Shown here: piece after piece, positions 1 to 64,000 of the stretch
Position numbering within the stretch: the first letter of the stretch is position 1
Layout of the letters: every line of letters begins with the position of its first letter
DNA from: an uncultured delta proteobacterium
GTDB lineage: Bacteria > Desulfobacterota > RBG-13-43-22
NCBI GenBank assembly: GCA_963843145.1
Contig: CAWJJC010000028.1
Location: 480,001 to 544,000 of the forward strand
DNA: 64,000 nt
Reading direction: 5' to 3'
Translations under genes and position numbers: made by a program
The notes under the pieces: model-generated
Database searches by the model: none
What the model saw: only the letters and a program-made list of their open reading frames with translations
What the model was told of the DNA's origin: nothing

Positions 1-736
1 CCAGGGTCTGGACCTCATCCGGAGTGGAACAACCGACGATGGCCACGGTGATATTCTGGGAGAGGGCATAACGGATTAATTCCTCGGCGCTGACCTCCAG
101 ACCGGGTTGGAGATAATACCCGGCCCCCAGGACTTTCATACCGATTACGGCCAGCCCTTTCTCCCTGGCGGCGGCCAGGGTCGAATCCAGAAAGCCGCCC
201 AGAACCCCCTCCACCGGATTGACCGGCAGGAGGACCGCGTCCACCGGCCAGTTGCTGACGGCCCGGGTCAGAACGGAGGGATCGTGGTGGCCGGTGACGC
301 CGATGAAGCGGATCAACCCCTGAGCCCGGGCCTCCAGGAAAGCCTCCAAAGCCCCGCCCGGAGATTCAATTTGTTTTAAATCCCCCTCGGTCCGGACATC
401 GTGGATCTGCCAGAGATCCAGGTAGGAGGTCCCCAGATTGGACAGGGTTTGCTGTAAATCCTGCCAAGCCCCCTTTCTATCCCGGCTGGCTGATTTGCTG
501 GTTTGAAATACTTTCTCCCGAACCTGAGGGAGGCTTGGCCAGACGGTCCCATAGTACTTTTCGCTTCCGGCATAGGCCCGGGCCGAGTCAAAATAGGTGA
601 TCCCCTGGTCCAAGGCCTCCCGAATCACGGCCTGAGCCTGCGGAGTCCGGCCGTGGGTCCGGAGGATTCCCTCGCCGCCCAACCCTACCCGGGTTACGGT
701 CCGGCCGGTTTTCCCAAAAGGACTGGTCAGGGTCAT
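1..736 (-). CDS. Aldo/keto reductase (3' end beyond window start)
   Basis: Manual translation from ATG at 736: MTLTSPFGKTGRTVTRVGLGGEG...ALDQGITYFDSARAYAGSEKYYG. The GITYFDSAxxY motif is typical of AKRs. Absent from the ORF track because it is truncated. Confidence 0.85.
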   Translation of the reverse strand, partial: MTLTSPFGKTGRTVTRVGLGGEGILRTHGRTPQAQAVIREALDQGITYFDSARAYAGSEKYYGTVWPSLPQVREKVFQTSKSASRDRKGAWQDLQQTLSNLGTSYLDLWQIHDVRTEGDLKQIESPGGALEAFLEARAQGLIRFIGVTGHHDPSVLTRAVSNWPVDAVLLPVNPVEGVLGGFLDSTLAAAREKGLAVIGMKVLGAGYYLQPGLEVSAEELIRYALSQNITVAIVGCSTPDEVQTL

Positions 737-746
737 AATTTGATTT

Positions 747-1151
747 TCACTTTTCTGAACCGGGCAAATCAGAGAGATCCACATCCCGGGCATCCGTCAA
801 ACTTTGTCCGGTTTTTTCAAATTCTTCGGCGTCCGGTCGGCAGAGTCGAGTCCAAGGTATGGCCTGCATCCGCTTGAGCGGGATGGATTGGCCGCATTCC
901 TCGCAAAGTCCGTACTTGCCGACCTCCATTTTTCTGAGAGCCAATTCAAGGGCTTCGATTTCTCCCCGCTCCCGCGAACCCAGTTGATTAAAAAGATCGG
1001 CCCGTTCGGCCTTCTGGGCCTGTTCTTCCATTTCAACTTGAGGTTCCTGTAAATCCTGCAGTCCGGATTCCAAACCGCGTACCTGATCGAAAATTTCCTT
1101 GCGTTTCAATAAGAGTTGGTTCCGCAAGCGGGACAGGTCTTGCTCATTCAT
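747..1151 (-). CDS. TraR/DksA-family C4 zinc-finger protein
   Basis: Coiled coil followed by YGLCEECGQSIPLKRMQAIPWTRLC. The last Cys is replaced (CRPD) and the tip is EMEEQA rather than DxxDxA. Confidence 0.85.
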   Translation of the reverse strand: MNEQDLSRLRNQLLLKRKEIFDQVRGLESGLQDLQEPQVEMEEQAQKAERADLFNQLGSRERGEIEALELALRKMEVGKYGLCEECGQSIPLKRMQAIPWTRLCRPDAEEFEKTGQSLTDARDVDLSDLPGSEK

Positions 1152-1342
1152 GGTCGCCCTCCATAAATTTTTATTGAAAAGAACCACTAGAGAGATTTAA
1201 TATCAAACTTACCAAAGTCTAACCGGGTAGTCAATAAAACGCGCTGAAGGGATGAGAACATGGAGGGACTGGACCAAAGGCATAAGGGCAAAGGATAAAG
1301 GGTTCAATGGAAAAATACCCGAAAGAGAATTGAGTAAGGCCC

Positions 1343-2271
1343 TTGGCTCCCGCGCTTTATAACGAGTATTCCGCCTACTTGAAAAAAATGTTCGGCTGCC
1401 GGGTGCAGAAGATCCCTCTGGATGCCGGGCTAACCTGTCCGAACCGTGACGGGAGCAAGGGGATCGGAGGATGCCTTTACTGCGATGCCCGGGGCTCGGG
1501 GACCGGAGCGTCTGCCCGGCTGCCCTCCATAACCGACCAGCTTCGTCAGGGGAAGGATTTTTTTGGAAAACGCTATGGGGCCAAGAAGTTCATCGCTTAT
1601 TTTCAGTCCTTTTCCAATACCTACGCCCCGCTGGACCTCCTCGAAAAATTGTATCGGGAGGCCTTGGACCAGGAAGGAGTGGTGGGCCTGGCCGTGGGGA
1701 CCCGCCCCGACTGTGTTAACTCGGAGGTCCTGGATCTTCTGTCGTCCTATCAAAGGACGCATTTGGTCTGGATGGAATACGGTCTTCAATCCTTTCATCC
1801 GGAGACGCTGCGACGGATCAATCGGGGCCATACGGGGGAAGAATTCGAACAGGCCGTTTTAGAAACCCGGAAAAGGGGGCTGAATCTTTGTGTCCATGTG
1901 ATTCTGGGACTGCCCGGGGAAGGGCTTCCAGAGGTTCTGGAAACGGCCCGCCGCTTATCCGGGCTGGATATTCAGGGCCTTAAAATTCATTCGCTCTACA
2001 TCAACCAGGGCACGGGGCTGGAGGCCTGGTACCGGGATGGTCGTTATCGGCCGCTGACTCAGGGCCAATATGCGGACTGGGCCTGCCAATTCTTGGAGCA
2101 CATCCCCCCGGACTGGATTATTCAGCGCCTGACCGGGGATCCGAATCCCGGGGAACTGGTGGCGCCAAGCTGGGCGCTGGAAAAGAAAAAAACCCTGGAG
2201 CTGATCCGGACCTTGTTAGAAAAAAAGGGGGGTATCAGGGAATTAGATACAAAACCCTCGAAAACGGATAA
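1343..2271 (+). CDS. TIGR01212/YhcC-type radical SAM protein (natural end probably in the -1 frame; as written it reads through into Ogt)
   Basis: TCPNRDG...GGCLYC, YFQSFSNTY, GTRPDC, EYGLQS. The family-like ...YQG tail and stop (2269-2271) lie in the -1 frame after the A7G6 run. Confidence 0.85.
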
Positions 2272-2278
2272 GGGTGTT

Positions 2279-2848
2279 ATGAAATTATCGAAAACTGGAA
2301 GGCCTGAGAAAGACCCCGACACCGTATCTTATGACTCCCGGTTGTTTCCTTCGGTCGGCCGGATTTACGTGGCGGCCACTTATCGGGGGATATGCCGGAT
2401 TTCCTTTCCGGCTCACCCGGTGGAACATTTTTTCAAGACCGTTATCAAAAAATACAATCCTAGTATTTTAATCCAAAACAATATGTTATTTGATAATTTC
2501 TATATCCAGCTTGAAGAATATTTAACCGGCCGGCGGGCGCTATTTTCCATCCCCCTGGACCTCCAGGGGACCTCTTTCCAGTCAGAGGTCTGGCAGGCTC
2601 TGGCTCAGATCCCCTATGGGGAGACCCGCAGTTACGGGGAGATTGCCAGACAGATCGGTCGTCCTAAAGCCGTCCGAGCCGTAGGGCAGGCCAACCATGT
2701 CAACCCCGTACCCATCCTTATTCCCTGCCACCGGGTCATCGGGTCTAAGGGGGACCCGGTGGGGTATGGGGGGGGAGTCCCGCTGAAAAATCAATTCCTG
2801 GCTTTAGAGAAAAAATTTCGTTGCAACTTTCTTTTCTCCCCGTTATAA
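2279..2848 (+). CDS. ogt: Methylated-DNA--protein-cysteine methyltransferase
   Basis: GTSFQ.EVW.AL.QIPYGETRSYGEIA, RAVGQA and the active-site PCHRV. It has its own ATG at 2279 preceded by AAGGG. Confidence 0.9.
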   Translation: MKLSKTGRPEKDPDTVSYDSRLFPSVGRIYVAATYRGICRISFPAHPVEHFFKTVIKKYNPSILIQNNMLFDNFYIQLEEYLTGRRALFSIPLDLQGTSFQSEVWQALAQIPYGETRSYGEIARQIGRPKAVRAVGQANHVNPVPILIPCHRVIGSKGDPVGYGGGVPLKNQFLALEKKFRCNFLFSPL

Positions 2849-2849
2849 T
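2821..2849 (+). promoter_or_regulatory. sigma70-type promoter for nrdJ
   Basis: TTGCAA-N17-TATAAT upstream of nrdJ. Confidence 0.6.
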
Positions 2850-2878
2850 ACTACCCATTGTATAACTTATTGCGCTAT

Positions 2879-2894
2879 TGTCTATATATGGTAT
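2879..2894. promoter_or_regulatory. Candidate NrdR box
   Basis: TGTCTATATATGGTAT matches the conserved positions of acaCwAtATaTwGtgt and lies just downstream of the predicted promoter of a ribonucleotide reductase gene. Confidence 0.55.
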
Positions 2895-3078
2895 AACTAC
2901 TGCGGTACGGCGATAGCGGTATGCTCGCCTTCCCAGCCAACCGGACCGGGGAAGACATTCTTAAAAAAATTCTTACAACCAACAGCCCTCCCAGGGGCCC
3001 CGGCGAATATTTTGGTTCAATTTAGCCGTTGGCATTATCTTTTGATCTTTGGAAATAAATAGAATTGAGGAGTTTTCT

Positions 3079-5265
3079 ATGGCCACCCGTGTTTCTAAAA
3101 TCGTCCTGTCACCCAATGCCCAAATCGTCTTAAACAAACGCTACCTGCGGAAAAATGACAAGGGGCAGGTGATCGAGAAACCGGAGGACATGTTTCGCCG
3201 GGTGGCCCGGGTGGTGGCCTCGGCCGACGCCCTCTACGGGAAGAAGACCCAGGTTAAGAAGAGCGAGGAAACTTTTTTTCGGATGATGACCCAGTTGGAG
3301 TTTATGCCCAATTCTCCGACCCTGATGAATGCCGGCCGCCAACTGGGACAGCTCTCCGCCTGTTTTGTTCTCCCGGTGGAGGATTCGATTGACAGCATTT
3401 TTGAGGCCATCAAACAAACGGCCATTATTCATAAAAGCGGCGGAGGGACCGGCTTTTCCTTTTCCAGAATCCGTCCGGAAAAGGATACGGTCAAATCCAC
3501 GCACGGCATTTCCAGCGGCCCCATTTCTTTCATGACCGTTTTTGATGTGGCCACCGAGACCATTAAGCAGGGGGGGACCCGGCGGGGGGCCAACATGGGA
3601 CTGCTCCGGGTGGACCACCCGGATATTGAAAAGTTTATTGAAGCCAAGCTGCAGACCGACCGCCTGAATAATTTCAATATCTCGGTCCTCATCCCGGATG
3701 CCTTTATGGAGGCCCTGGAAAAGGATCAGAACTATGACCTGGTCAATCCCCATACCGGTAAGGCCGTCCGCTCCGTTTCCGCCTTGTCCATTTTTAACAA
3801 GATCGTCCATTCCGCCTGGCGTAGCGGAGAACCGGGAGTGGTGTTTATCGACCGGATCAACCGGGATAACCCGACGCCGCATCTGGGACCCATCGAGGCC
3901 ACCAATCCCTGCGGGGAACAGCCCCTGTTGCCCTACGAGTCCTGCAACCTGGGGTCCCTCAACCTGGCCCGGATGGTGAAAAAGGGCAAAGTGAATTTCG
4001 AGAAGCTGCGCGGCACTATTCAGGAAGGGGTCCATTTTCTGGATAACGTCATTGATGTGAATAAATACCCCCTGCCGGAGATCGAAAAAATGACCCGGGG
4101 CAATCGCAAAATCGGCCTGGGTTTGATGGGCTTTGCCGATCTGCTGATCCAGGTGGGGGTTCCCTACAACTCGGAGCGGGCCGTGGAACTGGCCGAGCAG
4201 ATCATGGAATTCATTCAGACCGAGGCCCGAAAATCTTCGACCCAATTGGCCCGCGAGCGGGGAAATTTCCCCAATTTCAAGGGAAGCGTTTATGATCCGG
4301 GGCGGAAGGCCAAGGCCTACATGCGCAACGCCACCGCCACCACCCTGGCCCCCACCGGGACCATCAGCATCATTGCCGGGGCCTCCAGCGGCATTGAACC
4401 CTTGTTTGCCGTCTCTTACTATCGAACAGTGCTGGACGGAACCCGGATGGTGGAGGTTAATCCCTACTTCAAAAAAGCGGCCAAGGAGAAGGGCTTTTAC
4501 CGGCCCGAACTGATGGAGGAGATTGCCAAAGAAGGCTCCATCAAGCACCTGGAAGGGATCCCGGAGGAGTTGAAAACCCTGTTTGTCACCTCCCACGATA
4601 TCGACCCGGAATGGCATATACGCATCCAGGCGGCCTTTCAGCGGCACACGGACAACGCCGTCTCCAAGACCATCAATTTTCCCGAGGAAGCCACCCCGGA
4701 AGAAGTCAAGACCGCCTATTTGCTGGCCTACCGGGAGGGGTGTAAGGGGGTCACCATCTATCGCTACGGGAGCCGGGAAACCCAGGTGCTGAATCTGAGC
4801 AAGCCGGCGGAAGGCCCGAAGATCAATCCCCGCCCCCGGCCGGACCGGACCAACGGGGTCACGGAACGGATCAACACCGGCTGCGGGAAACTGTATGTAA
4901 CTATCAACGAGGATGAAAAAGGGTATTGCGAGGTCTTCGCCCAGATGGGCAAAACGGGGGGCTGCGCCTCGTCCCAGATCGAGGCCACCGGCCGATTGAT
5001 TTCCCTGGCCCTGCGCTCCGGGATCTCCATGGGTTCCGTTATCCGGCAGCTTTCCGGGATTCGCTGCCCCTCTCCGGCTTGGGTCAACGGCCACCAGGTC
5101 CTCTCCTGCCCGGATGCCATCGGCCGGGTGATCGGCAACTACACCCAGATCGAGACCTCCGAAAGCGGATCGCTTATGGGTTCCTGCCCGGATTGCGGCG
5201 GCCAGGTGGTCCACGAAAACGGCTGTCTGAACTGCCATTCCTGCGGATTTTCCAGGTGCAGTTGA
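3079..5265 (+). CDS. nrdJ: Adenosylcobalamin-dependent (class II) ribonucleotide reductase with C-terminal TSCPD and zinc-ribbon domains
   Basis: [44 protein letters not shown] and CPDCG...CHSCG. RBS GAGGAG before ATG 3079. Confidence 0.95.
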
Positions 5266-5280
5266 TCGTTGACTTGACCA

Positions 5281-5577
5281 ATGCTTTTAATGGGGCTCAA
5301 TATCGGTTTAGTGGCGGCGACCATTTTTTCGGTCTTGACCAATCACTCCATTCCCGTTGCTTTAGCGGTTTCCTGTGGGGCGATAGGAGGGGTGACGGTT
5401 TATTCGAGGATCAAAATCTGGAAAACCGGTAAAGTGAGACGCCTTTATGATCTGGTGCGGGACTACGAAGAAGCCGCGAAAAAGATGAGAACGTTCGACG
5501 CCATGTTTTGGGCCACCGGGGTGTTCAATCTGCTAGTCTGCCTCGCGTATGTGCTCAAGGGATATTTGAGCGCCTAG
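5281..5577 (+). CDS. Hypothetical small membrane protein
   Basis: 98-aa ORF with about three hydrophobic segments, directly after nrdJ. Confidence 0.5.
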   Translation: MLLMGLNIGLVAATIFSVLTNHSIPVALAVSCGAIGGVTVYSRIKIWKTGKVRRLYDLVRDYEEAAKKMRTFDAMFWATGVFNLLVCLAYVLKGYLSA

Positions 5578-5676
5578 CAACAACCTGCCGGATCGGCACG
5601 CCTCCCGCCTTTGGCCGACCGACCGTAGGGGTGGGACGACCCTTCCTCTGCCACCAGGATTCGACACTTAACCGTC

Positions 5677-6246
5677 GTGACAAAAAAAAGTTCAAAAATC
5701 AAACCGGTCTTTCGAATTATCTCCGGCGGTCAAACCGGAGTGGACCGGGCCGCCCTGGACCTGGCCCTGGAACTGGAGATCCCCTGCGGGGGTTGGATTC
5801 CCAAAGGCCGGCGAGCCGAAGACGGGGCGATTCCGGAGTCGTATCCCTTAAGGGAGATGCCGTCGCCCGGATATCCGGCCCGGACCGCTAAAAACGTCCG
5901 TGAGTCGGATGGGACTCTTATACTGACTTGGGGACCACCCAGCGGAGGAACGGCCCTGACCGTCAGGCTGGCCCGAAAGCAGGGAAAGCCCTTCCTTTTG
6001 GTAGACCTGGCCAAAGGCGGTGACCCGAAAACCATTCGGGATTGGATCGGATTGAACGAAATCAAAATACTGAACGTAGCCGGTCCCCGGGAAGGCCAGG
6101 TTCCCGGCATCCATAACCAGGCCCTCATTTTTCTAAGGCGGGTGTTAAAAAAGGGGTTCTTATTTCCCAGGGCAGGGGAAAGTCAAAGGCCTGATGGCGT
6201 CCGCTTGAGTCGGCATTCAGACCCAAGCCTTAATCAGGTGGGATAG
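5677..6246 (+). CDS. Putative molybdenum carrier / SLOG-family protein
   Basis: IISGGQTGVDRAALD, GWIPKGRRAEDG, NVRESDGTLI, LNVAGPRE. Confidence 0.85.
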   Translation: MTKKSSKIKPVFRIISGGQTGVDRAALDLALELEIPCGGWIPKGRRAEDGAIPESYPLREMPSPGYPARTAKNVRESDGTLILTWGPPSGGTALTVRLARKQGKPFLLVDLAKGGDPKTIRDWIGLNEIKILNVAGPREGQVPGIHNQALIFLRRVLKKGFLFPRAGESQRPDGVRLSRHSDPSLNQVG

Positions 6247-7074
6247 GGTCCCGACTCGTAGCCCGTCCAGGCGGTCCTTAAAGTATTGGGCATTGATCTC
6301 TTCCGGCCCTTGGTCCTCTACCGTTCCGAAACCCAGGGCGCGTAGATCCCCGGTCAGCAATCCGGGGTCGAAGAAGGCCTGCCACGGCTCTCCGGCCGAT
6401 GCTACCCGCTGCGCAAGTGCCTCGAAGACCAAACGCTGGGCCGGGGACAACAAAGACGGTGAGATCGCGTAGTCGAAGACGACCCCGCTTTCCGCCGGCG
6501 CCGAGGCGATGAAACGCAAGGTCGCCATCACGGCTTCGGTGGTCAGGTAAGGCGTCACGCCGAGCCACGAAAAGAAGGTCCCCTGGTCCGGATCATACCC
6601 CGCGCAGTGTAGCCCCTCGGCCAGCGTTTGTGCTTCGAAGTCGATGGGTGCGAAGGTAAGGTCACTGGGAAGGGTAATTCCGATCTCCTCAAGGCGCTCC
6701 TTTTTCCAGGTCTGCGTTGCAGGATGATCGACTTCAAACACCCGCAATACTCCTTGAGGATACGGGTTTCGGTAGGCGAAGGTATCCAACCCGGCGCCTA
6801 AAATGACATATTGGCGCACGCCGTGTTGAACACCATAGGCCAATTCGTCCTCGGCTAAGCGGCTGCGGGCGGCCATGAAAGCGCGCAGGTAAGACGACAG
6901 TGGGGTGCCCTCAAATTGACTCGGATCAGCCTGCAAAGCCGCAGCACTATCTCTGCCGATGATGCGCAGCGCGACAGGGTCCTCGAAAACTCTGGGATCA
7001 TCTAATAATTGATGAGACGCCCTTCGCAGCGCCACGCGTTGTGCGGTAATACTGGGTTGATTTTCTTTCATCAA
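6217..7074 (-). CDS. SAM-dependent methyltransferase, leucine carboxyl methyltransferase-like (TIGR00027 type)
   Basis: QYVILGAGLDTFAYR, FEVDHPATQ.WK, WLGVTPYL. Confidence 0.9.
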   Translation of the reverse strand: MMKENQPSITAQRVALRRASHQLLDDPRVFEDPVALRIIGRDSAAALQADPSQFEGTPLSSYLRAFMAARSRLAEDELAYGVQHGVRQYVILGAGLDTFAYRNPYPQGVLRVFEVDHPATQTWKKERLEEIGITLPSDLTFAPIDFEAQTLAEGLHCAGYDPDQGTFFSWLGVTPYLTTEAVMATLRFIASAPAESGVVFDYAISPSLLSPAQRLVFEALAQRVASAGEPWQAFFDPGLLTGDLRALGFGTVEDQGPEEINAQYFKDRLDGLRVGTLSHLIKAWV

Positions 7075-7097
7075 TGGTCGCCTTTCTCTCGTTATGT

Positions 7098-7679
7098 CTA
7101 AGGGACGGGAACCACCAGGCCGGGGATGGAATCAGCCATCCTTTTTCCTAGGGCGCTGTCGCCCGGCCAACGTTCCCTGAGCGATTGCACCGCGACGATC
7201 TTTTCCAATGGAGTGATCCTGCCGTACCGGAGGGCTTTTGTGGGACAGGTCGAAACGCAAGGGGGGACTCCGCCTGCCAGGACCGGTTCATTCGTACACA
7301 GGTCGCATTTCTGCATGGTCCCGTCTTTCCCGAACTGGGGCACCTGGAAGGGGCACGCCTCGAGGCAGCTTTGACAGCCGGTGCATGCCTCCCGGTCCAC
7401 CAGGACAACACCGTCCTCAGGCCGCTTCTTGATCGCGTCGGCTGGGCAGGCCGTCACGCAGGCGGCATCAACACAGTGCAGGCAGGCCAGGGAAAGGGAA
7501 GCACTTTTCACGTGGGGATAACGTCCCACCCAGAGGTTATCGACCCTTCGCCACTTTACGCCCAGTTCAACCCCTCTCCAGCTTTTACAGGCCGTCTCAC
7601 ATCCGTGACATTGAATACATTGCACTTCGCTGAATAGAATAGCGCATTCTTCAGGCATGTACCCTTCTCCTTCCTCCAC
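7098..7679 (-). CDS. Four-cluster 4Fe-4S electron-transfer subunit (DmsB-like)
   Basis: CIQCHGCETAC, CLHCVDAACVTACP, CTGCQSCLEACP, CDLC...CVSTCP. Confidence 0.9.
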   Translation of the reverse strand: MEEGEGYMPEECAILFSEVQCIQCHGCETACKSWRGVELGVKWRRVDNLWVGRYPHVKSASLSLACLHCVDAACVTACPADAIKKRPEDGVVLVDREACTGCQSCLEACPFQVPQFGKDGTMQKCDLCTNEPVLAGGVPPCVSTCPTKALRYGRITPLEKIVAVQSLRERWPGDSALGKRMADSIPGLVVPVP

Positions 7680-9925
7680 TAGGGCGCGACTCTTCTCACC
7701 TGGACCAGCGTTTGACTGGCCATGGCCGTTATGAGCGGATCATAGGCCGTCTTCGGATCGACGCTATACATGTTATTGACGTTGGCCCCGCCGTCCAGGA
7801 GGGGAGTATCTTCGAACCCCAATTCCGAGCACCCCTGCCACCATCCGTGAAGCATCATTACCGTGTCGGGTCTGATGCCGGGATAAATCTCCGCCTTGAC
7901 CTTCAGCCAACCGTGGGGTGAGTCAACGATTACCCAGTCTCCCTGCTGGATGCCGCGCTCGGAGGCCGTCGCCGGATGGATGTGCAGAAGCGGATAGGGA
8001 GCCAGTTCCCGTAGGAGGGGCAGGTTCCTTTGCCAGGAGGCCGTGTAGCCCTTGGAAGTGTGGTAATCGGAAAGGATGAGGGGATACTTTTCCCGGAGGG
8101 CCGGTGTGCCCGTCAGGCTCTCGGGCGGCTCCCTCCATTCGGGGAGTGGATTGAACCCCGCTTCTTCAAACGAGGTATTGTATATTTCCACCTTTCCGTG
8201 GGGAAGGAAGGGCGTACCGGAAAGGCGGAGACTTTTTCTCCCGAAGAATTGCTCGTATTTCTCGTAGGTCCTGGGAAGGACGTCATAGACGATTCCGGTG
8301 GGATGGCTTCTCAAATCATCGATAGTCATCCGGAAGGGCTGTAATTGATCATTCATCGAATCGGTCATATTGCCGTTCCAAAAGTCCCGGCCGTACCCCA
8401 TTTCCACCGCCAGATCGAGGACGAACTGGTACATGGATTTTAGATCCCCCAGCGGTTCGATCACTTTCCTCCTGGCCATGATCCAGTGTCCCCGCGCCTC
8501 AAAGGGATGATCGGTCTCATAGGGCGTGGCTAAGGGAATGACCACGTCGGCATAAGCCTGATCGGCGGTACGGGCCACGTCGGCGACCACGTAAAAATCG
8601 AGTTTCTTGAGGGCCTCCACCACCTGCTTGGATCCTCGGGTACTGACCGTGGGCTGGGTACCGGGGGCGATCACGGCCCTAATGGGGTACGGTTTTTCGG
8701 TCAAAATGCTGTCGAAGATCCCGTAGTAGCTGGAGGTCAATCCTTCCAGGAAGGGCTGAAAAACCTTCGGAAACTCCGGCCGCACCAGTTTGTCCACCAT
8801 CTCCGGCGTGTAGGGTCCGGGGAAGGTGGCGCTTTTTGGTATGGGCATGATATTGGGGGCGCCGAAATGACCGCCGAGGATATTGCCGCCGGGTCGGTCC
8901 AGGTGGCCCGTAATCGCGATGAGGATGGCCACGGCCCGGATGGCATCATTCGACGAAGGGGCGTGCTCCACACCGTTTCCCAGGTCGATACATGCCCGTT
9001 CAGCCCGGGCGTAGGTTCTGGCGATATCCACAATCTGTGTCGCCGGCACCCCGGTTATCCTTTCCGCCCAGGAGGGCGGGTATTTCTGGATGTGTGTTTT
9101 TAACTGCTCATAACCGAAGCACCAGGCGGCTACGAATTCTTCGTCGAACAACTCCTCGTTCACTACCACGTAAAGCATGGCCAGGGCCAGGGCCGCATCC
9201 GTACCCGGCCGGATGGGCACCCAGACATCGGCCATCCCCACATCCGGCTCTACCGAGGGCTTGATGGCGATGATTTGCGCCCCTCGTTCCTTGGCCCGGA
9301 TAAGACTTCTGGCCCCTTCCATGGCCGGGGCGGAATAGATCGGCTGGCGGCCCCAGTAAATGATCAATTCGCTCTCCTCGATATCCACACCGGGCCAGTC
9401 GGCCAGGGTATAGGAAAAGGCAAAGGCCCGCTGCATGGCGCAGATGCCGCTATGGGCGTAGTTCGGGCTTCCATGGACGCCGAGGAAGCGTCGGAAATAA
9501 TCGTTATAGGACCTGAACGCCGGCGACAGGACGGCGAGAGATTCCGGTCCGAAGGCCTGCTTTTGACGCTTTAAGGTGTCCGCGATGAGACCGATCGCTT
9601 CCCCCCAGGTGATCTTTTTAAACGCACCTTCTCCCTTTTTCCCGACCCGTTTGAGGGGACTGGTCAGCCGGTCTTTCGAATAAACCCATTGTGGCGCCGC
9701 GTGGGCCTTGGGGCATAAGGTCCCCTTGTTAACCGGGGATTCTTTCATCCCCGCCACTTTGGTGAACTGGCCTTCCTTCGCGAAAGCATAAATACCGCAG
9801 CCCATGGTGGGGCCGCACATGGCGCACAAGGTTGGCGTGACGGTTTCCCCAGCCCTCCCCGCCAGAGCAGAGGCCTCATCAAGGCTCATCGATATGAAGT
9901 CATCTTTTTCTCTTGCCGTTGTCAT
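7679..9925 (-). CDS. Mo/W-bisPGD oxidoreductase catalytic subunit, cytoplasmic
   Basis: CAMCGPTMGC...LCPK FS0 motif, RPGTDAALAL, GHLDRPGG and a C-terminal IHPATASERGI domain. No twin-arginine signal is visible. Confidence 0.9.
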   Translation of the reverse strand: MTTAREKDDFISMSLDEASALAGRAGETVTPTLCAMCGPTMGCGIYAFAKEGQFTKVAGMKESPVNKGTLCPKAHAAPQWVYSKDRLTSPLKRVGKKGEGAFKKITWGEAIGLIADTLKRQKQAFGPESLAVLSPAFRSYNDYFRRFLGVHGSPNYAHSGICAMQRAFAFSYTLADWPGVDIEESELIIYWGRQPIYSAPAMEGARSLIRAKERGAQIIAIKPSVEPDVGMADVWVPIRPGTDAALALAMLYVVVNEELFDEEFVAAWCFGYEQLKTHIQKYPPSWAERITGVPATQIVDIARTYARAERACIDLGNGVEHAPSSNDAIRAVAILIAITGHLDRPGGNILGGHFGAPNIMPIPKSATFPGPYTPEMVDKLVRPEFPKVFQPFLEGLTSSYYGIFDSILTEKPYPIRAVIAPGTQPTVSTRGSKQVVEALKKLDFYVVADVARTADQAYADVVIPLATPYETDHPFEARGHWIMARRKVIEPLGDLKSMYQFVLDLAVEMGYGRDFWNGNMTDSMNDQLQPFRMTIDDLRSHPTGIVYDVLPRTYEKYEQFFGRKSLRLSGTPFLPHGKVEIYNTSFEEAGFNPLPEWREPPESLTGTPALREKYPLILSDYHTSKGYTASWQRNLPLLRELAPYPLLHIHPATASERGIQQGDWVIVDSPHGWLKVKAEIYPGIRPDTVMMLHGWWQGCSELGFEDTPLLDGGANVNNMYSVDPKTAYDPLITAMASQTLVQVRRVAP

Positions 9926-10203
9926 TTCTCCTCCAGGCGATCAGCCGTCCCGGCCAGGCTCACCCTTATTATCTTTTAACAGAAGGGTATGACCTGGTAT
10001 CACGGCCTTGCGATGAAATGAGTATAAGACAAGAAGAGGGCCGGCTCAAGGTGAAAAATACCGGTAACCCGATAAACTGGCAAGAAGCCTTTAGGGCAAT
10101 TGAAAAGTTAAATCAGACCGGGCGAAAAGCAAAATCTTCGTTGACTTGAAGTGCGGTTTTGGGGTAACCATAACTTTTTCAGAATAAAGGAGAAGGAGAA
10201 AGT

Positions 10204-10641
10204 ATGGCGTTTAGAATAAGATTGGTTCCCTTGTTTGTTATGGCACTGCTGTTTTTATCCGTAATGCCTTCCTGGGCCGACGTATACCTGCCCTTGATCA
10301 AAAAAGATCCTTTGAGTTCGATTCCAATACTCCACTCTGTTTCTATTATCCCCGATTCCGCATCTTCCGGAAGTGTCGTTGATATATCCTTCAAATTTAT
10401 TTTCACTGATTTCGGTGGAGACCTGAATGGCGGGTCCTTGAATTTCGTTGATCCCAGCGGCACCACCAACACCCTGACCATTCCCGGAAGTTATCAGGGC
10501 CAGACCAGCGGTACCGGATACGGGTATTTGAATAATATGGAAATCGATCTCCCCCCTGGTAAGTATACTATTCCGGTTTATTTGAAGGATAAAGCCGGAA
10601 ACCAATCGAACACCGTCCAGGTAATTTGGACCATAACGTAA
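10204..10641 (+). CDS. Hypothetical secreted protein (beta-rich)
   Basis: Signal-peptide-like N-terminus, RBS GAAGGAG, and a DKAGNQSN motif common in Ig-like domains. Confidence 0.65.
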   Translation: MAFRIRLVPLFVMALLFLSVMPSWADVYLPLIKKDPLSSIPILHSVSIIPDSASSGSVVDISFKFIFTDFGGDLNGGSLNFVDPSGTTNTLTIPGSYQGQTSGTGYGYLNNMEIDLPPGKYTIPVYLKDKAGNQSNTVQVIWTIT

Positions 10642-10804
10642 TAATTTGTTAGCCCCGGTATTTACAGTCGCATAATTGTATTTTGGTTCTCTTTATCTCT
10701 CGCCCGCTTCGCTCGAGATCGCGGAGGCGCAGAGAAAGACGCGGATATCCAAATTGAGACCGTTAAAAATGGGCGAAGACCCATAAAAAAGGAGGGATTC
10801 ATTA

Positions 10805-11425
10805 ATGAAAAAAGTGAAATGGTTTGTTGCGGTCCTGGCTTTATTGGTTTGGGTCCTGCCCGTCTCGGGAGGGGACAGCCCCAGCAAGGCGCCGGGGAAA
10901 TTCAAGGATTGGGACGGATTGATTGATGAACTGGAGATTATCGAGCCATTCCAGATCGTCAGTTTCTCAAAAATTATTATTGTACCGCTGGATACGGCCT
11001 CAACCCCGCTCCCGGAAAAGGACGATAACACCTTTGAGCCGACATCCAGAATCTTGGCCAAAGTGAATCAAATCTTTATCGAGGGCTTCAAAAAGGGGGT
11101 AGGGGATAAAATTTCCGTTCTCTTAGGGGGGAAAGAGACGACTGGAGACATTTCGGAACCCGGGGTGCTGATCATCAAGGGACGGGTGACCGAAATGAAC
11201 CCCGGTTCACGCTCCAAGCGAGTGTGGATCGGGTTTGGGGCCGGGAAGTCGCGGGTGGAAATTCAGGGGACCGTCATTGAAGCCAAAACACAAAAAGAGC
11301 TTTTGCGGTTCAAGCATGCCCGGGTTTCCGGGATCGGCATGTTCGGGGGGGATTATGCCGATTTCCTGACCGATGATACCGGCGATGTGGGGGAAGATAT
11401 CGGCAAGCTGCTTCAAAAATTCTAA
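10805..11425 (+). CDS. Secreted DUF4410-like protein
   Basis: Signal peptide, NPGSRSKRVWIGFGAGKS motif, RBS AGGAGG. Confidence 0.7.
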   Translation: MKKVKWFVAVLALLVWVLPVSGGDSPSKAPGKFKDWDGLIDELEIIEPFQIVSFSKIIIVPLDTASTPLPEKDDNTFEPTSRILAKVNQIFIEGFKKGVGDKISVLLGGKETTGDISEPGVLIIKGRVTEMNPGSRSKRVWIGFGAGKSRVEIQGTVIEAKTQKELLRFKHARVSGIGMFGGDYADFLTDDTGDVGEDIGKLLQKF

Positions 11426-11763
11426 CAGAACAGGTCGTACTGACCTGCCGGAACTGGATCCGGATGCTGCTGGACAACAAATGGTCGGCCATTCCGCGGC
11501 TGTGACCAGGGCATGTACCGGACCGGATTGTGGGACATTGGGCTGAAAAACTGGCAACAGGCGGAACTGATCAGCCCGATCGGAGAGAAATCGGCGGAGG
11601 ATTATTAGGCTGGGTAGAATCAACCGGCGAAAGCCAACTTCACCTACAACTGTTTCTTTTAAAAAAGCTTCACAGTTAAGGATTATGGTTAGAAATGTGC
11701 CGGGAAAGGATAAATTCCCCCCACCCGTCAGAGGTATTGGGGAAATGGGACCAAAGATGCCCG

Positions 11764-13158
11764 TCACACTGCAAATTCAAGTACGAACCGTGTCCCGTTC
11801 TCACGTTCAATCTTAATGGTGCCACCAATTTGCTTCGTTAGCCGACCGGCCAATTGAAGCCCAAACCCAGAGGAGTTTTCAATATCAATGGTCTCTGGAA
11901 TACCGTTCCCGTTGTCCTCGATAACGAGCGTCGCGCGATGGTCCTTGATCGCGGCCGATATCTTTATCAAGCCATCGTCTCTGCCGAGGAAAGCGTGTTT
12001 CATGGCGTTGGTGAGGAGCTCGTTGACGATGATCCCCAAGGGAGACAATAAATTTACACCAAGTACAAAATCATCGATCCGTGTTTCGATTTGTACTGAT
12101 GCTTTATTAGGGAAAACATTGATGATCTCATCAACCAAGGCCGGGAGGTAGTGCTTGATCGACATCTCTCTTAGATTCTCGTTGAGGTATAATTTGTTGT
12201 ACAACACCGACATACTTTGCAAACGACTTTTGGCGTCCTCCAAGGCGGCGACGGCTTTCCAGTCTTCCAGCGTTTCCGATTGCAGCGACAGCAGGCTCAC
12301 CATGGTATTCATGTTGTTCTTGATGTGGTGGTGGACCTCCCGGAGGAGGAGTTCTTTTTCTTCTAGGAGGGCATTGATTTTTTCCTCCGCCCGCTTGCGT
12401 TCGGTGATGTCACGGCTGCTCACCGTCAGGCCGACGATTTCGCCGTCGCGTTTCACCGGCCCGACGTAGGATTCAAAGGATTGGAAAGTGCCATCTGCAT
12501 ATCGATGGATGCTCTCAAGTTCCCCAGGTTGCCCTGTTTGCAGCACACGTTCAAAACATTCCCGTGTGGGCTGTTCATATTCCTTCGGAGTAAAGTTATA
12601 GAAAGATGAGCCGATAACCTGTGCCTTGGTCAACCCCGGCAAAATGTGATTGATGAAAAGGGTAGTAGCGTCTCGGTCAAGCAGCGCCATATAGTCAGGC
12701 GAGTATTCGGTCAGCGATCGCCACTTTTCTTCACTATCTCGCAGCATCTCCATAGTATTGAGTAATTTCTTGTTCGCCTCAAAAAGCTCAAAGGCCATTT
12801 CGATCGAAGACCGAAGTACAAAATCTCCGGAATCCTTGAGCACGTAGGCGTAGCGGGTGATCTCTTTTACTCTATCCACATATTCTTTTTCCAAATGGGA
12901 GGTTAGGAACACGATGGGGATATTCTGCTTCCGGAGAATTTGCTTCATCGCTTCCGGCCAGTCGATCCCACTGCCGAGGTCGATACCCATGAGGATAAGA
13001 CTTATCTTCTCATTGCTGTCTGCGATTTCAACCGCCTTCTCGCCGGAGGTCGCGACGATAACATTGTATCCAAAGCTCTCGATCGTTTGCGCATCATAAA
13101 TAGCGTCAAAAACATCGTCTTCAACGAGCAGAATGGTTTTCTGCTCCTGGGTGCTCAT
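11764..13158 (-). CDS. Receiver-PAS-HisKA_2 histidine kinase with a degenerate receiver
   Basis: LLVEDD receiver with LILMG where the phospho-Asp is expected; PAS; REVHHHIKNN, NELLTNAMKHAF, DNGNG, GFGL. Confidence 0.85.
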   Translation of the reverse strand: MSTQEQKTILLVEDDVFDAIYDAQTIESFGYNVIVATSGEKAVEIADSNEKISLILMGIDLGSGIDWPEAMKQILRKQNIPIVFLTSHLEKEYVDRVKEITRYAYVLKDSGDFVLRSSIEMAFELFEANKKLLNTMEMLRDSEEKWRSLTEYSPDYMALLDRDATTLFINHILPGLTKAQVIGSSFYNFTPKEYEQPTRECFERVLQTGQPGELESIHRYADGTFQSFESYVGPVKRDGEIVGLTVSSRDITERKRAEEKINALLEEKELLLREVHHHIKNNMNTMVSLLSLQSETLEDWKAVAALEDAKSRLQSMSVLYNKLYLNENLREMSIKHYLPALVDEIINVFPNKASVQIETRIDDFVLGVNLLSPLGIIVNELLTNAMKHAFLGRDDGLIKISAAIKDHRATLVIEDNGNGIPETIDIENSSGFGLQLAGRLTKQIGGTIKIERENGTRFVLEFAV

Positions 13159-13170
13159 GGGTGACCTTCC

Positions 13171-13896
13171 TTATTTCGGAAATCCTATATTTTTATTCAG
13201 TTTTATCAGTCGGCAGCCTAAGAAACGTTTGAGGGAATAAGTCAATAATATTCTATTTCGGAAAACAGCCGGCAGCCAACGATTTTCATTTGAAATCTTT
13301 CTGAATGGACAAACCATCAAAAATAGTTGAGGATGGATCTCCAGGATCCTCCTGTAGGTCTCCAATCCGTCCATACCGGGATCCATGATCATGTCCAGGA
13401 CTAGGAGATCCGCTTTATGTTCTTTCAGGTAAGCCACCGCCTCCTCACCACTGGAAACGCTGGTTACGTTGTAATTCAATTTCTTGAGCCGCTCTTCTGC
13501 CAAATCACGCTGCCCCTTGACATCATCCACAATGAGAATGGTTTCGCCCTTCCCCAGGTATTCGGAAATCGGGACTCTAACCGGCTCCGTTGAGATTTTT
13601 TCCCTCGTCACCGGAAAATAGAGGGTAAAGGTGTTTCCCTTTTCCTCTTCGCTCTGGACATCAATGTATCCCTGATGGTCTTTCACCGTACCCCAAACCA
13701 CCGTCAGCCCTAATCCGGTCCCGCTTCTCCCCATGACCTTCTTGGTATAAAAAGGCTCAAAAATGCGTTTGAGATCAGCTTTCCGTATCCCTTCCCCGGT
13801 ATCGGACACGGAAAGGACAACATAATCTCCCTCCCAGACCTCATCATATCCCTGAATAGGAAAACAGTTTCTCAAACTCCAGTGACTGCTGGCCAT
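13171..13896 (-). pseudogene. Fragment of a hybrid histidine kinase (partial HATPase plus truncated receiver)
   Basis: VSDTGEGI...FEPFYTKK..GTGLGL and ILIVDD...VLDMIM. The HisKA domain and the receiver C-terminus are missing. Confidence 0.7.
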
Positions 13897-13956
13897 CGAC
13901 GATGATTCTGTTCAGATTTAGTACCTGTCTGTCGGATATTCCTTTTCTAGCTAGGG

Positions 13957-14400
13957 TCAACATATCCTGAACAATCGCGGCCGCCTTCCGGCTTCCGCTT
14001 CAATGATGAGAATCCCGGTTCCTACCGTATTGAAGATTGCCTGTAGTTTCGTTTCGCTGCTTTTTCGTCCCTCGCTCTGCAAAGCCAGAAAAAAACGCTC
14101 TGTACCCACCATGGCCTGAACCCCGGACATCAATCCTGCCAGGGTAGTGTCAACCCACATCATCGCCACGGGTAGGTCCTCGAAGGTGCAGGTACCTTGT
14201 TCGGAATTCCATGCAACATTAATTCCGGAGACCCGGATTTTACTCGATGTAAATGAGTTTCCTCCAAGCCCCTCCACAGGTTGTTGTTCAGTCTCCGTTA
14301 GCGTGCGGTCTGATTCCAATCGTTCCAGTTCTGCAATCCTTTTTCTTAGAGTAACCAGTTCCTGGATCCGTACCTGCTTTGTCCTGGATTGATCTTTCAT
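13957..14400 (-). pseudogene. N-terminal sensor fragment of the same or a related kinase
   Basis: Typical kinase leader MKDQSRTK..L..EL..LRKRIAELE, a sensor segment, then an abruptly ending PAS start (LQAIFNTVGTGILII). Confidence 0.55.
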
Positions 14401-14628
14401 AGGGTCGCCCCAGGTGTTGAGATGATCTGAGTGAGCTATGACTTATAGCTGATTTTGGGTCAAAACCATATAAGGATTTATAAATAAGTCAATAAATTTT
14501 AACTTTTTATCATTGATTACTGTTTGAACTCTAGCGCTGTATTCAAAAAGGAGGTCTGAGGACTTCAGGAAGAAGCCCATCATATTGATATTTCATTAAA
14601 ACCACTCTTTTTACTAAATTTACCTCTT

Positions 14629-15864
14629 TCACCCAAAATTCCGATCTTTATTCTTCCCTGGAATCTTAATGAACTGGGCTGAGATGAAATTTAACAGGGC
14701 AATACATCCGCCCAACAGAAAAACCATCTGGTAACCCCAGGCCGCCCAGATGACTCCGCCCACCAGCGCGATGCCGATGGAAAAAACATGATCCAGCGAC
14801 ACCGACATCGTGAGGGTCGGGGTAATGTGATCGGGATGCACCACAATTTTCTTCAAGTAAGTCGCGCGAGCCATATTAACGGACATCAAAAGCTGGTCCA
14901 TGACAAAGCAGAGGCTCACGACGGTCAAGGCCGCGCGTTCGGTCAAAAAGTCCCGCGAAAATCCGTAACCAATACAGACCCCGATCAGCAAAACAGCTTC
15001 CATGATCAAAACGGTTTTTTCCCCCAACTTGTCGATGGCATTACCCAGCAAAGGTTGGAAAACAACACCGCAAATACCACCGATCGTCAACAAGGTCGCC
15101 AGCATAGTGACTGGCTGATTAAAAACCGTCACCAGCACCCAGGGCGCAAAGGTCAGAAAAATCTGTTTGCGTGTTCCAAAAAGGATGGAGAGCCAGTAAT
15201 ATAATCGATATTCTTTATGAAACTTGAGATGTAAAGCCGGGGGATGGGCCTTGCCGGGGTGCATGGCGAAAAACATCAGTGCGGCAAAGAGGTAAAACAA
15301 GGCGGCGAACAGGAATGAGATCTGGAACGTGAAATGCAGATACCTAAATCCCAGAAACGTGAAAAAGCCGCCGATCACAAACACGAAATTCCGGACGGCA
15401 TTAAACTGGCCCAGGCGCTTGCCGGTCTGGCCTTCGCGGGCCAGTTCCATGCCGATGCTGGTGTTGAGTGGCATTAACATGTGCTGGCCCAAACTAAGGA
15501 TAAAAAGCCAGGCGAACATCCAATGGAAAGTGACCGAGAAAAAGGCCATCAGGACCAACCCGCCGGCGCCGGCCAAGGCGGCGAAAGTTGCCAGCCTCCT
15601 GCTGCGGACAAAAAACAACACAGCCGAAACAAAAATTACGGAAAAGCCCGGCAGTTCGCGGGGCAGTTCCAAAAAGGTGCGCTGAAAGCTGTTGAGGCTG
15701 AACGTCTCATTCAAAAAATTATTGAAGACTGCGTTCACCATGCTTTCGGCAAAACCAATCATGGCGAGACCCGATATGAAAAAGAGCATGTCCCGCTCGA
15801 AATGCCTGAAAACTGCTGTTTGATCTTTAGTATCATCGTTGTTCTGAGAATTTGTCTCTAACAA
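14629..15864 (-). CDS. MFS transporter
   Basis: About 12 hydrophobic helices; G.AIDKLGEK loop motif. Confidence 0.85.
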   Translation of the reverse strand: MLETNSQNNDDTKDQTAVFRHFERDMLFFISGLAMIGFAESMVNAVFNNFLNETFSLNSFQRTFLELPRELPGFSVIFVSAVLFFVRSRRLATFAALAGAGGLVLMAFFSVTFHWMFAWLFILSLGQHMLMPLNTSIGMELAREGQTGKRLGQFNAVRNFVFVIGGFFTFLGFRYLHFTFQISFLFAALFYLFAALMFFAMHPGKAHPPALHLKFHKEYRLYYWLSILFGTRKQIFLTFAPWVLVTVFNQPVTMLATLLTIGGICGVVFQPLLGNAIDKLGEKTVLIMEAVLLIGVCIGYGFSRDFLTERAALTVVSLCFVMDQLLMSVNMARATYLKKIVVHPDHITPTLTMSVSLDHVFSIGIALVGGVIWAAWGYQMVFLLGGCIALLNFISAQFIKIPGKNKDRNFG

Positions 15865-15951
15865 TGGATGTAATAATCTAAATTAAAAGACGTTAGCTTT
15901 AAACCTGTTAAGTGTTTTTATTTTAGCCAAAAATATTTCGAATATTTTTGG

Positions 15952-17547
15952 CTAGTCTTTGATCTTGGCCAAGATCTTCTGGACCAGGTCTTCGGGGGGT
16001 TGATCCAGGCGAAGGCGGAAACCGTGTTGGGGGATGATTTCCCCGGTGGGATCGAAGTCGGCCCGTTGGGCCCGGAAGAGTTCCCAACGACCGTCGGAGA
16101 CGGCCCGGGGGTCCTGGCGGCGAGCCTCCAGACGCTGCCGGATGAGGGTCACGGGGGCCCGGCATTCCACAAAGCGGAGGTCGGCACCCAGGTTCCGGGC
16201 CAATTCCAGGAGCGCGCTTCGTTCCTTCTGCTCCTTGTATGATCCATCCAGAATGACCGGGTGACCCTGCCTGAGCAGGTGCTCCGCCTTCTGGCGCAGG
16301 ACCCGATAGGTTTTTTCAGAAAGGTCCCGGGAATAGATCCCCCGTCCAAAGGGTTCCCGTTGCCGACCGGTCGGTTTCAACCCGGCTATTTGTTTTCGAA
16401 CCCGGTCGGTGCTGAAAACCCTCCAGCCGGTCTTTCGGGAGAGGGCCTGGGCCAGGGTGGTCTTGCCGGTGCCCATGAGGCCGAAAAAAACGATCAAGGG
16501 CAGCGGACGATCGGCCCGGGCGAAGGTCTGGGCCAGTTGAAAATACCGTCTGGCCTGGCGTCGATGGTCCCTCCGTTCTTCGGGGGGAATTTCGCTTTCC
16601 GTGGAAGCGAAGGCATGGATCTTAGCCCGGACACAGGCCCGGTAACATTTATAAAAATTCATTAAACGCTTGGCCTCGGGGTCCTCAGCCAGGCGGACAT
16701 ACTCCCGGACCAGCAGGCGGCTTAAGACCGGATAGCCATGAAAGTCCAGGTCCATGGCCAGAAAGGCCAGATCACAGGCGACATCGGAATAACGGAAGCG
16801 ATGGTTGAATTCCAGGCAATCGTAAATCTGGATTTCCGCTTCCAGGCAAATATTGCCCGAGTGCAGGTCGCCGTGGCCGTCCCGGATTCGGTTAGCAGCG
16901 ATGCGGCCTTCAAAAAGAGGACGGTTTTGATCGATAAACCTTCGGGTGTAGCGCAGCACCGTTTGGTAGGCCGAAGAAGAAACCAGTTTTCCCACGAAGG
17001 GCCGGGTCTCGGTAAAGTTTTCTTCGGTATTCTTGTGGATAACGGCGACGCGACCGTCCAGGTTCACCGCTCCGCCGGTTTGGGCGGTTCGATAAAAGGG
17101 GGCCAGTATCCGCACCAGGTCCTTGATTTCCTTTCCCCCCACCTGCCCGGCGACCAGCAGTCGGTTCATCATCCGGTCCTGAGGCATCTCCCGCATCAGG
17201 ACCGCGTATTCCACCACCCTCCCGCGACCGTTTACGGCCAACCTCTTTTTTTGTTCGGTGATCCGCGCCACCCCCAGGTAGAGATTGTGGGTCAACCGCC
17301 GGTTGAGTTTGACCTCCTGCCGGCAGAAATAGCCTCGCTGGGCCAGGGTACTGAAGTCCAGGAAATCATAACGGATCGGCTTTTTGACTTTATAAACCAG
17401 ACCCCCGGTCAGGAAAACGTGGGAAATGTGCGTTTGCAGGTGGATAATATCCGGGGGGCGGTGGGGATAGGTTTCCGGGCGAAGCAGCGCCTGGACAATC
17501 CGGTCCTGATCGGGATCGTGGCTGTGCGGGGGAGTGCCGTGGACCAT
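15952..17547 (-). CDS. Bifunctional aminoglycoside-phosphotransferase-like / AAA_33 P-loop kinase protein
   Basis: THISHVFL, HGDLHSGNI, DCLEFN, C-terminal GLMGTGKTT. Start placed at ATG 17547 because the longer N-terminus is repeat-derived. Confidence 0.85.
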   Translation of the reverse strand: MVHGTPPHSHDPDQDRIVQALLRPETYPHRPPDIIHLQTHISHVFLTGGLVYKVKKPIRYDFLDFSTLAQRGYFCRQEVKLNRRLTHNLYLGVARITEQKKRLAVNGRGRVVEYAVLMREMPQDRMMNRLLVAGQVGGKEIKDLVRILAPFYRTAQTGGAVNLDGRVAVIHKNTEENFTETRPFVGKLVSSSAYQTVLRYTRRFIDQNRPLFEGRIAANRIRDGHGDLHSGNICLEAEIQIYDCLEFNHRFRYSDVACDLAFLAMDLDFHGYPVLSRLLVREYVRLAEDPEAKRLMNFYKCYRACVRAKIHAFASTESEIPPEERRDHRRQARRYFQLAQTFARADRPLPLIVFFGLMGTGKTTLAQALSRKTGWRVFSTDRVRKQIAGLKPTGRQREPFGRGIYSRDLSEKTYRVLRQKAEHLLRQGHPVILDGSYKEQKERSALLELARNLGADLRFVECRAPVTLIRQRLEARRQDPRAVSDGRWELFRAQRADFDPTGEIIPQHGFRLRLDQPPEDLVQKILAKIKD

Positions 17548-17577
17548 GCGAATTGGAGATCCCTTTCTAAGAGAGAT

Positions 17578-17653
17578 GGGAGTGTACGAGTACGTGTACG
17601 AGTGGGGTGCCGTTATTTTAGAGACCCGTACTCTTACACCTACTCGTACACGC
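17578..17653. repeat. Imperfect inverted repeat of GTACGA/GTACGT-type hexamers
   Basis: gagtgtacgagtacgtgtacgagtggg ... cccgtactcttacacctactcgtacacgc. Confidence 0.6.
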
Positions 17654-17703
17654 AAATCTCTCCGGCGCTGACTTCAATATCTTTTTAGAAATTAATACAG
17701 ATC

Positions 17704-19425
17704 TTACCCTTCGATAAACAGCGGGATGATTTCCATCCGTTTGACATCCACCAGCCCCCGGTCCGTAATTCTCAACTCCGGGATAACCGACAGCGTCAGG
17801 AAAGACAAGGCCATAAAAGGGTTAGGCGCTTGACAGCCAGCGGCGGCAGCGGCCTGAAGCAGGAGGTCTTTCTGTTCGATTACCGTTTTCAGCGGCTGAT
17901 CGGACATCAGGCCGGCGATAGGCAGGGGGAGTTGGGCTCGTACTTCCCCTCCGCGGACGACCACCAGTCCGCCGTTCAAGGCTTCGACGGTCTTGACCGC
18001 TAAGAACATCTCCGCCGGATCCCGACCGATGACCACGATATGGTGCGAGTCGTGGGAAACCGAAGAGGCCAGGGCCCCTTGCCGCAAACCAAAGCCCTTC
18101 ACCAAACCCTGGCCGACGTTCCCGGACCCCTGATGCCGTTCCACGCAGGCCAAGAGGACCAGATCCTCCTCCGGATCAAGCCAGAGTTTTCCGTCACGGG
18201 AATGGATTTCCACCTGGAGCCGGCGGGAGAGTATTTGATCGGGGATGAGTTCGATCACCTGAGCCCGATTTCCCCGAATCGGAATTTCGAAACGCTCCGG
18301 GGTGAGGTTACGGATAGACATGGTCCGGGGCTGTTCCCGGTATTCGGTCTTAATGGAGGGCCCGACATATTCCCCGTTCCGGGCGACCAGGGTTCCGCGC
18401 TTGAAAACCGCCTCCACTTCCATCCCGGCGATGGTTTTTAAAACGGTCAGGTCGGCCTGGTAACCGGGGGCCACGGCCCCCAAATGCCGGAGACCGAAAT
18501 GTTCGGCCGGGTTCAGGGTGGCCATCTGAAAGGCTAACAGCGGATTGAGGCCCAGTCCGATGGCCTGCCGGAGCAGGTAATTGATGTGGCCTTCCCGGAC
18601 CAAATCATCCGGATGACGGTCGTCGGTCACCAGGAGAAAATTCCGGGCGTTACAGGTCATGACCAGCGGCAGCAGTGCTTTCAAGTTCTTGGCTAAGGAA
18701 CCTTCCCGGATCATAATTTTCATGCCCAGGGCCAGTTTTTCCTTGGCTTCGGATAGGTTGCTGCATTCGTGATCGGAGCAGGGGCCGCCGGCCCGATAAG
18801 CGCACAGGTCTTTACCCGTCAACAAGGGGGCATGGCCGTCGATGATTCCTTTTTGGAAGGCGATCAATTTTTTCAGTACCGCGGGATCTTGTCGGATGAC
18901 CCCGGGAAAATTCATCATTTCACCCAGGCCCAGGACTCGGGGATGGCGGCGTAAAGGGAGCAGGTCTTTCTTCCCCAGAACCGCTCCCGCAGTCTCCAAA
19001 GGAGTGGCCGGGACGCAGGAAGGGGCCATCCAGTAATAATCCAGGGGCAGGTCGGCGCTGTCCTGCAGCATAAAGGCCAGCCCCTGAAGACCCAATACAT
19101 TGGCGATCTCATGGGGGTCGGAAATCAAGGTAGTCGTCCCCAGGGGTAGCAGGACTGGGGCTAAATGGGCCGGGGTCAGCAGGGTGCTTTCCACGTGCAG
19201 GTGGCCGTCGATAAATCCGGGAACGATGAACTGACGCCGGCAATCAAAGACCTCCCGCCCCTCGTAGTCGCCCAACCCGATAATGGTCCCTTCGGCCAGG
19301 GCCACATCGGTTTCCACGATTTCACAGGTAAAAACGTTGACCACCCGTCCGCCTTTAAGGACCAGGTCAGCCGGGATTTCCCCCCGGGCGGCGCGAATAA
19401 TTTTTTTAAGCTTTTTGGAAGTCAT
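17704..19425 (-). CDS. ade: Adenine deaminase
   Basis: PGFIDGHLHVES, DPHEIANV, EMMNFPGV, DGHAP, SDHEC, IREGS, HDSHH. Confidence 0.95.
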   Translation of the reverse strand: MTSKKLKKIIRAARGEIPADLVLKGGRVVNVFTCEIVETDVALAEGTIIGLGDYEGREVFDCRRQFIVPGFIDGHLHVESTLLTPAHLAPVLLPLGTTTLISDPHEIANVLGLQGLAFMLQDSADLPLDYYWMAPSCVPATPLETAGAVLGKKDLLPLRRHPRVLGLGEMMNFPGVIRQDPAVLKKLIAFQKGIIDGHAPLLTGKDLCAYRAGGPCSDHECSNLSEAKEKLALGMKIMIREGSLAKNLKALLPLVMTCNARNFLLVTDDRHPDDLVREGHINYLLRQAIGLGLNPLLAFQMATLNPAEHFGLRHLGAVAPGYQADLTVLKTIAGMEVEAVFKRGTLVARNGEYVGPSIKTEYREQPRTMSIRNLTPERFEIPIRGNRAQVIELIPDQILSRRLQVEIHSRDGKLWLDPEEDLVLLACVERHQGSGNVGQGLVKGFGLRQGALASSVSHDSHHIVVIGRDPAEMFLAVKTVEALNGGLVVVRGGEVRAQLPLPIAGLMSDQPLKTVIEQKDLLLQAAAAAGCQAPNPFMALSFLTLSVIPELRITDRGLVDVKRMEIIPLFIEG

Positions 19426-19504
19426 GGAAAACCTTCTCGGAAAGGTCATCGAGAATAGCGCAATGTTTCCATAGATGGCTTACAACGCTCCCCAAGCTCG
19501 ACCG

Positions 19505-19533
19505 GGGGATTGCTTCGCTTTGCTCGCAATGAC
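19505..19533. repeat. REP-like half element (GATTGC...CTCGCAATGAC family)
   Basis: Same arm sequence as the elements at 58163 and 59948. Confidence 0.65.
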
Positions 19534-19631
19534 AGGTGGGCGTGGCCTTATTTTCGTATCAGAATCTGTGACGCTCTGCTCCCCGCGTTCTTTCCTCATC
19601 CTCTCGCTTCTTACGCCCGGCGCTCTGCGTC

Positions 19632-20834
19632 TTACGTTCGATAATCGGCATTGATCCGGATGTAATCCAGAGAAAGGTCGCAGGTATAGACCGTGGCTTT
19701 CGCCCGCCCCTGGTGCAGGTCGACGGTGATGGTCAAGGCCTTTTTCTTGAGGACCTGGGAGGCTGGAATCTCCTGTTCCGGTCCCAGACCCAGGCCCTGT
19801 TTTACCAGGGGAACCGAACCAAAAAAGATATCGACCCGGGCCGGATCAAAGGAGACCCCTGAGCGTCCCAAGGCGGCCAGGATCCGCCCCCAGTTGGCGT
19901 CTTCGCCGAAAAGGGCGGTTTTTACCAACGGCGAATTGGCCACGGTAAACCCCAGGATCCGGGCCTCCTCCTCGGTCCTGGCGCCTTTAATGAGTAACGT
20001 GACTTCTTTGGTGGCCCCTTCACCGTCCCGGACGATCATTCGGGCCAGGTCCAGCAGGAGTTGATCCAGGGCCTTTTTGAAGGCGTTGGCCCCGGGGCTT
20101 TTCCGATTCTCTAATTTCGGATTTCCGGCCAACCCGTTGGCCATCATCAGCAGCAGATCATTGGTGCTGGTGTCGCCGTCCACGGTGATGGAATTAAAGG
20201 ACCGCTTAACACCTTCTTGAAGCAGTTTGTTTAACCAGGTCGGCGCCACGTCCGCGTCGGTCAGCACGAAGCCCAGCATGGTGGCCAGATGGGGCTGGAT
20301 CATGCCGGCTCCTTTGGCGATACCAACCAGTCGGCAGTGGGTCTTTCCCAGCGGCACTTCCCGGGAGGTAATCTTGGGGAAGGTGTCGGTGGTCATGATC
20401 GCTTGCGCCACCGCCGGAAGATTATTTTCGTTCAATCCCTGTACCAAAAAAGGGAGCGCCCGACCCAGGCGTTTGGTCGGCAGCGGCTGGCCGATAACGC
20501 CGGTGGAGGCCATAAAAACCTGGTTGGCAGGCAAGTCCAGCAGGTCGGAAATCCTCCGGGTCAGCAAGCGGGTGTCCTTGAGCCCCTGTTCCCCGGTACA
20601 GGCGTTGGCATTCCCGCTGTTGACCAGGATGGCCCGGCCCTGCCCGGAGGCGATCCTTTTCTGATCGATAAGGATGGAAGCGGCCTTGACTTGATTCCGG
20701 GTGAAGACACCGGCTGCTGCCGCCGGCGTGCTCGAAACAATCAATCCCAGGTCTTCCCGGTCGGTCCCTTTTTTTATTTGTGCCTTGGCCGTGGCTGCCA
20801 AGAAACCCTTCACTTGAAAAGCGTTATCCTTCAT
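19632..20834 (-). CDS. argJ: Bifunctional ornithine acetyltransferase / N-acetylglutamate synthase
   Basis: NSGNANACTG, STGVIG, IMTTDT, AKGAGMIQP.LATML, DGDTSTND, RDGEGATK. Confidence 0.97.
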   Translation of the reverse strand: MKDNAFQVKGFLAATAKAQIKKGTDREDLGLIVSSTPAAAAGVFTRNQVKAASILIDQKRIASGQGRAILVNSGNANACTGEQGLKDTRLLTRRISDLLDLPANQVFMASTGVIGQPLPTKRLGRALPFLVQGLNENNLPAVAQAIMTTDTFPKITSREVPLGKTHCRLVGIAKGAGMIQPHLATMLGFVLTDADVAPTWLNKLLQEGVKRSFNSITVDGDTSTNDLLLMMANGLAGNPKLENRKSPGANAFKKALDQLLLDLARMIVRDGEGATKEVTLLIKGARTEEEARILGFTVANSPLVKTALFGEDANWGRILAALGRSGVSFDPARVDIFFGSVPLVKQGLGLGPEQEIPASQVLKKKALTITVDLHQGRAKATVYTCDLSLDYIRINADYRT

Positions 20835-20892
20835 GGCGTGCCCTCTGGTTATCTTCGGTGGGGAAGCAGTAAATCAGCAACAAGGCCGGCTT

Positions 20893-20995
20893 TCGAAAAA
20901 CGACTCAAAATTCGAAAGGTATTTGTTTTGGTCATTTGGATTTTGGAGTTTCGTGCTTGTTTCGGATTTCGTGCTTCGAATTTCGAATTTAAAGA
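20893..20995. repeat. Heptamer-periodic element (ATTTCG/TTCGAA family), mainly the right arm
   Basis: tttcgtgcttgtttcggatttcgtgcttcgaatttcgaatttaaaga, nearly identical to 55749-55820. Confidence 0.75.
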
Positions 20996-21028
20996 TCCTT
21001 TGGTTCATATGTTAGAGAGAAGGATCCC

Positions 21029-23548
21029 TCACTTGTTGCGGCCGCAGCATTTCTTATACTTCTTGCCGCTGCCGCAGGTGCAGGGATCGTTACGGCCGAT
21101 CTTCTTGCTGTCCCGTTTTTTGGGGGTGGGGCCTTCATCGCCGCCGTGGCTGAAAAAAACAGGCCGTTCCTGGGGAGCGGTTAAGGCCTCCAGGTCCGCT
21201 TCCCGGGCCAATTGCACGCGCATCAGGTTGGCTACGGTCTGTTCCTTGATCCGTTCAATCAGTTCCACGAACATCTCATAGCCTTCCCGTTGATATTCCC
21301 GGAGGGGGTCCCGTTGTCCATAGCCTCGAAGGCCGATCCCTTCCTTGAGGTGGTCCATGCTCAGCAGATGATCTTTCCAGGCGGTGTCGATGGTTTGGAG
21401 CATGACCATTTGTTCCAGGGAGGCCATGACCTCTGGGCCGATGGCCTCCACCTTTTGCAGATACCGATTCCAGACCTGCTCCTGGACATTCTCCCGAAGT
21501 TCCTCCGCCTCGGGGATCGGCCGGGCGTCGAGATCCAGGTGCAGGTTGAATTGCGAGAAGAGCTTGTCTTTCATGGTCTTTAAGTCCCATTCTTCGGGCG
21601 GGACTTTTTCATCCAGAAAAGCATCCAGGACGGCGTCGACCAGTTCCCGGTTCATTTCCTGGATGGTCTCCCGGAGGTCCTGTCCTTCCAAAACCTTTCG
21701 CCGTTGTTCGTAAATGACTTCTCGCTGTTGATTCATCACATCATCGAAATCCAGCAGGTGTTTTCTGATTTCAAAGTTGTGACCTTCCACCCGGCGTTGG
21801 GCGTTTTCAATGGCCTTGGAGATCAACTGGTGTTCAATGGGTTCACCCTCGGACATGCCCATTTTGTCCATCAGCCCGGCGATGCGGTCGGAGCCGAAGA
21901 TGCGCAGCAGGTCGTCTTCCAGGGAAAGGTAAAAACGGGAACTGCCCGGATCCCCCTGGCGTCCCGATCGGCCGCGCAACTGGTTATCGATGCGCCGGGA
22001 TTCGTGGCGCTCGGTCCCCAAAATATGCAGGCCTCCCAGTGCCGTGACTCCCTCGCCCAGGACAATGTCCGTTCCGCGACCGGCCATGTTGGTCGAAATG
22101 GTCACGGAGGCCTTCTGACCGGCCTGGGAAACGATTTCGGCTTCCAGAGAGTGGTTTTTGGCGTTTAAGACTGAATGCTTGACCCCTTCCCGGGCCATGG
22201 CCCGGGAAAGGCGCTCGGATTTTTCGATGGAAATAGTTCCCACCAGGACGGGTTGTCCCTTGGTATGCAGTTCCTTGATCTCCTCCACCACGGCCTTGAA
22301 TTTTTCTTCTTCATTGCGGTAGATGACGTCGGCATAATCCACCCGAATCATTTTCTGGTGGGTGGGGATGACCATCACTTCTAATTTGTAAATTTTATTG
22401 AATTCCGGGGCTTCGGTATCCGCCGTACCCGTCATGCCGGCCAGTTTTTTGTACATGCGGAAATAATTCTGGAAGGTGATGGTGGCCAGGGTCTGGTTTT
22501 CATTTTCCACCTTCACCCCTTCTTTGGCTTCCAGGGCCTGGTGCAGTCCCTCACTGTAGCGGCGGCCGGGCATCAACCGCCCGGTGAACTCATCCACGAT
22601 GACCACTTCGCCGTCCTTAACGATGTAATCCACATCCAGTTTGAAGAGGGCATGGGCCTTCAGCGCCTGATTCAGATGGTGGACCAGGAGCATGTTCCGG
22701 GGGTCGTAGAGGTTTTCGATTTTCAACATTTTTTCGGCTGTTGCCACGCCGTCCTCGGTCAGCACGGCCGTGCGCGTTTTTTCCTCTACCGTATAATCCC
22801 GCTCCTTTTGCAGTCGGGGGATAATCTGGTTGATCTCGTCGTAGAGGCGGGTGGATCCTTCCGCCGCCCCGGAAATAATCAAGGGGGTCCGGGCCTCATC
22901 AATGAGAATGCTGTCCACTTCGTCGACGATGGCGTAATTGAAGGGACGCTGCACGTAATCGTCCAGGGAAAATTCCATATTGTCGCGCAGGTAATCAAAA
23001 CCGAACTCGTTGTTGGTCCCGTAGGTCACGTCGGCCCCGTAGGCCTTCCGCCGCTGCTCTTTGTCCAAGTCGTGGAGGATAACCCCCACGGAGAGGCCTA
23101 AAAATTGATAAATGTCCCCCATCCAGCGGCTGTCCCGGCGGGCCAGGTAATCATTGACCGTCACCACGTGGGCCCCTTCGCCGGAGAGGGCATTGAGATA
23201 AACCGGCAGAACGGCGGCCAGGGTTTTACCCTCGCCGGTTTTCATCTCGGCAATTTTTCCCTGGTGCAGGACGATCCCGCCGATGACCTGCACGTCAAAG
23301 GGGCGCATCCCCAGCACGCGGACCGAGGCTTCCCGGGCTATGGCAAAGGCGGCGGGGAGCAGATCGTCCAGGGGCGCGCCGTTGGCCAATTGTTGCCTGA
23401 ATTCGAAGGTCTTGGCCCTAAGTTGGGCGTCTCCCAGCTTTCGGATCTCCGGTTCCAGGTCATTGATTTGATCGACGAGGGGCGCCAGACGGCTTAACTC
23501 GCGGTCGTTTTTGGTGCCCACGATTTTCTTGATGATAGAGCCAAGCAT
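21029..23548 (-). CDS. secA: Preprotein translocase subunit SecA
   Basis: [41 protein letters not shown]-terminal SEC-C motif [19 protein letters not shown]. Confidence 0.99.
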
Positions 23549-23560
23549 AAGATAACCTTT

Positions 23561-24016
23561 TCAGACTTCCAAGAGTACCGCGATTTCATCGCAGGAGGGA
23601 AATTTTACACACTGGAGGCAGTCGGCCCAAATCTTATGGGGCAGCAGACTCTTGTCGACCACTTTAAAACCCAGCCGGGTGAAAAAGGATACCCGGTAGG
23701 TCAGGGCAAATATCTTATACACGCCCAGGGTAATGGCTTCGGAGACGCAGGCTTCCACCAACCGCGACCCGGCGCCTTGGCCGGCGTAGTTCTCATCCAC
23801 CGCCAGGGATTTGATCTCCGCCAGATCTTCCCAGCATAAGTGGAGGGCGCAATTTCCCCGAGGCTGGTCCCCCCCATCCGGAACATAAACGTAATAATCG
23901 CGAAGGTAACTGTACAGCTCGCTGAGCGAGCGGGGCAGGAGTTGTCCCCGAAGACCGTAATGTTCCAGCAGCTTCTGGATCGGCTTCACATCCTTCATGA
24001 TGGCCTTCCGGATCAT
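23561..24016 (-). CDS. GNAT N-acetyltransferase, short ArgA-like N-acetylglutamate synthase
   Basis: LAEIKSLAV...GQGAG, LPHKIWADC..C.KFP.CDE; located in the argS-argJ operon. Confidence 0.85.
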   Translation of the reverse strand: MIRKAIMKDVKPIQKLLEHYGLRGQLLPRSLSELYSYLRDYYVYVPDGGDQPRGNCALHLCWEDLAEIKSLAVDENYAGQGAGSRLVEACVSEAITLGVYKIFALTYRVSFFTRLGFKVVDKSLLPHKIWADCLQCVKFPSCDEIAVLLEV

Positions 24017-24031
24017 GGTCTCCCGCCCCCG

Positions 24032-24874
24032 TTAATTCTTATACCCAACGATAATGGACTGGAAACCGTCGTGTGCCAATCGCTTGGCCATTTTTTCCGA
24101 CTCCTCCCGGCTCTTGAAGGGACCGATCCGCACCCGGTACCACAGGCCGCCTTTGGCGGGAAGGTTTTTAACAATTATCTGGGCCTGATAGCCTTTCCCG
24201 GACAACCGTTGGATCACGGTCTGGGCTGTCGCTTCTTCGCGATAGGCTCCTAATTGCAGAACGAAGTCCCCGGTCGGCGCCGCCGCGGTCTTGGGCGGCT
24301 CGGCTATCTTCTTCTCCGCTGGGGCCGGCGTTTTGCCCAGAACCGGTTCCGCAGGTTTAGGGGCGGCGGCTTTGGGCGTCTCCGATATCTTTTTTCCCAG
24401 GGGGTGGAGCGCCGGTGCCTGGCTTCCCGCCGTTGGCGCAGGCTTGATCGCCGGCGGGTGCGTTTCCAGCGCTTTCGGCGCCTCCGCTGAGGCTTTGGTT
24501 TCCTGTGGAGAAGTGGTGGTCGGGGGAAGGGTAGGCTGGGGCACCTTCATGACCAGGGGTTCCTGGGTTTTTTTGGAGAGGTGATCGTAAAAATCCAGTT
24601 GCGGTTTCAAAATTGGGTCGGAAGCAGTGGTTTTCCCCTGCTCGACTCCCAAGTATTTATCCATCAGGCTCTTTTTTTCCTGCTGGAGTTTCTGAATCTG
24701 GGTCTTCATGGCCGAGGTGATTGTGTCGGCCACGATCCCCCGGCCGACGATAATGCCCAGGATAAACACCCAGGCTAGTACAAACAAAACCGCGGCGATG
24801 CTGACCAGCAACTGGGTCCGACTCATCTCAATAAAAAAGCGCTTTCGGCGGTTATAGGGTTGTGGTTGGGCCAT
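24032..24874 (-). CDS. SPOR-domain cell division protein (FtsN/DedD-like)
   Basis: One TM helix, a Pro/Ala linker, and the C-terminal LQLGAY...WYRVRIGPF SPOR domain; follows argS. Confidence 0.9.
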   Translation of the reverse strand: MAQPQPYNRRKRFFIEMSRTQLLVSIAAVLFVLAWVFILGIIVGRGIVADTITSAMKTQIQKLQQEKKSLMDKYLGVEQGKTTASDPILKPQLDFYDHLSKKTQEPLVMKVPQPTLPPTTTSPQETKASAEAPKALETHPPAIKPAPTAGSQAPALHPLGKKISETPKAAAPKPAEPVLGKTPAPAEKKIAEPPKTAAAPTGDFVLQLGAYREEATAQTVIQRLSGKGYQAQIIVKNLPAKGGLWYRVRIGPFKSREESEKMAKRLAHDGFQSIIVGYKN

Positions 24875-24928
24875 AATCGGTTTTTCTCCTAAGAGGATAG
24901 CGCAGATGGAAAGTACGCGCGATTTTCG

Positions 24929-26578
24929 CTACATTTTATCAGGGGCTTCCACTCCCAAGATCAACAGGGCGTTTTTTATTACCAAGCCGGTGGCTTTGGC
25001 CAACAGGAGTCGGGCCTGGGTCAATTCCTGGTCATCGCTGATAAACCGCTGATGGTTGTAATACTGGTGAAACATCCCGGCCAGTTCACCTAGATAGGCG
25101 GTCAGGCGGTGGGGTTCCAGGTTCATGGCGGCCTGAAAAATGATCTCCGGGTATTCGGTCAACTGTTTGCAGAGCCCCCGTTCTTCCGGCAGGTCCAGCC
25201 GGTGCAGGCTGTTGAAGCCCAGCGGGTTGCTGTCCAGACCTTGCGACTCAGCGACCCGCAGCACGCTTTGGACCCGGGCATGAGCATACTGAACGTAATA
25301 GACCGGGTTTTCCAGGCCTTGTTTCTTGGCCACTTCCAGGTCAAAATCCAAAGGGCTGTCGGACCGGCGCGTTAAGAAGATGTAGCGGGCGGCGTTTTTG
25401 CCCACTTCGTCGATGACCTCCCGCAAGGTGACAAATTCCCCGGCCCGGGTGGACATGGCCACCGGTTTGCCCTCCCGCAGGAGATTGACCAGTTGAACCA
25501 GGACCACGGTCAAACGCTCGGGATCGATCTGTCGGCTTTTTAAGGCGGCCTTGATCCGGGGTACATACCCGTGGTGATCCGCCCCCCAGATATCGATGAC
25601 CCGGTCGAAGCCCCGGTCGAACTTCTGGAGGTGATAGGTGATGTCCGAGGCGAAGTAGGTTTTGGCCCCATTGGAGCGGACCACGACCCGATCTTTTTCG
25701 TCTCCGAAGGCGCTACTTTTGAACCACAAGGCGCCCTCTTCCTGGTAAAACAAACCTCGGTCCCGCATCTCCCGGATCAGCTCATCGACCAAACCTTGGG
25801 TATAGAGACTTTCCTCGCTGAACCAGCAGTCGAAAGGGATCCCAAAGCGGTCCAGGTCTTCTTTAATCCCGGCCAGGATTTTTTCCCGGCCTTGCTGAGA
25901 AAAAAAAGTCAGATCCGCTTGGGTCCATTCTTTGTTTTCCTGGATAATTTCCCGGGCGATTTCTTTAATATACTCCCCCTGATAACCGTTTTCTGGAAAT
26001 TCCACCGGCTCCCCGTTCAATTCCCGGGCCCGGGTCTGGATGGAACGGCCCAGGGTCTCCATCTGGGTGCCCACGTCGTTCAGGTAATATTCGGTCTCCA
26101 CCGCGTGTCCGGTGGCCCTCAAGAGGTTGGCCAAGGCCCCGCCCAGGGCCGCACCCCGGCCGTGGCCGATATGCAGGGGGCCGGTGGGATTGGCGCTCAC
26201 GAATTCCACCTGAATCTTTTGTCCCGCACCCCAAGCGGCCTGGCCAAAAGAGGCTCCGTCCCGGATAATGAGCGGCAGGGTTTCCTGGAAGGCCTGATCC
26301 TTCAGGTAGAAATTAATAAATCCGGGTTTGGCCACCTCCACCCGGTCCAGCCAGGTCAGGTTGTCAGGGATTTGCCGGACAAGTTCCTCAGCGATTTGCA
26401 AAGGCGATCGCTTCATTACCTTGGCCAAACCCATGGCCACATTGGTGGCATAATCGCCATATTGCGCATTTTTGGGTATGGAAAAAAGCACCGGAACGGT
26501 TTCCAGGGACTCCGGGCCTCCTGGACCGCCGATCTGTTTTAAGGCGTTCCGGATCAGTTCAACCAGTTGCTCACGCAA
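24929..26578 (-). CDS. argS: Arginine--tRNA ligase
   Basis: VEFVSANPTGPLHIGHGRGA, WGADHHGY, MSTRAG, YYVQYAHAR. Confidence 0.99.
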   Translation of the reverse strand: MREQLVELIRNALKQIGGPGGPESLETVPVLFSIPKNAQYGDYATNVAMGLAKVMKRSPLQIAEELVRQIPDNLTWLDRVEVAKPGFINFYLKDQAFQETLPLIIRDGASFGQAAWGAGQKIQVEFVSANPTGPLHIGHGRGAALGGALANLLRATGHAVETEYYLNDVGTQMETLGRSIQTRARELNGEPVEFPENGYQGEYIKEIAREIIQENKEWTQADLTFFSQQGREKILAGIKEDLDRFGIPFDCWFSEESLYTQGLVDELIREMRDRGLFYQEEGALWFKSSAFGDEKDRVVVRSNGAKTYFASDITYHLQKFDRGFDRVIDIWGADHHGYVPRIKAALKSRQIDPERLTVVLVQLVNLLREGKPVAMSTRAGEFVTLREVIDEVGKNAARYIFLTRRSDSPLDFDLEVAKKQGLENPVYYVQYAHARVQSVLRVAESQGLDSNPLGFNSLHRLDLPEERGLCKQLTEYPEIIFQAAMNLEPHRLTAYLGELAGMFHQYYNHQRFISDDQELTQARLLLAKATGLVIKNALLILGVEAPDKM

Positions 26579-26874
26579 AATAATACCTTCTCCTTACGTC
26601 TAATATTCCTCACCCCTCTTTTCCTATGGGAGGGATTTTTGAAGAATTTGAAAAGACTAAAATGCTATAAAACATTTAGTTTAACTATTTTAGCCCTTTT
26701 AGTCAATTCCTTATAGGATTGAACTGTGATTCTATAATTTTCAGTCGATATTTTCTCCCGTTGACAGGCGAAACCAGATATGCTATTTGATCGCTATCCA
26801 TTTAATTTAATTAAAAGAGTGACCCCCCTGAGGGTCCACCGCCCAGTGGATTAAAGATTAAATGGGGCCAACCT

Positions 26875-27567
26875 ATGGTTGAAGAACTGGAATGGCAGAC
26901 CCGAAGAGATCGAATCAATAAAAGCTGGTTTACGGAGAATCCCATTAACATTGAGCGATTGCGGATTTATCAGCGGGAGGCTATCCAGGCCACCGAATCC
27001 GCAATCGCCAAAGGAAAAAGGGCCTTGCTTCTGGCCATGGCCACCGGGACCGGAAAAACCTTTCTCACGGTGGCCCAAATCTACCGCCTCCTGGAATCCA
27101 AAGCTTTTCGCCGTATTCTCTTTCTGGTTGATCGAAGAGCTTTGGCCGCCCAGGCCGTCCGGGAATTCGCTTCCTTCAAGGCCCCTAAAGGCAACAAATT
27201 CAGTCAGGAATATGAGGTCTTTAGTCAAAAATTCCGGCGTGAGGACTTTGAAGACGACAAACCTTTTGATCCCGGGAAAAAGAACGGGGCCAATGAGGTC
27301 ATCCAAACCCGTGTCGTCTCGGTGGGCCTGATGAATAAGACACAAGTCCATCCCCGGGAGGTCTTTGCCGACCCAATAACCGATCGGGCCTCGGCGGTCA
27401 TCGTCGCTCACAATCATCCGGCCGGCGGAACATCCCCCAGTCAGGAGGATAGGAAAGTGACCCAACAACTGAAAGCCGCGGGAGAGACACTCGGTATTCG
27501 CCTTCTGGATCATATTATTTTTGACCAAAAGGGCTATTAAAGCTTTCTGGGAAAAGGGGAGATCTAA
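26875..27567 (+). pseudogene. In-frame chimera of a type I restriction HsdR fragment and a RadC JAB domain, with a premature stop
   Basis: YQREAI...MATGTGKT...ILFLVDRRAL is fused to VHPREVF...AHNHPAG..PSQED...LLDHII. TAA at 27538 is followed in frame by SFLGKGEI*, the usual RadC tail. Confidence 0.75.
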
Positions 27568-28205
27568 AAGTCGGTTTTTGCTTCTTCATCCAAAACGGCT
27601 CGGATGGATTCGGCGGAAATCCGGCCTATCCCCTCCACGCGCATCAATTCGCTAATGGTGGCGTTCATAATTTTGGCAATGGAACCAAAATGCTCCAGCA
27701 GCCTCTTCGCCATAGTGGGCCCCACTTGGGGAAATCCTTGGAGGATGTATAATTGCCTCGATTTCAGCCTTTTCGGCCGATAGCCTCCGCGTAGAGGAAC
27801 TACGTCCTGGCCGCTTTCCTCCTGTCCTCCCAGCATTAGAAAAATATCCCTGGTCTCTTCTTTGGAGTTGGAGAAGATGACGGGAACATACCAGATTGCC
27901 TTGGTGGATAAAAGGGCCCCCTTGATCGCCTGAGGATCAAAAGCCAGGTCAGTTTTATAGGGATTGCCCTCGATCAGCAGCAGGGGGCGTGAACAATATT
28001 TTTTCAGGTTGGAGAGCTGTTTGAACAAACGATCGTCAATAATGGAAATCAGAAAATCTCTGGCCGTCTTTCTTTCGATGGTGATCGCTTCATTGATAAT
28101 ATAATCGCCACAGCGAAGCTTTCCAATTTCAAGGCTAAGCTCCGCTTGCTGGAGCAGATCGACCAGCCCGGAAGCCCGTTCACGAAAATCCATTCGAATC
28201 TTCAT
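27564..28205 (-). CDS. ERCC4/XPF-family nuclease with tandem HhH motifs
   Basis: DFRE, GDY, IERKT..DF..SI.DDRLFKQ, LLIEG, PQVGP..AKRLL, VEGIG. Confidence 0.9.
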   Translation of the reverse strand: MKIRMDFRERASGLVDLLQQAELSLEIGKLRCGDYIINEAITIERKTARDFLISIIDDRLFKQLSNLKKYCSRPLLLIEGNPYKTDLAFDPQAIKGALLSTKAIWYVPVIFSNSKEETRDIFLMLGGQEESGQDVVPLRGGYRPKRLKSRQLYILQGFPQVGPTMAKRLLEHFGSIAKIMNATISELMRVEGIGRISAESIRAVLDEEAKTDF

Positions 28206-28283
28206 TATTATTATGGAAAGCAAGATTAAGGCCAACCTCCCTTCCTCGCGCCGGATGACCGGGCAAGGATGAAAATTCAAGTT

Positions 28284-28401
28284 CCCCTACCTCTCAATCG
28301 TTCGACTGAGCAGTTCGGCCCTGAGCCTTTTCGACAAGCTCAAGGCCCTGAGTTCAAAGCCGAAGGGCTCACGACGAAGTCCCCTCCCACCAGGGGAGAG
28401 G
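28284..28401. repeat. Composite, nested REP-like palindromes
   Basis: ttcgacaagctca-type hairpins sit inside a cccct...cccctcccaccaggggagagg element. Confidence 0.5.
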
Positions 28402-28650
28402 AAGACCAAGGATTTATGGGTGTATTGTGAGTCCTTTTGGCTTGATAGTTTTCAGAGTAGGCTTATCCCGCCTATAATAGGATGCCAAAACAAGTGAACT
28501 TTATGCTCACCAGAGTGATCAGTCTGTTTCCGATTTCTTCTGTTCCCGTTACTTTCTTAGCCATTTAATCGTTTTTTGTTGTGGTCTGCTTTTTGAAATA
28601 GAAAAGAGAAAACCAGGGCCTGGGGGCCCACTAAAGAAAGGAGAGCAGGC

Positions 28651-28842
28651 ATGGCGATTTATGATTTGATCTGGAAAGAAGGGGAGGACAAAAGCGGAAA
28701 GGCCCGTTGGTCGAAAGTTGGAATCCTGATGGAAAAAGGGGACGGTAAAAAGTCGGTCAAGCTGACTACCCTTCCGGTAGGGAACTGGGACGGCTGGCTG
28801 GTGGTGTCGGAAAGGAAGGAGAGGGACGATCCGCACTTTTAA
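28651..28842 (+). CDS. 63-aa hypothetical protein with an acidic-Phe C-terminus
   Basis: RBS AAGGAG; beta-strand pattern WSKVG...VKL..LP...WDGWLVV; ends DDPHF. Confidence 0.75.
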   Translation: MAIYDLIWKEGEDKSGKARWSKVGILMEKGDGKKSVKLTTLPVGNWDGWLVVSERKERDDPHF

Positions 28843-28864
28843 TCGACCGTTATCGTCGGGAAAT

Positions 28865-28900
28865 GGAGCGCCCCTGCACCTTTTCCGGATGGGGGCGCTC
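28865..28900 (+). terminator. GC-rich hairpin after the 63-aa gene
   Basis: ggagcgcccc ... ggggcgctcc; no clear U-tract. Confidence 0.45.
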
Positions 28901-28954
28901 CGGCAGGTGTCCATGGGCCGGTAGGGACTGGTGAAACGGTTAATGAAGAAGACG

Positions 28955-29435
28955 AACATCGAACATCGAACGTCCAACATCGAACATCGAATGGTTGGTG
29001 GGAAGAGATGAATGAACGGACTTATGATCTGGAGGAAAGGCTGCTCGAGTACTCGGTCAGAATCATAAAAATCGTTGGAAGGCTTCCAAATAATAGGACA
29101 ATCAGCCATATCGCGGGCCAATTGTTAAGATCCGGAACTGCACCATACCCAAACCACGGTGAGGCCCAGGCAGCGGAGTCCCCAAGGGATTTTATCCATA
29201 AGCTTCGTATTTCATTAAAGGAACTTCGGGAGACCCAGAGATGGTTAAAACTTGTTCAGCGGCTACCTCTCATCAAAAGCCCTGAACTACTAAATGCTAT
29301 TCTGGAGGAAACAGAAGAGTTAATCAGGATTTTCGTTGCGAGTATCAAAACGGCTGAAAAGGGACAGAAATAGGTGTCTGGTATTGGATTTTGTTTCATT
29401 CGATGTTGGATGTTGGACGTTCGATGTTCAATGTT
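28955..29435. repeat. Inverted arrays of AACATCG heptamers flanking the four-helix-bundle gene
   Basis: The left arm (28955-28993) and right arm (29397-29435) are reverse complements over 39 bp with 2 mismatches. Confidence 0.9.
29008..29373 (+). CDS. Four-helix-bundle protein (TIGR02436 / 23S rRNA IVP / Avd-like)
   Basis: QLLRSGT...N.GEAQAAES.RDFIHKL.ISLKELRET.RWL. Confidence 0.92.
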   Translation: MNERTYDLEERLLEYSVRIIKIVGRLPNNRTISHIAGQLLRSGTAPYPNHGEAQAAESPRDFIHKLRISLKELRETQRWLKLVQRLPLIKSPELLNAILEETEELIRIFVASIKTAEKGQK

Positions 29436-29441
29436 CAAAGT

Positions 29442-30605
29442 CTATTTTTCAGAATCCCTCTTCGAAGCCTTATAAATTCTGGGATTCAGGCGGCCGAGCA
29501 GGCAGAATAATTCGTAAGAGATCGTTCCGGCGCGCCGGGCTAGATTATCGGCCTCCAAGATGTTTCCTCCCTGGCGGCCCAGGAGGACCGCTTCTTCCCC
29601 TACCTGCCAATCTTCATGGGGATCAAGCTTGACGATGGTTAAATTCATGCATATCCGGCCGATTACCGGGAACCGGCGGCCGCGAATGAGGACCTCGGCC
29701 TGGTTGGATAAATGACGGGGATACCCGTTGGCGTACCCGACCGGCAAAATGGCCACCGTCTCCGGCCGGGTGGTCACGTAGGTACTCCCATAACTCACGC
29801 CCATTTTGGGCGGTAATTTTTTAACCTGGATGATCCGCGTCTTGAAGGTCATCACCGGCTGCAGGCCCAGGTCGCGGGTCAGTTGCGGATCGCCGGACGG
29901 GCTGCCGCCATAGAGTCCAATGCCCGGCCGGATGAAATGGAGTTGGGCCGGTGGGCTAAAGAGGGCGGCGGCGCTGTTGGCGGCATGATTGGCGGTCAAG
30001 CGTAGCCCTGCTTCCCGGGCCGTCTCCAGGGCCGCCTGATACCGCTGCCATTGGAGGCGATTATAGGGATGCCCTTTTTCGTCGGCCCGGGCAAAATGAG
30101 AGGTCAGGCCGCTGATCTTCACGTTCTTCAGGCGCCGGGTTTCGGCTAAAAAAGCAGGGAGTTCGGTCCAGAGAACCCCCAATCGTCCCATGCCGGTATC
30201 GACCTTCAGGTGGACCCGGGCCGTGATTTTCCTCCGTCGGGCTTCCCGATTGAGTTCCCGGGCGACCGCCAGGGTGTAAACCACCGGGGTGAGGCGGTGA
30301 TCCAGGCACAGGCCGCACTCTTCCTCCCGGGGACCCAGCAGGATGATGACCGGCGCGGAAGGGCTGACTTTCTTGCGGATCTGAAGTCCTTCCTCCACCG
30401 AAGCCACGCCCAGGGCCGCTGCTTTTAACCGGACTAATTCCTTGCCCACGCGGGTCAGGCCATGACCGTAGGCGTCGGCTTTGACCACGGCCATGATGTC
30501 TGTTTTCAGAGATACACGCCGCCGGATGACCTCAAGATTATGGCCGAGCGAGCTCAGGTCAATTTCAATCCAACCGGTCAGCGAAGGTTTTGAGTTAGAT
30601 TTCAT
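29442..30605 (-). CDS. alr: Alanine racemase
   Basis: AVVKADAYGHG, HLKVDTGMGRLG, RPGIGLYG, GRICM, GTISYE. Confidence 0.97.
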   Translation of the reverse strand: MKSNSKPSLTGWIEIDLSSLGHNLEVIRRRVSLKTDIMAVVKADAYGHGLTRVGKELVRLKAAALGVASVEEGLQIRKKVSPSAPVIILLGPREEECGLCLDHRLTPVVYTLAVARELNREARRRKITARVHLKVDTGMGRLGVLWTELPAFLAETRRLKNVKISGLTSHFARADEKGHPYNRLQWQRYQAALETAREAGLRLTANHAANSAAALFSPPAQLHFIRPGIGLYGGSPSGDPQLTRDLGLQPVMTFKTRIIQVKKLPPKMGVSYGSTYVTTRPETVAILPVGYANGYPRHLSNQAEVLIRGRRFPVIGRICMNLTIVKLDPHEDWQVGEEAVLLGRQGGNILEADNLARRAGTISYELFCLLGRLNPRIYKASKRDSEK

Positions 30606-30633
30606 GTCATTCTTTTCCCTGAGCGAATAATGC

Positions 30634-31770
30634 TTGACAGTTTCAGCCTTTTATCATAGCCTTACCCGTATGAATTTTCGGACAACCCTTCGATTTTGGG
30701 CCATCCTCTGGGCGGCGTTTTTCCTTTTGGCTTTTTCCGCCGGGAGTCAGGCATCACCGACTCCCTTACAACCCCATCCGTCGGCTAAAGTCAAGAAAAA
30801 GTCAATAAAATCTCCGCGGGTCCGCTCCTCAAAAAAGAGGAAGACCGTCAAGATCAGGAAGAGAAAAAAAGCCCGATCAATCGTTAAAAAACCGACAGCG
30901 GAGGCCGCCCTTCCCTTGGTCTCGACGATCCGTCCTCCGGCTAACGTAGACAGTCCCCTTCATGAAGCGGTCGAGCAGGAGATTCGCTACCTGAGAAACA
31001 GCCGGCGTTTGCAAGCGGGCGACGAAATCTCCATTCAAATATTTGATCTGGCGGACAACAAGATGCTGGTGGACATCAAGGGGGACCAGATCCGGAATGC
31101 CGCCAGCGTAATCAAGCCCTATGTGATGCTCGCGGTCTACGAACAGATCGCCCGGCAGGAGTTGAACGAGACGCCGGAAATTACCCGGCAGGTTCACCGG
31201 ATGATTACGGTCAGCGACAACCACGCGACCAACGCCCTGATCCGTCATTTAGGCCAGGGGGATTATCAGCAGGGGATCGTGATCATCAATGCCCTGGTCC
31301 GCAAATACGGATTCCAGCAGACCGTGGTCAGGGAACTCATCCCGGACGGAGGGAAGACCTATGGAAACCGGACTTCCGCCGCGGACGCCACTTTATTTTT
31401 TAAGCTCCTCTATGAACAAAAACTGGTGAATGCCCACTATTCCCAAAAGATGACCGATTTTCTGCTGAAGAACGTCCATCACCGTATCAAGACTCCGCAA
31501 ATCATGCAGGAAGGAGTTGCCGTGGCCGACAAGACCGGGTACGTTCGCGGTTTAAACGCGGATTGCGGGATCGTTTACCAGAAAAATCAAGAAGGTAAGG
31601 GACATGACTATGTCCTTTCCATCTTTATCGAAAACAAGGACCGTCCGCCTGACGGAGGCTGGGGTCGCCGTAAGAGTGCGGTGATTCGTTACCTTTCAGA
31701 CCGCATTTATCTTAATTTGAAAACCTGTACCGCCAAAGTATCTAATCCTACGCTAAAGGATAACTCCTAA
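30634..31770 (+). CDS. Secreted serine hydrolase with class A beta-lactamase / PBP fold
   Basis: ASVIK (SxxK), SDN and KTG motifs; signal peptide and Lys/Arg-rich linker. Confidence 0.85.
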   Translation: MTVSAFYHSLTRMNFRTTLRFWAILWAAFFLLAFSAGSQASPTPLQPHPSAKVKKKSIKSPRVRSSKKRKTVKIRKRKKARSIVKKPTAEAALPLVSTIRPPANVDSPLHEAVEQEIRYLRNSRRLQAGDEISIQIFDLADNKMLVDIKGDQIRNAASVIKPYVMLAVYEQIARQELNETPEITRQVHRMITVSDNHATNALIRHLGQGDYQQGIVIINALVRKYGFQQTVVRELIPDGGKTYGNRTSAADATLFFKLLYEQKLVNAHYSQKMTDFLLKNVHHRIKTPQIMQEGVAVADKTGYVRGLNADCGIVYQKNQEGKGHDYVLSIFIENKDRPPDGGWGRRKSAVIRYLSDRIYLNLKTCTAKVSNPTLKDNS

Positions 31771-31773
31771 ACG

Positions 31774-34422
31774 TTATTCGTTAGAAGAGCCGATCCAGTC
31801 ATAGACTCCGCTCAAGGTTTTTTCCAGCAGGTCGGGTTGGTTTCCGCCGGCCTGAGCCATATCCGGCCGGCCTCCTCCGTCACCCCCCAACGCCTGGGCC
31901 AACCTTTTAACAATCTTGCCGGCATGAAACCGGGGCAGAAGATCTTTGGTGACTACCGCCACCAGCAGAACTTTCTCCCCTTGAACCCCGCCCAAAATAA
32001 CAATCCCCGAAGCCAGCCGGTCTCGCAGGGAATCGGCCAAATCCCGTAGTTCCTTGGCCTCCCCGGAGGGAACGGTGGAGGCTAAAACCTTGACCCCCCG
32101 GACTTCCCGGGTCTTGGTCAAAATGGATTCCACTCCGCCTCCGGCCAGGAGGGACTTGTTCAGGCGGGCGATGGTCCGCTCCAATTCCTTCTGCTGAATT
32201 AAGAGTTTTTCAACCCGGAGGGGGAGTTCATCGACTCCGCTTTTCAATATTTCGGCCAAGGCCTGCATCTGGTCTTCCTGCCGGTGCAGGTGTTCCAGCG
32301 CCTCCTGGCCGGTCAGGGCTTCGATGCGCCGGACCCCGGCGGCAATGCTGCCCTCCGAGAGGATCTTGAAGAACCCGATGTTCCCGGTCCGCAGGGTGTG
32401 CGTCCCTCCGCATAATTCCCGGCTGAAGTCTCCCATGCGCACCAGGCGGACCCGATCCCCGTAGCGTTCTTCAAACAAGGCCATGGCCCCTTCGGCCACG
32501 GCTTGATCGAAATCTTTCACCTCGGTAGTGATCGGCAGGTTTTGTCGGATGAGGTCATTGACCATATCCTCCACCTGGCGGAGTTCCTCCCGAGTCGGCG
32601 CCGAAAAACAGGTAAAATCAAAACGCAGTCTTTTGGGCGTTACCAGGGAACCGGCCTGCTTCACCTGTTCGCCCAGGACGCGGCGTAGGGCTCCGTGCAG
32701 CAGATGGGTGGTGGAGTGGTTGTTGGCCGTCGCGGTACGCCAATCGAGGGCTACGGAAAGGTCGGCCTGATCCCCCACCTGCAGGAGGCCTTCCCGGATG
32801 GGACCGCGGTGCAGAACGGTTTTATTGGGCAGGGCCGTGGTTTCTTCGACCACCATCCAGCCCCGGTTGGTGGTAATCGTGCCTTGATCGCCCGTCTGGC
32901 CCCCCGATTCGGCATAGAATGGGGTGGCGGAAACCACCACTTCCACCTCGGCCGGCTCCTGAGCGGATTCTGTTGCCCGTCCGCCCTGGATGATGGCCAG
33001 AATCGTGGCCCGGGTTTCTAAGGTCTCGTAGCCCAGAAACTCGGTCTTCAGGTCCTGGGTCATCAGGTGGCGGTAGACCTCCCGGACCTCCCGATCGCCG
33101 CTTCCCTTCCAGGACTGTCGGGACATCTCCCGCTGTTTGGCCATTTGCTCCTGGAAACCGGGTTCGTCCATGACCAACCGATGGTCCAGACTGATGTCCT
33201 GAATTATATCCAGCGGAAACCCATAGGTATCGTAAAGTTTAAAAATCAAGGTCCCCGACAAGGTGTTCTCGCCTTCCTGTTTCAGCCGTTCGATTTCCTC
33301 GTACAGCAGCTTCAAACCGAAATCAAGGGTTTCCAGGAAGCGCTCTTCCTCCTTCTGGATCACCTGGGTAGTCAGGGCCAGATTTTCTTTGACCTCGGGA
33401 TAAAGGTCTCCCATAGTCTCGGCCACCACCTGGGCCAGCCGATATAAAAAAGGCTGGTTGAGTCCGAGGACTTTCCCGTGCCGGGCGGCTCGGCGCAGGA
33501 TGCGTCGCACCACATAGCCCCGACCTTCATTGGAGGGCAGTGCCCCGTCGGCCAGCAGAAAGGCCAGGGCCCGGCTGTGGTCGGCGATGACCTTGATGGA
33601 AACATCCAGGTTTTCCGCCCGGCCGATGGCGACCCCGGAAAACGCCTCAATGGCCTGGATGATGGGCTGAAAGAGGTCACTGGAAAAGTTATTCGGCGCC
33701 CCCTGGAGGACGGCGGTGATCCGCTCCAGACCCATACCGGTATCGATGCTGGGCCGGGGCAGGGGATTTAAACGGCCCTCCGCGTCCCGATTGAACTGCA
33801 TGAAGACCAAGTTCCAGAGCTCCAGGTAGCGATCGCAATCACATCCCGGGGCGCAATCCGCCCGCTGGCATCCGAATTCGGGGCCTTGGTCGATCAGGAT
33901 TTCCGAGCACGGTCCGCAGGGGCCGGTATCGCCCATGGCCCAGAAATTATCTTTTTCACCGAGCCGGACGATTTTCTCCGGGGGCAATCCGATTTCCTGC
34001 TGCCAGAGTTGATAGGCCTCATCGTCCTGTTCGTAGACCGAGGCGTATAGCTTAGTCTGGGGCAAGCCGTACACCCGGGTCAGGAGGTCCCAGGCAAAAC
34101 GGATGGCTTCAGACTTAAAGTAGTCGCCGAAGGAAAAATTGCCCAACATTTCAAAAAAGGTGTGATGACGGGCGGTGCGGCCCACATTTTCCAGGTCATT
34201 GTGTTTGCCCCCGGCCCGGACGCACTTCTGGCTGGAGGCCGCCCGGGAGTAGTCCCTTTTTTCTTCACCCAAAAAAACCCGTTTAAAAGGCACCATCCCG
34301 GCATTGGTGAACAGCAGGGACGGGTCATCCCGGGGGATCAAGGAGGCGCTGCGGACTACTTCATGGCCCGCTTCCTTAAAAAAATCCAAAAAGGCTTGCC
34401 GAATTTCTTTTCCTGTCTTCAA
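31774..34422 (-). CDS. alaS: Alanine--tRNA ligase
   Basis: LLFTNAGM, HHTFFEMLGNFSFGDYFK, HSTTH, ELCGGTH, GGGRPDMAQAG. Confidence 0.99.
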   Translation of the reverse strand: MKTGKEIRQAFLDFFKEAGHEVVRSASLIPRDDPSLLFTNAGMVPFKRVFLGEEKRDYSRAASSQKCVRAGGKHNDLENVGRTARHHTFFEMLGNFSFGDYFKSEAIRFAWDLLTRVYGLPQTKLYASVYEQDDEAYQLWQQEIGLPPEKIVRLGEKDNFWAMGDTGPCGPCSEILIDQGPEFGCQRADCAPGCDCDRYLELWNLVFMQFNRDAEGRLNPLPRPSIDTGMGLERITAVLQGAPNNFSSDLFQPIIQAIEAFSGVAIGRAENLDVSIKVIADHSRALAFLLADGALPSNEGRGYVVRRILRRAARHGKVLGLNQPFLYRLAQVVAETMGDLYPEVKENLALTTQVIQKEEERFLETLDFGLKLLYEEIERLKQEGENTLSGTLIFKLYDTYGFPLDIIQDISLDHRLVMDEPGFQEQMAKQREMSRQSWKGSGDREVREVYRHLMTQDLKTEFLGYETLETRATILAIIQGGRATESAQEPAEVEVVVSATPFYAESGGQTGDQGTITTNRGWMVVEETTALPNKTVLHRGPIREGLLQVGDQADLSVALDWRTATANNHSTTHLLHGALRRVLGEQVKQAGSLVTPKRLRFDFTCFSAPTREELRQVEDMVNDLIRQNLPITTEVKDFDQAVAEGAMALFEERYGDRVRLVRMGDFSRELCGGTHTLRTGNIGFFKILSEGSIAAGVRRIEALTGQEALEHLHRQEDQMQALAEILKSGVDELPLRVEKLLIQQKELERTIARLNKSLLAGGGVESILTKTREVRGVKVLASTVPSGEAKELRDLADSLRDRLASGIVILGGVQGEKVLLVAVVTKDLLPRFHAGKIVKRLAQALGGDGGGRPDMAQAGGNQPDLLEKTLSGVYDWIGSSNE

Positions 34423-34458
34423 AGGTGTTCCTCTCTTTAGGTGATCGATCGGCCGCCC

Positions 34459-35475
34459 CTACTTTTCTTCCGGCTCTTTGATTAAACCATAGGTTTGCTT
34501 TACTTTCAATTCGATTTCCTCCAAAGTGGAGGGATGTTCCTTTAGATAGACTTTGGCATTTTCCCTTCCCTGCCCGATCCGGTCTCCCCCGTATGAGTAC
34601 CAGGCCCCGCTTTTTTCGACGATATCATGGGCCACCCCCAGATCAAGTATATCTCCGACCCGGGAAATCCCTTCCCCGTAAATAATATCGAACTCGGCCT
34701 CTTTGAAAGGAGGGGCGATCTTATTCTTGACTACTTTGACGCGGGTCCGGTTGCCGATGATTTCCTGACCATCCTTGATGGCCGCCAACTTGCGGATATC
34801 CAGACGCAGGGAGGCATAAAATTTTAGGGCATTCCCCCCGGTGGTAGTTTCCGGATTTCCGAACATGACCCCGATCTTCATCCGGATCTGGTTGATAAAT
34901 ATCAGGGAGGTATGGGTTTTGCTAATGGTTCCGGTCAATTTGCGCAGGGCCTGGGACATGAGGCGAGCCTGGAGACCCATGTGGGAGTCCCCCATTTCCC
35001 CTTCGATTTCCGCGCGGGGGACCAAGGCGGCCACCGAGTCCACCACCACCACGTCTATGGCGCCGCTGCGCACCAGGATCTCAGCGATTTCCAGGGCCTG
35101 TTCGCCGTTGTCCGGCTGGGAAACCAAGAGTTCGTCACAGTTGACCCCCAGTTTATTGGCATAGATCACATCAAGGGCGTGTTCGGCATCGATAAAGGCC
35201 GCCAAGCCGCCTTTTTTCTGGGCCTCGGCGATGGTGTGCAGTGCCAGGGTGGTTTTCCCGGAAGATTCCGGACCATAGATTTCGATGACCCGCCCCCGGG
35301 GTATTCCCCCAATGCCGGTGGCAATATCCAAAGACAAGGAGCCCGTGGAGATAACCGGCACATCCGCGGTCAAGCCCTCGGAACCCAGGCGCATGATCGC
35401 CCCTTTCCCAAATTGCTTTTCAATCTGGCCCATGGCCATATCCACGGCTTTGTTTTTTTCCAGTTCGGCTTTCAT
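34459..35475 (-). CDS. recA: Recombinase A
   Basis: [25 protein letters not shown]. Confidence 0.99.
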
Positions 35476-35486
35476 AGTCTCCTCCC

Positions 35487-36053
35487 TTATTCTCCTTTAA
35501 GCGGAAATGAACAAATTTTACTATAAACAGGTCCGAAGGGCTTTAAATCACTTTTATAAAGAATGATTTCCTCCACAGCAAACGGTTCCGACTCCTCCTC
35601 TGCCCAAGCGGAAAGGCGCTGGAATAGTCTTTCGTTGGGTTGGTTGGTTTTATTCCGGCCTAAGGTCAGGTGCGGATGAAAGGAGCGATCCTCCCTGGCG
35701 ATTCCGATTTGTTCATAGGCGTCTTCCAAGGCCTCCACTAGCTTCAGAAGCGCATCCAAATCACGATTTAACCCGGCCCAAATGATCCGGGGCCGGCGGA
35801 TATGGGGAAACCCGCCCATCCCTTTGAGTGTTAAACTAAAAGGTTTATTTTCCAAGATAACCTTTTGTGAAACCTCACTAATTTCATCCACTTGTTCCGT
35901 AGAAATTTTGCCAAAGAACTTTAACGTCAGGTGAATTAGCCGGGGGTCAACCCACTTGATCCCGGAGGTGCCCGGACTCAGTATTCGGATCTGTTCGGCC
36001 AATCGTTCCTTTGCGGCTGTAGGCAAATCAATAGCTAAAAAGGAACGGAACAA
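35487..36053 (-). CDS. thpR: RNA 2',3'-cyclic phosphodiesterase
   Basis: Two HxT motifs (HLTLKF, HLTLGR); lies between cinA and recA. Confidence 0.92.
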
Positions 36054-36083
36054 ATGGTTTTACCCCAATCCATTGGGCGGGGC

Positions 36084-37364
36084 TTAATCGCCGACGGTTG
36101 GCTGACGGATTTTGCCAAATCCATCAGCCAACAGATATCGCCGCACCCAGTCTAAGGCGGTATAGGCGGTCAAGATCTTGATTTGGCGGCGGCGACCCCC
36201 AAAAAGATACTGTCCAGCCTGGGCTCCTTGAGAGGAGGCTAAGGCAATCCAGACCGTCCCCACCGGTTTTTCCGAGGTGCCGCCCCCGGGTCCGGCAATT
36301 CCGGTCACGGCCAGGCCCAAGTCGGCCCTGCTTTTTTCGAGAATTCCCCGGGCCATGGCCAGGGCAGTTTTTTCACTTACGGCGCCATATCGAGAAAGAA
36401 GGTTGCGGGGCACTCCTAACCAATCCATTTTGGCCCGGTTGCTATAAACGATTACCCCGCCTTCAAAATAAGCAGAGCTTCCCGGAACACTGGTGATTCG
36501 GTGTCCGATCAGCCCCCCGCTGCAGGATTCGGCCACGGATAGGGTCTGCTTTTTATTGGTCAGCAACTCTCCCACGACCTCTTCCAGAGTCTGCTCATTG
36601 CGGGCCACGATGGTATCGCCTAAACGGGCTTCGATCTCAGTCTCCAACTGGTCCAGGAACCGTTCGGCCCGGAAGGCCTGGTTTGTCCGGACCGTAACGG
36701 TCAGATGGTTTTCAGGAAAGTTGGGGTAAAAACCCAATTGCACCGTTCCATCTTTTTGTTCCAGATCCTTCAAACGCTGATTGATCTCATTCTCCAAGAG
36801 GCCGAAGATTTTATAGACCCTTTGTTTCACCACCGGCTGGTGGGGATGGCGCTGAAGCAGAAAAGGGATGATTTGTCGGTCCAAGAGCCGGTGCATTTCG
36901 GCTGGAACTCCCGGCAGGAAGAAAAGCGGTTTGCCCGCTTCTTCCATCAAGAAGCCGCAAGCCTTGGGCCGGGGATGAAATAATTGAACCCCTTCCGGTA
37001 GCAGAGCCAGCTTATCGTAAGTCGGGTCCCAAGGGGTTTTTCTTTTTTTTAAGAATTGTTTGATCCGAGTCTGAAGGCCGAGGTGGAGGTTTAAAGAGCG
37101 ATTAAAGGTCTTGGCGGCCACCTCCGCGGTGATGTCGTCCAGGGTCCCGCCCAGGCCCCCGGTTACCAGGACGGCATCGGCCCTTTTATGGGCCTGCAAA
37201 AGGGTTTTCCGAATTTCTCTAGCCTGGTCGGGGATAAAGTGGATCCGGGTCACCTCAAACCCATAGGAACTGAGCCGTCCGGCGGCATAGCCGGCATTTC
37301 GGTCGAGGACACGCCCGGTGGTCAGTTCATTCCCGATACCGATGATTTCAATTTTAAGGGACAT
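36084..37364 (-). CDS. cinA: Competence/damage-inducible protein A (MoCF domain plus PncC NMN deamidase)
   Basis: IGNEL..G...DRN, TGGLG, LPGVPAEM, AESCSGG, TGIAGPGG. Confidence 0.95.
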   Translation of the reverse strand: MSLKIEIIGIGNELTTGRVLDRNAGYAAGRLSSYGFEVTRIHFIPDQAREIRKTLLQAHKRADAVLVTGGLGGTLDDITAEVAAKTFNRSLNLHLGLQTRIKQFLKKRKTPWDPTYDKLALLPEGVQLFHPRPKACGFLMEEAGKPLFFLPGVPAEMHRLLDRQIIPFLLQRHPHQPVVKQRVYKIFGLLENEINQRLKDLEQKDGTVQLGFYPNFPENHLTVTVRTNQAFRAERFLDQLETEIEARLGDTIVARNEQTLEEVVGELLTNKKQTLSVAESCSGGLIGHRITSVPGSSAYFEGGVIVYSNRAKMDWLGVPRNLLSRYGAVSEKTALAMARGILEKSRADLGLAVTGIAGPGGGTSEKPVGTVWIALASSQGAQAGQYLFGGRRRQIKILTAYTALDWVRRYLLADGFGKIRQPTVGD

Positions 37365-37462
37365 TTTCGAAACCTAATCAAAAACTAGCTGAAATTATTG
37401 ATCCTTATGTTCAAAGGGCAAAGATGAATTTTCAGTTAATTAGGTGTGAGAATCTGGAACTC

Positions 37463-37921
37463 TCATCTCCCTGCCACCCACAGGATCAGTCGCAAAAGGA
37501 TATTGGTGTAGATTCCGGCCAAAACATCATCCAAAACAATACCCCAGCCGCCCGGCATCTCCTGATCGATTTTTCGGATGGGAAAGGGTTTGAAAATATC
37601 CATCAGTCGAAAAATCAGAAAGCCGCCGATTACGGAAAACCAGGTCAGAGGAATCCAGCAGACGGAGGCCAGGTAGCCGACGATTTCGTCCGCCACTACC
37701 CGGGAAGGATCCTTTTGGCCCCAGATTTCGGCGGCTCGACCGGCCACGTAAACAGCCCCTAGAATTAAAAGAACGATGACGCCGCCCTGGACCCCGGGAG
37801 AGTACCGGGAAAGCCAGAAATAAAGAGGGATCCCCCACAAGGTCCCGAGAGTTCCCGACGCCAGGGGAGAATAACCCAGGTAAGCCCCGGAGGCAAAAAA
37901 TTTAATCAGCGACGAGTTCAA
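37463..37921 (-). CDS. pgpA: Phosphatidylglycerophosphatase A
   Basis: GTLGT, DPSRVVADEIVG, FRLMDIFKPFP, DDVLAG. Confidence 0.95.
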   Translation of the reverse strand: MNSSLIKFFASGAYLGYSPLASGTLGTLWGIPLYFWLSRYSPGVQGGVIVLLILGAVYVAGRAAEIWGQKDPSRVVADEIVGYLASVCWIPLTWFSVIGGFLIFRLMDIFKPFPIRKIDQEMPGGWGIVLDDVLAGIYTNILLRLILWVAGR

Positions 37922-38030
37922 AGCCTTCTGTCGCTATCCGCGTTCGCGAGTTTCCCTCCCCGGTTCCCGACCCGGCGGTCTTGGAGCCTATTAGCAGAAC
38001 GGGGGAGGGGATCTCGAAAGCCATAGGCAA

Positions 38031-38059
38031 TTTTTATAATTTTATGGGCCGGTTGTCAA
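38031..38059 (-). promoter_or_regulatory. Candidate sigma70 promoter (P1) for pgpA-cinA-thpR-recA
   Basis: Minus strand TTGACA-N17-TAAAAA. Confidence 0.45.
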
Positions 38060-38081
38060 GATTTCCGATGGAGTAAGTTTT

Positions 38082-38126
38082 ATTATATCGGACTGACAAC
38101 CTGGTGGCAGTCCACTAAGGTATTTT
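38082..38126. promoter_or_regulatory. Palindromic operator GGACTGACA-N6-TGGCAGTCC within back-to-back promoters (candidate WYL site)
   Basis: Palindrome at 38090-38113. Plus strand: TGGCAG-N10-TATTTT. Minus strand: CTGCCA-N17-TATAAT. Confidence 0.6.
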
Positions 38127-38154
38127 ATCCGAAAAAAGGTTGAGGAGGACTTCT

Positions 38155-38304
38155 ATGTCGCAATTGTATTATCAGCAAAAACGGTTTCTCTGGGAATTGA
38201 GCAAAACCCGATTTTATGGGTGGTTGACCTTGGCCTTCTGGGTCCTGTTCTCGGTTTTTAATCTGGGGATCCTGGCGGGATTACTCTGGAAGCACCTTAG
38301 GTAG
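38155..38304 (+). CDS. 49-aa single-pass membrane peptide (not in the ORF track)
   Basis: RBS GAGGAGG; MSQLYYQQKRFLWELSKTRFYGWLTLAFWVLFSVFNLGILAGLLWKHLR. Confidence 0.7.
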   Translation: MSQLYYQQKRFLWELSKTRFYGWLTLAFWVLFSVFNLGILAGLLWKHLR

Positions 38305-38643
38305 AGGGACCGTATTTAGTTTCTTTTTCTGCCGCTTTTCTTTATGGATCTCCCGGCAGAGGGATTCATGCAACATATTCAATTCCAACTGGTCCAAAGG
38401 ATCTTGGGCATTATCAATGGCCCGGTCCAGATAATTCACGATGTCCAGGTCGTCTTCAAAGGGGTTTTCCATGGCGCTTAAAGCCCCCTTATCCCGCGCC
38501 CGCCTGATCCACCGCTTGGCATTTTTCGCCTCCGAGGGCGAAGGCTCGACGGTGTATAATGAATGGCTCAGATCGGTTGGTTTTTTTTCGTCTTCGGCCC
38601 TTTCCAGGGGTTCTTTAATCAGAGGATCGGATGACCTGATCAT
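38281..38643 (-). CDS. Hypothetical helical protein
   Basis: 120-aa ORF with GAGG upstream; no recognisable motif. Confidence 0.5.
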   Translation of the reverse strand: MIRSSDPLIKEPLERAEDEKKPTDLSHSLYTVEPSPSEAKNAKRWIRRARDKGALSAMENPFEDDLDIVNYLDRAIDNAQDPLDQLELNMLHESLCREIHKEKRQKKKLNTVPLPKVLPE

Positions 38644-39093
38644 GCGTCTGCCTCTAAATGGAAATCAGCGTACCGGAAGGGCCGTTGAAAGCGGGGGAGG
38701 AAGCCTGATTTCGGGGGGACCAACAAGGGGATCGGGTAGATCCAATGACAGCCGGCAAAGACCAAGAAACCCGGGCGATCTTGACGATTTCGGGGTAAAT
38801 CGGCCAGCGCCTTAAATGGGTAGACCAAAAAGGAAAGTATAAATAAAATAGCCATAGGTTAAACCGTATCGAATGGTGATTGTCTTTCAAACTGACATTT
38901 CCGCCAACGTACCGAAAGTCGCCTCAGCGCCGCACCTGGTCAGTTATTGGTTAGTCACCCCCTGTGTATGGTTGGGGAGCTCTGTCGTTTGGCTCCCTCA
39001 TGGTAATTTTACTATCGGCTCAACGACTGAAAATCTTAAGGGGTTTTGAGGTATAATGACCGGAGCGGGTTGAAAATTCGTGGAGGGTCAGCC

Positions 39094-40083
39094 ATGTCAT
39101 TCAAATTTGATTCCATGATGATTATCCTGAACAAGGTGGACGGCAGGGAGAAGGTGACGGTCCAGTCGCTTAAAGAGGAACTCGGGGTGAGCGAACGGAC
39201 TGTCCATCGTTACCTGGAAACCCTTCAGTTAAGCGGGTATCCTCTTTTCTATGACCGGGAATCGGAACGGTACGCCTTTCCGGAGGGCTACGGATTGAAG
39301 AAACCGGGATTAACCTTTGAAGAGGGGCTGGCCCTGGCCCTGGCCAAGAAACTGGTGGGGGTCTTAGGGGGGGATTTGGATAAACACCTGGATCGGATCG
39401 GGCAAAAAATGGCCGCCCGGCCCAGGGACGAAACCTCGAAAATATTCGTGCGAGAAGCAGGCCGAGTAAGAGGGGCGGACTTTCTGGAAGCATTAAATCG
39501 GGCCGCCATTAATTTCCAGCGAGTGGAGTTGACCTACCAGGCCCTGTCTTCCCGGAAAAAAACGAAACGGCGGGTGGACCCGGACTATTTGTTTTATCAG
39601 GAAGGCCTGTGGTACCTGCGGGGGTATTGCGCCTTGCGGGAAGATTTCCGGACTTTTGCCCTGGATCAAATTCTTTCCCTGAAAGTATTGGATGAACATT
39701 TTGTACCCAGGAGGCGTCCGGAAGAGGAAGAACTCTCCGCCTCCTTCGGCAGCTTTCTGGATGGGGAGGTGGTAGAAGTGATTCTGCGGTTCGATCCGCT
39801 GATCAAGGGTTATATACAGCGAAAAAAGTGGCATCCCAGCCAGCGGGAAGAGGAACTGCCCGACGGCCGACTGGAGGCGCGGTTCCGCGTGACGGGGATG
39901 GCCGGGATCTCGCGCTGGATCTACCGCTGGCTGCCGCAGGTGGAAGTGGTCGCCCCGCCAGAGCTAAGGGAAAAAATGAAGGAGGACCTGGTCAAGGCGT
40001 TGGGCAAGTATGATCAAGAGGAAAGGTCATTTTCCATGGGTAGACGAACATCGAACATCGAACGTCCAACATCGAAAGATTAA
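39094..40083 (+). CDS. WYL-domain transcriptional regulator (wHTH-WYL-WCX)
   Basis: ELGVSERTVHRYL, R.VDP, WYLRGYC..R.DFRTFALDQI, VEVVAPPELRE. RBS GGAGG. Confidence 0.93.
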   Translation: MSFKFDSMMIILNKVDGREKVTVQSLKEELGVSERTVHRYLETLQLSGYPLFYDRESERYAFPEGYGLKKPGLTFEEGLALALAKKLVGVLGGDLDKHLDRIGQKMAARPRDETSKIFVREAGRVRGADFLEALNRAAINFQRVELTYQALSSRKKTKRRVDPDYLFYQEGLWYLRGYCALREDFRTFALDQILSLKVLDEHFVPRRRPEEEELSASFGSFLDGEVVEVILRFDPLIKGYIQRKKWHPSQREEELPDGRLEARFRVTGMAGISRWIYRWLPQVEVVAPPELREKMKEDLVKALGKYDQEERSFSMGRRTSNIERPTSKD

Positions 40084-40140
40084 GGCAGGTTAGTTTTTCA
40101 TTTGAGGTTGGACGTTCGATGTTCAATGTTCGACGTTCAT
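40047..40140. repeat. Empty copy of the AACATCG heptamer inverted-repeat element
   Basis: AACATCG AACATCG AACGTCC AACATCG ... GGACGTT CGATGTT CAATGTT CGACGTT, with only about 25-30 nt between the arms. Confidence 0.85.
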
Positions 40141-40176
40141 CTTTTCAGTGGCCTTGCGCCGGGCGCTCAGCGCTTT

Positions 40177-40755
40177 TTACCTCAGTCCATCCTCTTTCCT
40201 GGCCTGGTCGACCGTCAGGCCCCCGATGCGGGCCAGGGGACGGCCGGAATCGGTGATCACCAGGGCGACTACGATCTCGTCCGGACGAGGGGCGTCATAG
40301 ACCCCCACGGTCATGGCGTCGAAATGGCTGCGCACAAAGGCGGCATCCTTAAAGTGAATCGGGACGTCGATGAGTGTCCCGGGGATCCCCATTTTTTTGG
40401 AGGAGGGGATGATGGCCTTGCCGCCGCCCACGGCCTCGCGAAAGGGGGTGCCCAGCTTGGGATGGAGGATGGCGCCGGCGTGCTCCAATTCTCCCCCGCT
40501 GCCGACGATGGCCGCTTTCCCGTAAGAATGGGCCTGCGCCGGCCGGATGCCCAAAAGTGAAAGGCAACGGATGGCCAGCAGGCCTCCCAGTTGTTCTCCC
40601 GCGGCGGTGAGCAATTCCAGATCATCCGCATAACGTCCGGAGTAGGGATTTTTGATCACCGCCAGGGCCGCGGCTTTGCGGGTAGGCGGGTGAATCTCTC
40701 GGCCCATCTCCTGATGGGTTTCTTCCAGAATGGTGACGATCTTACGAATTTCCAT
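40177..40755 (-). CDS. DUF1185 / 'amino acid synthesis' family protein
   Basis: SYGKAAIVG..GELEH, VRSHFD, DAPRPDE, GRP.ARIGG. Confidence 0.85.
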   Translation of the reverse strand: MEIRKIVTILEETHQEMGREIHPPTRKAAALAVIKNPYSGRYADDLELLTAAGEQLGGLLAIRCLSLLGIRPAQAHSYGKAAIVGSGGELEHAGAILHPKLGTPFREAVGGGKAIIPSSKKMGIPGTLIDVPIHFKDAAFVRSHFDAMTVGVYDAPRPDEIVVALVITDSGRPLARIGGLTVDQARKEDGLR

Positions 40756-40851
40756 GCTAAGAACCTCCGCGGGGCGCTGAGCGCCCAAAAAAAATATGAA
40801 TCAGAATGATTTAAATCCTTTTTCTAGAAATTTAGCGTTTTGAAGAAAATC

Positions 40852-41042
40852 TTCACCGCAGAGACGCCGAGGACGCAGAGGAATTTATTTTTCATAAAAT
40901 CGGGAGATGCCGATTTTATGAAAGATCCGGCCGCCTCCGGCGGGTTGCCTATTCGCGTAGCGATGAGCGGTTTTCCTTTGGCGGCATCTCCCGCCAATGG
41001 AAAAGTTAATGTTCTCTGCGTTCCCTTCGCCTCGGCGGTGAA
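40852..41042. repeat. Structured intergenic element: outer inverted repeat enclosing two hairpins with complementary loops
   Basis: Outer arms TTCACCGCAGAG.../...CTCGGCGGTGAA; hairpins at 40890-40923 and 40971-41004. Confidence 0.8.
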
Positions 41043-41082
41043 ACCGCTTTAAATTATGCTTTTTTTAGTTTACGCTCCGCGC

Positions 41083-42246
41083 TCAGCTTAAAACCTTGGC
41101 GGCCCGTTTGGGGGGCGGCGTATTTCGGCTGGTCTGGAAAAGGACCTGCCCATCCACCATGACTACCGAAATACCGGGGTTGTCTCCCGCTGCCAGGCAG
41201 GAGAGCAGGTCCTCTCCCACTGAACCCAGAGAGGCATCCAGAAAAACAAGATCGGCCTCTTTACCGGGAGCGATAATCCCTCGATTCAGTCCAAAGACCC
41301 GGGCCGTATTTCCGGTGGCCAGGCAGACCGCTAATTCCGGCGGGATATCGCCCAGGGCGCAGATCAGGTTCAGCGTCCGCAAAAGTCCCAGGGGCACTAC
41401 GCCGGTCCCCGAGGGAGCGTCATTTCCCAAGATGAGGCGTTGATATTCCTGGCGCTGGTGGATCCGACGGGCCACCTCGACGGCCCGCAGCGGGTTGCCG
41501 CAATGGACGATCTCCAAAGTGTATTGGGTTTGATCAATCAGTTTGAAAGCCTCTTCCCTGGATACGGCCGTGGGGCCGCCGTTGATGTGCGAAACGATGT
41601 CCGGGTCGGCGGCCATAACCATTTCGGCCGACACCGTGGAACTGCCGGGAATGGAGGTGCCCCCGGTGTGCATCATCACCACCATCCCGTTCTTTTTGGC
41701 CCAAGCGATCATGGGGGCGGCCTCCTGGGGGTCTTTCACCGAGCCTAAGCCCACCTCCCCGACGACTTTCACCCCCTGACCGGCCAGCTCCTCGAAATCC
41801 GCCTCGGTCAGTCCTTTTTCGAGGATCACCGCACCGCCCAGGACCTTCATTCCGCCGGGACGATAGTTCTGAAAGGATTTGGCGGCCAGAATGGCCAGGG
41901 CCTTCACGCCGGCCGGGTCTTTAGGTCGACCCGGCAGATGGACTTCTCCGGCCGAAACCGCGGTGGTCACGCCCCCATGGAGGGTGCTCTCCAGATAGTT
42001 GACCGTCAGTTGACGGGGAGTGAAATCGCCGAAGACCGAATGACAGTGGGAGTCGATCATCCCGGGCATGACTGCCGCTCCGGCAGCATCGATAACTACC
42101 GCTCCGGCCGGGGCCGACAGGCCGGCTTCATCGGTCACTTGTTTGATGAGGCCTTCCTGGATGACCAGTGCATTGGAATTCAAAATAGGATTGGCCACGT
42201 CGCCGGATAAAAGTAGACCGATGTTCTTAATGTAGACAGTATTCAT
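41083..42246 (-). CDS. ena: Enamidase (amidohydrolase of nicotinate catabolism)
   Basis: DSHCH, LHGGVTT, PGRPKD, MHTGGTSIPGSS, SHINGGPT, GNDAPSGTG, SRNTPP. Closely resembles Eubacterium barkeri enamidase as recalled. Confidence 0.88.
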   Translation of the reverse strand: MNTVYIKNIGLLLSGDVANPILNSNALVIQEGLIKQVTDEAGLSAPAGAVVIDAAGAAVMPGMIDSHCHSVFGDFTPRQLTVNYLESTLHGGVTTAVSAGEVHLPGRPKDPAGVKALAILAAKSFQNYRPGGMKVLGGAVILEKGLTEADFEELAGQGVKVVGEVGLGSVKDPQEAAPMIAWAKKNGMVVMMHTGGTSIPGSSTVSAEMVMAADPDIVSHINGGPTAVSREEAFKLIDQTQYTLEIVHCGNPLRAVEVARRIHQRQEYQRLILGNDAPSGTGVVPLGLLRTLNLICALGDIPPELAVCLATGNTARVFGLNRGIIAPGKEADLVFLDASLGSVGEDLLSCLAAGDNPGISVVMVDGQVLFQTSRNTPPPKRAAKVLS

Positions 42247-42263
42247 TTGAGCTCCTGTAAACT

Positions 42264-42400
42264 AAACCCGAAATTCGAAGCACGAAATTCGAAACAAGCA
42301 CGAAGGCCCAAAATTCAAATGACCGAAACCAAAATGTTTTGAATTTTGATATTTGATCATTTGAATTTGTTTCGGATTTCGGATTTCGGGTTTCGAATTT
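42264..42400. repeat. Heptamer-periodic inverted repeat (TTCGAAA family), empty
   Basis: aaattcgaagcacgaaattcgaaacaag... / ...gtttcggatttcggatttcgggtttcgaattt. Confidence 0.8.
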
Positions 42401-42439
42401 ATACTAAAATATTTCAAGATTTGATTGTTCTAGACATTC

Positions 42440-42985
42440 TTACCAACTCGGTGGACTTACCACCCAGACCACTACGGTTTTAGCGCTCTCTTTATTGGTC
42501 CAGGAATGGGGGATCAGGGAGGAATAATAGAAACTATGTCCCTTCGGTACCGGAGAAACCTGGTCGCCCACGGTCAAGGTCAGGGTTCCCTCCAGAACAA
42601 TTCCAAATTCTTCTCCCACGTGGCTGTAGGGGGCCTTAGATCCGCCTCCCGGTTCAATGACCGTATAAAAGGGCTGCATTCGTTTATTGGCAACCGATTT
42701 GACCAGTTGCTGGATCTGGGCCCGCCAGCCTTTCAGACTTACCCGGATACGCTCTTCCGGCCCCATGACCACCGGTTCGCCGACACTTTCCTCCATGAAA
42801 AAATCCACAATGCGTATTTTAAAGGCAGTGGCAATTTTTTTTAAGCTGGCGATCGAGGGGGAGGTCTGGTCTCGTTCAATCTGAGAGATATACGAAGCCG
42901 TCAGCCCGGATTGCTCCCCCAGTTGCCGGAGAGTCATCCGCTGTTCCCGACGGAGCGATTTTATTTTTTTGCCGATATTTTCCAA
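42440..42985 (-). CDS. XRE-cupin transcriptional regulator
   Basis: HTH SYISQIER...PS..SL and cupin motif HVGEEF..VLEG. Confidence 0.92.
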   Translation of the reverse strand: MENIGKKIKSLRREQRMTLRQLGEQSGLTASYISQIERDQTSPSIASLKKIATAFKIRIVDFFMEESVGEPVVMGPEERIRVSLKGWRAQIQQLVKSVANKRMQPFYTVIEPGGGSKAPYSHVGEEFGIVLEGTLTLTVGDQVSPVPKGHSFYYSSLIPHSWTNKESAKTVVVWVVSPPSW

Positions 42986-43025
42986 TCAATCTATTCCGTA
43001 CGCCAGGGAAATTTTCCTTGATAAA

Positions 43026-43064
43026 TTTTTAGTTATATTTTATTAATTCAACTATAACTAAAAA
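43026..43064. promoter_or_regulatory. Candidate operator: perfect 12-bp inverted repeat
   Basis: TTTTTAGTTATA-N15-TATAACTAAAAA between the divergent regulator and ABC genes. Confidence 0.55.
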
Positions 43065-43173
43065 AAATATTCCGAGTCAATGATTTTCTTGAACCCCAAG
43101 GAGTTCTCCCTGATAATAGGAATACAGGGAATTATCAAGGAATCCACGAAAAACTATTTTAAGGAGGGTATCG

Positions 43174-44409
43174 ATGAAAAAGCGTAGCGGGTTGGTTTTA
43201 GGGCTGTTGTTTGGGTTGGCTTTTATCCTGATGGGGGCCGGGATGGTTCAGGCCGCGTCTTTTCGAATCGGGGTGGCTGTGCCGCTCTCCGGGACTTTCG
43301 GCAAGGACGGAGCCCAGGTCAAAGATGCCTACACCTACTGGGCGGAGGTGGTGAATGCCAAGGGAGGCATCGCGGTCAAGGGCAAAAAATTTCCCGTCGA
43401 ATTAGTGTTCTACGACGACCAGTCCGATCCCCAGTTGAGTGCCAAGCTGGTCGAAAAACTGGTCAAGGAAGACAAGGTGGACCTCCTGCTGGGGGGGTTC
43501 GGCTCCAGTCAGGTCATGGCGGCTTCGGCGGCCTCCGAGCGGCTGAAATACCCGATGATCTGTGGATCGGCTTCCTCCAATGCCCTTTTTACGCGGGGGT
43601 TCAAATATTATTTTTCCACCCTGGGAAAGGCCACCGAAGAGGTCCGCGGGTTGGTGGAAGTTTTTAACGTGGTCCAGCCCAAGCCCAAGACGCTGGCTAT
43701 CGTGGGCGCCAACATCCCCTTTACGGCGCAGTCCGTGGATGGATTTGAAATGTACGCCAAAAAATACGGGATCGCCGTAGTCCATAAGGAACTTTTTCCC
43801 TTAAGCCTTCAGGATTACAATACCTTGCTTCAAAAAGTGAAGGCCAAAAACCCGGATGTCCTTTTAGTGGGCTCCCATGTGGCCGTGGCCTTAAGGGTCA
43901 TGAAGGCCCTGAAAGAGATTGACTTCAGCCCCAAGGCCGTGGGTTTTTCTTACGGGCCTACCGTCCCGGCCTTTGTCGAAGGGTTGGGGAAGGATGCCGA
44001 GTATGTCTTCGCCGCCAGTGAGTGGACTGCGAACCTGCCTTATAAAGATGCCGTCTTCGGTACGGCCTCCGATTTGAGCAAGGCCTACTTCAAACGATTT
44101 AACCGCCATCCGGATTACGTCGAGGCCGCTTCCATCGGCGGGGCCTTGGCCCAGCAGTTTGCCCTCCAGGAATTGGGACTGGTGCCGCCCTTGAAGGAAG
44201 AAGATCGGGTGAAGTTGATGGAGAGTCTTCATAAGATTAATGTCATGACCTCCTACGGGCAGATCCATTTTGGTGAAGACGGGGCCAATGTGGATCACCC
44301 GCCGGTAGCCGTTCAGGTGCAAAAGGGGAAACTGGTCAATGTCTATCCGACCTCGGCCGCGGAAGGGAAACCCCAGTTCCCCATGCCGGCCTGGAATGAA
44401 CGGAAATAA
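43174..44409 (+). CDS. ABC transporter substrate-binding protein (LivJ/K-like)
   Basis: Signal peptide; IGVAVPLSG, YDDQSDP. Confidence 0.92.
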   Translation: MKKRSGLVLGLLFGLAFILMGAGMVQAASFRIGVAVPLSGTFGKDGAQVKDAYTYWAEVVNAKGGIAVKGKKFPVELVFYDDQSDPQLSAKLVEKLVKEDKVDLLLGGFGSSQVMAASAASERLKYPMICGSASSNALFTRGFKYYFSTLGKATEEVRGLVEVFNVVQPKPKTLAIVGANIPFTAQSVDGFEMYAKKYGIAVVHKELFPLSLQDYNTLLQKVKAKNPDVLLVGSHVAVALRVMKALKEIDFSPKAVGFSYGPTVPAFVEGLGKDAEYVFAASEWTANLPYKDAVFGTASDLSKAYFKRFNRHPDYVEAASIGGALAQQFALQELGLVPPLKEEDRVKLMESLHKINVMTSYGQIHFGEDGANVDHPPVAVQVQKGKLVNVYPTSAAEGKPQFPMPAWNERK

Positions 44410-44466
44410 GCCGGTTCTTAATAGTCCCTTAATTGGAACAAATTTTTACTTTAGTCTAAATTAAGG

Positions 44467-44511
44467 TCTGGCCTCCGGCCATGCGACATTGTCGAATGGC
44501 CGGAGGCCAGA
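44467..44511 (+). terminator. Long hairpin between the binding-protein and permease genes (terminator or mRNA stabiliser)
   Basis: tctggcctccggccat ... atggccggaggccaga. Confidence 0.65.
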
Positions 44512-44591
44512 TCTCTTGATATTGCTGCCACCAGGAGACCCGTAGTAACGGTTTTGGCGGCGGTTCGATTTAGGAAGCGATTGATTCGATA

Positions 44592-45461
44592 ATGATCCCC
44601 CTGATTCAAGCCCTGATCAACGGTCTATTACTCGGCGGCATTTATGCCGCCTTTTCCGCGGGATTTTCCCTGATTTTCGGGGTCATGGGCGTGGTCAATA
44701 TCGCCAACGGGGAAATGGTCATGATCGGGGCCTTTATCACTTACTTCCTCTTTGATCTATTCAAACTGGACCCCTTCCTGACCCTGCCTTTCAGTCTCGT
44801 GGGACTTTTTGTGCTGGGCTATCTCCTTCAGCGTCTGGTCATCAACCGGGTCATCGGCGCCCCGCCGATCATGAGTTACATCATGACTTTCGGGATCCAT
44901 CTGACCTTGGCCAACCTGGCCCTCCTGGCCTGGTCGGCCGACCCGCGGATCATCACCACCTCTTATTCCGGGGCCCATTTCTCCTTGGGGGGAATCACCT
45001 TCCCGGTGGTTCAGTTCGTCACTTTTATTCTGGCCTTTGTTATTATCGGGGGCTTGTATCTTCTGCTCTACTGGACCAAGATCGGACGGGCCATCCAGGC
45101 CACGGCCCAGGATCGGGAAATGGCCCGTCTGATGGGGATCAGTGTCCATCAGGTTTACGCGGTGACCTTCGGCCTGGGGGCTGCCGTGACCGGACTTTCC
45201 GGTTCCCTGATCGCCTCCTTTCGCTACGTGGAAACCGGAATGGGCCTGCCCTACACCATCATGGCTTTCTGCGTGGTGGTCGTAGGGGGCATGGGTTATA
45301 TCCCCGGGGCCTTGGTCGGCGGTCTGATCCTGGGCGTTATCAGTTCACTGACCACTCATTTCTTTACCGCCGGCTGGTCCATGGCCATCACCTTTTTTCT
45401 ACTGTATTTAATCCTGCTTTTTCGGCCCCAAGGGATACTCGGCAAAGGGATTATGGAATGA
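44592..45461 (+). CDS. ABC permease, LivH-like
   Basis: GFSLIFGVMGVVN.ANGE, GRAIQA.AQD. Confidence 0.92.
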   Translation: MIPLIQALINGLLLGGIYAAFSAGFSLIFGVMGVVNIANGEMVMIGAFITYFLFDLFKLDPFLTLPFSLVGLFVLGYLLQRLVINRVIGAPPIMSYIMTFGIHLTLANLALLAWSADPRIITTSYSGAHFSLGGITFPVVQFVTFILAFVIIGGLYLLLYWTKIGRAIQATAQDREMARLMGISVHQVYAVTFGLGAAVTGLSGSLIASFRYVETGMGLPYTIMAFCVVVVGGMGYIPGALVGGLILGVISSLTTHFFTAGWSMAITFFLLYLILLFRPQGILGKGIME

Positions 45462-46381
45462 ACCGCAAGGGCTGGATTATCGGGTTGATCGTCGCCGCGC
45501 TGCTGGCCGCCTTACCCTTTTTTCAGGGCGGTTACCTGATCAATTTCCTGACGGTGCTTTTTTACTGGATCGGATTGACGGGCTGCTGGAATTATATGAG
45601 CGGCTATTCCGGATACATCGATTTTGGTTCGGTGACCTACGTGGGCGTGGGGGCCTATGTGGCCGGCGTTCTGGTCCTCAAGACCGGGATGCCCCTCTAT
45701 CTATCCCTGGTCCTGGCCGGCCTGGCCGCCCTGCTCCTGGCGATTGTCGTGGGTTGGCCGACCTTGAAGCTGCGAGGGGCTTATTTCGCCATTGCCACCT
45801 TTGCCCTGGCCGAAGCCATCAAACAGGTCGCCGAGGAATGGAACGCGCTGACCGGAGGAGGAAGCGGTCTGACCTACACCACTCGTTTTGACGATCTGAC
45901 CTACTACTGGGGGTATCTGCTTATTGCCGGCCTCATCATCGCCATGACCTATTGGACCGACCGCTCCAAGATGGGCTATGCCCTGAAGGCCATCCATCAG
46001 GACGAGCACGCCGCCGGCCGGGTAGGGGTCAATACCCGTTTGGTTAAAGTTCGGGCCTATGCCCAGAGCGCTTTTTTTATCGGGCTGCTGGGTGCCCTGG
46101 AAGCCAGTCGCATAGGCTACATCACCCCGGTGGATGTCTTCAACGTCCAAATTACCATCAAAATGGTTATTATGAGCCTGCTGGGCGGCATGGGGACAGT
46201 CTGGGGGCCTATCGTCGGGGCCGTCTTCCTGCAGACTATCGAAGATTTCCTGGGAGCCAATTTTCTGAACTGGTACCTGGTGATCATCGGGGTCATTATT
46301 ATTTTAGTCATCATGTTTATGCCCCGGGGGATCAGCGGGACCCTGGCTTCCCGCTTTAGGCGCCTGGTTTCCAAAAGGTAA
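45458..46381 (+). CDS. ABC permease, LivM-like
   Basis: LKLRGAYFAIAT, GGMGTVWGP. Confidence 0.92.
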   Translation: MNRKGWIIGLIVAALLAALPFFQGGYLINFLTVLFYWIGLTGCWNYMSGYSGYIDFGSVTYVGVGAYVAGVLVLKTGMPLYLSLVLAGLAALLLAIVVGWPTLKLRGAYFAIATFALAEAIKQVAEEWNALTGGGSGLTYTTRFDDLTYYWGYLLIAGLIIAMTYWTDRSKMGYALKAIHQDEHAAGRVGVNTRLVKVRAYAQSAFFIGLLGALEASRIGYITPVDVFNVQITIKMVIMSLLGGMGTVWGPIVGAVFLQTIEDFLGANFLNWYLVIIGVIIILVIMFMPRGISGTLASRFRRLVSKR

Positions 46382-46386
46382 CCCTC

Positions 46387-47109
46387 GTGGCGATTCTGCG
46401 GATAGAAAAAATCGGGAAAAATTTCGGGGCCCTGGCAGCGCTCAGCGAGGTGTCTTTTGAATTGCATCCGGGGGAAATCCTGGGCATCATCGGTCCCAAC
46501 GGCTCCGGGAAAACCACCCTTTTCAACGTTATGATCGGGGAGCCGCCGGCTGACCAGGGGAAAGTCTATTTTGAGGAGCGTGAAATTACCCGGACCCCCA
46601 CCTACAAAATTTGTCGCTTGGGGCTGGTGAAGACCGCCCAGATTGTTCAACCCTTCGCCGGCCTGAGCGTCAAGGACAACATTATCATGGGCGGGTTATT
46701 CGGGGCCGATTTGCCCCTGCCACGGGCCCGGCGGAAGGCCGAGGAAGTCATGGAATGGATGGGGCTGAGGGACCTGGCGGACACGCCGGCGGAGTCTATT
46801 ACCGTAGCCATGCGTCGCCGTCTGGAATTGGCCCGGGCTTTGGCCACCAATCCCAAGGTGATCCTGATGGACGAAAACATGGCCGGTTTGACCGCCAGTG
46901 AAATCGAGGCCGTGTTAACCCTGCTTCGCCGGATCAATGCCCTGGGCATCAGTTTAATCATTGTGGAACATATCATGCAGGCCGTTATGGGTATCTCCCA
47001 AAGGGTTATCGTTCTCAATTACGGGCAAAAAATTACCGAAGGCACTCCCGCTGAAGTGGTCAGGAACCGGGAAGTGATCGAGGCCTACCTGGGTGAAGAG
47101 TATGCTTAA
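46387..47109 (+). CDS. ABC ATPase, LivG-like
   Basis: GPNGSGKTT, ILMDE, IVEH, VIEAYLG. Confidence 0.92.
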   Translation: MAILRIEKIGKNFGALAALSEVSFELHPGEILGIIGPNGSGKTTLFNVMIGEPPADQGKVYFEEREITRTPTYKICRLGLVKTAQIVQPFAGLSVKDNIIMGGLFGADLPLPRARRKAEEVMEWMGLRDLADTPAESITVAMRRRLELARALATNPKVILMDENMAGLTASEIEAVLTLLRRINALGISLIIVEHIMQAVMGISQRVIVLNYGQKITEGTPAEVVRNREVIEAYLGEEYA

Positions 47110-47818
47110 GGTGGACCGTTTGGATGCCTATTATGGCGATGTCCAGGTCCTCTGGTCGGTGTCCCTGGATGTACGGGCCGGGGAGATGGTGGCCGTGATC
47201 GGACCGAACGGAGCCGGGAAGTCCACGCTTCTGAAGGCGGTGGTCGGTTTAGTGGCTCCCCGGGGCGGCGGCGGATCGGGCGCGGTGCGTTACCAGGGGC
47301 AGCCCTTGGACGGAATGACCCCTGAAAAGATTGTCCGCGCCGGCGTGGCCCTGGTGCCGGAAGGGGCGCGGGTCTTTCCGGAGATGAGCTGTCTGGACAA
47401 TCTGAAGCTCGGCGCCCACACCCTCAAGGATTCTCGGCGGCTGGAGGCGCTCTTGGCCGAGGTCCAGGAGCTGTTTCCCCGATTGAAGGAAAGGGCCAAG
47501 CAAAAGGCCAAAACCCTCTCGGGCGGGGAGCGGCAGATGCTGGCCATGGGCCGGGCTTTAATGAGCGATCCCCAGTTTCTGCTTTTGGATGAACCTTCGC
47601 TGGGGCTCCATCCCTTGATGGTCTCCCATGTCTTCAAGGCCTTGGAGCAAATTAATCAACGGGGGAAGACCATACTGCTGGTGGAGCAAAAAGTGACCTT
47701 TGCCCTGAAGATGAGCCACCGGGCTTACGTCCTGGAAAACGGGCGAACGGTCCTGGAGGGCCGGGGGGCGGAGATGATGAATGATCCGCATGTGCGCCAG
47801 GCCTATCTGGCCATGTAA
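47102..47818 (+). CDS. ABC ATPase, LivF-like
   Basis: GPNGAGKST, LSGGERQM, LLLDEPSLGL, LVEQ. Confidence 0.93.
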   Translation: MLKVDRLDAYYGDVQVLWSVSLDVRAGEMVAVIGPNGAGKSTLLKAVVGLVAPRGGGGSGAVRYQGQPLDGMTPEKIVRAGVALVPEGARVFPEMSCLDNLKLGAHTLKDSRRLEALLAEVQELFPRLKERAKQKAKTLSGGERQMLAMGRALMSDPQFLLLDEPSLGLHPLMVSHVFKALEQINQRGKTILLVEQKVTFALKMSHRAYVLENGRTVLEGRGAEMMNDPHVRQAYLAM

Positions 47819-47891
47819 GTGCGCCCATGGACGGCGGAAGAAAAGTTAAGAACTGTTTTTTGCACCAGGCTGATTTTAAAGGGAGGAACCA

Positions 47892-49383
47892 ATGGCACTA
47901 TTGCCGGAAGTAAGCAAGCATTACGGGAAACTGAAATTATACCTTAACGGACAGTGGGTTGAACCGAAAAGCGGGCGCTATTTCGAAACTACCAATCCGG
48001 CCACCGATGAGGTGATCGCCGAGGCCCCGGTGGCCTCCCTGGAAGAGGTGGAGCAGGCCATCGCCGCCGCCCAGGCGGCTTTTCTAAAGTGGCGGGACGT
48101 CCCTTTGAGGGATAGGGCCAGACTGGTTTTTAATCTTCGGGAGACCTTTGCCCGGCACCATGAGGAACTGGCCCGGATCCTCGTTCAGGACCACGGCTGT
48201 ACTATTGGGGAGGGTCGGGGGACAATTTCCAGGTGTATGGAGAATATCGAGGCCGCCGGAAGCGCCTTGTACAGTCTGTATAAGGGGGAGCATGTGGATC
48301 AGTTGGCTACCGGGATCGACTGTTACCTGCTCCGGGAACCGGTGGGCGTATTTTTGATTATTACGCCGGGTAACGTCCCCATGCATGCCTGGTCCTCTTT
48401 CGTCCCCTATGCCCTGGCCTGCGGGTGCACGGTCATCGTCAAGCCGAGCCGCCAATGCCCGGTATCGGCCGAGGCCATGTTCAAAATGCTCGACGAGACG
48501 GGTTTCCCGCCCGGGGTGGCCAATCTGCTCCATATGGGACCGGAACGGGAATTGAACAAACGGATTATTTCAGACCCGAGGGTCAGAGGGGTAGGGCTCA
48601 TCGGTTCCACCCGGGTGAGCAAGGAGCTCTTCGAGTTGTGCGGAAAATATGGGAAGAGGTCCTCCCTGAACGGAAACGGCAAAAATTATATCGTCATCAT
48701 GCCCGATGCCGATATCGATAGTTCCGTCCAGTACATCCTGCGCGGCTGTTTCGGCATGAGCGGCCAGCGCTGCCTGGGCTCGGACAACGTGGCCGTTATC
48801 GGGGATGACAAAATGTATGGGGAGATAAAAGAAAAATTAATCGCCGCCGCCGGGGCCATGAAGATGGGCTACGGCCTGGACGAGACGCACGGAACTCGGT
48901 CCCATTACCACCAAGAACGGTCGGAACCTGGTAGCCGAATTTATCGACGCCGGTCAAAAGGCCGGGGCCAAGCTCATTCTGGACGGGCGTTCGGCCAAGG
49001 TTCAGGGATATGAGCAGGGCTATTTCCTGGGGCCCACTATTTTTGAAGGCGTAACCCCCGACATGTGCATCGCCCAGGAAGAGGCCTTCGGACCGGTCTG
49101 TAATTTTTTCAGGCTGGGTGACCTGGACGAGGCCATCTCCCTGATCAATGGAAGCAACTACGGCCATTCCGCCTGCATCGCCACCGAGAGCGGAAAGGCG
49201 GCCCGTAAATTCATCCGAGAATGCGAAGTGGGTAATGTGGGGGTTAATGCCGGTATCCCGCAGCCCTACGCCTTCTTCGGCCTGGGTTCCAAGAAGGAAT
49301 CCTCCTTTGGGAATTCCAAGTCCAGAATGGATTCGGTAAAGCTCTTTCTGGATGAAAAGACGGTCACGGTGCGATGGGTTTAA
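47892..49383 (+). CDS. CoA-acylating aldehyde dehydrogenase (methylmalonate-semialdehyde dehydrogenase-like), frameshifted near 48888
   Basis: ITPGNVP, KPS, IGSTRV, NGNGKN (no catalytic Glu), GQRC. After removing one base the frame continues TELGPIT...EEAFGPV...GNVGVN. Either a pseudogene or a sequencing indel. Confidence 0.8.
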
Positions 49384-49431
49384 GAGGTAAATAAGAATCA
49401 AGCACCGCTTTTTAGGCCTCAGTTTTTTGCC

Positions 49432-49531
49432 GTCATGCCGGACTCGATCCGGCATCCAGGTCCTTTTTGGCTTAGCCGAGGCCTGGATTCCGGATCGCGT
49501 CACGCCTTAGGCGTGACTTGTCCGGAATGAC
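49432..49531. repeat. REP-like palindrome (GTCATGCCGGAC...TCCGGAATGAC) with an inserted hairpin
   Basis: Arms gtcatgccgg / ccggaatgac, inner atccagg / cctggat, extra hairpin gtcacgcc-tta-ggcgtgac. Confidence 0.75.
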
Positions 49532-49651
49532 AAGCTGACTCGACCCGGCTAAAGCCTATTTTCATGCTTCGTGCTGGCCCGGGTCGGTTTTTTTAAAAAT
49601 AAAGGGATATCCTTAAGACGAGACCATCAAAAAATCTGAAAGGAGAAGGCT

Positions 49652-50896
49652 ATGAAAAGGGTGACAGTGGGAATTGTTTTCGTACTGGCTGTTATTTTTT
49701 GTTTCATTTCGTATCAGGGTGTTCTTGCCCAGACCAAAAAGGGGCCTATCAAGATCGGGGTGGTGGCCGACAAGACCGGCGGCTTGGCGGCCTATGGGTA
49801 TTCCCATGAGAAGACCATCAAAGCGGCGGCGGCCAGGATCAACAAGGCCGGCGGTATCGCCGGTCGTCCGATTGAAATCTTTGTCGAAGACACGGAGAGC
49901 AAGCCTCCGGTGGGGGCCCTGAAATTCAGAAAATTGATTGAGACCTATGGGGTGGATTTTATTTTAGACTCCAACAGCTCCGGAGTGGCCGTGGCCTGTG
50001 CCCCTATTGCCAAGGAACTGAAAACGCTCTATTTCCCTTCGGCTTCGGCTACGGAAATTTCCGGTGAGAAAGGAAACCGTTATGTGTTTCAGTCCTGCAC
50101 CGCAGTTCGGGGCGAGGCCAGAGGGGCGGCCAAATTTGCCGTCAAGCACATCGGGAAAAAATGGGTGACCGTGGTGGTCAACTACGCCTGGGGCTGGTCC
50201 AATGAGGAGGATTTCAAGAAATACATTACCGAGGACGGCGGGAGCGTTGTGGCCTCCATTCGAGTCCCCCTGGGCACCAGCGACTGGCTGCCCTATCTGA
50301 AAGGCAAAATACCGAATGACGCCGAAGGGGTCTTCTTTGCCAATTTCGGCTCCGATTTTCTCTCCTTCATCAGGGATCTTTATGCCGTCCGTCCGGACAT
50401 CAAGAAACTCGGGGCTGTTTATGCCCTCTCGGCTCAGGACATCAAGAAGCTCGGGCCGGCGGCCGAGGGATTGTATTGCCTTACCCCCTATCCCACTCGC
50501 GTTGAAGGTCTGAACACCAAGTACAATAAGGCCTTCCGTGAATTGATCAATGTGGATGCCCAAGGCCAGGAGGCAGGCACCGGTACGCGGTTTGTGCTGG
50601 CCTATAACTGGGCCATGTGGGAGGCCATGTATGCCTTAAAAGCCGGGATAGAAAAGAGCGGCTGGCAGGGCAGGGAAGACACGCCGAAGTTGATCAAGGC
50701 CCTGGAAGGCCTACCCTTCAAGGAAAGCATTGAATTCCCCCAGGGCGAACTTCGGATCAGGGCCGAAGATCACCGCACCATCGCCGGGTTGTATGTGGAA
50801 CAGGTGGTCAAGGGCGAGCTTAAAGTGGCGGGGAAGATTCCGGCTGAAGACACGGTCTATCCACCCCTGGTGGACTACACCAAAGAAGGATTTTAG
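49652..50896 (+). CDS. Second ABC substrate-binding protein (LivJ/K-like)
   Basis: Signal peptide; PIKIG, INKAGGIAGRPIE..VEDTESKP. Confidence 0.92.
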   Translation: MKRVTVGIVFVLAVIFCFISYQGVLAQTKKGPIKIGVVADKTGGLAAYGYSHEKTIKAAAARINKAGGIAGRPIEIFVEDTESKPPVGALKFRKLIETYGVDFILDSNSSGVAVACAPIAKELKTLYFPSASATEISGEKGNRYVFQSCTAVRGEARGAAKFAVKHIGKKWVTVVVNYAWGWSNEEDFKKYITEDGGSVVASIRVPLGTSDWLPYLKGKIPNDAEGVFFANFGSDFLSFIRDLYAVRPDIKKLGAVYALSAQDIKKLGPAAEGLYCLTPYPTRVEGLNTKYNKAFRELINVDAQGQEAGTGTRFVLAYNWAMWEAMYALKAGIEKSGWQGREDTPKLIKALEGLPFKESIEFPQGELRIRAEDHRTIAGLYVEQVVKGELKVAGKIPAEDTVYPPLVDYTKEGF

Positions 50897-50997
50897 GCAG
50901 CTATTTTCTTTTGGAAAAAACCTCGATACCTTCTCCGTCAGTTCGGCGGCCGAATAGTTGCGATTCTTGAAGATGATTCCTTCGGAGGTGTCTTTCT

Positions 50998-51867
50998 TTG
51001 CCTGAGTGGCTGACAACCGTTTTGTTTCTCCTGGTTAATGGGCTCATCTGGGGGCTGATCATCGCCCTCATCGCCCTGGGTCTTTCCCTCATTTTTGGTG
51101 TCATGGGGATTGTCAATATGGCCCACGGGGACATCTATATGATCGGCGCGGTGATCGCCCTCACCCTGGCCCCTTACCTTGGGAATTTCTGGCTCGGTTT
51201 GTTGATTGCGCCCCTGATTGTTGCCGTGGTTGCCCTGCCGGTGGAGCGCTGGGTGCTCAGGCCTTATGAAGGCCATCATTCGGTGACTATGATCGCCACT
51301 ACCGGGATATCGTTCATTCTCCAGCAGGGTATCCTGGCCACTTATGGCGGCATCCCCAAGCAGATGGTCAATCCCTGGCCGGTTACCTTCAACCTCTTCG
51401 GCGTAGCGTATCAAGGGTACCGGCTTTTGATCGCCGTCCTATCGATTTTGATTCTGATGCTCCTCTGGTTTTTTCTTTATAAAACCTCTTACGGCATACT
51501 CATCAGGGCCTCCATCCAGGATCGGGATATGGCCAGCGCCATGGGGATAGACGTTAGCAAGGTGCTTATGACCACTTTCGTCCTGGGCAGTATTCTGGCC
51601 GCCATAGGCGGGGTCCTGGCCGCACCGGTGACCCAGGTCTTCTATCTCATGGGTAACGACGTGGTTCTGCTGGCCTTTATGGTAGTAATCATCGGCGGTC
51701 TAGGCAGTCTGGCCGGAACATTAGTGGCCGCCTTAGGCCTCTCGTCTTTGGAGGGGGTTATGTCTTCGGTATTGACCCCGATTCAGTCCAAGGCCGCTAT
51801 TTTGATCGTGATGGTTATCGTCCTGATGATCCGCCCCCGGGGTCTATTCGGGGAAAGGGAAGGGTGA
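50998..51867 (+). CDS. ABC permease, LivH-like
   Basis: GLSLIFGVMGIVNMAHG, IRPRGLFG. Confidence 0.92.
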   Translation: MPEWLTTVLFLLVNGLIWGLIIALIALGLSLIFGVMGIVNMAHGDIYMIGAVIALTLAPYLGNFWLGLLIAPLIVAVVALPVERWVLRPYEGHHSVTMIATTGISFILQQGILATYGGIPKQMVNPWPVTFNLFGVAYQGYRLLIAVLSILILMLLWFFLYKTSYGILIRASIQDRDMASAMGIDVSKVLMTTFVLGSILAAIGGVLAAPVTQVFYLMGNDVVLLAFMVVIIGGLGSLAGTLVAALGLSSLEGVMSSVLTPIQSKAAILIVMVIVLMIRPRGLFGEREG

Positions 51868-51874
51868 TCCGTCT

Positions 51875-52816
51875 ATGGAGAAACAGCCCTTTCTGTCCTT
51901 TTTTGCCCTAGGCTCCTTTTTGCTCCTGGTGTTCCTCGGGTTTATGCTCCCCAGCGGTGCCCGGTCGCTGGTCATCCAGATGATGATATTTTCCATCTTC
52001 GCCATGGGCTACGATTTCTCTTTCGGATTTACCAATCAGTGCAGTCTGGGACACTCCATTTTCTTCGGGGCCGGCGCCTATGGAGCGATCCTTTTCATCC
52101 TGAAATTTAAATGGGGCCTTATCCTTTCTCTGCTTGGCGGCCTGGCCATCGGTTTCCTCCTGGCCGTCATCCTGGGTTTGATCTGTGTGCGCCTGACGGA
52201 AGCCTATTTTGTCATTGTGACGGCCATCATCGCCTCGGTGTTTCATCTTCTGGCCATGGATCTGACCTGGCTGACCGGCGGTGACGACGGACTGACCGTG
52301 ACGGTACCGAAGATTTCTTTCGGTTTCACCGAGCTTTCCCTTTACCAGCCGGCGGTCAATTACTATTTTGTCCTTTTCTTTCTTATCCTGACTTATTTCA
52401 TCCTGAACAGAATGCTGAAGGCCCCGCTGGGGAAAATTTTTGTTTCCATCCGGGAGAATGAGAAAAGGGCCAATTTTTTGGGTTATAATGTCTTTGGCTA
52501 CAAGCTCATTGCCTTCGTCGTCTCCGGGGTCTTCGGGGCCCTGGGAGGGGGCTTGTATGCCTTGACCCTTCGGTATGCCTCGGCGGATTATTTCAGTTTT
52601 TACTGGTCTATTTTACCCATCGTCTGGTGCCTGGTCGGAGGACTCGGGACCCTGGTGGGCTGCTGGATAGGGGTTATGCTCCTGTCCCTTTTCCAGTATT
52701 ACGTCAGTGCCTGGTTTACCTACTACCTCCTGGTCTTCGGCGTCTTCATTCTGGTTATCCTCAGGGTCTCGAGAAAAGGGATACTGGGCTATTTATTAGA
52801 TTTAAGGAGCCGTTGA
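51875..52816 (+). CDS. ABC permease, LivM-like
   Basis: SLGHS.FFG.GAY, LTGGDDG, IRENEKRA. Confidence 0.92.
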   Translation: MEKQPFLSFFALGSFLLLVFLGFMLPSGARSLVIQMMIFSIFAMGYDFSFGFTNQCSLGHSIFFGAGAYGAILFILKFKWGLILSLLGGLAIGFLLAVILGLICVRLTEAYFVIVTAIIASVFHLLAMDLTWLTGGDDGLTVTVPKISFGFTELSLYQPAVNYYFVLFFLILTYFILNRMLKAPLGKIFVSIRENEKRANFLGYNVFGYKLIAFVVSGVFGALGGGLYALTLRYASADYFSFYWSILPIVWCLVGGLGTLVGCWIGVMLLSLFQYYVSAWFTYYLLVFGVFILVILRVSRKGILGYLLDLRSR

Positions 52817-52822
52817 GCGTTC

Positions 52823-53584
52823 ATGGAACCCAATGAACCACTCCTGGAAGTCAAAGGGGTATCGAAACATTTCGGCGGCCTGACCGCTGTCGATAACGTG
52901 ACCTTGCGGATTGGAAGCAATGAGATCCGGGGGATTATCGGACCGAACGGCGCCGGGAAGACCACTTTTTTTAACGTCATTACCGGAGATTTACATCCCA
53001 GTTCGGGGAAAATAGTACTGAACGGCAAAGATGTTACCGGGTTTCCTCCCCATAAAATCTGCCGGAGGGGGATGAGCCGGACCTTTCAATTAACCTTTGT
53101 TTTTCCGGAGATGTCGGTCTACGATTGTATCTGGGTGGGCCTTTATTCCAGGAAAATAAGACCCTGGAACCTGTTCTTTTCCCGCATCGACCGCAAAGGG
53201 GAGCAGGCTGAGAAAACGGAAGAAATTTGCCGGCTGGTGGGACTTGAAAACAAGATCCAAGAATCGGCTTCAAATTTGTCTTACGGAGACCAGAAGGTCC
53301 TGGAGATCGCCATGGCCTTGAGCACCGACCCCCTGATTCTTCTTCTGGATGAGCCGACCCAGGGCGTGGGCCCCAAGGAGGCCGACGATCTGGTTGCATT
53401 GATTGGCCGTCTTTCAGAAAAGATGTCCATAGTACTCATCGAACACAATATCGATATCATTATGCGTATCTGTCACACCCTGACGGTTTTCAGTTTTGGA
53501 AAAGTGATCGCCGAGGGCTCCTGTAAAGAAATAGCCGGGAATGAGGAGGTCCAGCGGATCTATCTGGGGGAAGAAACGTTGTGA
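52823..53584 (+). CDS. ABC ATPase, LivG-like
   Basis: GPNGAGKTT, LSYGDQ, LLLDEP, IEH. Confidence 0.93.
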   Translation: MEPNEPLLEVKGVSKHFGGLTAVDNVTLRIGSNEIRGIIGPNGAGKTTFFNVITGDLHPSSGKIVLNGKDVTGFPPHKICRRGMSRTFQLTFVFPEMSVYDCIWVGLYSRKIRPWNLFFSRIDRKGEQAEKTEEICRLVGLENKIQESASNLSYGDQKVLEIAMALSTDPLILLLDEPTQGVGPKEADDLVALIGRLSEKMSIVLIEHNIDIIMRICHTLTVFSFGKVIAEGSCKEIAGNEEVQRIYLGEETL

Positions 53585-54285
53585 GCTTGTTAAAGCTGGA
53601 AGACATTCATACCTATTATGACAAAAGCCACATTCTTCAGGGGGTTTCCCTGGAAGTCGGAAGAGGGGAGATCGTCGCCCTTTTAGGGAGGAACGGGGTG
53701 GGCAAAACCACGACCCTCAACAGCATCATGGGATTCATCAAACCGAGGGCCGGGCGGATCATTTTTAAAGATCAGGAGATCACGCCCCTGAAGACCTTCA
53801 GGATAGGAAGAATGGGTTTAGGCTACGTGCCCCAGGGAAGGCATCTATTTTCTAAAATGACGGTCTTGGAAAATTTGAAAACCGGCCTGATCGGGAAATC
53901 CGCTCAAAATAGCCTGGACCGGGTCTTCGATCTTTTCCCTAACCTCAAAGACCGGTTGAACCGGACGGCCGGTTCCCTGAGCGGCGGGGAACAACAGGCC
54001 GTGGCTATCTCCCGGGCCATTTTGAAAGATCCCGATGTCCTGATGCTGGACGAGCCGACCACCGGCCTGATGCCCTTGTTTGTATCCAGCCTCAGGGATA
54101 TAATCAAAACATTAAATAAAGACGGTATGGCCATACTCCTGGTCGAAGAAAGGGTTCCTTTTGTTTTGTCATTGGCGGACCGGGTCTATTTCATGGTCAA
54201 GGGTAAAGTCGATCATAGCGCCAACAGAGAGGAATTGGCGGGCCGGAAGGACATCCTGGTCCATTATCTTGGAATTGAGGCGTAA
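53581..54285 (+). CDS. ABC ATPase, LivF-like
   Basis: GRNGVGKTT, LSGGEQQ, MLDEPTTGL. Confidence 0.93.
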   Translation: MSLLKLEDIHTYYDKSHILQGVSLEVGRGEIVALLGRNGVGKTTTLNSIMGFIKPRAGRIIFKDQEITPLKTFRIGRMGLGYVPQGRHLFSKMTVLENLKTGLIGKSAQNSLDRVFDLFPNLKDRLNRTAGSLSGGEQQAVAISRAILKDPDVLMLDEPTTGLMPLFVSSLRDIIKTLNKDGMAILLVEERVPFVLSLADRVYFMVKGKVDHSANREELAGRKDILVHYLGIEA

Positions 54286-54291
54286 CTATAA

Positions 54292-54762
54292 ATGGAACTC
54301 ACCTTTATTTTGAATGATCGACCGGTCACCGTTGAATGCTTCGGAAGTGAGACCTTGTTGTCGGTTTTGCGGGACCATTTTGGATTGTTAGGGGTCAAGG
54401 AAGGCTGCGGCGTGGGGGAATGCGGGGCCTGCACGGTACTCTTGGACGACCGGGCGGTGAACGCCTGCCTGGTGGCCGCCGGCAAGGTCAGGGGCCGCCG
54501 GGTGACCACCATTGAGGGATTGATCCGGGGAGAGACGTTGCACCCTCTCCAGGAAGGGTTTCTTAAGATGGGCGCCGTTCAGTGCGGGTTTTGCACCCCG
54601 GGCCTGATTCTGGCCGCTTATTCCTTCTTGAAGGAAAACCCGAATCCCTCCCGCCGGGAAATCGTGGAAGGGTTATCCGGAAACCTCTGCCGCTGTACCG
54701 GCTACCACGATATTATTCGGGCGGTGAAATGGGCGGCCAAGCGAATGCAGGCCTTGACATGA
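54292..54762 (+). CDS. Molybdenum hydroxylase small 2x[2Fe-2S] subunit (probable nicotinate dehydrogenase NdhS)
   Basis: KEGCGVGECGACTV, QCGFCTPG, GNLCRCTGY. Confidence 0.92.
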   Translation: MELTFILNDRPVTVECFGSETLLSVLRDHFGLLGVKEGCGVGECGACTVLLDDRAVNACLVAAGKVRGRRVTTIEGLIRGETLHPLQEGFLKMGAVQCGFCTPGLILAAYSFLKENPNPSRREIVEGLSGNLCRCTGYHDIIRAVKWAAKRMQALT

Positions 54763-55637
54763 AAGCCCAATACCAGTCGGCCCGATCCCTGGATGAGGCC
54801 CTGGATCACCTGGAACGCTACGGTGAAGGGACCCGGATACTGGCCGGGGGGACCGACCTGATGATCGCCCTGCGGTCCGCCTATCGGGAAGGAAAGGCCC
54901 CGCCGGCCTTTCTGCTGGATGTAAGCGAGCTTCCGGATTGCCGGACGATTCAATTCGAGGGGGAGAGGTTGATCCTGGGGTCGGCGGTACCCTTTCAGAC
55001 ACTGGAGAACGACTCGACCGTAAGACAATTCCTGCCTCTACTGGCCGCGGCTGCGGCCCAGATGGGTTCGGTCCAAGTCCGGCGTCTGGCCACCATCGGG
55101 GGCAACGTGGGCACGGCCTCTCCGGCCGGGGACGGGATTACCCCGTTGGTCGCCCTGGGCGCGGAGGTTCAAATCGTTTCCAGCAATAAAACCCGGACCG
55201 TGGCCCTGACCGATCTGATCACCGGACCGGGGCGGACGGGTTTGGAACCCGAAGAATTGATCCATTCCTTTACTTTAAAAATGCCGGAGCAGCCCAGGCA
55301 TTTTTTTTTCCACAAGATCATGCGCCGCCAGGCCGTGGCCATCGCCCGGATGAATCTGGCGGTTCAATTGGCCCTGGAGCCGACCGGAAGAATTGCCTCT
55401 GCCCGGTTGTCGGCCGGGGCGGTATTCCCGACGCCCCGACGGTTGAATGAAGTGGAAGAGAGTCTTGTCGGACAGGTACCTGAAAAAAAACTGTTTGAGG
55501 AAGCCGGCAGAACGGCGGCCAAGGTCATGCTTCAGGTGAGCAGCCGAAGGCCCTCCATGGCTTATAAGGAGCCGGCTTTGGAAAGGCTCGTGGCCTGGGG
55601 GCTGGGAGAGGCCTGCGGGGGTACCCGAGAAATATGA
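54759..55637 (+). CDS. Molybdenum hydroxylase FAD subunit (probable NdhF)
   Basis: LAGGTDL, ATIGGN..ASPAGD; ATGA overlap with the small subunit gene. Confidence 0.9.
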   Translation: MKAQYQSARSLDEALDHLERYGEGTRILAGGTDLMIALRSAYREGKAPPAFLLDVSELPDCRTIQFEGERLILGSAVPFQTLENDSTVRQFLPLLAAAAAQMGSVQVRRLATIGGNVGTASPAGDGITPLVALGAEVQIVSSNKTRTVALTDLITGPGRTGLEPEELIHSFTLKMPEQPRHFFFHKIMRRQAVAIARMNLAVQLALEPTGRIASARLSAGAVFPTPRRLNEVEESLVGQVPEKKLFEEAGRTAAKVMLQVSSRRPSMAYKEPALERLVAWGLGEACGGTREI

Positions 55638-55654
55638 AGATATTCGGATGGCTC

Positions 55655-55820
55655 AAATTCGAAATCCGAAAATCGAAATCCGAAACAAATTCAAATGACC
55701 CAATTTCAAAATTCAAAACATTCATGGTTAGGAGTTGGGAAGATTAGGTGTTTCGATCATTTGGATTTTTGACATTCGTGCTTGTTTCGGATTTCGTGCT
55801 TCGAATTTCTAATTTAAAGA
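55655..55820. repeat. Heptamer-periodic inverted repeat (TTCGAAA family), empty
   Basis: aaattcgaaatccgaaaatcgaaatccgaaacaaattc... / ...gtttcggatttcgtgcttcgaattt. Confidence 0.85.
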
Positions 55821-55838
55821 TTTACTTATTAAATTAGT

Positions 55839-58112
55839 ATGGGTGAGAAAATCTTCAGCGAAAATCCCATTCGAATAGGCGCCAGAGAAAAGGTCCTAGG
55901 GACTGCCTTGTTCGGCGTTGACCAGGGAAGGCCCGGGGATCTGTTTCTGCTCCTCTTGCGGGCCTACCAGGCTCCTTCGCGAATCAGCCGGCTGGAGGTG
56001 GAAGAGGCTCATAAGATCCCGGGTGTCGTTCGCGTATTTACCGCCGCCGATGTGCCCGGAATCAACCGCATCGGGATTATCCCCTCCACCAAGGACCAGC
56101 CCGTTTTGGCGGAAGGGATCATCCGCTATCGCGGAGAACCGGTGGCCCTGGTGGCCGCGGAGAGCGAAGCGGCGGGGCTGGAGGCTCTGAAAGTCATCCG
56201 GCTGGAGCTGGATCCGCTGCCGGGTGTCTTTAACCCGTGGGAGGCCCTGGAAACGGAGGCCCCGCCGGTCCAGGAGAAAGGGAACCTGCTCTTTCAACAA
56301 CAGGTCGTCAAAGGGGATGCGGAGGAGGCCCTGGCCAAATCCGCCTTTCGACTTCGAAACACCTACAGCACTTCCCCGCTGGAACACGGACCCCTGGAAG
56401 TGGAGGGAGGCCGTGGCGAGTGGCGGGACGGAAAGATTGTCATTCAGGCCTGCACCCAGAACCCTCATTATGATCAGAGCGACCTGGCTCGATTGCTGGG
56501 GTTGCCCCTGGAAATGATCCGGATGGTCCAGGCCGAGACCGGGGGCGGGTTTGGCAAGAAACTGGACCTGAGCGTTCAATCCTATCTGGCCCTGGCCGCC
56601 TATCATTTGAAGCGGCCGGTGCGGATGGCCTATACCCGCGAGGAATCCTTCATCGGAACAGCCAAGCGTCACGCCCTGTTCATCGATTACGAAAGCGGGA
56701 TGGATGCCCAGGGGAAACTCATGGCCGTCAAAGTGGACATCCTGGGCGACACCGGGGCCTATGCCTCGTATGGTTTTGCCGTCTGCATGCGGGCGGCGGT
56801 CCACGCCACCGGCCCCTACGATGTCCCCCACGTGCGGGTAAACAGCCGTATGGTTTACACCCACAATTCCTGGGCCGGCGCTATGCGAGGCTTCGGGGTT
56901 CCCCAGATCGCCTTGGCTCATGAAGGACAGATGGACGGGTTGGCGGAGCGAATTGGCATGGATCCCCTGGAGTTTCGCCTGCGCAACTGTCTCCGGCCGG
57001 GATCCACGACGGCCACCGGCCATTTGCTGCGGGACGGTGTGGGGATCGAAACCTGCCTCCGGAGATTAGGCAAAATCTATGGGGCCTGGAACCGGCGGGT
57101 GGGTTCCGATGAGCGGACCCTCCGGGCCATCGGGCTGGGGGCCATGTTTTACGGCATAGGCAATACCGGCGTCTCCAACCCTTCGTCCGCGCAACTGGAA
57201 CTTTCCCCCCAGGGGCATTTGACGCTCTTTACCGGGGCGGCCGAAATCGGTCAGGGATCGGATACCGTGCTCGCCCAGATGGCGGCTCACTACTTCGGTC
57301 TGCCCCTGGAAGAGGTCCGGCTGGTGCGGGGGGATACGGGGCGGACCACCTCCGCCGGTGCCAGCTCGGCCAGCCGCCAAACCTACATTTCCGGAAATGC
57401 CGTGTTGGATGCGGCCCGGGATCTGGAGCGAATTTTAAAAGAAGAAGCGGCGGGCCTCTGGCGATGCCGGGCCGCGGAAATCGAAAGGAAGGGCCTTGAA
57501 ATGGTGGGCCCGGAGGGAAAGCGCCTTCCCCTAACCGAAATCGTCTCCCGTTTGGCCCGGCAGGGCCATGAGGCCAAAGGCCAAGGACACTTTGATCCGC
57601 CCGTGACCGTCCTGGACCACCAGACCGGCCAGGGGGAACCTTATGCCAGCTACGCCTTTGCCGCTCAACTGGCCTGGGTGGAGGTGGACACGGTTTCCGG
57701 ATTGGTCCGGGTCCCCCGGGTAGCGGCCGCCCACGACGTGGGCCGGGCCATTCACCGGCGGGCCGTGCACGGCCAAATCACCGGAGGGGTGGTGATGGGG
57801 GTGGGCATGGCCACCATGGAAGAATTCATCTCTCGAAAAACCGACAATTTTCGCGAGTATCATCTGCCAACCATGGCCGATGCCCCGCGGATCACCCCTA
57901 TTATTGTTGAATCCCACGATCCCAGCGGACCCTATGGGGCGAAGGGCGTGGGCGAACCTTCCCTGATTCCCACGGCACCGGCCATCGCCAACGGCGCTTC
58001 CCGGGCACTGGGGGTGCGGATGACTCATTTGCCGCTGAGTCTGGAAAGGGTGATGGAAGCGTTACAGCAAACTCGAAATTCGAAATCCGAAATTCGAAAC
58101 AAATCCGAATGA
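55839..58112 (+). CDS. Molybdenum hydroxylase large subunit (probable nicotinate dehydrogenase, NdhL+M in one chain)
   Basis: GGGFGKK, AMRGFG.PQ, EIGQG, SASRQT, GAKGVGEP. The substrate is inferred from neighbouring hnr and ena. Confidence 0.88.
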   Translation: MGEKIFSENPIRIGAREKVLGTALFGVDQGRPGDLFLLLLRAYQAPSRISRLEVEEAHKIPGVVRVFTAADVPGINRIGIIPSTKDQPVLAEGIIRYRGEPVALVAAESEAAGLEALKVIRLELDPLPGVFNPWEALETEAPPVQEKGNLLFQQQVVKGDAEEALAKSAFRLRNTYSTSPLEHGPLEVEGGRGEWRDGKIVIQACTQNPHYDQSDLARLLGLPLEMIRMVQAETGGGFGKKLDLSVQSYLALAAYHLKRPVRMAYTREESFIGTAKRHALFIDYESGMDAQGKLMAVKVDILGDTGAYASYGFAVCMRAAVHATGPYDVPHVRVNSRMVYTHNSWAGAMRGFGVPQIALAHEGQMDGLAERIGMDPLEFRLRNCLRPGSTTATGHLLRDGVGIETCLRRLGKIYGAWNRRVGSDERTLRAIGLGAMFYGIGNTGVSNPSSAQLELSPQGHLTLFTGAAEIGQGSDTVLAQMAAHYFGLPLEEVRLVRGDTGRTTSAGASSASRQTYISGNAVLDAARDLERILKEEAAGLWRCRAAEIERKGLEMVGPEGKRLPLTEIVSRLARQGHEAKGQGHFDPPVTVLDHQTGQGEPYASYAFAAQLAWVEVDTVSGLVRVPRVAAAHDVGRAIHRRAVHGQITGGVVMGVGMATMEEFISRKTDNFREYHLPTMADAPRITPIIVESHDPSGPYGAKGVGEPSLIPTAPAIANGASRALGVRMTHLPLSLERVMEALQQTRNSKSEIRNKSE

Positions 58113-58357
58113 CCGAAAATAAAATTTAAAAAGGGGTCGATTTCGAGTAATGGTAAAAATTGGTCATTGCGAAGCTAAGCAATCCCCCATCTTCGGCCCC
58201 TGGCGGTGGGGGGGATTACTTCGTCCTTTCGGTCCTCGCAATGACAGCATGGGGGCTATTCAAGAATATCTTAAAATTAGAAGGGTTTTTGTTTTGATAA
58301 TTTGGGTTTTATAAATTTGAATTTGTTTCGGATTTCGGATTTCGAGTTTCGAATTTG
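58069..58357. repeat. Heptamer-periodic inverted repeat with a REP-like palindrome (58163-58245) nested inside
   Basis: Left arm aaactcgaaattcgaaatccgaaattcgaaac, inner gtcattgcg...cgcaatgac, right arm gtttcggatttcggatttcgagtttcgaattt. Confidence 0.85.
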
Positions 58358-58364
58358 AGGTTCC

Positions 58365-59912
58365 ATGATGTGGATCGATCCCGATAAATGCAATGCCTGT
58401 GGACTCTGTGTGAAGGACTGCCCACTGGAGGTCATCGATTGGTTCGAGGACAAGGCCCGGGTGGGGGAAGGGTGCGTGGAATGCCGCACCTGTTTCCGGG
58501 TTTGTCCGAAACAGGCGGTGGTGGAAATCGGGGAAGAAATCCCCGACGCGATCGTCTGTACGGCCTGCCCGGTGAATTGCCGTATCTCCCCGGAACGGTA
58601 CGGGGCCTGCCGGCGTTTTATAAATAAGGACGGCGAACTTTTGCGGGACCGGCCCCTGGTAATGTACGAAGAGGTCAAGCCTGACCTTCTTCCTCCCCCG
58701 TCAGCGCTTATTCGGGAACCGTTGATTACGGCCATCGGGGCCGGGACCACCTATCCGGATCACTTCCCGGCGCCCTACATCGTGAGCGGGCCGAGGGACG
58801 GCGTTGATGTGGTCACCGTGGTGACGGAAGCCCCCCTCTCCTATTCGGGAATAAAAATCAAAGTGGACACCGACGTGCCCATCGGGGGGGAGGGCGCTGA
58901 AATCCGTTTTGACGGGCGGCCGGTGGGCATGGTGGAGACCGAGGAGTACGGCTCCAAGATTTTGGCCGTCGGCGGGGTGAACCGGCTGACCGGGAAATAC
59001 GGCTTTGCCGTGGCCCGGGCCGTTGCGGCCTTGGCCAACCGCCGGGCTGTGGAGCTTTCCATCAAGAAGGGCGCCCGCCTGACCGTGCAGGTCGGACGGC
59101 CCCCGATCATCGATGGGAAGTCTCAAAATCGGATGCGGGTGGGCTGCGGCTCAGCCACGGCCGGTCTCTTCGCGCCTTTCTTTAAAAAAGCGGCCGATGA
59201 GGTGATCGTCCTGGACTCCCATATCACTTCTCTTTTCAGCCACCACGCCTCCGGGAGGGCGGTGGGTATGAAGCCTTCCGGACTCCGACTGGGTTTTTCC
59301 CTTTCCACCCCGGGTCGATATTTCGGGGAGAAAGGCGGCGGTTGGGGAGGGACCCCGATTACGAATCCCCTGGAGATCATCGCCTCGATGGACCCGGAGA
59401 GGACCCCGGCTGGAACCCGGCTGTTGATCACCGAAACCACCGGAGAAAAAGCGGCCTATTTTGTGTTCCGCCCTGGGGAGGGGTTCATAGAAACGGAACT
59501 GCCGCCGGAGGCCCTGGAAGCCGTGACGGCGATACGGGAAACCTGCCAGCCGTCCCGGGTTTCGGCCCTGTACGTGGGCGGCGCCGGGGGCTCGGCCCGG
59601 GCCGGCGTGACCCGCTACCCGCTGAAGCTGACCCGGGCGGTGCACGAAAACAAAGCCGTACTGACCGTGGGCGGCGCGCCGGTCTTCGTGCTGCCGGGGG
59701 GCGGGATTACTTTTTATGTGGACGTAGAGCAGGTCCAGACCGGGGCCTTCTCCTGGACCCCGACACCGGCCATCATCGCGCCCATCGAATACACCATGCT
59801 CCTCAAGGATTATGAGGCCATGGGGGGGCATGTGGAGGCGGTCAAGCCTTTTACCAGCGTCAGGGGAGCGGTGTTCAGACAGAAAGGATTGAGGATCAAA
59901 GATCAAGGATAA
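58365..59912 (+). CDS. hnr: 6-hydroxynicotinate reductase
   Basis: N-terminal 2x[4Fe-4S] motifs, CTACPVNC, GAGTTYP, VTVVTEAPLSYSG, TEEYGSK, RVGCGSAT, GGSARAGV, PGGGI, YEAMGGH. Matches E. barkeri Hnr as recalled. Confidence 0.88.
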   Translation: MMWIDPDKCNACGLCVKDCPLEVIDWFEDKARVGEGCVECRTCFRVCPKQAVVEIGEEIPDAIVCTACPVNCRISPERYGACRRFINKDGELLRDRPLVMYEEVKPDLLPPPSALIREPLITAIGAGTTYPDHFPAPYIVSGPRDGVDVVTVVTEAPLSYSGIKIKVDTDVPIGGEGAEIRFDGRPVGMVETEEYGSKILAVGGVNRLTGKYGFAVARAVAALANRRAVELSIKKGARLTVQVGRPPIIDGKSQNRMRVGCGSATAGLFAPFFKKAADEVIVLDSHITSLFSHHASGRAVGMKPSGLRLGFSLSTPGRYFGEKGGGWGGTPITNPLEIIASMDPERTPAGTRLLITETTGEKAAYFVFRPGEGFIETELPPEALEAVTAIRETCQPSRVSALYVGGAGGSARAGVTRYPLKLTRAVHENKAVLTVGGAPVFVLPGGGITFYVDVEQVQTGAFSWTPTPAIIAPIEYTMLLKDYEAMGGHVEAVKPFTSVRGAVFRQKGLRIKDQG

Positions 59913-59947
59913 AGCGAAAGATTTTGTGGTGGAAAAAAGTTCTATAG

Positions 59948-60050
59948 GTCGTCATTGCGAGGAGTGAAACGACAAAGCAATCCCCTGGAATCAGCTAGTT
60001 GCACAGGAAGATTGCTTCCCCCGGATCAAGTCCGGGGTCGCAATGACGAC
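59948..60050. repeat. REP-like palindrome
   Basis: GTCGTCATTGCGA ... TCGCAATGACGAC with inner gcaatc / gattgc and a ccccgga..tccgggg hairpin. Confidence 0.8.
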
Positions 60051-60108
60051 CTTTTGCGTCTGTCCCATTCCACATACTCTTTTCTGTGCTGATGGAATAA
60101 TGTTTCTT

Positions 60109-60525
60109 ATGGACTCTCGCATCCCACAGGTTGGCGTCGGTGTAATCGTTATCCGTGAGGGTCTCGTTCTCCTGGGCAAGAGAATCGGCTCACTCGGGGC
60201 AGGCACGTGGGCCTTGCCGGGCGGTCATTTGGAGTTCGGCGAGTCCATCGAAGACTGTGCCTCGCGAGAGGTGCTGGAAGAAACCGGGCTCGCGGTTCAA
60301 TCGATCGTTCTTGGTCCATACACTAACAATTTTTTCGCCTCTGAAGGGAAGCACTACGTCACTCTATTTGTCACTGCCTGCTGCCTGACCGGAGAGCCGC
60401 TGGTACTCGAGCCGAACAAGTGCTCCTCGTGGCGATGGTTTCGGTGGTCAGACCTTCCGCATCCTCTGTTTCCGCCGCTGGCTTCGTTGGTACGCTCGGG
60501 CTATGTGCCACACGATGCGCCTTAA
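60109..60525 (+). CDS. NUDIX hydrolase (NUDT15/MutT-like)
   Basis: Nudix box GGHLEFGESIEDCASREVLEETG; EPNKC..WRWF. Confidence 0.9.
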   Translation: MDSRIPQVGVGVIVIREGLVLLGKRIGSLGAGTWALPGGHLEFGESIEDCASREVLEETGLAVQSIVLGPYTNNFFASEGKHYVTLFVTACCLTGEPLVLEPNKCSSWRWFRWSDLPHPLFPPLASLVRSGYVPHDAP

Positions 60526-60576
60526 CCTGGCGCTGGTGAAGATGCAAAAGGCCGCGCTACGTGGAGACGGAGCTAC

Positions 60577-60860
60577 CGCCGGAGGCCCGGGCCGGGCCGG
60601 CGTGATCCGCTACCCGCTGACGCTGACCCGGGCGGTCCATGAGAACAAAGCCGTGCTGACCCTAGGTGGCGCGACGGTCTTCGTGCTGCCGGGAGGCGGG
60701 ATTCCTTTTTATGTGGACGTGGAACAGGTCCAGGCCGGTGCCTTCTCCTGGACGCCCACACCGGCCAAATGCTGCTCAGGGATTACGAGGAAATGGGGGG
60801 GCACGTGGAGGCAGTTAGGCCGTTTACGAGTGTCAAGGGGACGGTGTTCACGCAGAAAAG
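60577..60860 (+). pseudogene. Diverged duplicate of the hnr 3' end
   Basis: Aligns to about 59582-59890 (RAGV.RYPL.LTRAVHENKAVLT...FSWTPTPA) and carries a frameshifting deletion. Confidence 0.85.
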
Positions 60861-60931
60861 AATAAAGGTTAATAAGGGATGAAGCCTTTCTCCTCCTTCC
60901 CGTTTAATCCGGTTCCCAATAAGCAATTTCC

Positions 60932-61435
60932 TTGCGGATGGAACAATGCGTCAACCCCTGCCCTGATCAAACCGCATCATCGGGCGGTGTTGCCTATGCC
61001 GCTTGGGTGTGGCTGCAGATGGAGGCGACTGGCGACACCACAAAGGCGCACGAGCGAGTCGGAAGACTTACTATGGGCAGTCGTTCGCCCACTGAACTTC
61101 CCTGGGGCGCCCCGGCCACCCTGCTCTCGATCAACGTGATGGACTTCATAGATAAGATGGGTGAGAGCGGCAGACCCGGCGCGAGGGCTGACTATGAATT
61201 CCTTTGCGAATCATGTCACCCTTCCTTTCTCCAATTGGCCTACTGGATCATCACAAATATCTCGGCTGCTGATTCAATCAACCCCCTCCTTGAAAAGCGC
61301 ATGGTTGCCCAATTCGATAGAATAGTTTCGTTGCTGGAGGATACATTTGTTTTTGTCCGCTCCAATTCGGACGAGTTGCTGGACACAATTCTGCCGATTG
61401 TCGAGCAAGAGAGCGCCGTTCAAGAAGATCCCTGA
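60932..61435 (+). CDS. Hypothetical protein (start uncertain)
   Basis: Open frame in a lower-GC patch; no motif recognised. Confidence 0.4.
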   Translation: MRMEQCVNPCPDQTASSGGVAYAAWVWLQMEATGDTTKAHERVGRLTMGSRSPTELPWGAPATLLSINVMDFIDKMGESGRPGARADYEFLCESCHPSFLQLAYWIITNISAADSINPLLEKRMVAQFDRIVSLLEDTFVFVRSNSDELLDTILPIVEQESAVQEDP

Positions 61436-61669
61436 ACGCTTCTGCAGGGTGGCGAACCAATTGGGATTGAATGGTCAAAAATAGGGGCAAGCTGCGCGAA
61501 CAAATTGACTTAAAAAAGATTGTTGCCAATCTTGCCTTCTAAAGAAGGGCTATATCGAGTTTTTTTGTGGCAAAAAGGGAGCTTCTCGAAAAAAAGTACG
61601 GCGTACGGCCTGAGGAAAGCGACATTCTTTTCCCGACCGAATCTGACAAGCCGCACGCCATGGGGCAAC

Positions 61670-61777
61670 GCCGCATTACGCAAGTACGCTCGTGCCCTTG
61701 GATGTAGCCTTGATTTGCGTCTGGTCAAGGACTCAGCCAAGGCAAAAATGCATAGTCGAACCGGTAGCTCCACCTAA
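61670..61777 (+). pseudogene. 3' remnant of an XRE/HigA-like HTH antitoxin
   Basis: ALRKYARALGCSLDLRLV resembles the end of XRE antitoxins; the upstream part is unrelated. Confidence 0.5.
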
Positions 61778-61970
61778 CGCCGAAGTATATAGGGCTAATT
61801 CCGTTAAGGTTTTCTCGTATCCCTCTTCCACTTCGCCGCGCTGGTGAGCCCCGTTTTGGCGTCACTTGCGGCGTCGCCATTGCGGCGTTGCCCCGGCGGG
61901 TCGATGCCTGACGATTTTAGATTACATGTTCCGGATATCGGTTATAATTGAATAGAAAGGAGGAAAGTCG

Positions 61971-62189
61971 ATGGCCACAGAATATACAGCAGTCATAAAA
62001 CAAGAAGGCGATTGGTGGGTTGGGTGGATAGAAGAGGTTCCCGGAGTAAACTGTCAGGAACGCAACCGTCAAGAACTAGTTGAAAGCCTGCGGGCAACCC
62101 TGCTGGAGGCAATCGAGTTTAACAGGCAAGATGCAATTGCGTCTGCAGGAATCGGATATCATGAAGAGAAAATAGCTATCCCCGCATGA
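61971..62189 (+). CDS. hicB: HicB-family antitoxin (short form, no DNA-binding domain)
   Basis: YTAVIKQEGDWWVGWIEEVPGVNCQ; RBS AGGAGG. Confidence 0.88.
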   Translation: MATEYTAVIKQEGDWWVGWIEEVPGVNCQERNRQELVESLRATLLEAIEFNRQDAIASAGIGYHEEKIAIPA

Positions 62190-62374
62190 AGAGAACAGAA
62201 TTCCTCAAGTACCTCAGAACACAAGGCTGTGGATTCATCAGAGAAGGAGCCCGGCATTCGTGGTGGGAGAACCCCCGCCAAAACAAACGTTCCTCCGTAC
62301 CGCGACATACTGAAATTAGTGAAAACCTCGCCAGAAAAATATGCAAAGACCTTGGAATTGAACCAAAAAAATAG
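62186..62374 (+). CDS. hicA: HicA-family mRNA interferase toxin
   Basis: REGARHSWW.NP, VPRH.EI...LARKICKDL; ATGA overlap with hicB. Confidence 0.9.
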   Translation: MKRTEFLKYLRTQGCGFIREGARHSWWENPRQNKRSSVPRHTEISENLARKICKDLGIEPKK

Positions 62375-62401
62375 GCCCCAGCTAGCGATTTATATTTAAA
62401 C

Positions 62402-63367
62402 ATGAATGCCTTCAATGGGACCAAAGGCCCTGCCAGGATCTCCACCCCGAAGCCCGAACGCCGAACACTGAACGACTTGCCGCTTCCCTTCCCCAACCCC
62501 ATCCAGGTTCTCCGTCCCGATCTCGTTTTAGTCGATTACGGTCCCATGACCCTGACCATTTCGGCCTGGGCCGAGGGTGAGGCCCGGCCGGTCATTGCCT
62601 CCCGGGCCGCTGTTTTGGCGTTGGATATCCTGGAGGAGCTGGCGGCTGTTCAACCTTTATTGAAAGCACCGGTCGGACGGATCAAAAACCTGAAGGAGTG
62701 CTCGCCTATCCTTCGAAAGGCAATCCAACTAAGCCGAGCGGTTTCTCCGGAGTTGACCGGCCTGGCGTCCGTGGCGGGCCTGGCGGCCGACGCTGTTTTG
62801 GAGGAAGCGGTTCATTTAGGGGCCTCCCGGGTTATCGTCAACAACGGGGGCGATATTGCTCTGAAGGTTTCGGACGGGCACCCGGTCCGGGTGGGGATGA
62901 AAACGCATCCAGAAGGGGAGGTGACTCATTTTCTAGAGATAGCCGCGGAAAATAGCATCGGGGGGGTGGCAACCAGCGGCTGGACCGGGCGTTCTTTTTC
63001 CACTGGGGTAGCGGACGTGGTCACGGTTTGGGCGATGGACTGCGCGATCGCGGATGCCGCGGCAACCTGGATTGCGGCCCGGACAGATGTGAATTCCACC
63101 CGGGTGTCCAGGGCACCCGCCGGAGACCTCGATCCGGAGACCGATATTCCGCTGCTCAAAGTTACCCGGGAAGTCGGACGGCTTAACCCGAAGGAAAAAA
63201 AAGTGGCGTTGGAGACCGGCCTGGCGGAGGCTGGAAGGCTTGTCGCCAAGGGGATTATTCGGGGTGCCTTTTTAGCCGTTCAAGGGGAAACCCGCTGGAT
63301 CGGCGTTCGCGGGGGGCCGGAGCCGAAGCCTTTTATACGAAAAACGAGCGGTCAGGAGCCATTGTGA
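62402..63367 (+). CDS. UPF0280 / ApbE-like flavin transferase family protein
   Basis: SVAG..AD, VNNGGDIA, GVATSG, SFS.GVAD.VTV, ADAAAT; no signal peptide. Confidence 0.82.
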   Translation: MNAFNGTKGPARISTPKPERRTLNDLPLPFPNPIQVLRPDLVLVDYGPMTLTISAWAEGEARPVIASRAAVLALDILEELAAVQPLLKAPVGRIKNLKECSPILRKAIQLSRAVSPELTGLASVAGLAADAVLEEAVHLGASRVIVNNGGDIALKVSDGHPVRVGMKTHPEGEVTHFLEIAAENSIGGVATSGWTGRSFSTGVADVVTVWAMDCAIADAAATWIAARTDVNSTRVSRAPAGDLDPETDIPLLKVTREVGRLNPKEKKVALETGLAEAGRLVAKGIIRGAFLAVQGETRWIGVRGGPEPKPFIRKTSGQEPL

Positions 63368-63485
63368 ACCTGCTTTTGCGGTTCACCTTTTGAATTCACT
63401 TCAGATGGCGGGATGACGATGGGTAATGCTATTTCTATCTTTGAGCCCGTTAATAAAACCAGTGTGGACGTTCCCTTTTCGGCCT

Positions 63486-64000
63486 TATTGGGTGAGCGCC
63501 GGTAAAATGAGAGCCAGTTTGGGGAAAGAGCATTAAGAGGATGGCATTGATGATGATGGCGATCAGAAAGGGGAAGATCCCCTTAAAGATGGTCTCCAGG
63601 GGGAGCTCCGGAGCGATTCCCTTAATCACATAGACGTTGACCCCCACCGGGGGGGTAATGACCCCCATTTCACTGATCAGGACCACCATGACCCCGAACC
63701 AGATCGGGTCGAAGCCGAAACGGAGGACGACCGGATAGATGACCGGGACGGTCAGGACCACGAGGGCCATGGAGTCCATAAAACAGCCCCCACCAGATAC
63801 ATGAAAAGGATAATCCCCATAATCACGAACGGCGGCACGGGGAGCCCCGAGACCCAATCGGCCAGAATAAAGGGGATGGTGGTAACCGCCATGAAATGGC
63901 CGAAGAGCACGGCACAGGCGATAATGCACAGAACCATGCAGGAGGTCCGCAGTCCGCTCTGGGTCGCTTCCAGAAATACCCGCCAGTTGAACTCCCGGCG
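63486..64000 (-). CDS. TRAP transporter large permease DctM, C-terminal part, with two apparent 1-nt frameshifts
   Basis: ..FMYLVG|GCFMD..., GFDPIWFG, ITPPVGVN. Frameshifts at the G run near 63790 and near 63520 (the corrected end reads ..LALILPALTQ*). Confidence 0.85.

Follow-up and report, generated by a model that had tools for sequence, protein, structure and literature searches.

A candidate LexA-independent division checkpoint at the recA locus of an uncultured deltaproteobacterium: a WYL regulator, its likely operator and an FtsN-like membrane peptide

Genes and promoters at the locus

The window analysed here – 64,000 nucleotides from the genome of an uncultured deltaproteobacterium – holds on its minus strand an operon of four genes: pgpA (37463..37921), encoding phosphatidylglycerophosphatase A (PF04608); cinA (36084..37364), with MoCF-like, KH and CinA domains (PF02464, PF00994, PF18146); thpR (35487..36053), for a LigT-type 2H phosphoesterase (PF02834); and recA itself (34459..35475; PF00154). 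On the plus strand lie a gene for a single-pass membrane peptide of 49 residues (ATG at 38155, stop codon ending at 38304), a predicted division decoy, and one for a wHTH-WYL-WCX regulator of 329 residues (39094..40083). The first-pass annotation, made from the sequence alone, had placed the operon, the regulator gene, the small open reading frame, its ribosome-binding site, the promoter word TGGCAG-N10-TATTTT and a palindrome that overlaps it, and all of these coordinates proved right.

The peptide gene has a predicted WYL-dependent promoter whose −10 element, TATTTT (38121..38126, plus strand), lies 10 bp past the proximal half-site TGGCAG (38105–38110) of the palindrome, and a ribosome-binding site, GAGGAGG (38142..38148, plus strand), stands 6 nt ahead of the start codon. 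Across the related loci, a GGAG-containing site precedes the peptide start in 13/13, the palindromic operator is found upstream in 12 (L103 being the sole exception), and the −10 position carries TA in 11/12 and the full TAnnnT in 8/12. With dN/dS values that are mostly 0.04–0.08 in close pairs, the peptide is a conserved coding gene under purifying selection behind an operator, much as had been supposed. Its homologues were found only in two genera and in similar metagenome sequences, and the module as a whole was found in two genera of uncultured deltaproteobacteria only. The fifth match in the genome-contig search (L223) reached 45% over 30 residues (E 5e-4). A phage origin of the peptide was rejected (0/131 candidate stretches in viral contigs).

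Contigs from four metatranscriptomes gave shares of 0.05–0.08. One metatranscriptome contig of 236 nt spans 38094–38329; we set it aside as evidence of expression because it extends past the predicted start site on the upstream side and could derive from DNA.

The recA operon has a sigma70-type promoter of its own, TTGACA-N17-TAAAAA (38031..38059, minus strand), which is family-wide and likely constitutive: it is present in 12/12 peptide loci, and a similar TTGACA-type element occurs in 13 of the 14 genomes that have neither peptide nor operator. The promoter proposed at first, CTGCCA-N17-TATAAT (minus strand, 38110–38082), was rejected, being found in 1/12 loci, that of the source genome. Facing the operon, 10 bp past the other half-site, lies a degenerate −10 element, TAAAAC (38077..38082, minus strand), as a possible WYL-dependent promoter of pgpA–recA. 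On this side TA is kept in 9/12 loci and TAnnnT in 3/12, the latter only where a second, dedicated operator is present. These three loci, that of G007 among them, are also the only ones at which control of recA by WYL is evident; the bidirectional use of a single operator, as proposed at first, is uncertain. The 14 other family loci (14/14) have no operator ahead of pgpA.

The source genome also encodes LexA. A candidate LexA box, CCATACA-N2-TGTATGG, occurs in 4/5 lexA promoters and is absent from 34400–39100, the stretch that covers the recA operon and the peptide region; the earlier suggestion of LexA-independence agrees with this.

Between the peptide and the regulator lies a conserved gene for an all-helical hypothetical protein of 120 residues (38281..38643, minus strand), whose relatives mostly have 95–120. 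It is divergent from the WYL gene in genus g1 and in genome G007, and no operator precedes it; a 107-residue part of the protein gives a helical model (pLDDT 70) with no PDB match at E 0.001. Between this gene and the WYL gene, a conserved non-coding element (38885..38945, no strand assigned) carries the operator-like half-sites AACTGAC and GTCAGTT, 42 bp apart. Two open reading frames, 38640–38855 and 38654–38890, were rejected as genes, their frames not being kept in G001 or G003.

The operator and its WYL regulator

The palindrome (38090..38113, no strand assigned) reads GGACTGACA-N6-TGGCAGTCC, with the core ACTGACA-N6-TGGCAGT and 8/9 complementary arm pairs, and is the predicted target of a WYL homodimer. 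Its family-level form is ACTG[AC]CA-N6-TG[GT]CAGT. The palindrome exceeds chance, with one match in the window and 0.01 on average in 100 shuffles. The exact palindrome has two copies in the 5.35-Mb genome, each within about 2 kb or less of a WYL gene. Since the half-site and −10 element alone (TG[TG]CAG-N10-TA-N3-T) match 29 times in the genome, the signal resides in the palindrome; matches to the PafBC word in its strict form, TGTCGG-N10-TA-N3-T, number 18 and are scattered.

At 13 loci the operator stands ahead of a gene of the WYL or DUF2779-WYL type; the loci compared, here and for the peptide, are close kin, not independent of one another. The palindrome follows the WYL subfamily across the family at a PafBC-like fixed distance from the −10 element, as the initial reading would have it: TA stands at N10 towards the gene in 13/13 and TAnnnT in 12/13, against 3/13 for TAnnnT on the side away from the gene, and alternative spacings of 6–15 (10 excluded) yield a single match. 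The palindrome is therefore likely the operator of this WYL subfamily, with binding predicted from these regularities.

Trained on 21 operator sites taken from other genomes, a matrix gives 30.0 to the site facing the peptide and 24.6 to that facing pgpA, the maxima in three shuffled genomes being 13–15. Genome-wide, three sites exceed the shuffled maxima, the third preceding an apparently broken ORF6N gene. The PafBC-like repair regulon that had been envisaged was not borne out, as the only repair gene behind the three sites is in the recA operon. Of the 21 family genomes, 5 have the operator and the peptide together with a WYL protein of the g1+g2 clade.

The regulator gene (plus strand) starts 981 bp from the palindrome and encodes HTH_11, WYL and WCX domains, all above the Pfam cut-off. 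It is a single gene among unrelated neighbours, with no adjacent pafB–pafC-type pair, and its protein belongs to a clade confined to genera g1 and g2, in which no operator lies ahead of the regulator gene itself. The recognition helix ERTVxRY (ERTVHRY here) is common to its self-regulated homologues, and the arginines R35 and R39, four residues apart, are kept in 17/17 aligned sequences and have R46/R50 in PafB and R47/R51 in DdaA as counterparts. Genomes G001, G003, G004 and G007 contain no other close WYL protein of the subfamily. A suspected WYL pseudogene in G001 was rejected, the stops being the natural end at residue 308.

The closest solved structures are DriD (E 1e-10) and PafBC, far above CapW and BrxR. 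Residues Y148, Y174, R186 and F188 align with ssDNA contacts of DriD (two tyrosines and the R-x-F-R-L-x-R strand), and two further contact arginines are replaced, by A189 in the whole subfamily and by Q192 in genus g1. In DdaA, too, an arginine of this region is changed to alanine, and damage still brings activation (PMC12392091); A189 is probably the exact equivalent of that alanine. The regulator is predicted to sense DNA damage.

Origin of the peptide and its possible action on division

Elsewhere in the window, directly downstream of argS (24929–26578), lies the gene for a bitopic SPOR protein of 280 residues (24032..24874, minus strand), the putative parent of the peptide and its predicted competitor. 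It has the FtsN-like layout of a short cytoplasmic tail, one transmembrane helix (from residue 26), a long linker and a C-terminal SPOR domain (201–276). Its N-terminal motif occurs once per genome in 58/251 phylum genomes and adjoins argS in 28/30 loci. The 280-residue protein is FtsN-like by its architecture only and putatively the FtsN of this lineage: the source genome has five SPOR matches, and just one of the four SPOR proteins in E. coli is FtsN (PMC7642682). Delta-proteobacterial FtsN-like proteins have been described as highly variable (PMC7822825).

The peptide aligns with the N-terminus of this protein without gaps (16/40 identical), and hhalign gives a profile–profile probability of 95.8% (E 6.8e-9). 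The match is seen in 17/20 family genomes as well as in the source genome. In the reciprocal direction, among 103,384 six-frame segments, the peptide comes first after the SPOR protein itself (E 5.7e-4); a profile built from other families alone finds it at E 0.34. By these comparisons, the peptide is a paralogue of residues 5–44 of the SPOR protein – cytoplasmic tail plus transmembrane helix – with none of its periplasmic portion. It keeps the parental pattern K-R-F-x-x-E-x-S. The parental RRKR reads QQKR in the peptide, and the transmembrane tryptophan, which never varies among the parent proteins, is missing, an invariant asparagine being present instead; because of these three changes, the peptide may have switched partner.

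Since it resembles the membrane-anchoring end of what is likely an FtsN-type division protein, the peptide would probably act as a decoy that pauses division. In E. coli, the isolated cytoplasmic and transmembrane part of FtsN gets to the Z ring via FtsA and fails to support division (PMC9525312). The R/K-D-Y motif through which E. coli FtsN binds FtsA appears in neither the SPOR protein nor the peptide in our alignments; it is described for E. coli and close relatives only (bioRxiv 2021.11.08.467742). Compared with E. coli FtsN 1–55 and delta-proteobacterial FtsN-like proteins, the peptide likewise has a short basic tail and one transmembrane helix; unlike the E. coli fragments, which are laboratory constructs, it occurs in nature with a gene of its own behind a WYL operator, and it differs from the FtsN segment in having no R/K-D-Y, a replaced tryptophan and a gained asparagine.

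On the reading that we prefer, and in which our confidence is evenly divided, the locus is a LexA-independent checkpoint of the DriD/DdaA kind whose effector is a truncated FtsN decoy. Single-stranded DNA arising after damage would be sensed by the WYL protein, which, as a dimer on the palindrome and an activator in the position of DriD and PafBC, would turn on the LexA-independent promoter of the peptide. The peptide would then take a cytoplasmic or membrane docking site of FtsN, FtsA (C22:175943–177160 in this genome) being the first candidate, and as it brings no periplasmic activating or SPOR parts, division would be paused. The same regulator probably boosts pgpA–cinA–thpR–recA above its constitutive promoter. 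Historically, a self-regulating WYL gene of an accessory island may have been domesticated in the ancestor of g1 and g2 and lost its own operator, with operators gained at the peptide and at the recA operon. A fuller version – in which the 5′ end of an ftsN-like gene was duplicated and placed under a captured WYL sensor of ssDNA, its product jams FtsN docking, and the sensor rather than LexA induces recA – is tentative, and we lean somewhat against it; that LexA controls little beyond itself is part of that version and just as tentative. Our literature searches found no description of a truncated-FtsN decoy mechanism, nor any paper in which a cytoplasmic-plus-transmembrane FtsN fragment inhibits division.

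The same promoter and origin would also fit a peptide that blocks division by pairing its transmembrane helix with the SPOR protein or with FtsW, FtsI or FtsQLB rather than through FtsA. We consider this unlikely, if the most deserving of the alternatives: the helix block FSVFNLG is invariant in 17/17 peptide sequences and its polar asparagine could drive helix pairing, the basic tail is less marked than in the parent, and the targets of DidA and SidA are FtsN and FtsW, with the divisome left assembled (PMC4211646). Against it, tail residues Q7, K9 and L12 are invariant too, the parental tail pattern persists, and the midcell location of the E. coli fragment depends on FtsA, not on pairing with full FtsN (PMC9525312).

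A different doubt concerns the regulator, which might be a repressor of the CapW/BrxR type, silencing promoters until induction, or might answer a non-damage signal such as phage or RNA ends. Its homologues are found in accessory or defence-like islands (DUF2779, Nmad3), the −35 region is covered by the operator, which at one site (C10) overlaps a near-consensus CTGACA-N17-TATAAT, and two ssDNA-pocket arginine positions have changed. The fixed N10 spacing without a −35 element is, however, the activator geometry of PafBC (PMC5656591) and DriD (PMC13004042), these two outscore CapW and BrxR by far, and the altered arginine of DdaA, noted above, leaves activation intact; we hold this reading, on either count, to be improbable. 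Either regulatory sign could still yield damage induction.

The peptide might instead work outside division, as a small membrane toxin or stress peptide that brings on dormancy in the manner of TisB and DinQ, its SPOR likeness being ancestry or chance. Its 49 residues with one hydrophobic helix (19-residue mean hydropathy 2.19), its strong ribosome-binding site and, in the source genome, a convergent gene covering its last 24 nt would suit such a role. That overlap is absent in G001 and G003, the peptide has no Pfam match, an ESM Atlas search gave a best value of 0.86 with nothing at or above 0.9 and no family, Rfam found no match and no antisense RNA family in 37880–39120, and the homology to the SPOR N-terminus is specific and reciprocal. 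We judge this reading slight in likelihood; of the two roles in the first-pass annotation, inhibitor or toxin, the former gains from that homology, which it had not mentioned, and the latter found no support.

Least probable, and by our estimate very much so, is a positive or modulating role – FtsA driven to its active filament, division restarted, or SPOR partners shifted during repair – which draws on the finding that E. coli FtsN(1–32) alone promotes the active FtsA double filament in vitro (bioRxiv 2021.11.08.467742), so that a fragment could activate and not block, and which sits poorly with the inhibitory small membrane proteins under DriD and DdaA, the missing essential periplasmic part and the failure of the E. 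coli fragment to support division (PMC9525312).

If the decoy reading is true, a natural decoy made from the N-terminus of an FtsN-like protein would mean a checkpoint built in a new manner; the literature covered does not present the damage-induced division inhibitors SulA, SidA, DidA and AciT as derived from a divisome protein by copying. The peptide would also serve to find the partner of the tail, K-R-F-x-x-E-L-S, that is conserved among FtsN-like proteins of delta-proteobacteria and lacks the E. coli motif. The locus appears to record how a WYL regulator moved from self-control in accessory islands to controlling recA, both states being present in one genome; it also adds, for this lineage, a WYL operator that is new and a candidate LexA box. 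The scope is that of two uncultured genera and a three-site regulon.

Likeness to known WYL systems

In its wHTH-WYL-WCX architecture of about 310–330 residues, and in the palindrome at a fixed −10 distance without a −35 element (12/13 gene-oriented sites), the regulator agrees with Class A WYL proteins (DriD, DdaA, SiwR). The palindrome bound by SiwR is imperfect and lies between −35 and −10. PafBC of mycobacteria, which works by sigma adaptation, shares the geometry, its tTGTCRgtg-8 nt-TannnT matching TG[TG]CAG-N10-TAnnnT (PMC5656591), and differs in being a heterodimer with a non-palindromic site and about 150 genes, as against one gene, a full palindrome and three sites.

Both DriD and DdaA act on recA, by activating it or by binding its promoter, and both switch on a small membrane protein that inhibits division. 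DriD–DidA of Caulobacter crescentus offers a homodimer-type regulator, the best PDB match, with a palindrome over the −35 position at a fixed distance from the −10, sites that lie at recA and at the gene of a small single-TM protein, and a site in a bidirectional promoter; its site is CGAC-N7-GTCG where ours is TGAC-N8-G[TG]CA, and the regulator described here, in contrast, has no site before its own gene. DdaA–AciT of Acinetobacter and other Moraxellaceae similarly joins a WYL activator of recA to a small membrane division inhibitor, and its two HTH arginines and two sensing tyrosines, as well as, probably, its Arg-to-Ala change in the ssDNA-binding strand, have counterparts here. Its site, CGWCA-N5-TGWCG, lies about 160 bp upstream of aciT, whereas ours abuts the −10 element, and its regulon is large in a host without LexA, as opposed to three sites beside a lexA gene. 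The site CTG[AC]CA-N6-TG[GT]CAG matches neither CGAC-N7-GTCG nor CGWCA-N5-TGWCG, and we do not class the regulator as an orthologue of DriD or DdaA. Nonetheless, the layout of a predicted homodimer on a palindrome is closer to DriD and DdaA than to PafBC, to whose group the module does not belong, and it is like DriD and DdaA that the module appears to work.

A predicted operator and its WYL regulator

All the elements that the first-pass annotation described here – palindrome, promoters, ribosome-binding site, peptide ORF and genes – are present where it placed them. The palindrome (38090-38113; core ACTGACA-N6-TGGCAGT) has complementary bases at 8 of 9 arm pairs, and its 14-base core occurs once in the window against 0.01 expected. 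Across the 5.35-Mb assembly (32 contigs), CTG[AC]CA-N6-TG[GT]CAG occurs at exactly two sites, this one and C10:51880 on another contig, the latter preceding a DUF2779-WYL-Nmad3 cluster whose WYL protein is 54% identical to that of the window. Exact sites number one to three per genome in 17 of the 21 family genomes (reversed-pattern control, 0-1). The site stands directly upstream of a WYL homologue in eight family genomes and, with one mismatch, in a genome of another family, and directly upstream of DUF2779-WYL in four family genomes. When these 13 sites are oriented by their genes, TA stands exactly 10 bp downstream in all 13 and TAnnnT in 12, compared with six and three on the far side, and at all the remaining spacings between 6 and 15 there is a single match; as the genomes are kin, these counts express conservation rather than a statistical test. 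Of 301 phylum genomes, 11 contain a longer pattern that includes TA: eight of this family, two of one other family and one with an equal control match.

The same geometry is seen in the PafBC consensus, tTGTCRgtg-8 nt-TannnT (PMC5656591), and for DriD, too, the bound site is a palindrome that covers the –35 position and keeps a constant distance to the –10 (PMC13004042). The palindrome is likely the operator, as predicted from sequence, of the window's WYL subfamily, and we hold the operator–regulator link with considerable confidence.

The regulator itself (39094-40083, plus strand) carries HTH_11, WYL and WCX domains, all above cut-off; its closest solved structures are DriD (E 1.1e-10) and PafBC (1.6e-10), followed by a 299-aa WYL protein (5.8e-6) and BrxR (5.8e-3). 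In a tree of 17 sequences it groups with its counterparts from relatives G001, G003, G004 and G007 and locus L101 (support 0.967); no operator was found within 400 bp upstream of the WYL gene in the clade's five genomes (189 bp available in G004). Residues R35, R39, Y148, Y174 and R186 align with functional positions of DriD, DdaA and PafB. Two arginines are replaced: A189 is found throughout the subfamily and Q192 in genus g1. As judged by alignment, these changes speak against an unaltered ssDNA pocket, although DdaA is functional with an alanine of this kind (PMC12392091).

In the window, a short repeat at 40040-40140 (AACATCGAA-like, with its complement) lengthens the WYL C-terminus by about 20 residues; similar tails occur in G003 and L101, and similar words near 28549-29121. 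Upstream of the gene, a non-coding element (38885-38945) conserved in 6/6 aligned loci contains a pair of operator-like half-sites, separated by 42 bp and able to form a hairpin; an Rfam search gave no match. The element may represent an RNA leader or a split operator. A conserved helical hypothetical protein (38281-38643, minus strand), encoded divergently from the WYL gene, has 32 database relatives, with ENPFE and PLDQLEL as invariant motifs; searches matched it to neither a family nor a fold.

Other operator sites, recA and LexA

A matrix built from 21 sites of other genomes – nine oriented partly by their own –10, hence partly circular – scores 39.5 and 24.3 at the C10 operator, 30.0 on the side of the peptide and 24.6 on that of pgpA in the window, and 21.4 and 15.9 at C27:154736; no other site in the genome exceeds the maxima in shuffled sequence (13.3-15.2). 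On this count the predicted regulon in this genome is tiny, at three sites. The C10 operator lies in an AT-rich accessory island (L001 6158-9900; G000:C10:48157-51899) with the DUF2779 (RNase H-like) gene, WYL paralogue and Nmad3 gene, possibly a defence or stress unit.

The operator-DUF2779-WYL arrangement also occurs in G010, G013 and G014, and DUF2779-WYL in G015. The operator also has ORF6N genes among its targets in this family, at three loci: ORF6N-domain genes stand behind it in G006 (twice) and G020, and an apparently broken one does so in this genome at C27:154736 (all four at loci L119, L120, L122 and L131). On operator sides without a –10 are found ssb (L109, G015) and an RNA 2'-phosphotransferase Tpt1/KptA gene (L110, G010).

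The pgpA-cinA-thpR-recA operon (34459-37921, minus strand) is divergent from the peptide in the window and in the four long loci checked. The CTGCCA-N17-TATAAT promoter earlier assigned to it is seen in just one of 12 loci. TTGACA-N17-TAAAAA precedes the operon in 12/12 peptide loci, and of the 14 family genomes with neither peptide nor operator, 13 have a similar element; its presence in both settings indicates an older promoter of the operon's own. At the sequence level, WYL input to recA is best supported by a second operator, which faces pgpA in G004, G007 and L104 and has TAAAAT at N10 in all three; the WYL genes of G004 and G007 lie on a different contig. At the nine single-operator loci, the pgpA side has TA in six and TAnnnT in none.

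The genome also encodes lexA, and four of five lexA promoters carry a perfect palindrome, CCATACA-N2-TGTATGG, just downstream of the TTGACA hexamer (here ACCATACA-AA-TGTATGGT, L002 1707-1724 on G000:C27; also L224-L226). None of three relaxed patterns of this candidate LexA box matches in 34400-39100; should it be the true LexA box, both recA and the peptide would lie outside the SOS regulon. The genome holds no second near-perfect copy, and LexA may therefore control little beyond itself.

The peptide and its origin

The proposed 49-aa single-TM peptide (38155-38304, plus strand) proves to be a real gene, conserved and with low dN/dS: 0.075 (G000/G001), 0.068 (G000/G003) and 0.043 (G004/G007). 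In 12 of 13 loci the operator is found 42-54 bp ahead of its start; of these 12, 11 have TA at N10 and eight have TAnnnT. The remaining locus (L103 1266-1711) has no operator; its peptide copy follows a 93-aa gene, stands next to a transposase-like ORF and gives a higher dN/dS of 0.34, which marks it as a relocated or decaying copy. Five of the 21 family genomes have the peptide, and each of them belongs to genus g1 or g2. G002 lacks it, but pgpA, the WYL gene and the SPOR N-terminus described below are missing there as well, so the region is probably unassembled. Database searches gave 17 relatives (26-81 aa), eight metagenomic loci (of 341 candidates), four clear loci in a species-genome collection (of 88) and none in viral contigs (of 131).

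In its own genome, the peptide's sole non-self tblastn match at E <1 is the N-terminus (E 0.001) of a 280-aa protein encoded directly downstream of argS (24032-24874, minus strand), whose TM helix starts at residue 26 and which carries a SPOR domain at its C-terminus. Residues 3-42 align ungapped with its residues 5-44 (16/40 identical), and profile–profile comparison (17 peptide against nine SPOR N-terminal sequences) gives 95.8% probability, E 6.8e-9. A five-sequence peptide profile finds the SPOR N-terminus in 17/20 family genomes and this one, its four other matches being weak and unrelated. Conversely, of 103,384 six-frame segments the family N-terminus profile places the peptide (E 5.7e-4) second only to the SPOR protein; the rank is the same, but at E 0.34, with a profile built on 22 other-family sequences. 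On these comparisons, homology is very probable indeed.

The parent's N-terminal motif occurs in 58/251 phylum genomes, once per genome. Thirty loci were examined: in 28 it adjoins argS, and the remaining two are short contigs. Of five SPOR matches in the genome, we take the other four, by eye, to be an RlpA lipoprotein, an N-terminal SPOR protein and two LysM/ExeA-like proteins. The parent is FtsN-like in the sense of its predicted architecture; variable FtsN-like proteins are mentioned for delta-proteobacteria (PMC7822825). At 26875-28280, upstream of argS, where no WYL operator was found, a fragmented ORF is followed by a second ORF; by eye they are presumably type I restriction/RadC-like and an ERCC4-like nuclease, respectively.

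A possible division decoy

In Escherichia coli, the tail of FtsN docks into the IA-IC cleft of FtsA and brings about double filaments (bioRxiv 2021.11.08.467742); a cytoplasmic+TM fragment reaches midcell via FtsA and cannot support division (PMC9525312), and activation also requires the periplasmic essential domain (PMC11410940). The peptide would be a natural gene for such a fragment alone, under an operator of the DriD/DdaA type, and is most simply read as a damage-induced decoy. Against this decoy reading, it lacks the R/K-D-Y motif, has fewer basic residues than its parent, and has lost the parent's invariant TM Trp while gaining an invariant Asn. We regard the overall mechanism – a WYL-operator-driven FtsN-like decoy – as evenly poised.

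A further point against it is that the literature searched, chiefly open-access papers, gave no example of an FtsN fragment that inhibits division. The same literature yielded no stand-alone FtsN N-terminal paralogue and, for Desulfobacterota, no WYL-recA-small inhibitor regulon. The scheme as such is already known: DriD and DdaA each control a small membrane protein that inhibits division, and sites of both lie at recA (PMC4211646, PMC10853764, PMC13010146). What would be new relative to it is a small effector that is a stand-alone paralogue of an FtsN-like N-terminus, and the regulon's presence in this phylum.
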